A stretch of DNA of 32,000 nucleotides from Candidatus Harpocratesius repetitus (GCA_021498095.1 JAIZWK010000001.1:3810001-3842000), one strand, 5' to 3'. Positions 1 to 32,000 are shown, counted from the stretch's first letter. A program made the numbers and translations. The notes: generated by a model from the letters alone, not told the origin.

Positions 1-384
1 TCCATGCCTCCAAATTTTCAGTACGAAATTTATTTGGAATCACTTAAAAATATTGCAAAAATTAATCCAGAAATACTAGGAGTATGCCACTATGGTGCTA
101 TAAGTGGAAAATCCGATGTGCAATATTATTTAGATGATCAAATTAAATACATGGAAGATTTACGAAAAGCAATAATAAAACATTATGCAGAGGAACCCAG
201 TGTGCGCTATGTTATTGAAGAATTGAAGAAAGATCAACTTCATATAAAAAATAGGATAGGAAACCGATTTACAAATGATCCAGTTAGTGAAAGATTTCTC
301 AACAATCTTCAATTGGCTTTAACTTATGGTATAATGATTGATCTTGGATATAGAAATTCAAAATATGAAAAAAGAAGCGTTTAG
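1..384 (+). CDS. C-terminal part of a probable MBL-fold metallo-hydrolase (5'-truncated by the window edge)
   Basis: The frame is open from base 1 (tcc atg cct...). PPNFQYEIYLESLKNIAKINPEILGVCHYG resembles the C-terminal PP..F....Y..SL..L....P..L...H(F/Y)G segment of MBL-fold hydrolases. The HxHxDH motif would lie outside the window. Confidence 0.55.
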   Translation, partial: SMPPNFQYEIYLESLKNIAKINPEILGVCHYGAISGKSDVQYYLDDQIKYMEDLRKAIIKHYAEEPSVRYVIEELKKDQLHIKNRIGNRFTNDPVSERFLNNLQLALTYGIMIDLGYRNSKYEKRSV

Positions 385-407
385 ACGCAGATCAACAATT
401 TATGAAT

Positions 408-3404
408 CTATTTCATTTGCAAAATAATTTCATCTATAATATCTTGAAAATTCAAGTCTGAATTTGAAAAGAAGCATTGAACTGAAGCTTTTTTGCCTCC
501 ACCTTTACCTTGAAATTTCTCAATAACAGGTTTAAAGTATGCAGTTAAATCAATATCTGGGGAGTTTTCATTGCGTAATGCAATGACATTCCACCCTTTT
601 GCACTCTGACCCCCAAGAATTACAATGAGGTTTTTTTCTTTTTTTAAGAGTTTTTTAGCAAGATTAATGAGTAATTTATTATCCACCTCTTTATAATAAG
701 CAGAAATAAGAGAGCATTTGGAAAGTTCTTGAATTGAGTTTAATAAATCTTGAATATTCTTTTCTCCCATAATTTGACTGATTTTTTGAATATTTTGCTT
801 CATTGTTTCCCATTCTTGCTTAAATTTCTGAATTCTTGTAACTAAGCTTTCAATGGAACTTCCAAGTTCTTTACTTAATATTTTAAGGGGATCTTCATCC
901 GAAGGATTAAATTCAGATAATTCTAAGGCAGATGGTTCAACTACTCCTTTATTTTTTGCTTTTCTTAATTGTTTCCATTTGTAAATCAATTCACGACAAC
1001 GAGTAATCAAGTTTTCTTCAGATGTTTCAAGAATTTCAGATAATTTATGTCGAATTTCAGAATAATGGGCTAGTAATTTTTCAGTGGCTTCTCCTGCAGT
1101 AAAAGTTAATCTAACAATTCCATCTTGAATTTTTTGAGACTTTATAATCTTTATTCTTCCAATCTCAGCAGTGTTATTTACATGTGTACCTCCACAAGCT
1201 TCGATGTCCACCTCTGGAATTTCAACAATCCTTAGTTTTTGACCTGGAACTGCCCCACCTTGATATAATCCCATCCCATAATTTTCTTCTGCTTCAGTTC
1301 TTTCCATAAATCGATGATCTAATTTAATTTCCTTTTGGACTATTTCATTAGCTTTTTCTTCTATTCGATGAAGGTCTTCTTCAGAAATATTTTCAAAATG
1401 GGTTATATCCAAATGTGCTTTTTCAAGAGTCTTCTTAGCACCTGCTTGGTTAATATGATTTCCTAAAACGGCTCTTGCGGCAGCATTCACAACATGAGTG
1501 GCACTATGATGAAAAGTAAGAAGATTTCTGCGATTTTGATCAATTTTTACTTGAACTTTATCTCCTTCTTTAAAATTGGGAGGTTTATTAAGAATATGCA
1601 CTATTGTATGTCCAAGAGTAATGACATCTTTAAATGGAACACCATTTATCCATCCATTGTCGTGCAACTGCCCACCAGAAGTCGGATAGGCACAACTTTG
1701 GTCCAAAATTACAGCCCAAGCATCTTGTTTTCGATTAGTTTTCGATTCATTTTCATTTTCATTTTTATTATCATTTTCTTCATCAGAAAATTCATGATTA
1801 ATTGGTTGAATCATTAATACTTTTGCAGAATTTTCATATTTTCGATAATCATCATAATATAATCGTTTGGTTGGTGGAAGATTATCAATAGAAATGTCAA
1901 GAGCTTTATGTGTGGCATGAATTTGTGAGACTTGTTCATGTAAAGCAATTACTTTCTTATAAAAATCATCAGGGATTTCAATGTTTATTCCACGCTTTTT
2001 TGCTGCAGTTTGGATTATTTCAGGGTTTATTCCATTACTATCATACAGCTCAAGGAGCTTTTCTTCTGATATTTCTGATTTCTTTAATATTCGAGCAACT
2101 ATTTTATCAGCTTCCTTTTTAGTTGCATAAAACTTTTCTTTTTCTACATTTAGAACTCTTTTCACTTCATTTAAATTTTCACTGACTTCAGGAAACAAAT
2201 CATGTAATTCTTCAGCATGCCACTCACAAACTTCACCTAAATCAATTTGCCATCCAAATTGATCTATAAAACCCATAGCGCGTCGAAAAATTGCACGTAA
2301 ATTGTAACCACCACCAACATTAGATGGTAGTTTTCCATCAGAAATTGCGAATAGTAAGGCACGGCTATGTTCAGCAATAGAATAAAGTGCTGTCATGGGA
2401 AGAATCTTGGATCGTAATTCATCTGCATGTAAACCCATTTTTTCAGCAACTAAATTCCATGCTTCTTTCATATCATCGACTTCATCATTATTTAGAAAAG
2501 CAGAATATTGAGAAAAACGATTAAAGAGAGCATGATCTGCTTCAACGTGCGTGATGTCACGAAGGCGTTTTAAAACGAGAGGAAAGATAGCATCATATAT
2601 TGTGGGGGTTCCTTGTGAAAACCAAGCTACACGTTCTTGACCTAACCCCATATCTAATACTTTAATTTTCAGCGGTTTTGGTCCATTTGGAGTCTGTTCA
2701 TATAACATATATACTTGATTAAAAAGCTCTACGCCACGACTGAAAAACTCCAAACAAGAACCAAAATTACCACCCCCTGCCCAAGCATCTTCATGAATTT
2801 TAAATTCTTTTTTGTCTAGACCAACACCTTCAACCAGAAAATCAAATATATCTTGAAAAGCTTGTGCTTGATCCCATTCTTGTTCATTTACAAATTGGTG
2901 CTGACCAATCATGACAAAACCAGTGCAATGACTTCCAGTGATCCCAACATTTTCTATATCACCAAATCGTAAGCAGAATTGTGGGATAATTAGCTTTTTT
3001 GCAGGAGGACGAACTTCACCAGATATTACGTAAGGTTGAAATGCAGCTATCGATGCAATTGTAAATTCAGTAGTAGGATTCCAACGGGCAACGACGGGAT
3101 ATCTTTTCAAAGGTTTGTAGCCTCTGGGTTCAAGTATTTCAACAATTTTTTGCCAAACTCCAATAAAACTCAAACGATTCTTGGTAGGGTTATTGTCAAC
3201 AACTTGAAATCCCGCGTTGCAACCAGGTTCACCACAAACTTCATCAGGAACATTACTCCAAAAGAATTTTCCGCATTTAGAACAACTATATCTTTGAAAT
3301 CCATTTCGTTTCAGTGCTTCTGTAGGATAATACAGTTCAGGATGTAAAGAAGCAGTTTTTTTAAATTGTTTCTTCTGTTCCTTATCCGTTAAAATTTGTC
3401 CCAT
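408..3404 (-). CDS. alaS: Alanine--tRNA ligase, archaeal type
   Basis: 998 aa. N-terminal CSKCGKFFWS...CGEPGC knuckle, RYPVVARW and FTIASIAAFQP, class II motif GSHCTGFVMIGQH, DMGLGQER, editing-site HHSATH and ACGGTHV, C-terminal GKGGG (C-Ala/DHHA1). Confidence 0.98.
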   Translation of the reverse strand: MGQILTDKEQKKQFKKTASLHPELYYPTEALKRNGFQRYSCSKCGKFFWSNVPDEVCGEPGCNAGFQVVDNNPTKNRLSFIGVWQKIVEILEPRGYKPLKRYPVVARWNPTTEFTIASIAAFQPYVISGEVRPPAKKLIIPQFCLRFGDIENVGITGSHCTGFVMIGQHQFVNEQEWDQAQAFQDIFDFLVEGVGLDKKEFKIHEDAWAGGGNFGSCLEFFSRGVELFNQVYMLYEQTPNGPKPLKIKVLDMGLGQERVAWFSQGTPTIYDAIFPLVLKRLRDITHVEADHALFNRFSQYSAFLNNDEVDDMKEAWNLVAEKMGLHADELRSKILPMTALYSIAEHSRALLFAISDGKLPSNVGGGYNLRAIFRRAMGFIDQFGWQIDLGEVCEWHAEELHDLFPEVSENLNEVKRVLNVEKEKFYATKKEADKIVARILKKSEISEEKLLELYDSNGINPEIIQTAAKKRGINIEIPDDFYKKVIALHEQVSQIHATHKALDISIDNLPPTKRLYYDDYRKYENSAKVLMIQPINHEFSDEENDNKNENENESKTNRKQDAWAVILDQSCAYPTSGGQLHDNGWINGVPFKDVITLGHTIVHILNKPPNFKEGDKVQVKIDQNRRNLLTFHHSATHVVNAAARAVLGNHINQAGAKKTLEKAHLDITHFENISEEDLHRIEEKANEIVQKEIKLDHRFMERTEAEENYGMGLYQGGAVPGQKLRIVEIPEVDIEACGGTHVNNTAEIGRIKIIKSQKIQDGIVRLTFTAGEATEKLLAHYSEIRHKLSEILETSEENLITRCRELIYKWKQLRKAKNKGVVEPSALELSEFNPSDEDPLKILSKELGSSIESLVTRIQKFKQEWETMKQNIQKISQIMGEKNIQDLLNSIQELSKCSLISAYYKEVDNKLLINLAKKLLKKEKNLIVILGGQSAKGWNVIALRNENSPDIDLTAYFKPVIEKFQGKGGGKKASVQCFFSNSDLNFQDIIDEIILQMK

Positions 3405-3544
3405 GCGCGTTCATCCTTAGAAATATAGGAATTTAGAAAAATTTTGCGGCTCAAAGAAATAAGAGTGAGTTAGTTTTTCATTATTGTAATGAGCAACATA
3501 AAATTGTAGTGATTTAAATAGGTGAGTTTATTATAATTTTTACG

Positions 3545-3763
3545 ATGAATATGAATCGTCTAAAATGGGGGTTATTACTTGGAGGGATTGTTGGGTTATT
3601 TATTATTTCGATAACTAATAATCCAATTGCAATTTTTGGTTATTTTGGCTTATATTTATGTTTAACAGTTGCAATATTTCAATATTTCTTTAAGTCTCCT
3701 GAAAATCCTCAAAAAATACATGTTATTTCTTCGATCTCAATCGATAAAGCAAAATTTGATTAA
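3545..3763 (+). CDS. Small membrane protein with two predicted TM helices
   Basis: 72 aa with ATG start and two hydrophobic stretches. It fills the gap between alaS and the next gene, and its stop overlaps the convergent stop in the palindrome TTAA at 3760-3763. Confidence 0.6.
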   Translation: MNMNRLKWGLLLGGIVGLFIISITNNPIAIFGYFGLYLCLTVAIFQYFFKSPENPQKIHVISSISIDKAKFD

Positions 3764-4644
3764 TTTTGTTTTGTAATTTGTTGATATTCCGACGATTGAT
3801 TTAATGATAAAATCTTTGGTTCTGAGGTATTTCGTAGACTTAAATAAATGAAAATAGGTGAAAGCATCCAAATTAAGTGCCCAATAGTATATAAGATCAT
3901 ACGAATGGAAGTTTCAGTTAAATAGGGATGAAAAATTTCAGATAAAATACCAGTAAAGAACCAGTAATAATCACCAAATGTAAATAGGGCAACACCAAGA
4001 AAAATATACCATATCTTCCGTCGTAAAGATTTTCTTTCTATATCGCGAATTATAGAGATCAATACAGCACCTAGCACAACAGTTGCAAGTGTAAATAAAA
4101 ATATGATTAGATAGAGCCCAAGAGACGCTAATCCTGTCCATTCGGCATTAACCAACACTTTATTATCAATTTTTCGAATTTGAATACGATCACCTATTAC
4201 TGCCAAAACAGTGATAAAAAGAATAGTAAAATTCATTAGTCGATTTTGAAAGAACATCCGATTTGTTCGGTGTTCTCCATATTTTAAATAAAAACTAAGA
4301 ATGAGATAGACCCATGCCATTAAAATGGCACCAGTCATAGCTATATCGCGAAGGATATTTGCAATATAAAGCGATGGAATCGTTAATGGATAACCTTTAT
4401 AAATTTTATTTGCCATGTCAGATGAAAGTGAAAAAGGAGCAATTAAGTAAATAATACAATCTAGAGTTATGTAGAGAAGCCACCCTCCAATTCCGATTAA
4501 GAATAATAATGTTAAATGGGGAATTCGCCCATCTTGATCTCTAAGTTTTTTCAATTTTTTTAAAATTTTAAGGAAGATGATAAAATATAAAATAGATTCG
4601 AAAATTTTAGGAATGATTAAATAAAGTTGCATCTCTTCATACAT
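3760..4644 (-). CDS. Uncharacterised integral membrane protein with about 7 TM helices
   Basis: 294 aa with seven hydrophobic segments separated by basic loops. No catalytic motif recognised. Confidence 0.8.
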   Translation of the reverse strand: MYEEMQLYLIIPKIFESILYFIIFLKILKKLKKLRDQDGRIPHLTLLFLIGIGGWLLYITLDCIIYLIAPFSLSSDMANKIYKGYPLTIPSLYIANILRDIAMTGAILMAWVYLILSFYLKYGEHRTNRMFFQNRLMNFTILFITVLAVIGDRIQIRKIDNKVLVNAEWTGLASLGLYLIIFLFTLATVVLGAVLISIIRDIERKSLRRKIWYIFLGVALFTFGDYYWFFTGILSEIFHPYLTETSIRMILYTIGHLIWMLSPIFIYLSLRNTSEPKILSLNQSSEYQQITKQN

Positions 4645-4800
4645 TGTATTTGTACTTCCAGCTTCTATATCTAAAAATAAAAAATATCATTTTAAATATA
4701 TTTCATAAACTAAATTTTGGGAGATCATCACAAATTTTTTCTTTAAAAAGAAATCAGCTAACTTTTTAACAACCAGATCACATAGTTATTTTGATTTTTC

Positions 4801-6495
4801 GTGAATTCCAAAGAAAACTCTTCAAATCTTTCAAAAGAGCGTCTAGAAAAAGATCAAATTAAAGACTTAAAAGATATTCGTGATGAAATTGATAAACAAC
4901 TTCGAGAAGCTAAAAACACTTTGGAAGAAACTACTATCAATGACGAAGAAGATCGACAAGAATTAGATTTAAACTTAAAAGACCTTCAACAAAAAATTGA
5001 GCAACAAAAAGAAGTTTTAGCAGACTTAAATGAGCAAATTAGAAACCAACAAGAGGTTTTGGATAAATACAACAAAAAACTCTCAGGTATTGAATCATTA
5101 TACAATCAAAAAGAGACAAATTTAGACAACTTAAATAAAAAAATAGAAGGATTAATACAACAAAGGGAAATTTTAGAAGATTTAGAAAACCACCTTAAAG
5201 CTTCAATTGATTCATTACAAAAAAAATCTACTGAAATGGAAACAAATTTAAGTTCAGTTACTCGCAAACATCTTAAAATAATAGAAGATGTATCAAATCT
5301 TCAAAATCAATATAATCTTTTGTCTTCTGAGTTTTCAGACAAAAAAAACTACTTAAACACTTTAGACCAAGAGATCTTAGAAGATAGAAATACTTTAACA
5401 GCAATTAAATCAGAGATAAATGAAAAAGAAGATCAATTAACTAAACTCAAAGAATCTTTATCATTACGTGAAAAATATCTAGAAGATTTAGAAAAAAAAA
5501 TTTTAGAGAGACAGCAAAATTTAACAACAATTGCTGAGAAGTTTAGTTATTATGATCATGATTTACCCATAAAAGAAAAAGAATATACAGAATTATCAAC
5601 CAAAATTGAAGAAGCAAATGAAAAAATATTAGAAATGAAAGAATATTTAGAAAGACTTGAAAGAGACAGGATTGAATATACCGAAAAACATAAGCAAATC
5701 AAATTAGAATATACTGAAAAAGAGCAAGAATTAACAAATTTAAAATCTGCAATAGATGTTCGTGAGAAGTATCTGCAGCAGATCCAACAAAAAATCGAAA
5801 AGATTACAGAAAAATTAATGCAAATAACCGAAAAACACACAGATTTATCAGAAGAAATCCCAAAACTAGAAAAAAGAAATTCAGATCTTTTACAAAATAT
5901 TAAATTATTAGAAAAGCATTATGAAGAAAGAAATAACCAACTTAAAACACTATCAGAGCAAGTAGAAATACAGACATCTAATTTTGAGCGATTAATAGAA
6001 AAGATAAAGGGAAATGAAACAATTCTTTCTCAGCAAGCGCAGCGCATGAAAGAATTTGATAATGAATACCAAAAAAAGAAAAATGAGAAAGAAAAGATCG
6101 AAAAACAATATAATATTCTTTCAGATAAATTGACAGATGCACAAGAAGAATTCGAGAAACTAGATCAAAAAAAACTCAATTCAGAACGAAATCTTAAAGA
6201 AGCAGAAAATAATCTCAAAGCATTAAGAAAAAAATTGGGTTCTATGGAAAAGTCTATTCGTGAAGCAGAATCTCGGATTCAAGAAAATATGGTTTTAACA
6301 AAAATACGAATTATTGCAAAATTGTATGGAGGAACAGTTTTTATCATTGGATTAAGTTTATTCATTTTTGGTTTAATTTTAATGTTAAATCCATTTTCTC
6401 TTACAATTGATTTTCTGCAAAACTTAACAATATTGCTGTTTATTTCAGGTGGAGTATTATTATTTTTAAGTGGATTATTGCATATGAGCACTTGA
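4801..6495 (+). CDS. Long coiled-coil protein with two C-terminal TM helices
   Basis: 564 aa, GTG start. About 500 aa of E/K/Q/L heptads, then LYGGTVFIIGLSLFIFGLILML and LTILLFISGGVLLFLSGLL. No signal peptide and no Walker A motif, so not a true SMC. Confidence 0.85.
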   Translation: MNSKENSSNLSKERLEKDQIKDLKDIRDEIDKQLREAKNTLEETTINDEEDRQELDLNLKDLQQKIEQQKEVLADLNEQIRNQQEVLDKYNKKLSGIESLYNQKETNLDNLNKKIEGLIQQREILEDLENHLKASIDSLQKKSTEMETNLSSVTRKHLKIIEDVSNLQNQYNLLSSEFSDKKNYLNTLDQEILEDRNTLTAIKSEINEKEDQLTKLKESLSLREKYLEDLEKKILERQQNLTTIAEKFSYYDHDLPIKEKEYTELSTKIEEANEKILEMKEYLERLERDRIEYTEKHKQIKLEYTEKEQELTNLKSAIDVREKYLQQIQQKIEKITEKLMQITEKHTDLSEEIPKLEKRNSDLLQNIKLLEKHYEERNNQLKTLSEQVEIQTSNFERLIEKIKGNETILSQQAQRMKEFDNEYQKKKNEKEKIEKQYNILSDKLTDAQEEFEKLDQKKLNSERNLKEAENNLKALRKKLGSMEKSIREAESRIQENMVLTKIRIIAKLYGGTVFIIGLSLFIFGLILMLNPFSLTIDFLQNLTILLFISGGVLLFLSGLLHMST

Positions 6496-6547
6496 GATAT
6501 GATTTGATAATATGAAATAATAATCTACAAAAAAGATTTATAGCAAG

Positions 6548-8455
6548 TTGAGAATAATGGAGCGTTTATCATACAAACCGATAGATCAAATTCACCAAAT
6601 TTTTAAAAATTTAGGATTTGAAGCATCAGGAAGATATCAAAACTATTTTCGGTATAATATTATCACAGAACCAGAAACAACAATAATTTTTGGCTTAAAA
6701 ATTCCTGTTTACCTTCCAATTCAATTTGATTTCCCAATTGAATTGTGCTCATTTACAATGTCGTTTTATTTTCGACCTCGTTGGCTTGATGAAAAGTTTG
6801 AAGCCTTTTTAACTCAATTTGTTTCGAATATTCTTGATTATTTTAATTATCTGTATGATGAATATCCATTAAATCACGATTTTAAATTAACATCTTTTGA
6901 ATCTGAATTCCAGCAAATATTTAAGCAGATTTTTTCTTCTAAGGCACCTTTTTCTTTAGATGATAATAATTCTGAATATAATCTTTATCAAATGATGCGA
7001 TTAAATTTGATTAAAAAGGATGATTTTTTCTATAATCATTTTCATGAAATTTCTCATTTATATGATGAAATTGCAAAACACAATTATTTTAACCAAACTT
7101 CTGAATTTCCTGCAGAACTTATTTCAAATTTTCCCTATGGTCGCGAGAATTTGGCAATTATTTATTGTGATCAAACTTTTTCTGAATATTTCATTGGTGA
7201 ACCAAGTTCTATATCTTACTGGTCAAATTCAACTTACAAAAATATATGGATCCGATTTGGGTTAGAATCTCATTTAATTTTACCACTTCTTCAGATAAAA
7301 AGTCAAAATAACTTATTTAATATTAATATAATTGACCTTGTTGAAGATTGGATTGATTATTGGCGCAGTATCTCAAATGAAATTATCCTTTTCTTAAAAT
7401 CTCAAGCTAATATCAATTCACAATTTTTACAACCATTTTCTGAGCGTAAGTTCTTGCTTGATAAGAAAAATTTTGATATTTGTTATGGTCTTTTCTTTCC
7501 AACATTAGTATTAGAAGGATTTAAGTCTTTTTTAAAGACCCAACCAAAATATAATAAATTAGATCATCCACCTCAAAATTTTCACGAAATATTATATCTT
7601 GAACGGTTACAACATGCAAGATTTCTATTTTATCAAGATAATTGGTTAAATATCGAGAAAATAATAACCCCGATATTAAATCAAATTGATTTTGAAAAAT
7701 TCCCAAATTATACTATAGATTCATATTTTTTATTAGCTGAAACATCAGTAAAACTTAAGAGTTTTACTCAAGCAATAAATTTTTTAGTTAAAGCACTCGA
7801 CGTGGCAAAATTAGGACAAACTTCGTTATCAAAGATCTGTGAATTGCATTTTAAGATAATGCAATATGCATATTATAGAAGTAATGACACAATTAAAGAT
7901 AAACATGAACAAATTCTTTCTAAAATAATATCTTCACTTCCAAATGGCAAAAAACGATCAAAATTGGCAATTCAAGTAGAATTATGGTATGCAGAATGGG
8001 AAATAAATGAAGATTGGCGAGATTTAGCAGAGAATAGATTGCTAAACATAAAAAATCCTGGAAAATATAAAATAGACTATGAAATTAAAGTAAATTATTT
8101 ATGGGCACAATACTTCAAAAAGAAAAATGATTTAGACAAAATGTGGGCATATTATGAAAAAAATTTTAAATTTTCTAAACGAAAAAACTTCATTCTTGGC
8201 ATGTCTTATTTATATTATGTATCTGAACATTTTCTGCAACCAAATTTCACCCAATTTCTTTATAAAGGATTTCAAATGCTTCAAAAAGCAGCTGATTTTT
8301 TTGATTTTAGACAACCGCGAGATCTATTCAAACTTACAGAGATATTAACAAAATTAATCGAAATTTGTTTCCAACTACATAATGATGAATTAGCAGCACA
8401 ATATCAAAAGCAATTAAGTGCTTGTCATTCGGTTATATCTTTTTTTACTCTCTAA
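6548..8455 (+). CDS. Hypothetical protein with a TPR-like alpha-solenoid C-terminal half
   Basis: 635-aa ORF (ATG at 6557 is a likely start). Helical-repeat segments such as SYFLLAETSVKLKSFTQAINFLVKALDVA and LFKLTEILTKLIEICFQLHNDELAAQYQKQL. Confidence 0.7.
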   Translation: MRIMERLSYKPIDQIHQIFKNLGFEASGRYQNYFRYNIITEPETTIIFGLKIPVYLPIQFDFPIELCSFTMSFYFRPRWLDEKFEAFLTQFVSNILDYFNYLYDEYPLNHDFKLTSFESEFQQIFKQIFSSKAPFSLDDNNSEYNLYQMMRLNLIKKDDFFYNHFHEISHLYDEIAKHNYFNQTSEFPAELISNFPYGRENLAIIYCDQTFSEYFIGEPSSISYWSNSTYKNIWIRFGLESHLILPLLQIKSQNNLFNINIIDLVEDWIDYWRSISNEIILFLKSQANINSQFLQPFSERKFLLDKKNFDICYGLFFPTLVLEGFKSFLKTQPKYNKLDHPPQNFHEILYLERLQHARFLFYQDNWLNIEKIITPILNQIDFEKFPNYTIDSYFLLAETSVKLKSFTQAINFLVKALDVAKLGQTSLSKICELHFKIMQYAYYRSNDTIKDKHEQILSKIISSLPNGKKRSKLAIQVELWYAEWEINEDWRDLAENRLLNIKNPGKYKIDYEIKVNYLWAQYFKKKNDLDKMWAYYEKNFKFSKRKNFILGMSYLYYVSEHFLQPNFTQFLYKGFQMLQKAADFFDFRQPRDLFKLTEILTKLIEICFQLHNDELAAQYQKQLSACHSVISFFTL

Positions 8456-8728
8456 GAATTTATTTAAATTTTTTTCATGTATCCTCAATTATAGTGCATT
8501 TCTTTTTATTTTGAAAAAATTCAATTATTTTATTTTTTTTTAGAAATTTTCCAATTTTTTATTGGATTTTTATAAAAATCTCAAATTTTCTATTAATAAA
8601 TCATAAATATTTCAGCCTTTGAAAAACAGATATAAAAAAATATACAAAGGAGGGTCATTTGTAGCAATCAGATCAACTATTTTTAAATTGAAAATCTATT
8701 TAATTGATAAAAAGTAAGTTTTGATTAC

Positions 8729-8886
8729 GAGTCGGGCGAATCTATTTTTATATGAGACTCAAAATTAGTCTCGCCCCCAACAGTTGGTTATCCTCCCCTT
8801 CTTCACCAATCTTAGTTGGGTGTTCAATTATTGAGCAGATTTTGCTCATAAACTCCCTCTTTTTATTTTTTAACAAAGCCCGACTC
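8729..8886. ncRNA. Candidate structured non-coding element (ncRNA, 3'-UTR element or MITE-like); family unknown
   Basis: Perfect 9-bp terminal inverted repeat GAGTCGGGC (8729-8737)/GCCCGACTC (8878-8886) enclosing four hairpins. About 40% GC by hand count, inside very AT-rich intergenic DNA between convergent genes. Confidence 0.45.
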
Positions 8887-8912
8887 TTCTCTTCAAATTA
8901 TTTTAATTTACT

Positions 8913-9293
8913 TTAGTCTTCAAAACATTGCATTAGAAAATCGCACACTTCAGGATATTCTTGTAAAATAGCTAATTCTTTTTCTTTAACTTTTTTTTTT
9001 TTAATTCGGAGATTTTTAACGATTTGATGGGATTTAATTATCCAATAAATACCCAAACCTGTAATAAATGCAAAGAGAAAGCTGATTAAAATATTAAAAA
9101 ATGTTATAGATTCAAAATCAACACTTAAAGGATAATAGATGGATCCTAACGAGGGACCTAATAAAGCAAGTGCAATCCCTGTTCTAAATTGGGCTAATTG
9201 AGTACGTTCTTCAGCCAAATAGTTTCGTTCTAAAGCCATTAATGTTCGTAAACGAGCAAGAACTTCAGAGTCAACAGAATTGTTTTTATTCAT
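8913..9293 (-). CDS. DUF202/YidH-family small membrane protein
   Basis: Motif ERNYLAEERTQLAQFRTGIAL followed by two TM helices. Likely ATG at 9293 overlaps the stop of the upstream gene (ATGAATAA); the ORF track extends to 9326. Confidence 0.8.
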   Translation of the reverse strand: MNKNNSVDSEVLARLRTLMALERNYLAEERTQLAQFRTGIALALLGPSLGSIYYPLSVDFESITFFNILISFLFAFITGLGIYWIIKSHQIVKNLRIKKKKVKEKELAILQEYPEVCDFLMQCFED

Positions 9294-9930
9294 GAATTTT
9301 TCGCTTTTTTTTATTAATAATAACAAATATTACAACGTGTGAATAAAGAAATAAGAAAATTAATACTGAGGATTTAAATCCATCAATAAATGGAATGTAA
9401 TATGGTTCTAATAGATGAGAACTATAGAGATGATAAGAATCAGGGCCATTTTCTACAATAACAATTTCAAGATAAATTAACTTGGATTGAGAACCTATAT
9501 ATTTATAATCCAATTGAACATTTGCTACACTTAAATTAAGTTCAGAATTATAAATAAAACGGGGAGTATCATTATACGCAATTGATTGCACATAAATGTC
9601 TGAATCCAATGAATAATTTGCATAAATATAATCATTTGCAGGTCTTTCATCAAAGATGAAAATATAAAATATCCCTTTAAACAAAGCGGTGAGATTGAGA
9701 GACCAAGTATCATTTGGATTTAATGTAGTCAAATAGAATTTAGAAGAGCCTTGCTCCATTCTAAATATTTCTGAGTGAGAATATAAGGAGTCAGATGAGT
9801 TTAGGGATGTTGTAGCAGAAACAACATTAATTTTTACATGAATGGATGAAAATGATAAAAGAGAAAAGAGTAAAATATAGAAATAGATCCTATGTTTTGT
9901 AATAATAGCCATAACCAATAATAATAACAT
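9286..9930 (-). CDS. Hypothetical exported protein with a C-terminal membrane anchor
   Basis: 214 aa. Hydrophobic N-terminal signal-like segment, beta-rich middle, C-terminal TM (VLIFLFLYSHVVIFVII) and basic tail NKKKRKIHE. Confidence 0.7.
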   Translation of the reverse strand: MLLLLVMAIITKHRIYFYILLFSLLSFSSIHVKINVVSATTSLNSSDSLYSHSEIFRMEQGSSKFYLTTLNPNDTWSLNLTALFKGIFYIFIFDERPANDYIYANYSLDSDIYVQSIAYNDTPRFIYNSELNLSVANVQLDYKYIGSQSKLIYLEIVIVENGPDSYHLYSSHLLEPYYIPFIDGFKSSVLIFLFLYSHVVIFVIINKKKRKIHE

Positions 9931-9995
9931 CTTAAGAAAAATAAGTGTTACATTAAAGTATAAATCAAAATTTAAGAATAAAAAGCATTATTTCT

Positions 9996-12900
9996 TTATT
10001 TTCTTTTTGATTTTCGGATAGTTTTTTTTGATTTATTTATAGATCTTTTCACTTTTTCTTTTTCAGCCGATTCATCGCTTTTTCTTTTAGAATCAACTTT
10101 TTTTTTGGAAGATTTTTTCTTTATTTTTTTTTGGATAGCTTTTGTTGATTTTTTAGTTGTTCTTTTTTTAGCGGTTGATTTTTTAGTTGTTCTTTTTTTA
10201 GTTGTTGTTTTTTTAGCGGTTGTTTTTTTAGTTGTTGTTTTTTTAGCGGTTGCTTTTTTTGTTGTTGTTTTTTTGGCAGTTAACTTTTTATTTGTAGTTA
10301 TTATTTCAACTGTTTCCTTTTTTGAAGTTTTCTTTTCTAAAGATTTCTTTAAAATTTTAGTTTGATTGTAATAGCTTTCCTTAATTTTTTCTTGTATTTT
10401 TTGTTCTTGTTCTATTTTCGCAATGATTGCGGCTTTTTCTTCCATCTTTTCTTGTATATTCAATTGAATTTCTTTGAGATAGCGTTCATATTCCAATTTC
10501 TTATTTTCTAATCTTTTTATCTCTTCATTTATGATCAAAAGTTCAGGATGTATTAATTCATCGAATTTTTCTTTTTCATTTGATGGAATAATTTTAATTG
10601 ATTTGGCTTTTTCAAAAAAATCAGAAGAAAGAAGTAATTGAGGTGTAGGATTTAGCTTTAAGAAATCGTTCTGAGATATTTCTTCTATTTTATATACTAA
10701 ATGAGGAAAAACTACAATTTCCATAAAAATCTCAGGAGGGTCTTCAAGAGTTTTTATTGTAAATCTTTTTTGAAAGTCAAGTTTTGGAGGAATTTTTTCA
10801 AGTGTTTTTTTTGGAATTCGAATTATTTCTTTATTGGGTGATTTAGCAGAATAAATTATGATTTTTCCCATATGAATAAGAAAATCTGAAGTATTTCGAA
10901 TAAATGGTTCAATAATATACTCATCTAGTGAAGTTAAAGATCGTTCTAATTTAATCCCATATTCGATATGCGTTGAAGCATAAAAAAACACTGGTTTTAT
11001 ACTTTCCTTTTTGTAACTTAAAGGAGAATGAATGTACTTTTGACCTGCTGATAGATAAGGAATTTTAATTATCAATTCATCTTTATTTTTTCCAGTAATC
11101 GATAAAATAAGAATAAGATTCCAAAGACAATTTGAAGAACTTGGATTTAAAATTTCTATAATCAATTGTTTGGTTGAACCACAATAATAGATATTTAATT
11201 GAATAGGAATTGCAAGTTTTTTATATCTAAAATTTGAAAAACTGGTAATATTCTTCATATTTTGAAAATCTAAGTAATTAGGAGTATTATATCCTAAGAC
11301 ACTATAAATAATCTTTGTATCTTTTTGTTTTTCTAAATTGTACACATCCCAATTAGCAAGATAAAAAGAGTCTGCGACAGAATTTACGTTAATCTCAGGA
11401 GAACTTGATTGAATTGAGAAATTCGAAGATATAATATCATAAAAATTAATGGCAGAAAATGGAACAATTCCTGAATTTTTCAATGACCAATTATAGATAA
11501 TTTCAAATGATGTTGGTTTGTATTGTGTACTGCATTGCATGAACAATATTTTGCGACGATTTCTATTATCTACCTGTGACCTAATTTTTAAATCATTTTC
11601 AATACTTTGGAGATTCTGACTTAAAAATGCAATAATTTCTTGTTGAAACTCTAATTTTTGTTTCATTTTTGCTGAAGACTGAATAAATTCGAGTTGCTCA
11701 TCAGAATATTTAAGAAGATCTGCAATTAATTGATTTGACATTGATAAAGTGAGTTGTGCAACACTATCTTGAATAATAAAGAAATTTTCCTTAAAATTTT
11801 CGATAAATTTTAAAAATGTCTTAAAAGAAGACTCAATCGCCATTGTGTTTTCTGCAGCAACAGTTTTTGTTAAGGATTTTATAGTATGTTGCAATGTTTT
11901 CAAATATTTTTGAGATTTTTGGTAAATCAGCCCTAGATTTTTTTGTTTCTTTTCTAAATCAGATAATTTATTTACTTTTGTGATAATAGAGACAATTTTT
12001 CCAAATTTTTGAAATCGATTAATAAATTCATCTATAAAGGTATTTATCGCATTCTCTGTTGAGTTGCGCAGATCAACTTTAATAAATGGAATAGAACTGT
12101 GAATTTCGTCTAATGTAGAGTATAACAAATTATAAGTCTCTGCGGAGTATTTCTGGCTGATTAAAATTTCATCGCTAATTGCTTTAAAAAATTCATGAAT
12201 ATTTGATTTTTCTAATTCAACAATTTCTTTTTCTTCGAGTAATTCGTTATAGTCTTCTTGTAATTTTGCAAACTGATTTGATTGTAATTGAATTTTTTTT
12301 TTAAAAAAATCTTTCTTTAATTTTAGTTTATTTAGATTTCTATCAAAACCAAATTGATTTAATTCTTCTAATTGGATTTCTTTTATTCCTTTTTGAATTA
12401 AAAACTGATTTTTTACTTCTAATAGTTTTTGATAATCATCTAATAGTTTAAGTGATTCATCATAAATTTCTTCTAATTCTAAATATTTACGAATTGAATT
12501 AGTTAGTTTTAGTTTTTGCAAAATTGAATTAAAAGTATCAAAAATCTGATATATATCTGCAACAAAATCATCAAATTCTTTAGAAGAAACGTCAATAGCA
12601 TCAACTGCGGCTTTATGGATTACTTCAGCCATTGAATAAATAGAATCATTTATATTTGTAGAAAACAATGTTAGAGTTTCAGTAATGCTAAAAATGGTTT
12701 GTTTAAGCAGATTTTCATCCTTAATTTTTTTACATTGATTTAAAGGAGCAATAATATCCTTTAAATCGCGCAAATAATCATTAAAATCATGAAGATTTTC
12801 AGATATTGCAGTTTGGGAATGTTCTAGCATGCGGTTTTTTAAATCAGATACAGATTCATCAATTGAATCAACCAGCCAAGTAAGCATTTCTACATGCTGA

Positions 12901-13121
12901 GATATTTGAATTTTAGATTTACTTTCAATTTCAACAAGTTCATTTATTTTCTGTTTCGCATCTTGAATTTCGCTTTCTTTCTCTTCTAAAAACTTTACAA
13001 AACGATCTTCTTTTTTCTCGATATTTTTCGCCTTTAAAGAAAGTTCTCGTATTTGTTTTGCTAATTTTTCACGAGAAGCATGAAGAATTTCATCAGTTTT
13101 TGAAAGAAGCTCGCTGGGCAC
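9996..13121 (-). CDS. Large hypothetical protein: coiled coil, beta-rich domains, coiled coil, then a Lys-rich H1-like tail
   Basis: 1041-aa ORF with GTG start. Helical residues ~1-520, beta-strand patterned ~525-830, coiled coil ~860-930, highly basic C-terminal ~110 aa. Confidence 0.85.
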   Translation of the reverse strand: MPSELLSKTDEILHASREKLAKQIRELSLKAKNIEKKEDRFVKFLEEKESEIQDAKQKINELVEIESKSKIQISQHVEMLTWLVDSIDESVSDLKNRMLEHSQTAISENLHDFNDYLRDLKDIIAPLNQCKKIKDENLLKQTIFSITETLTLFSTNINDSIYSMAEVIHKAAVDAIDVSSKEFDDFVADIYQIFDTFNSILQKLKLTNSIRKYLELEEIYDESLKLLDDYQKLLEVKNQFLIQKGIKEIQLEELNQFGFDRNLNKLKLKKDFFKKKIQLQSNQFAKLQEDYNELLEEKEIVELEKSNIHEFFKAISDEILISQKYSAETYNLLYSTLDEIHSSIPFIKVDLRNSTENAINTFIDEFINRFQKFGKIVSIITKVNKLSDLEKKQKNLGLIYQKSQKYLKTLQHTIKSLTKTVAAENTMAIESSFKTFLKFIENFKENFFIIQDSVAQLTLSMSNQLIADLLKYSDEQLEFIQSSAKMKQKLEFQQEIIAFLSQNLQSIENDLKIRSQVDNRNRRKILFMQCSTQYKPTSFEIIYNWSLKNSGIVPFSAINFYDIISSNFSIQSSSPEINVNSVADSFYLANWDVYNLEKQKDTKIIYSVLGYNTPNYLDFQNMKNITSFSNFRYKKLAIPIQLNIYYCGSTKQLIIEILNPSSSNCLWNLILILSITGKNKDELIIKIPYLSAGQKYIHSPLSYKKESIKPVFFYASTHIEYGIKLERSLTSLDEYIIEPFIRNTSDFLIHMGKIIIYSAKSPNKEIIRIPKKTLEKIPPKLDFQKRFTIKTLEDPPEIFMEIVVFPHLVYKIEEISQNDFLKLNPTPQLLLSSDFFEKAKSIKIIPSNEKEKFDELIHPELLIINEEIKRLENKKLEYERYLKEIQLNIQEKMEEKAAIIAKIEQEQKIQEKIKESYYNQTKILKKSLEKKTSKKETVEIITTNKKLTAKKTTTKKATAKKTTTKKTTAKKTTTKKRTTKKSTAKKRTTKKSTKAIQKKIKKKSSKKKVDSKRKSDESAEKEKVKRSINKSKKTIRKSKRK
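10140..10289 (-). repeat. Coding tandem repeat, 10 x 15 bp, encoding KKxT(A/T/K) pentapeptides
   Basis: Translates as KKLTA KKTTT KKATA KKTTT KKTTA KKTTT KKRTT KKSTA KKRTT KKSTK; exactly 150 bp. Confidence 0.9.
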
Positions 13122-13231
13122 GAATAGAACCTACTTATTATTTTTATATAAGTAATTGTATTCATCTTTTTAATAATCTTTGCAAAATTGAATAATAAAT
13201 GAAAAATTCATAAAAAAAATATAAGTCATCT

Positions 13232-14644
13232 TTACCATTCTCTGGAGTGTATAAAATAAAAGGCTTTCAAATCGCGTCTAATTTCTTCTGCACCTGATTC
13301 CAGTACATTAGTTATATATTGAACAGGAGTAGATATGTTTAGCCGTCGATAATGATATCGAATTATCTGATTTAATATTAGATTAAAAGCCTTTTCAGCG
13401 TTTAATAATAAAAGTCTAGCAACCATAGGAGCACTATTCATATTTTGTATTTGAATTCTTTCAAGGTTTTCAGGTAACAAATCATTTTGTAATCTTTCAT
13501 TAATTCGCTTAATTTTTAAAAGTCGTTTCTCTTCTGAAAGAGATTTATCATTTTGAATTTTTTTCAGTTTTGATTTTGCTTTTTCTTTTATCATTAATTC
13601 AGTTGTAGATTTTAGGCTTTCCATTATCATTTTAAGTTCATAATGGCGGAATTTATACTGTAAACGAACAACAAAATCAGTTCGACTCCCTGTTCGGGCT
13701 TGACTTGCCATGAAACGACTTTTATCAAAGGGAAGTATTTTTGTATACCAAGTTTCAAATATTACTTCATGATTATCCATAATATATTTCGCAATATTTG
13801 GAATTAGGTTAGATTTTTCTCGAATGTTTATTTCTTCCATCATTCGATCAGCAAATCGTTGCATTGCTTCAGATGCAATTTCTTTTACATAAATTTCAAT
13901 AGCTTGCTTTAAAGCATCATTTACTGTTTGAAATTGACAAATCTGTCCAATTTTTTCAACAAAATATTGAAATTGATGTTTTTGATCTGTATAAAATAAT
14001 ATACGTTTTCGATAAGTTTTGACTGTTTTTAGTAAAAAGTTTTGATTGAATGGAAAAGGTCGCATATATTTTATGCAATAACCTTTGTTTGTTTTAGTAA
14101 AATATGGAATATGACATGATGATCTAAGATCTTTAAAAAATTTGGGGATATTTTCGATTTTTTTATCTATAAAAGGTTCTAGTTGCTCTAAATAATAAGT
14201 AATTTTATTTTTTGATATTTTTTGTGAAGATTCCCAAATTGGGCGTAATTTATCAATCAATTCATATGTTATAGCATCGTCATTAATGTTTAAACCGTAT
14301 TTCTTTTCTAACTCTTTCATTCCAGTTTTTATTGCATTTTTCTGCATTTCTTTTAAATTGGAAATTATTTCACCATCTTCAAGTTCAAAGATAGTTTGTG
14401 GAAGCAAAATTTCATTTAATCGTATCAATTCTTTTAATTTCTTTTTTCTAATGGGTGTAAGATCACCCTTTTCTTTTAGAATTCTCTGATAAAAGTTAAA
14501 TTTCTGAATCATATCTTGATAAATTTGCTCTTTATTATAACATCTAACACAATAATTCTTGGAAATATGGACAGATTGATCAATATTTTGTTTTAATTTG
14601 CAACTTGTACAAATAAAAAAGGATTTTTGTTGTGATTTGTTCAT
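13232..14644 (-). CDS. Hypothetical protein with an N-terminal C4 zinc-finger-like motif
   Basis: 470 aa. CTSC...CVRC near the N-terminus; the remainder is basic and helical with no recognised family. Confidence 0.75.
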   Translation of the reverse strand: MNKSQQKSFFICTSCKLKQNIDQSVHISKNYCVRCYNKEQIYQDMIQKFNFYQRILKEKGDLTPIRKKKLKELIRLNEILLPQTIFELEDGEIISNLKEMQKNAIKTGMKELEKKYGLNINDDAITYELIDKLRPIWESSQKISKNKITYYLEQLEPFIDKKIENIPKFFKDLRSSCHIPYFTKTNKGYCIKYMRPFPFNQNFLLKTVKTYRKRILFYTDQKHQFQYFVEKIGQICQFQTVNDALKQAIEIYVKEIASEAMQRFADRMMEEINIREKSNLIPNIAKYIMDNHEVIFETWYTKILPFDKSRFMASQARTGSRTDFVVRLQYKFRHYELKMIMESLKSTTELMIKEKAKSKLKKIQNDKSLSEEKRLLKIKRINERLQNDLLPENLERIQIQNMNSAPMVARLLLLNAEKAFNLILNQIIRYHYRRLNISTPVQYITNVLESGAEEIRRDLKAFYFIHSREW

Positions 14645-14834
14645 ATACCCACCAAAATAACCAACCTTTATTTTAACAATAATAGGTCAATGTAATATGA
14701 TCCTAAACATTTTTGTTAATTATATGTTAAGGAGATCAAAAGAATATGTGCATCTTATTAATCATCAATAAATTATTACTCTATTCTTGAAAAAAAATGG
14801 ATTAATTTTTGAAAAATTTTAATAAAAGATTACA

Positions 14835-15914
14835 TTAGCGAATATCTTTCAAATTTTTTAATGTACGAATAAGTTCTTTAGCGGACTCATTAAAGCTTTC
14901 TTCAACGGCATCTAAAAGCAATTGATCATAGTTTTCAAGTAATGTCTGAATTAACATAAAATTATCTTCTAAATTTTCTGGAATTCTTTCTACGAGTAAA
15001 TTCTTTGCTTTACGCATTTTTATTGCGAAATTTGTTAACAATTGATCGTTTATTTGATTAATTTGATCTTCCTGTGTAAAAGCGGGTCCAGGCTGTCTGA
15101 TATTTACTCTATCAGCCACTATTGCTTTTATTTCTCTATATCGATCGAGAAACTCAGATTTTGAATATGGATCCCCAATCAAAGTAAACTGATGATCTTC
15201 TGCTCTCTGAATATGCATGCATGGAAATTGGGTTAATATTACTCCCATATGATCACCTTTATCATTAACGGTAATACCATAAATATATTTTAACCGAAAT
15301 GAATTAGATTCAGCATAATTGAACGTATCATGAAGTAAAGTTAAATGATTAACTTCATCAGTTTCAGAACTATAGACTTTATAATGTCCATGACTATGTG
15401 CCCAACCGAGTACTACTTTCTCCATTTGTTCAATATACTTTTTTACTTCTAAGATTCCTGCTTCAGGAACTACTACATTTACTTCACTAGCATTATGATA
15501 TGGAATATAAATTCCAGTAATTGTTTGAGGTTTTCTTGGAGTTTTTGGTAATTTATCTCCCAATACATAGCAATAAACTTCAAGTTTTGCAGAATCTGGC
15601 CCCCACCTATCTTTACTAATCTCATTTACTGCGGTAGCAAGCATGATAATTTCGTCAAATGCTTTTGCAGTAATAAAAATATTCTCAAATTTAGGGGGAG
15701 AATCAATATAATTAACCACATTTTTTGATGATATTTGAATAATTGATGAATTATTCTTTAGTTTTCTTGCATCTTCAAGTTGATCATAATTTTCAGATAT
15801 ATTGTGTAAAACACCTTGATTATTTTCTTTTAATCTTGGTGAATTTTTTGTTTTTTTAGAGTGTAATAATTCTTCAAGCGATTCTGAAATTTCAATCGAA
15901 TTTTTTTTTGACAT
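14835..15914 (-). CDS. JAB1/MPN/Mov34 (JAMM, MPN+) metalloprotease
   Basis: LEVYCYVLG supplies the catalytic Glu. LGWAHSHGHYKVYSSETD fits HxH-x7-S-x2-D exactly. Flanked by a low-complexity N-terminal extension and a helical C-terminus. Confidence 0.88.
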   Translation of the reverse strand: MSKKNSIEISESLEELLHSKKTKNSPRLKENNQGVLHNISENYDQLEDARKLKNNSSIIQISSKNVVNYIDSPPKFENIFITAKAFDEIIMLATAVNEISKDRWGPDSAKLEVYCYVLGDKLPKTPRKPQTITGIYIPYHNASEVNVVVPEAGILEVKKYIEQMEKVVLGWAHSHGHYKVYSSETDEVNHLTLLHDTFNYAESNSFRLKYIYGITVNDKGDHMGVILTQFPCMHIQRAEDHQFTLIGDPYSKSEFLDRYREIKAIVADRVNIRQPGPAFTQEDQINQINDQLLTNFAIKMRKAKNLLVERIPENLEDNFMLIQTLLENYDQLLLDAVEESFNESAKELIRTLKNLKDIR

Positions 15915-16046
15915 TCTTTTCCCTTAAATATAATGATGTTGCTTTATTTTTAATTTTTCGACATTTTTTTGATATTAAGGATAGCTTTTTTTAGCTCTTC
16001 TGCATATTTTAGAAATATTATTGATTTAGTTCACAAGGCTTATATC

Positions 16047-17009
16047 ATGTCTTCCGTTCTTGAAATTATAAAAAATTTGGATTCTTCTGATGTAACTGAA
16101 AAAAAAAGAGCAATTTTTACTGCTGGTGAAAAAAAAATCGTCGAGGCTATTCCAACAATAATAAAACTCTTAAAATCGGATCCAGATCCAGTTGTGCGGA
16201 ATTCCGCTGCACGTGCATTAGGGAAAATAAACAACGAAGAATATCATGATCAAGTATTTGAAGCTTTACTTGAAGCTTTAGATGATACTGATTATTATGT
16301 TAAAGCAAATGCTTGTTGGAGTTTAGGAAAATTGAAAGATCCTCGTTCAATTCCTAAATTAATAGAAATGGTCAATCCGAACCAAAGATTTTATTCAACT
16401 GTTGGAGATGGAAACACAAAGAATACAATTGCAGAAAGTGAAGCTTCTGAAAAATTACGTGAAGAAGGAGTTAAATTTTCAGATGTTATTGTTGGAGCGA
16501 TTAAAGCTTTGGGAGAAATTAGAAATTTAAATGGTCTACCTGCTTTATTACGTGCTCTCGAAGATGATGAAGATGGAAATGTAAGGTGTGCTGCATGTCT
16601 TGCTATAGGTAAAATCGAAGCAAATGATGCAGTTCCAGCTTTGATTAACTTACTACAACGGGAAAAATATTGGTATGTTCGTCGGGATGCAATTAAAGCT
16701 TTAATAAAAATAAATGATCCAAGAGCTGCAGATGAATTACTAAAAAAAACCTCTGACATGTATGATGAAGTTAGGAAGTACGCAACGAAAGCATTGCTAA
16801 AACTAGGTAAAAAAGCTTCAACTCAAGTTTTTAAGATGTATCTTCAAAATCCAGAAGATAATGAAATTAAAAATTTTATAAAAACTAACTTTACTCAAGG
16901 AGATTTACAAGAAATTATTGAAAATTTAGAAGCACAAGAATCAGACCCTATAATTAAGGAGAAATACCACCAATTTCTTAATGCATTTTTCCCAAATTCC
17001 AATCCATAA
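16047..17009 (+). CDS. HEAT-repeat (PBS lyase HEAT-like) protein
   Basis: Repeats of the type DPVVRNSAARALG, DYYVKANACWSLG, DGNVRCAACLAIG, YWYVRRDAIKALI, YDEVRKYATKALL. ATG at 16047 preferred over the TTG at 15969. Confidence 0.9.
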   Translation: MSSVLEIIKNLDSSDVTEKKRAIFTAGEKKIVEAIPTIIKLLKSDPDPVVRNSAARALGKINNEEYHDQVFEALLEALDDTDYYVKANACWSLGKLKDPRSIPKLIEMVNPNQRFYSTVGDGNTKNTIAESEASEKLREEGVKFSDVIVGAIKALGEIRNLNGLPALLRALEDDEDGNVRCAACLAIGKIEANDAVPALINLLQREKYWYVRRDAIKALIKINDPRAADELLKKTSDMYDEVRKYATKALLKLGKKASTQVFKMYLQNPEDNEIKNFIKTNFTQGDLQEIIENLEAQESDPIIKEKYHQFLNAFFPNSNP

Positions 17010-17079
17010 CTAATTTTTCTTATTTTTAATAAATTTGGAATTCTTCCATTTTTTTTTTAGAATATTTTCTTTAGGCTTC

Positions 17080-17185
17080 CTTTAAACGATATCCCTACAA
17101 TGTTATAATCACAAGGAAATCTTCGAGAATCTCTCAAATGGATCTTTAAACGATTTTCACTAATTAAAAAATCTCGAAGAATTTC
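17080..17185 (+). promoter_or_regulatory. Candidate tfb promoter/operator region
   Basis: Direct repeat CTTTAAACGAT at 17080-17090 and 17144-17154, each with a TTTAAA TATA-like core. Inverted repeat TCTTCGAGA (17120-17128)/TCTCGAAGA (17172-17180) flanks the second copy. Confidence 0.35.
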
Positions 17186-17245
17186 AAAATAAAAAAAAGA
17201 TACAAAATAAATAAAATAAAATTATCATTAAGGGGATCTTTTCCA

Positions 17246-18268
17246 ATGCAAGTTTTTCAACAAAATCATATTCAAGAACAAATTCAAAAATCCATTCAAA
17301 AAACCATTCAAAATAATTATTCACAACATTCTCGCAATCATTCACGAGTAGTTCCACGATTTAATAATTTGAAGCAGGAACCATCTCAAAATGAAAAATG
17401 TTGTGATAATCCTCAAATCACAACAGCTCAAGGTTTTTCTGTTTGTCAAAATTGTGGTATGGTCTTTGATAGAGTTTATGAAAACGCCCCACGAAGGGCA
17501 TTCACACAAGAAGAATTAAAAAATAGAAAAATTACGGAACCAGTTTATTCCATAATCGGTCCTCGAACAGTAATTAGGGGAAAAATAGATTCTAAGGGTG
17601 CATTGCTAGAAGCAAAATATCAAGTGAAATATTCCCGACTTGGAAAGATACATCGTTCACTAACTTCAAGTTATGAAAGAAATCTTTGGATAGCACTACC
17701 TAATTTTCAAAGACTTCAAGAAAAATTAGGTTTGCCTGAAATGGTAATTCAAGATGCAATTAAAATATACCAAAATGCAGTTAAAGAAAAACTAACAATG
17801 GGTCGCTCAATTGATATTTTATTAGCCGCTTCAATTTTTGTTTCACTTAAAATTCATGGAATCCCCCGTGTAGTTGAAGAGATTATCAAGGTCGTCGATG
17901 TTAATAAGAAAAATGTTGTAAAATGTTATCGCCTTCTAATAATAAAGATCTTACCTAAGATGAATATAAGAGTATCTAATTTAGATCCTGTTCGTTATAT
18001 AGAAAAATTCGGTGAAGATCTAGAATTACCTATGCGAATTCGTCAAGACGCGATGCGATTAGTTAGAAGAGCTAAAAAGAATGGACTTCTAATTGAAGGA
18101 AAAGATCCAAAAGGAATTGCAGCCGCAGCAATATATATCTCATCACATCTACATAAAAATCCAAGAACTCAGACAGATATAGCAAAACTCTCCCATATTA
18201 CAGAAGTTACTTTAAGAGTAAGATGCCGAGACTTGCAGAAATACTGCAAAGTGCCAAAATTCCGTTAA
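17246..18268 (+). CDS. tfb: Transcription initiation factor IIB (TFB) paralog
   Basis: Zn ribbon CCDN...CQNCG, two cyclin folds (LTMGRSIDILLAASIF; GKDPKGIAAAAIY) and C-terminal HTH RTQTDIAKLSHITEVTLRVR. Confidence 0.95.
   Translation: MQVFQQNHIQEQIQKSIQKTIQNNYSQHSRNHSRVVPRFNNLKQEPSQNEKCCDNPQITTAQGFSVCQNCGMVFDRVYENAPRRAFTQEELKNRKITEPVYSIIGPRTVIRGKIDSKGALLEAKYQVKYSRLGKIHRSLTSSYERNLWIALPNFQRLQEKLGLPEMVIQDAIKIYQNAVKEKLTMGRSIDILLAASIFVSLKIHGIPRVVEEIIKVVDVNKKNVVKCYRLLIIKILPKMNIRVSNLDPVRYIEKFGEDLELPMRIRQDAMRLVRRAKKNGLLIEGKDPKGIAAAAIYISSHLHKNPRTQTDIAKLSHITEVTLRVRCRDLQKYCKVPKFR
17270..17317 (+). repeat. Coding tandem repeat, 4 x 12 bp (ATTCAA...), encoding IQEQ IQKS IQKT IQNN
   Basis: ATTCAA recurs at 17270, 17282, 17294 and 17306. 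Confidence 0.75.
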
Positions 18269-18370
18269 TAATAACAAAAAAATGTATTTATAAGAACGAT
18301 TACAATATTTCATATAATTATTATGATCATCATATTCAAAAAAAAGTAAATTCAGAAAAAAACCAATCCT

Positions 18371-18476
18371 TAATTGGTGGCATACAACCAGCTTTTAAAA
18401 AATAAAACACCAAACAAAAAACCCCACGGAATAAAGCAAAGAAATCCCCCAATTCTTTGCTTATTCCACCTAATTA
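18371..18476. other. Long intergenic hairpin with an outer stem (terminator-like or ncRNA)
   Basis: GGAATAAAGCAAAGAA (18428-18443)/TTCTTTGCTTATTCC (18453-18467) forms 15 bp with one bulge around a 9-nt loop. TAATTGGTGG (18371-18380)/CCACCTAATTA (18466-18476) forms an outer stem. A U-rich run follows the hairpin on the minus strand. Confidence 0.5.
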
Positions 18477-18739
18477 ACCAATCAATTACAAATTATTTTT
18501 TTTCGCTGATTATCTTTGAAAGTAAACGATTTCTTCTTTCATTTGCGGGTAAATTTGCAAATCTATACTCTCTTTTTACGGATCTTTCACCGACTGAAAT
18601 AATTCTTGGATAATTTTGATTATTGTCGGAAAATGAAAGATTTAAATGGGAATTATGTCAAAAATGAAGAAGTTGCTAGAACCTCTTAAAAAGATCAAAA
18701 ATAATGAAAAAAAAGATATTTCTTAACTTAAAGCTGATT

Positions 18740-19459
18740 CTATTTCTTTTTCTTTTTGCAACATACTGCAAAGAAGATAATTAATACGACGACTGCAGCA
18801 CCACCTGCAATATATACATAGAGATTTGGATATGGTAAAGGTAATAAGCTTTTCTCAAGTTTAAAGGTAGATACAACTCCATCAGTATCAACACTTCTTA
18901 TATTCAATTTCAATAAATTTCCATCAGTTGAATATTCACGTTCTTCAAAATATTCATAGGAACTGCCATTATCCTCTAATTTAATAGTATAACCAGTTTC
19001 AGAAACGGTTCTAGTAAAAGTGATGTTAACAGCTGCATCGGCCATAATTTGAATTAGATCAAAAATACTATCCCAATCAGTTGCTGCAGATTCTAATCCT
19101 TTATCGCTATAAAAAATAACACTTGTTGAACCGAAAAATGATTTTATTCCCCAAAAAGCAATAGAAGTTCCTGTATAAAGTTCATCTTCCACTTCCATAT
19201 GGTCACGATAATCAATCGCATCTTGACCTTCAAAAGATGAATCAACAGTCAGTGTGACATCTCCATCAGTGATATCATTAATCACGACATTAAAGCTGCC
19301 TTTAACTAATAATGTAGAATCTTCTTTTGATTCGATATAATAATAGAGTTTATCATTTTCTTTAAACCCCCATACTTCACCAGCTGCGGATATCGAAGGA
19401 ATATTAAATAAAAGAATTCCAATGATTCCGAATCCAACCCATAACACAATTTTCTTCAT
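18740..19459 (-). CDS. Secreted or surface protein with signal peptide and C-terminal TM anchor
   Basis: MKK plus a hydrophobic core ending ISA|AG, acidic beta-rich ectodomain, TM LYVYIAGGAAVVVLIIFFAV and tail CCKKKKK. Confidence 0.85.
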   Translation of the reverse strand: MKKIVLWVGFGIIGILLFNIPSISAAGEVWGFKENDKLYYYIESKEDSTLLVKGSFNVVINDITDGDVTLTVDSSFEGQDAIDYRDHMEVEDELYTGTSIAFWGIKSFFGSTSVIFYSDKGLESAATDWDSIFDLIQIMADAAVNITFTRTVSETGYTIKLEDNGSSYEYFEEREYSTDGNLLKLNIRSVDTDGVVSTFKLEKSLLPLPYPNLYVYIAGGAAVVVLIIFFAVCCKKKKK

Positions 19460-19666
19460 ATTTGAACCTTCTTATCAATAATAAATATTTGGTAAAGATA
19501 ATCGTGTCTTTTACTTAAGTAAAAGAACGTGATTGATTTTTACATCAGACTATAAGAATAAAAATTTTTGCTTAACAAAAGAAATTTGTTGTAGAAAACA
19601 AAAAAAAATAAAGAGATTATGATGAATAAGTAAAGAAATTAAAATATATTAAAGAAAAAAATAAAC

Positions 19667-21103
19667 TTATTTTTCTAATGCATCCTTCAAGGATTTTTCA
19701 AAGCGAAAACAAATTTCTTCTGTATCTTCATCTGAAATAATCAGCGGTGGTTTAATTTTAACGATATTACGCATCATTTCGCCGGATTTTTTCAAAATGG
19801 GCATGCTTTTACCAAACAGAATATTATTTTTTAAGGCAGATGAAAGAAACTTTGCAACAAGTTCGTTATTTGGTTCACGGGATTCAGGATCTTTAACAAA
19901 TTCTACTCCAATAAAAAGTCCAGGTCCACGAACATCTCCAATTTGTGGATATTTTTCTTTTAATTCGTTTAAAAATTTTGATATTTTTGCGCCTTGTTTA
20001 GCTGCATTTTCTGGAATCTTATTTTTTTCTAAAATTTCAATGGTTATTAATGAAGCAGCCATTAAAGCGGGATTTGAAGAATATGTCGAATGTTCTTCAG
20101 CTTCAGAAAGCATCTTTAATTTTGGTTTAGCAAGAGTAATTCCTAATGGAAATCCACCAGCAGCACCTTTTGTTGCTGCCAAAATATCGGGAGAAACATC
20201 TTCATTTGCCAGATCTGAATAATATTCTGAAATCCACATCTTTCCAGAACGCCCAAAACCTGTTTGACATTCATCATATATGAGAACAATCTTATTTTTC
20301 TTGCAAATTTTCTTCAAACCAATGAGAAATTCAACTGGAGCAGGTATTTGCCCACCTGCGCCTTGATTAGGTTCAATCAACACAGCAGCAACACCACTTA
20401 TATGATATTGTTCAATATGTTGTTTAACAAATTCCAAGCATTCTAATTTACAATCTGGATCCTTCTTTCCCCCTAATCCACCTTTGTATCCCCATGGACA
20501 GCGATAACAATAAGGAAAGAAGGTTTTTAACCAACGATCAATTCCAAAGGGTCGATATCGAATAGCTAATCCTAATTGTTGTGTTGCCCCAGTCAGCGCC
20601 AAGCTGGAACCATGATATCCACGAAAAAATGTAACTATTTGATCTCCACTTCTGCTGTTAACATAAGCCAATCGAATTGCAGCTTCGACAGCACCACCGC
20701 CACCTAAATTGTTTAAAGCAACGCGCCCATCTTTCAGTTGACCGGGAGCAATTGAAGCTAATTTATTTACAAGTTTTACTCTAATGGGTGTTAAATATCC
20801 ATAACGAACATGATTACTGTATTGTGATTGAACCGCAACAGCGTAATTAACATCAGCAGGCGCATGACCTAAATTCAATGACCAAGCTTGGGAAGTACAA
20901 TCTAATATGGGTTCTTCCCTATTTAAAAAGTGAAAATAGGCAGTTCCACCTGTTCCTGGCTCGGTAGTGCCTTTTACTATTTCATCTAAGAATGGAACTA
21001 AAGAATGTTTTTTTCTACAAGCAAGAATTTCATCTTCAGTTAGTGGTTCTAATATTAAATTTTCAATTTCTTTCTTTGATAACCATTTTGTATTGAACAT
21101 CAC
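19667..21103 (-). CDS. Class-III PLP-dependent aminotransferase (GabT/AGXT2-like)
   Basis: LDCTSQAWSLNLGH, FRGYHG, AAVLIEPNQG, LIYDECQTGFGRSG, PLP lysine in DILAATKG, GDVRGPGLFIGVEFV. Substrate cannot be determined from sequence. Confidence 0.93.
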   Translation of the reverse strand: MMFNTKWLSKKEIENLILEPLTEDEILACRKKHSLVPFLDEIVKGTTEPGTGGTAYFHFLNREEPILDCTSQAWSLNLGHAPADVNYAVAVQSQYSNHVRYGYLTPIRVKLVNKLASIAPGQLKDGRVALNNLGGGGAVEAAIRLAYVNSRSGDQIVTFFRGYHGSSLALTGATQQLGLAIRYRPFGIDRWLKTFFPYCYRCPWGYKGGLGGKKDPDCKLECLEFVKQHIEQYHISGVAAVLIEPNQGAGGQIPAPVEFLIGLKKICKKNKIVLIYDECQTGFGRSGKMWISEYYSDLANEDVSPDILAATKGAAGGFPLGITLAKPKLKMLSEAEEHSTYSSNPALMAASLITIEILEKNKIPENAAKQGAKISKFLNELKEKYPQIGDVRGPGLFIGVEFVKDPESREPNNELVAKFLSSALKNNILFGKSMPILKKSGEMMRNIVKIKPPLIISDEDTEEICFRFEKSLKDALEK

Positions 21104-21188
21104 ATTACATCTCGTTTTTATTGACTAATTGTTATATTTTATATAAAAGATTTAATAATTCATTTAATTTTGCTTAAAAAAATTATAA

Positions 21189-22037
21189 TCAGGAAATATG
21201 GAAAATTTTCCGAGTTTGGTTTGAAATTATCCTACGTGGTAAATGTTTGATTAAGAAATATTTTATTTTGGCATTTTTTCCTACAGGATAAAATAGTTTT
21301 GGATTTCGACTATGTAAAATCTTCCAAATTGCTTCAGCAACTACTTCAGGAGATGGCCCATGTAAAAGTCCATGATCCCGAGAATTTTTCACAGCTTTTG
21401 AAGCAGAATAATATTGTGAAGATTTTTTTGTTTGAAAATCTTGAGGTAAATCAGTTTTTATTTCAAAAGGAGCAACAACTATTGCCTTTATCCCAAAATT
21501 ATGAATCTCATTCGCCAATCCAAATGTAAGGGCATTGACGGCAGCTTTAGATGCAGCATAAAAACTAGAAAATGGAACTGGCGATAAGCTTGCAATTGAA
21601 GAAACATTAATAATATACCCAAATTCCTGAGTGCGCATACTTGGTAAATATCCCCGAATTAAGGAAACTAAACCAAAAAAATTTAATTCAAAATACTCAC
21701 GCACACGTTCCATGGGAATTTCTTCAACTGGTCCATTATGTGAGCAACCTGCATTATTAATGAGAATATCCACTTTTGGTAGTTTTTTAAGCAATGACTC
21801 AATTGATGAAGCTTGCGTTAAATCTAAAGAATAAAACTTTAGATTTGGAATATGAAGTTCTTGAGGGATCTTTTTAGGAAAGCGAGATGTTCCATATACT
21901 TCATATTTTTCAGGTGACTGTGCTAATTTTTTTGCGATTGCATTACCAATTCCACCAGATGCACCAGTTATTAATACTTTTAATGGAAATTGAATTTTAT
22001 TTTTCTTTGCTCGATTAATTTTATCAGATTTCATCAA
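21189..22037 (-). CDS. Short-chain dehydrogenase/reductase (SDR)
   Basis: Rossmann motif ITGASGGIG, DILINNAG, catalytic Ser in NVSS and YAASK (YxxxK). Confidence 0.95.
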   Translation of the reverse strand: MMKSDKINRAKKNKIQFPLKVLITGASGGIGNAIAKKLAQSPEKYEVYGTSRFPKKIPQELHIPNLKFYSLDLTQASSIESLLKKLPKVDILINNAGCSHNGPVEEIPMERVREYFELNFFGLVSLIRGYLPSMRTQEFGYIINVSSIASLSPVPFSSFYAASKAAVNALTFGLANEIHNFGIKAIVVAPFEIKTDLPQDFQTKKSSQYYSASKAVKNSRDHGLLHGPSPEVVAEAIWKILHSRNPKLFYPVGKNAKIKYFLIKHLPRRIISNQTRKIFHIS

Positions 22038-22045
22038 AATATCCT

Positions 22046-23260
22046 TTATTTATGTTGATTATTATATCTGGTAGAAGGTGATTCACGCAAATAACCGATT
22101 AAATAAGCAATTCCAATCACAGAAACTACTAATCTACCATAATTAATTAGAACATCTAGTTGGGAATTTTCACGAAGCAATATTGCTCCAGTTACAAGAA
22201 CTAATACTACTGTGTAATATGAACCCGACATTACTCTAACATTATCACTTTTATAAATTTTTTGTTCAATAAAGAAATAGACACCAGCAAGCGCAAATCC
22301 ATTCAAAGGAGCAATTAACCACCATGTATTAAGATTAAACACAACAACAATCAGAAAGTGGATGAAAGTTAAAATATACAATAAAAATACTACAAATAAT
22401 CCATATACTTTTTGAGAGTTTTGCCAATATAGATACATAGCTAATGCAGCACAAAAGGATACCAATGCGAGATTCCGAATCCATAATGAATCAATACTTG
22501 ATTCATGGTCTGAAAATAATAATACAGAACCATCATAAAGAACAATCAAAATAGTCCCTGCAATAGCAAAAGATTTCATTACATCTAAAATAAAATTAGA
22601 AAAAGTTACTCTTTTATAGGGGTTAACTAATTTACGTGGTTTTATTCGAGGAACTACCTTTGGGTGACCCCAAATTATAATGATAAATGGATAAGCAATA
22701 AAACTAAGGCTTATTCCTATTAATAAAGCATTTGGAATAAAAAATTCAAAAAAGTACAGAATTCCACTAAACAATAATCCAATCATTGAATCATTAAGAG
22801 AAGGGAAATAGTTTTGCTTAGTTAATCCATATTCTTGTCTTATAAAATACCAGCCTAAAATACCAAAAACACCTAAAATAATAATTCCCGTGATTAAAAT
22901 CATTGGATATTGCTCAATCCAACCAAAAGAAATAAGGATCGATTGATAAATTAAAGCAGCTGCACCTATGGAGACCGCAATTAAAGGAACTAATCGACTA
23001 ATTCGATCTAAATAGGTTGATTGCATCCCAATCATATCCATGAAAAAAAGAAGAAGTAATTCTCCAATTGCTAAAAAAATGATAATAGTTAAAGTGGACA
23101 AAGTTGAGTTCACAGGAAAAAAGTACAAACTATGAATTAAAAAATAAGGAAGATAACCCACAAGGCCAAGATAAAAATAAATTTTCATTAAAAAATCGAA
23201 AACCTTATCTAATGGTTCTTTTTTTGAATTAGAAGGTAGATCTTCTATTGGATTATTCAT
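22046..23260 (-). CDS. Polytopic membrane protein with about 11-12 TM helices, possibly a transporter
   Basis: 404 aa in two hydrophobic blocks separated by a central basic loop (HPKVVPRIKPRKLVNPYKR), an MFS-like 6+6 layout. No signature motif recognised. Confidence 0.7.
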   Translation of the reverse strand: MNNPIEDLPSNSKKEPLDKVFDFLMKIYFYLGLVGYLPYFLIHSLYFFPVNSTLSTLTIIIFLAIGELLLLFFMDMIGMQSTYLDRISRLVPLIAVSIGAAALIYQSILISFGWIEQYPMILITGIIILGVFGILGWYFIRQEYGLTKQNYFPSLNDSMIGLLFSGILYFFEFFIPNALLIGISLSFIAYPFIIIIWGHPKVVPRIKPRKLVNPYKRVTFSNFILDVMKSFAIAGTILIVLYDGSVLLFSDHESSIDSLWIRNLALVSFCAALAMYLYWQNSQKVYGLFVVFLLYILTFIHFLIVVVFNLNTWWLIAPLNGFALAGVYFFIEQKIYKSDNVRVMSGSYYTVVLVLVTGAILLRENSQLDVLINYGRLVVSVIGIAYLIGYLRESPSTRYNNQHK

Positions 23261-23292
23261 ATTTACTCAATTATTCACAATTTTTAAAATAT

Positions 23293-23823
23293 TTAATTGA
23301 AATTTTGTCGCATAAATGAAGGAAGCATAAGATTAAAGATTTTCAACATATCTCGATTTTTTGCAGGTTCTGTAATAATTGTTCCAATTAAAATTGATTT
23401 CATTAAATGTTCTTTAGATAATGGCCCACTGGTAAATATTGTAGTCTCTGGACTCCAAACCATCAAATAATGAACATTTGGATTATTAATCACATCGATA
23501 GTTGATGCATTTTTTAGTTTATCATAAATTGATTGATAGTTTTTAGGCCATAATCTGCGATCATTTACCACAATTTGCATCTTTATTCCAGAATTTGATC
23601 GATCTTGCAATAAAATAGCATATTCTTCTGAAATATAAGGAGCAACGATTTTAAGTTCTGAACCACTCGAAATAATCTCAGCAATATGGTTGTTCATTTC
23701 TAATTCATTATCTGACATACCAGTTGCAAATATCTTGATAGCACCAACTAAATTTATTAATCTGTTTTCTAAATCTTCGACTTTCTTTTTTAATCGAATA
23801 TTTTCCGCTTTTATTAAGGACAT
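23293..23823 (-). CDS. Phospholipase D/nuclease-fold-like protein with N-terminal coiled coil and degenerate HKD motif
   Basis: ELKIVAPYIS...GIKMQIVV...HYLMVW...IFTSGPLS follows the PLD-like secondary-structure order, but HxK-x4-D-x6-GSxN is not intact. Confidence 0.55.
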   Translation of the reverse strand: MSLIKAENIRLKKKVEDLENRLINLVGAIKIFATGMSDNELEMNNHIAEIISSGSELKIVAPYISEEYAILLQDRSNSGIKMQIVVNDRRLWPKNYQSIYDKLKNASTIDVINNPNVHYLMVWSPETTIFTSGPLSKEHLMKSILIGTIITEPAKNRDMLKIFNLMLPSFMRQNFN

Positions 23824-23934
23824 AGTGTTTCATAAATCTCCTATTTTAAATTATTGATATTAATAAATAAAAATTCATTTAAGATACTTAATACTACTAT
23901 GATATTAGTTGATATAAATAATTGCTCAAAATTG

Positions 23935-24567
23935 TTAAGTGCAATAAATTTGATATAACTGATCAATCTCTTGGCGAAGTTGAATTTCTCTGATTTGCAA
24001 GTTTAATAATTCGAGAGCCTTTTTAAAATTCAATGCAATAGTTTTATAGTCAATATCTGAAAACCTTTCCATTTCATCACGCCTAATTTGAAAATCTTTC
24101 AATCCATTTTTAATTTGAATCTCTAATTCTTGGATGGTATCAATTAATATTTGAGATTGGGTTTCATTGTATTTTCTCATTTTTCTAAGGTTCTTCATTA
24201 TTGAGACAAATGTAGATTCCCATAAAGCATAACGATTTTCATATGCACGACCAAGTTGAATAAAAAAGATTTCTAAATCTCGCCATAAATTTCCAGTTGG
24301 ACGCTCATTATCAGGAACAGAATCTTTTTCACGCAAAGGAGAATCTTTGAGATGAAGTTTTTTAATTTGACTAATTTCAAGTTCATCTAATTTTGGCTCC
24401 GAAAGAACGGTTATTTTGCTTTTCAATTGTGGAGCTCCATCGGTATCAATGGTATGTAAAAGATCTTTTAATTCTTCCTTTTGTTTCTGTTCTTCAATCT
24501 GCTTTTTAATGTTGGAAGATTGTTTTCCATTATGATCAATTGACGATTCAGGGGGCTGATCAGACAT
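23935..24567 (-). CDS. Hypothetical helical/coiled-coil protein
   Basis: ATG at 24567 (ORF track starts at TTG 24579). Disordered N-terminal third, all-helical C-terminal part. Confidence 0.7.
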   Translation of the reverse strand: MSDQPPESSIDHNGKQSSNIKKQIEEQKQKEELKDLLHTIDTDGAPQLKSKITVLSEPKLDELEISQIKKLHLKDSPLREKDSVPDNERPTGNLWRDLEIFFIQLGRAYENRYALWESTFVSIMKNLRKMRKYNETQSQILIDTIQELEIQIKNGLKDFQIRRDEMERFSDIDYKTIALNFKKALELLNLQIREIQLRQEIDQLYQIYCT

Positions 24568-24633
24568 CTTCTGTAACAATTATGAATTTCTTAACATATA
24601 TTTGTTCTTATCTTTAATTAACGCTCAACTCGA

Positions 24634-25536
24634 TTATTTAATTCGAGATGGATCAAATTTGTATACGAATTTCCAATTATTTTTTAATAAATTATTTAGT
24701 TTCCTAATCTTTGGAACAATTGATGAAAAGGATGATAGTTCATGGCTGTCACTTCCAATTACCATGGGGATATCTTCCATTCGAAAATGTGCAAGTAATG
24801 ATTCTTTTGGAAAACTATCTTGCCATTGATATCTGTATCCGCTGAGATTTATCTCCATAAAGGTTTTTGTTTTGTCGCATAACCAGGCAATGTCGAATAG
24901 ATAACGTCTATAGTTATTTTGGATTTCCTTTGATAACGTTGAAAATGAGACGAAACGAAAAATAACGTCAGGATGTGCAATAATATCAAAACGTTTAGAG
25001 TCAATCATCTCTTGAATCAATTTAAAATATCGATCAATTAAAGATTTAAACTGAACTTGGTTCTGAATTAACGGTTGAACGTTTTTTTTAACTGTTATTG
25101 CACGAAACAGATCAATTTCATGAACGCTTCCTGTTATATAATCAAATTGTGAATAATAATCATCCAAAAATTCCCAAATACGATCTTGAATACTAGGGTG
25201 ATAACTTACTTCCAATCCTAAGGAAAAATGTTGAAACTCGCTTTTTAAATCGTCAAATTCTTCCAAATAGTTATCTATTGTGTTAAGATTTAACTTCCAA
25301 GAACCTAAATCAGCATATTTTGGAGGATGATGAATGTAATAACCAGTTTCAAAATGATCAGTAAAGCCAATATGAATTTTATATCGTTCAGATAGATTAA
25401 GCCATTCATGTGCAGTAGGACCGTTTAAATTATCTTGGCTCCAATTAGTATGAATATGCAAATCATGATCCCATTGAGGTGTTAATGATTCAAATAAACG
25501 AAATGGACGATGAGAAATTTTATTTGTTGGTGTCAT
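24634..25536 (-). CDS. PHP-domain hydrolase, histidinol-phosphatase (HisJ/HisK)-like
   Basis: PHP metal-binding motifs DLHIHT, GFTDHF, GLEV, GSVHE, IIAHPD, MEIN and GSDSH. ATG at 25536 lies inside the end of hef. Confidence 0.88.
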   Translation of the reverse strand: MTPTNKISHRPFRLFESLTPQWDHDLHIHTNWSQDNLNGPTAHEWLNLSERYKIHIGFTDHFETGYYIHHPPKYADLGSWKLNLNTIDNYLEEFDDLKSEFQHFSLGLEVSYHPSIQDRIWEFLDDYYSQFDYITGSVHEIDLFRAITVKKNVQPLIQNQVQFKSLIDRYFKLIQEMIDSKRFDIIAHPDVIFRFVSFSTLSKEIQNNYRRYLFDIAWLCDKTKTFMEINLSGYRYQWQDSFPKESLLAHFRMEDIPMVIGSDSHELSSFSSIVPKIRKLNNLLKNNWKFVYKFDPSRIK

Positions 25537-28087
25537 AATTATCAACTTCTTTTAAGAAATAATCTAAATTTGCATATTTATGAATTTTTTCTGCTAGAAC
25601 GGAGCCTATTTGATGGATTTTTTTCAGATCTTCAGGTGAAGCATTGAAAAGAGCACGTAGAGTTCTAAATTCGCGCAGTAAATCTTGTGCTCGCGTTAAA
25701 TTAATCCCAGGAATTCCTGCAACAATTTGCTCTAATTGTTTATCCAATTGTTCAGGTATTTTTTTAAATCGAATAGAAAAAGATTTCGAATTACTTTTTT
25801 GTTCTTTAAGGGCAAGAGCCCGAATCATTTCGGCCGAATCATGAGCATCTTGAGTTTGAATAAGAAAAACTTGAAATTTTAACATTATACTGGTTAAGGT
25901 GCCCAAGATTGCAGCTCGATTAATACTTATAATTTTGTGATAATTCCCTTCTAAAAGAAGAATGGGATGACTGAATTGATTACGAAGACGACGAAGTTCG
26001 TCAAATAATCGCCCATCTTTAATTGAATCAACAAAATCTTGAATAGATTTACGTTCAATACCACAACGTTGAGAAACAATATAATCACCAACTAGTAGTG
26101 TTTGTAAATCAATGGTTACATTCATTTCTGATAAAATTCGTGTGATAGGCGATGCAGTTTCACGCGAATCTACTAATATATATGGACTTGTTCCTTGTTT
26201 TTTTAAGGAAAAATCTGTAATTTTAGAATGAATAATTGTGTCTGAATCAGAAATATCAACTGACTCATTTTCTTTTAAGTGATTTAATGTATGATTTTCA
26301 TCAAGATGTATTGATTGAGTTGTTATTAAAGATGAAGGATCTTCCGAATGTTTTATGCTGTCATTAGATTTAGTCGAATCTTGAAGATCATGCAATTCTG
26401 GTGGATTTTGTATGTATTTTAATAGGTTATTCTCTTGCTTTGACTTTGAGTTTTTAAATTTCTTTGAATCTTGCCCTGGATTACTAGAAAATTTATTCAT
26501 TTCATATTGAAGATCCTTTAGAATTCTTTTCATTTCTTTCTCTCTATGTCGTTCTGCCCAGTAATAAGCATCTTCTCTTGTTCCTGTGGTTTTTAGAATG
26601 ATTACCTTTCCTGAAGAATTACGACCCGTCCTTCCACGACGTTGAATTGATCTAATTTCACTTGGAATTACGTCAAAAAAGATCACAACATCACATTCTG
26701 CAATATCGAGTCCTTCTTCAGCCACTGAAGTTGCAACTAAAATATTATAAATACCTGTTTTAAAATCTTGAAGAATTTGCTTTTGTTCTTTTTGAGTTAA
26801 ACCTTTTTCTTTTCCCTTATTTTGTTGTCCAACAAATCTCATAGCTCGAAAGAGTGGTACTTCATTGATTTTTTCAACTAGAATTTTTACTGTATCACGA
26901 AATTGACAAAATATTAAAATTCGAGAATTATCACTTGATTTGAATTGTTCATGCAATAAGGACATAAGAATTTTAAATTTGGGATGAAAAATCTTCTGTT
27001 CTTCTAATTCTTGTGCATGTTGTATAATTTTATTCATCGATTCTGAAGAAAATAATTCTCGAAGAGAGACACCACCTTTACCTGCTTGCACCTTTTGCAT
27101 GTTTTTTTCTAAATATGTTGTTAAAGCAGCTAAACCTTGAGCTTCAATCAATTCCTTCATGTGAGATACTCTTATTGCATTCGATAGTAATTTTTTACAA
27201 TAAAGTAATCGGGGTAATTCACCTTGATTGTGATTTCGAATAATTAGAAGGTCGAGCTCTTTACCAGCACTCAGAAGATCTTTTCGATTTACCTTTGATA
27301 TATCTCGGGACTTAATCAAACTATTTTTTTTTAATTCGGATAAAATTTGCTTTTCCAGTTGATTAAGCGTCTCTAATATTTCCTTTAGTTCATCAGGCAG
27401 TTGTACTTCAATCCATTCTGTAGAAACATTTTGAATGTAAGGTTTTACATCAGAATCTGATTCTGTCCGTATTTCTACAGTATTTAGATACAAATTTTGC
27501 ATAACTTCCATTATTTTCTCTCGATTCTTACCTGGTGATGCGGTCATAGCTAATGTTTTTCGATTTGAAACAAATTTATCTTGCCAATATTTTTTTGCAA
27601 TAAAAGTATAGGCATAATCCCCGACAGCGCGGTGAGCTTCATCAAATATTATTAAAGAAACATTTTTGAATGAAAATCTTCCTGAAATTAGATCATTCTG
27701 CACAATTTGTGGAGTTAAGAATAATGCACGTATTGAAGACATTTGATATAATAAAGCTCGTTTTTCAGGTGTTATCGATCCAGTAATAAGAGGGAGTTGT
27801 TCCGGCTCAAAAATGGTCAAATCACAAAATGTTTGCTGATGTTGTTCAACTAACGGGCGTGTTGGTGCCAAAAATACAATTTTCGCATTAGGATCCTTCC
27901 ATTGATGCACAGCCAATAATAAAGCAATAATGGTCTTCCCCAATCCTGTTGGAATCACAACCAAACAATTGTTACGGGCACATGTAGCAAAAATTGCTTG
28001 CTGATATTTCCGTTTAATTACCTTATTTGGTTTTAATAAAGGATGATTCACATATTGAATATTTGATGATGGTATTGGAGCGACCAA
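25520..28087 (-). CDS. hef: Hef: ERCC4-like (FANCM/Mph1) SF2 helicase fused to an XPF/ERCC4 nuclease and HhH motifs
   Basis: PTGLGKT, FLAPTRPLVEQH, IIFDEAH, MTASPG, LVATSVAEEGLDI, IQRRGRTGR. After a low-complexity linker come VDSRE, GDY, ERKSIQDF (intact ERKxxxD) and HhH motifs GIPGI and IHQIGSV. TTG start. Confidence 0.96.
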   Translation of the reverse strand: MVAPIPSSNIQYVNHPLLKPNKVIKRKYQQAIFATCARNNCLVVIPTGLGKTIIALLLAVHQWKDPNAKIVFLAPTRPLVEQHQQTFCDLTIFEPEQLPLITGSITPEKRALLYQMSSIRALFLTPQIVQNDLISGRFSFKNVSLIIFDEAHRAVGDYAYTFIAKKYWQDKFVSNRKTLAMTASPGKNREKIMEVMQNLYLNTVEIRTESDSDVKPYIQNVSTEWIEVQLPDELKEILETLNQLEKQILSELKKNSLIKSRDISKVNRKDLLSAGKELDLLIIRNHNQGELPRLLYCKKLLSNAIRVSHMKELIEAQGLAALTTYLEKNMQKVQAGKGGVSLRELFSSESMNKIIQHAQELEEQKIFHPKFKILMSLLHEQFKSSDNSRILIFCQFRDTVKILVEKINEVPLFRAMRFVGQQNKGKEKGLTQKEQKQILQDFKTGIYNILVATSVAEEGLDIAECDVVIFFDVIPSEIRSIQRRGRTGRNSSGKVIILKTTGTREDAYYWAERHREKEMKRILKDLQYEMNKFSSNPGQDSKKFKNSKSKQENNLLKYIQNPPELHDLQDSTKSNDSIKHSEDPSSLITTQSIHLDENHTLNHLKENESVDISDSDTIIHSKITDFSLKKQGTSPYILVDSRETASPITRILSEMNVTIDLQTLLVGDYIVSQRCGIERKSIQDFVDSIKDGRLFDELRRLRNQFSHPILLLEGNYHKIISINRAAILGTLTSIMLKFQVFLIQTQDAHDSAEMIRALALKEQKSNSKSFSIRFKKIPEQLDKQLEQIVAGIPGINLTRAQDLLREFRTLRALFNASPEDLKKIHQIGSVLAEKIHKYANLDYFLKEVDNYDTNK

Positions 28088-28253
28088 GATTATGACCCTA
28101 ATATCACTAATTGTTCACCCTTTTAATTTGATAGGGCGATAATGCTTTTTTAAAAAAATATAAATACTGCATTAACCAACGGTATTGTATTAACCTCATC
28201 GAATAAAAATTTAGAATAATAGATGATCGGTTAATTCATGATATTCTCAAAAA

Positions 28254-28258
28254 GGAGG
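28254..28258 (+). promoter_or_regulatory. Shine-Dalgarno-like GGAGG upstream of the histone gene
   Basis: GGAGG lies 10 nt before the ATG at 28269. Confidence 0.55.
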
Positions 28259-28268
28259 ATTAAATGGA

Positions 28269-28610
28269 ATGGCGAAAAAAACAACAAAAAAGAAGAAAAA
28301 TCCAAATACTAAGCCAAAAACGACTACAAAAAAAAATATTAAAAATAGAACTAAACCAGCGGCTAAATCAAAAGGAAAAAGCAAACGAACATCTGCAAAA
28401 CAATCAAAAACATTCATCTCAAAAGCACCAATACGTAGATTAATGCGTGAAGAAGGTGCAAGATTGGTTAGTGATGACGCTTTAGCTATCTTGATTAAAA
28501 CTTTGGAAAAGCATGCAGTTGAAACCACCAAAAAAGCAATTGAAATCGTAAAAGATGATCGAAGGAAACGAATTACAGCCAAAGATATCACTTGGGCAAC
28601 TCGAGCATAG
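28269..28610 (+). CDS. Archaeal histone (HMf-like fold) with a long basic N-terminal tail
   Basis: Fold FISKAPIRRLMREEGARLVSDDA...AIEIVKDDRRKRITAKDI aligns by eye with HMfB LPIAPIGRII...GAERVSDDA...RHAGRKTIKAEDI. Residues 1-48 contain 18 K, 2 R and no D or E. Confidence 0.93.
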   Translation: MAKKTTKKKKNPNTKPKTTTKKNIKNRTKPAAKSKGKSKRTSAKQSKTFISKAPIRRLMREEGARLVSDDALAILIKTLEKHAVETTKKAIEIVKDDRRKRITAKDITWATRA

Positions 28611-28679
28611 AATTCAATCATTAAATTAACTCAGTCCGATTCAACAAGAACTACAAGCACTTGGTTGATAATATTTCAC

Positions 28680-28687
28680 TTTTTTTT
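28680..28687 (+). terminator. Oligo-T stretch, possible archaeal terminator of the histone gene
   Basis: T8 run about 70 nt after the histone stop. T-runs are common in this AT-rich DNA, so the evidence is weak. Confidence 0.35.
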
Positions 28688-28757
28688 CTTTATTGATTTA
28701 CAAATGTTACAAAAAATTCTATTATTTTCGTTTATTTTCTAAATAAGTGATTAATTT

Positions 28758-29177
28758 ATGCAAATTCGCAATTTTTCAATGGAATACTATCATCAAGTAT
28801 ATCAATTGTGGGAATTAGGAAATTTATCGCTCGGAATTTCCGACACACCTGAACAGATTCAACGTTTTGCAACCAAAAATCCCGATTTATTCTTAATTGG
28901 GCTCATTAATAATCGTGTTATTGGTGTAGTTATGGGTGCATTTGATGGTAGAAGGGGTTATGTTCATCACTTAGCAGTACATCCTGATTTTCAGAAACAA
29001 GGTATTGGAACGACTTTGATGAAGGAATTAATGACTCAGTTTCAAGCCCAACATGTTGAGAAGGTTCATTTATTTGTTGAACGTTCAAATGCAGATGTAA
29101 TTGCTTTCTATGAAAAATTAGGATGGTTTATTCGACATGATCTGGAAATGATGAGCATTATTGTAGTTACATCTTGA
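28758..29177 (+). CDS. GNAT-family N-acetyltransferase (YpeA-like)
   Basis: VIGVVMGAFDGRRGYVHHLAVHPDFQKQGIGTTLM (acetyl-CoA motif A, QxxGxG) and NADVIAFYEKLGW. Confidence 0.92.
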   Translation: MQIRNFSMEYYHQVYQLWELGNLSLGISDTPEQIQRFATKNPDLFLIGLINNRVIGVVMGAFDGRRGYVHHLAVHPDFQKQGIGTTLMKELMTQFQAQHVEKVHLFVERSNADVIAFYEKLGWFIRHDLEMMSIIVVTS

Positions 29178-29249
29178 TAATCTTTCTCAATAAATTCTGT
29201 ATTTATTACAAAAGCATAATCTTTTCAACTTTAAACGTAAAAAATATTT

Positions 29250-29762
29250 ATGAAGGTAAGGTGCGCTTGGTGTGGCAAAATTATTCAAGAAGATTTATCC
29301 AATCCAGATTACGCTCAAATTTCTCATGGAATCTGCCAAGAATGCATCTATAATTTAGAATATCACAAAATTCCTTTGCAAGATTTAATTGATTCATTAC
29401 AACCTCCCATTTTTATTATAAATGCTGAAGGAAAGATTGAAACTGCAAATAAAACAGCACAAATTGAAATTAATAAACCAATTTCAAAGATTGAAGGAAT
29501 GCTAGGAGGAGATGTAATTGAATGTGCATATGCAACCTTACCAGGTGGTTGTGGAAAAACAGAGCATTGTACTGGTTGTGGTATTCGCAATACTGTAAAT
29601 TATACATTTTCAACTGGAAAAGCTAAGCACGATGTAAAAGTTTACCAGTATCTTCAAACACCAAATGGTCAAAAGCGCGTTGAATTGACACTCAATACGG
29701 AAAAAGTAGGAAATTTAGTTTATTTACGGATTGATGGTCTATCTAAAATAGAATATGAATAA
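29250..29762 (+). CDS. Stand-alone Cys-rich PAS-domain protein with an N-terminal CxxC...HGxCxxC motif
   Basis: CAWC...SHGICQEC, then PAS-like LIDSLQPPIFIINAEGKIETAN and GDVIEC...GCGKTEHCTGCGIRN. No output domain. Confidence 0.75.
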   Translation: MKVRCAWCGKIIQEDLSNPDYAQISHGICQECIYNLEYHKIPLQDLIDSLQPPIFIINAEGKIETANKTAQIEINKPISKIEGMLGGDVIECAYATLPGGCGKTEHCTGCGIRNTVNYTFSTGKAKHDVKVYQYLQTPNGQKRVELTLNTEKVGNLVYLRIDGLSKIEYE

Positions 29763-29917
29763 AATATTTTAAAATTAATATAATAACTTAGTCGATCTTT
29801 ATCATAATTGATCATAACTAACTATCTAATTCAAGATAATAAACTAAACACATAACAAAGAGCGTAAATAAAGAATAAGAAAAAGCCTCAAAGAATGAAT
29901 AAAAAGAAATAAAATTA

Positions 29918-30020
29918 TGGGCCGACCCTGGATTGAACAGGGGACCTCCGCGATGTGAACGCGGCGTTTTAATGTCTTGCTGAATAATTCAACAAAATAT
30001 AACCACTAAACCATCGGCCC
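29918..30020 (-). tRNA. tRNA-Val(CAC) with a 30-nt intron in the D-arm (about 29969-29998)
   Basis: Acceptor stem GGGCCGA/UCGGCCC plus A73; anticodon stem CCGCG/CGCGG with loop UU-CAC-AU; variable loop AGGUC; T-arm CCCUG-UUCAAUC-CAGGG. Removing 30 nt after GGUUAU gives a normal 73-nt cloverleaf. Confidence 0.92.
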
Positions 30021-30044
30021 AATATTTTGATTAATAATAATTCG

Positions 30045-30055
30045 ATATATTAAAA
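30045..30055 (-). promoter_or_regulatory. TATA-like box upstream of tRNA-Val
   Basis: TTTTAATATAT lies about 25-35 nt upstream of G1 of the tRNA. Confidence 0.4.
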
Positions 30056-30060
30056 AAAAC

Positions 30061-30354
30061 TTAGTAATTTTCATTTACCAGCCATGAGACCGGGATCATC
30101 TGATAAGAACCATCAGGCATGCTACGACGGATTGTAATTGGTAGGACCTTCTTATCGAGTTCATAAGCGGCAATTTCAATTGGATCGGTTAATTCTGGAG
30201 GGATTTCTGTAAATGGACTTGCTTGGAAGCTGATCTGGAGCGCCCGAGCACCAATAATACGGGATCTTTCGTATCTGGTTATGAAAATGCTTCCTATTTT
30301 AATTTTTCGTTCCGCTTCTATATATTCCTCATATCTTTTTAAAGTTCGACTCAC
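30061..30354 (-). CDS. rpoK: DNA-directed RNA polymerase subunit Rpo6 (K/omega, RPB6 homolog)
   Basis: ITRYERSRIIGARALQIS...DPIEIAAYEL...LPITIRRSMPDG. GTG start. Confidence 0.97.
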   Translation of the reverse strand: MSRTLKRYEEYIEAERKIKIGSIFITRYERSRIIGARALQISFQASPFTEIPPELTDPIEIAAYELDKKVLPITIRRSMPDGSYQMIPVSWLVNENY

Positions 30355-30514
30355 GGTATATCATCCAAAATGTAGTAAGCAAATTAATCCGCCATATAAA
30401 AAAAATTTTTTGATTCTGGTGCATTTTTACTATTCAATTCCCTTTCAAAAAGAGAAAAGTGGGAATTGATTACTGCACCATGAAATTATTTTAGGTGGGA
30501 AGCTTTAGATTTTT

Positions 30515-31360
30515 ATGGAATGGACTCGGAAAAAAATCCTTATGACAATTCTTTTTGTAGCGATTCTGATTTTATCTGTTGTTGTAATGTATTTTGTTAT
30601 TGTGGATGAAACCTTTTTATTTCGAATTATCAGGGAATATTTTATTTTACCTTTATTACGAATTGGTCCTTGGGCTGCAATTGTCTTTTTGTTTCTAATG
30701 GTAATGCAAAGTTTAATTGCTCCAATTCCTTCAGAATTGATTTTATTGTCAGGTGCCATGATTTTTGGATTCTTATGGGGAACTGTTTTGGGTGTTATTG
30801 GCTCTATATTGAGTGGAACAATTACGTATTATGTATCCAAGCAAGGAGGAAGGACTTTACTTGAAGCAGCAGGGGAAAAAATGTCAATGGCACAAAGAAT
30901 GATAGTTATCATGGATGAATGGATTGAAAAATGGGGTATTTGGGCAATTATTGTAGGTCGTGCTGTGCCTGTTATTATGTTTGATCCAGTGTCTTATGCT
31001 GCTGGTATATCGAATATTAAAGCAAAACCTTATACAATAGCCACTGCAATTGGATCAATCCCAAGAGCTTTATTTTTCTCATTTTTAGGTATGAATTTAC
31101 TCGGAGGGCATAACCCAAGTTATATAGCTCAACTTTCTCAAGCTGAAATTACTTCTGCATCAAGCCAATTTAACACAATTTTCTTTGTAATTTTTGGAGT
31201 ACTGGTTGCTATGCTTGTGTTTGCCAATATTTTGTCTTATATGCGTGAACGGGCAAAGAATAAAGAGATTGAAACTCAACCTAAAGATGAAGAAAACAAT
31301 CCTCATCTGTTAGTTGAAAATTATAGAAAGACCAACCAAACAAAAGAAGAAATTAAATAA
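30515..31360 (+). CDS. DedA/VTT (TVP38/TMEM64, SNARE_assoc) family membrane protein
   Basis: APIPSELILLSGAMIFG, YYVSKQGGR, IVGRAVPVIMFDPVSYAAG and TAIGSIPRA. Confidence 0.93.
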   Translation: MEWTRKKILMTILFVAILILSVVVMYFVIVDETFLFRIIREYFILPLLRIGPWAAIVFLFLMVMQSLIAPIPSELILLSGAMIFGFLWGTVLGVIGSILSGTITYYVSKQGGRTLLEAAGEKMSMAQRMIVIMDEWIEKWGIWAIIVGRAVPVIMFDPVSYAAGISNIKAKPYTIATAIGSIPRALFFSFLGMNLLGGHNPSYIAQLSQAEITSASSQFNTIFFVIFGVLVAMLVFANILSYMRERAKNKEIETQPKDEENNPHLLVENYRKTNQTKEEIK

Positions 31361-31414
31361 TGATTAAATGAAAAGAGAAAATAAATCTATTGAAAAAATA
31401 AATCTATTGATAAA

Positions 31415-31996
31415 ATGAAAAATCTTAAACAACCTATTCCATATGGACAATATCCATCTGAAGAAATTCGATTGAAAAATGGAAAAAAAGCAATTATTCG
31501 GTTATTTAAAAAAGCAGATTTAGAAGGAATATGGAAAAATTTTAACGATGTTGTAGAAGAAGGAATTTATTTACCAGTATATACACCTGTAAAAACAGAA
31601 TGGGAGCGAATTTCATGGTATCATGATATTCGAGATGAAGGAAATATATGTGTAGTAGCGGAGAACCCATCAGAGTCTGCTCCGAAAAATATCATAGGTC
31701 AATTAACGATTGAACATATCCCATGGGAAGCTGCAGCGCATGTTGGTCAATTAGGCATTATTGTCCAAAATCAATATCGAAATCAAGGAATAGGCTATAA
31801 ATTAATTCAATATGCTGCAAAATTAGCCCGACTAATTGGAAAACAAAAACTCATTCTTAGTACATTTACTTCCAACAAAATGGCAATTCATCTTTATAAT
31901 AAATGCGGATTTCAGTCAGTAGGAATTTATCGTCATCAGTATTTTGTTAATGACAGATTTCAAGATGAATTGATGATGGAATGGTTTCTTGACTAA
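31415..31996 (+). CDS. GNAT-family N-acetyltransferase (RimJ/RimL-like)
   Basis: HVGQLGIIVQNQYRNQGIGYKLI, NKMAIHLYNKCGF and DELMMEWFL. Confidence 0.9.
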   Translation: MKNLKQPIPYGQYPSEEIRLKNGKKAIIRLFKKADLEGIWKNFNDVVEEGIYLPVYTPVKTEWERISWYHDIRDEGNICVVAENPSESAPKNIIGQLTIEHIPWEAAAHVGQLGIIVQNQYRNQGIGYKLIQYAAKLARLIGKQKLILSTFTSNKMAIHLYNKCGFQSVGIYRHQYFVNDRFQDELMMEWFLD

Positions 31997-32000
31997 AATC

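Follow-up and report, generated by a model that had tools for sequence, protein, structure and literature searches.

Tailed histones have been noted in Asgard archaea several times (Henneman et al, 2018; Grau-Bove et al, 2022; Schwab et al, 2024), and in cultured Loki strains the histones have been sorted into three families: HLoA, which is untailed, HLoB, which is tailed, and HLoC (Cho et al, bioRxiv 10.64898/2026.07.02.735847; hereafter Cho et al, 2026). HLoB proteins rank with the most abundant of the cell and are found together with DNA; on their tails, Lys methylation and, rarely, acetylation were detected, and phosphorylation was not (Cho et al, 2026). In vitro, the GNAT LoHAT2 acetylates tail peptides and the sirtuin LoSIR2b deacetylates them (Cho et al, 2026). 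Mass spectrometry yielded peptides starting at residue 2 for B35 HLoB.2 and for HMpB.1, and modified forms of the B35 HLoB.2 tail peptide showed enrichment relative to the unmodified one (Cho et al, 2026). The abundance, the co-localisation with DNA, and the Lys marks on the tails are known only for strains B35, B36, and HC1 (Cho et al, 2026). HLoB and HMpB tails are typically 16-32 aa long, compared to 32-64 aa in eukaryotes (Cho et al, 2026), and Asgard tails are reported to be without sequence homology to eukaryotic tails (Grau-Bove et al, 2022; Cho et al, 2026). Tailed Asgard histones bear on the origin of eukaryotic chromatin regulation, and cultured strains of Lokiarchaeum and Hodarchaeales already serve to make that case.

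The gene that we describe lies in the window, by which we mean the whole stretch of 32,000 nucleotides that was analysed, taken from the genome of Candidatus Harpocratesius repetitus, a single closed 4.36-Mb contig of 31% GC. NCBI taxonomy places the genus Harpocratesius in Promethearchaeia (Lokiarchaeia). The gene belongs to subfamily HLoB.3 of the HLoB family, a family already described and in part characterised, and is a good long-tailed example of a known tailed-histone family rather than a discovery. Its features and those of its neighbours are collected in Table 1.

Table 1. Positions of the tailed histone gene, its putative signals, and its neighbours, counted from the first letter of the window.
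Feature	Position	Strand	Basis or remark
Tailed histone gene	28269..28610	+	ORF translation, 113 aa
TATA-like A/T-rich stretch, candidate archaeal promoter of the histone gene	28146..28166	+	read from the sequence, putative
Shine-Dalgarno-like AGGAGG	28253..28258	+	10 nt before the ATG; identical in contig L009
Lys-rich, acid-free, disordered N-terminal tail, codons 1-48 (144 nt)	28269..28412	+	composition, AF2 model, orthologs
Histone fold, codons 49-113 and stop	28413..28610	+	Pfam, NCBIfam, and PDB matches, AF2 helices
T8 run, candidate archaeal oligo-T terminator between histone and GNAT	28680..28687	+	putative; 70 nt after the stop
YpeA-like GNAT acetyltransferase, GNAT139, 139 aa	28758..29177	+	PF00583 E 2.9e-21; PDB YpeA E 4e-21; NF002959
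Hef-type helicase/ERCC4 nuclease	25520..28087	-	Pfam DEAD, Helicase_C, ERCC4, HHH; divergent upstream neighbour
Second GNAT, GNAT193, Acetyltransf_3-like, 193 aa	31415..31996	+	same conserved block

The histone frame contains a stop 9 codons 5' of the ATG at 28269, and reading the frame directly we found no ATG, GTG, or TTG between 28269 and Met59, a residue that lies inside helix alpha-1 and aligns to residue 12 of HMfA and HMfB. Contig L009 of the nearest relative, a Harpocratesius sp., has the same Shine-Dalgarno sequence, ATG, and first seven codons, and its region upstream of the gene is 93% identical. Across the genome, GGAGG occurs at -16 to -4 of 3% of long-ORF starts and of 0.27% of random sites, an 11-fold enrichment; the signal is real and enriched, yet found at a minority of genes. 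We rejected the ATG at 28264 as the histone start, as it yields an out-of-frame 59-aa Lys/Gln-rich product without a histone fold. The long start at 28269 is thus the only plausible and usable one, and the support that the original prediction had drawn from the Shine-Dalgarno sequence holds. The sole in-frame start, the conserved Shine-Dalgarno sequence and ATG, an indel that keeps the frame, and the lack of stops in any ortholog all argue that the 48 N-terminal residues are translated.

The remaining 65 residues make up a histone fold of the HMf type on which purifying selection is strong. PF00808 is matched by residues 51-110 (E 2.8e-11, 44 bits against a cut-off of 21.4), and the protein scores 52 bits with the NCBIfam model NF043032 archaea_histone (cut-off 50). 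The full protein also matches PF00125 above its cut-off (E 2.8e-8, 34.5 bits), more weakly than PF00808, and with the fold alone this score is 26.4 bits, right at the cut-off. In the AF2 model, helices span residues 55-62 (alpha1), 69-97 (alpha2), and 104-112 (alpha3), with a core pLDDT of about 90. The closest solved structures are HPhA, HMfA, and HMfB, with about 40% identity over 60 residues; in the PDB search HPhA was matched at E 2e-8 and H4 at E 1e-3. The top Foldseek matches in the PDB are all histones (HPhA, HMfA/B, H4, and the Asgard HHoB) at a probability of 1.00 and E of at least 0.004, weak values, as expected when a histone is searched as a single monomer and with a long coil attached. 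The profile scores above cut-off and the helix-loop-long helix-loop-helix of about 65 residues mark the protein as an archaeal nucleosomal histone. It falls outside the eukaryotic core histone class (H2A/H2B/H3/H4), given that PF00125 scores below PF00808 and the tail is unmatched, and it has neither the alphaN nor the alphaC extension of eukaryotic core histones, with which it shares the PF00125 match and the presence of H4 among its sequence and structure matches. Between the window gene and L009, the 65 fold codons show 0 nonsynonymous and 6 synonymous changes and no indel.

Like HMfB, HMfA, and HPhA (PDB 1a7w, 5t5k, 1b67, 1ku5), which are tailless, the window histone has the three-helix fold and keeps the equivalents of R10, G16, R52-K53, and D59 as well as a hydrophobic residue at position 46. 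Of the DNA-contact residues R10, R19, and R52-K53-T54 and the RxTxxxxD motif (HMfB numbering), those kept are R57 (R10), R99-K100 (R52-K53), and D106 (D59). Two positions differ: R19 is replaced by L66, with R65 beside it, and T54 by R101, with T103 two residues on (RKRITAKD). This pattern is common to the whole HLoB family. For a hypernucleosome-competent protein, Henneman et al (2018) name the dimer-dimer interface residues L46, H49, D59, and L62 and a small residue at 16; I93 (L46), D106 (D59), and G63 (G16) agree with this, whereas H49 is replaced by D96 and L62 by W109. With the changes at R19 and T54, these replacements make the tetramer interface and one DNA contact differ from those of the HMf histones. 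By the same criteria, the departures at 49, 62, 19, and 54 could weaken or alter the tetramer interface, and the formation of homomeric hypernucleosomes is not assured.

The nearest homolog, P0002, bears the annotation 'histone [Candidatus Harpocratesius sp.]' and shows 100% protein identity to the window histone over the fold. The host genome encodes eight PF00808 loci: five are untailed and of a 'FAWSP' type, and three have tails, which are about 21, about 32, and 48 aa long. The other two tailed paralogs resemble HLoB.1/2 (YIAKAPIRRLM ... AADI.AA[EQ]). In contrast, the window histone has in common with B35 HLoB.3, whose sequence is printed in Suppl. Table 2 of Cho et al (2026), the motifs FISKAP[IV]RRLM, TTKKA, and KD[DE][KR]RKR[IL]TA.DI[TS]WAT. 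In a maximum likelihood tree of the fold regions, in which P0011 is the Lokiarchaeum-like relative of HLoB.3 and the B35 histones were left out, the window histone groups with P0011 in a clade of 12 rows that is moderately supported (87/93). The HLoB.1/2-like paralogs of the host lie outside this clade, and the untailed paralogs split off at 100/100. The gene thus has what an HLoB.3 member has, a disordered tail of more than 30% Lys and high pI, the fold signature and grouping, and a Promethearchaeia host with multiple paralogs. Gene order, too, agrees with that in B35, and we read the gene as the ortholog of the Ca. Lokiarchaeum ossiferum B35 gene for HLoB.3 (UYP47653.1). The two proteins share the fold signature and a Lys-rich, acid-poor, disordered tail that starts with MAKK, and the two genomes have overall the same set of paralogs, HLoA-like ones without a tail and HLoB-like ones with a tail; the B35 tail differs in being 27 aa long and A/P/V-rich, compared to 48 aa and T/N/S/P-rich in the window histone. 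A more distant likeness is with HA of Heimdallarchaeota LC_3 (Henneman et al, 2018) and HMpB of Ca. Margulisarchaeum peptidiphilum HC1. These are also Asgard nucleosomal histones with Lys-rich N-terminal tails, which have been proposed to exit between DNA gyres; unlike the window histone, they belong to the Heimdallarchaeia/Hodarchaeales class, have shorter tails (about 16-32 aa), and come from another fold subfamily.

The tail is as basic as the original prediction had described it: residues 1-48 hold 18 Lys, 2 Arg, 13 Ser/Thr (4 Ser and 9 Thr), 4 Asn, 3 Pro, and 4 Ala, and the residue count gives no Asp or Glu among them. Lys makes up 37.5% of the tail, and the net charge is about +20. We compared this composition to a proxy proteome, the genome's own long ORFs, which hold 7.9% Lys and 11.7% Asp plus Glu. 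Against this background, 18 or more Lys would occur in 47 positions with a probability of 6.6e-9 and a tail free of Asp and Glu with one of 0.003; among the 2789 ATG-ORFs of at least 150 aa in the host genome, five contain a comparable 48-aa stretch. The composition is not a by-product of a 31% GC genome. In the AF2 model, built on an alignment of 21 orthologs, residues 1-54 are without secondary structure at a pLDDT of 52-62, and the tail is predicted to be an intrinsically disordered, acid-free polycation. Basic tails are also found on all 12 homologs retrieved by word search and on most profile matches. The profile matches to the fold, the predicted disorder, and these basic-tailed homologs bear out the claim of an archaeal histone with a long basic N-terminal tail.

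Whether this tail is 'eukaryote-like', as the original prediction had it, depends on what is compared. Like the tails of eukaryotic core histones (about 36-44 aa for H3, about 30-36 aa for H2B, and about 25 aa for H4), it is a disordered, basic, Lys-rich N-terminal extension of comparable length; unlike them, it shows no detectable sequence homology to any eukaryotic tail and is richer in Lys. We rejected homology to eukaryotic tails because the tail alone matched no Pfam family and its inclusion raised the PF00125 score by only about 8 bits, a result that agrees with the published view that the resemblance is compositional or convergent. The term therefore stands for composition and length and falls for sequence. 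The tail is indeed long, above the published typical range of 16-32 aa, yet it is neither unique nor the longest. The emphasis placed on its modifiable residues fares similarly: Lys methylation and rare acetylation occur in cultured relatives, whereas no phosphorylation was found there and the argument from Ser/Thr is unsupported so far. Conservation across relatives extends to composition, the MAKK start, and the junction with the fold, and not to mid-tail sequence or length.

Indeed, the tail has changed much faster than the fold. Its 48 codons show 10 nonsynonymous and 3 synonymous changes relative to L009, together with one in-frame 12-nt indel that corresponds to a tandem ACTGCAAAAAAA unit of 4 codons; no acidic residue was gained among the replacements. 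The tail DNA contains A-rich short repeats of 10 nt (TRF). The first 7 and last 10 residues of the tail are identical in the nearest relative. Among orthologs, tails start with MAKK, which is nearly invariant, or MTAKK, and the junction that leads into FISKAP is rich in Ser, Thr, and Lys; between these ends, both length and sequence vary. Tails of the HLoB type range from 3 to 76 aa among the sequences retrieved, and those of the HLoB.3-type subfamily from 17 to 52 aa. Relatives in the same genus have tails of 52 (P0002), 47, and 38 aa. P0016, a distinct member of the HLoB.3-type clade, has a 48-aa tail of different sequence, and P0022, in a different clade, has one of 76 aa; long tails thus arose more than once. 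Within one subfamily, HLoB.3, the tail thus grows to a eukaryote-like 47-52 aa in this genus and the fold stays 100% conserved, which shows that tail length is evolutionarily labile. Composition, charge, and the two ends of the tail are thus under constraint, whereas its mid-section is not constrained in sequence. The exclusion of acidic and bulky hydrophobic residues over 48 positions points to selection on composition, and the lack of a conserved mid-tail site argues against a position-specific modification code there.

Tails of this kind are not confined to the histone in this organism. Similar K/T/S-rich, acid-free stretches occur on at least five unrelated proteins of the host genome. The gene for aIF2-gamma, just upstream of the window, encodes a K/T/S-rich N-terminal extension of about 110 aa, a stretch with a weak Pfam HC2 match; a ScpA-like ORF and two more ORFs without a Pfam match bear such stretches as well, and so does the C-terminal part of a 1041-aa ORF in the window (9996..13121, minus strand). 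These tails on unrelated proteins temper a histone-specific reading of the extra length. They suggest a lineage-wide tendency for polycationic low-complexity arms to grow on nucleic-acid-associated proteins, and the histone tail may serve as a low-complexity module for binding nucleic acids in general and not as a regulatory platform specific to histones. The C-terminal domain of linker histone H1, the bacterial proteins Hc1/Hc2, and HupB-type tails offer a parallel in their K/T/S/P/A-rich, acid-free, polycationic disorder; these arms sit on winged-helix or HU folds, and the resemblance is compositional only.

Taken together, the gene very probably encodes an HLoB.3-type nucleosomal histone in which a folded core is joined to a disordered polycationic tail that would act as a tunable cationic arm. 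The steps that follow are drawn from what is established for archaeal and eukaryotic histones and from the experiments on the B35 paralog family. The fold would dimerise, probably also with the seven other histone paralogs of the host. Wrapping of DNA at about 30 bp per dimer would then give particles that resemble nucleosomes or hypernucleosomes. Both tails would leave such a dimer close to the DNA gyres, where, as flexible arms of about +20 each, they could offset the charge of DNA in cis or link DNA segments in trans. Their charge may be tuned by Lys methylation and acetylation, with GNATs as the writers and SIR2 or HDAC proteins as the erasers, both of which the host genome encodes. The most likely source of the extra length over B35 HLoB.3 is slippage, in frame, along the A-rich low-complexity DNA of this 31% GC genome. 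The genome holds two SIR2 and three HDAC-family loci. We found no SET domain in it; MOZ_SAS gave no match either, but the control was likewise without a match anywhere. To our knowledge, no reader domains for histone marks are known in Asgard archaea.

One candidate writer lies next to the histone. GNAT139 begins 147 nt downstream on the same strand and, besides its match to YpeA, shows weaker similarity to the N-terminal acetyltransferases RimI/Ard1/Naa and to Sulfolobus Pat; it is a candidate acetyltransferase of the tail or of the N-terminus. Both genes belong to a conserved block with the order PHP-Hef / histone-GNAT-orf170-RpoK-VTT-GNAT193-Arf-like GTPase. Histone and GNAT are directly adjacent in the window, in L009/L010, G018 (L011/L025), G019 (L042), L012, L013/L014 (with a 12-nt gap), L017, and L030. 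In B35, too, a YpeA-like GNAT is next door and a second GNAT lies a few genes on: HLoB.3 (GNAMCCOK_03971) and the GNAT139 ortholog (GNAMCCOK_03972) have consecutive locus tags, and the ortholog of the second GNAT is GNAMCCOK_03976. The HLoB.3 locus, beside a small uncharacterised GNAT and opposite Hef, thus offers a candidate writer or partner in a cultured relative. The main text of Cho et al (2026) does not mention the adjacency of histone and GNAT.

Several readings differ from ours in whole or in part. One concerns the role of the tail and not the identity of the protein, and overlaps with our explanation in part: the extra length might have no function of its own, the tail being a neutral, slippage-expanded polycation in which net charge alone matters, with no site-specific modification or regulation. 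The tandem-unit indel and the A-rich repeats are what slippage would leave behind, and the excess of replacements in the tail over the fold, the spread of lengths in the subfamily, the independent long tails of P0016 and P0022, and the K/T/S stretches on aIF2-gamma, the ScpA-like ORF, and three other host ORFs all agree with it. The preserved ends of the tail, with their nearly invariant MAKK, and the exclusion of acidic and bulky hydrophobic residues do not, and neither does the enrichment of modified over unmodified forms of the B35 HLoB.2 tail peptide (Cho et al, 2026). We hold this neutral reading to be a real possibility, though not the favoured one. A tail that is absent from the mature protein, through downstream or non-canonical initiation or through proteolytic clipping, is by comparison scarcely credible. 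The second ATG at 28264, in another frame, is nearer to the Shine-Dalgarno sequence (5 nt), but no canonical in-frame start precedes Met59 in helix 1, and every ortholog keeps an open frame, in-frame indels, and the composition of the tail; for the paralogous HLoB.2 and for HMpB.1, mass spectrometry found tail peptides from residue 2 (Cho et al, 2026).

The neighbours suggest two further roles for the histone. It could form a dedicated substrate-writer pair with the downstream YpeA-like GNAT, which would acetylate tail lysines or the N-terminal Ala. Direct same-strand adjacency in the window and in most same-family relatives, the consecutive locus tags in B35, and the weak similarity of GNAT139 to RimI/Ard1/Naa enzymes and Sulfolobus Pat fit such a pair, and histone and GNAT stayed together where AFOR and SDR genes were inserted between Hef and histone. 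However, because the whole block is syntenic, adjacency may be inherited gene order only and argues but weakly for a functional link. In G105, G078, and L028, inserted genes set histone and GNAT 1.5-2.3 kb apart, the GNAT is missing beside the histone in L015, and the T8 run lies between the two genes in the window. In a sister family, the GNAT orthologs (50-56% identity) are more than 4 kb from any histone, and the best tailed histones are of a different, short-tailed type, away from both Hef and the GNAT. The B35 ortholog is just one of 63 candidate writers and not among the two assayed, LoHAT1 and LoHAT2 (Cho et al, 2026). All in all, a dedicated pair seems unlikely, as does its broader form, in which HLoB.3-type histone and YpeA-like GNAT would be a conserved writer pair in Promethearchaeaceae-like Asgard archaea including B35 and the 47-52-aa tails of this genus would add substrate lysines. 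We also know of no substrate for E. coli YpeA, the closest characterised relative of GNAT139. The divergent Hef suggests another role, as a repair cofactor of Hef, in the manner of an MHF/CENP-S-X partner of a FANCM homolog, and not as a bulk chromatin protein, and the head-to-head layout of Hef and histone is indeed kept in L009, L011, L012, L023, L024, and L028. This role is very improbable: the fold is of the nucleosomal HMf/HLoB type, two genes intervene between Hef and histone in G019, L013, L014, and L017, and recombinant B35 HLoB.3 is recognised by an anti-HLoB.1 antibody (Cho et al, 2026). At E up to 1, the fold has no CENP-S or CENP-X match in Pfam, which places it outside MHF1/MHF2; the matches at that level are PF00808, PF00125, and weak ones to TAF, DUF2496, and TFIID-31kDa.

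A protein of 271 aa, P0017, appeared at first sight to fuse a histone to a GNAT. We rejected this fusion as an artefact of a 1-nt frameshift in a short metagenome contig, in which the other frame ends in ...EDLTWATK-stop; what the contig shows is histone-GNAT adjacency only.

The tailed histone lies in a gene block that is conserved across the family, spanning 25520-31996 in the window and recurring at relatives' loci L009, L011, L012, L013, L023, L028 and L042. Its order is PHP - Hef (-) / tailed histone - YpeA-like GNAT - Cys-rich orf170 - RpoK (Rpb6) - VTT-domain membrane protein - second GNAT - Arf/Ras-like small GTPase. Insertions into the block are specific to particular lineages (AFOR+SDR, a methyltransferase, or a condensation-domain protein). 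The 170-aa ORF, which has no Pfam match, is kept 3' of the GNAT in several relatives, at 45-89% identity.

Comparison with HMfB, a canonical tailless archaeal histone, revealed differences within the fold itself. At the four-helix-bundle (dimer-dimer) interface, HLoB.3-type histones carry Asp in place of His49 and Trp in place of Leu62, and loop 2 reads RKRIT rather than RKTIK. Judging from these residues, the interface and loop 2 changes may alter or cap the oligomerisation of HLoB.3-type histones.

An apparent 271-aa histone-GNAT fusion in a relative (L030:415-1230) is an artefact of a single-base frameshift. Read in the +2 frame, the histone terminates at ...EDLTWATK-stop; ~100 nt further on comes the GNAT. 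Among the protein matches, P0018 (374 aa) has four histone-fold stretches in one chain, and P0049 (649 aa) is a calcineurin-like metallophosphoesterase-type protein with a C-terminal HLoB-type histone fold (residues 517-623).

Basic low-complexity stretches also occur on other proteins of this genome. The aIF2-gamma gene lies ~2-3.5 kb before the window start; the N-terminal extension of its product is ~110 residues long, rich in Lys/Ser/Thr, and weakly matches Pfam HC2 (H1-like nucleoprotein). The 1041-aa ORF has no Pfam match; its repeat and the histone tail are polycationic low complexity of one kind.

Coordinates of features in the window and on its contig (C1 of genome G000)
Feature	Position	Strand	Remarks
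Histone codons 96-109	window 28554-28597		HMfB His49 and Leu62 equivalents of four-helix-bundle (dimer-dimer) interface; loop 2
170-aa ORF	window 29250-29762	+	N-terminal CxxC...HGICxxC zinc-ribbon-like motif
1041-aa ORF	window 9996-13121; repeat ~10160-10300	-	K/T/A-rich acid-free repeat near C-terminus; KKTTT/KKATA units
aIF2-gamma with basic N-terminal extension	G000:C1:3806503-3808089 (L035)		GTP_EFTU + eIF2_C domains
ScpA-like ORF	C1:573655-574755		basic tail like that of aIF2-gamma
ORF with basic tail	C1:890430-891692		no Pfam match
ORF with basic tail	C1:2230313-2231182	-	no Pfam match
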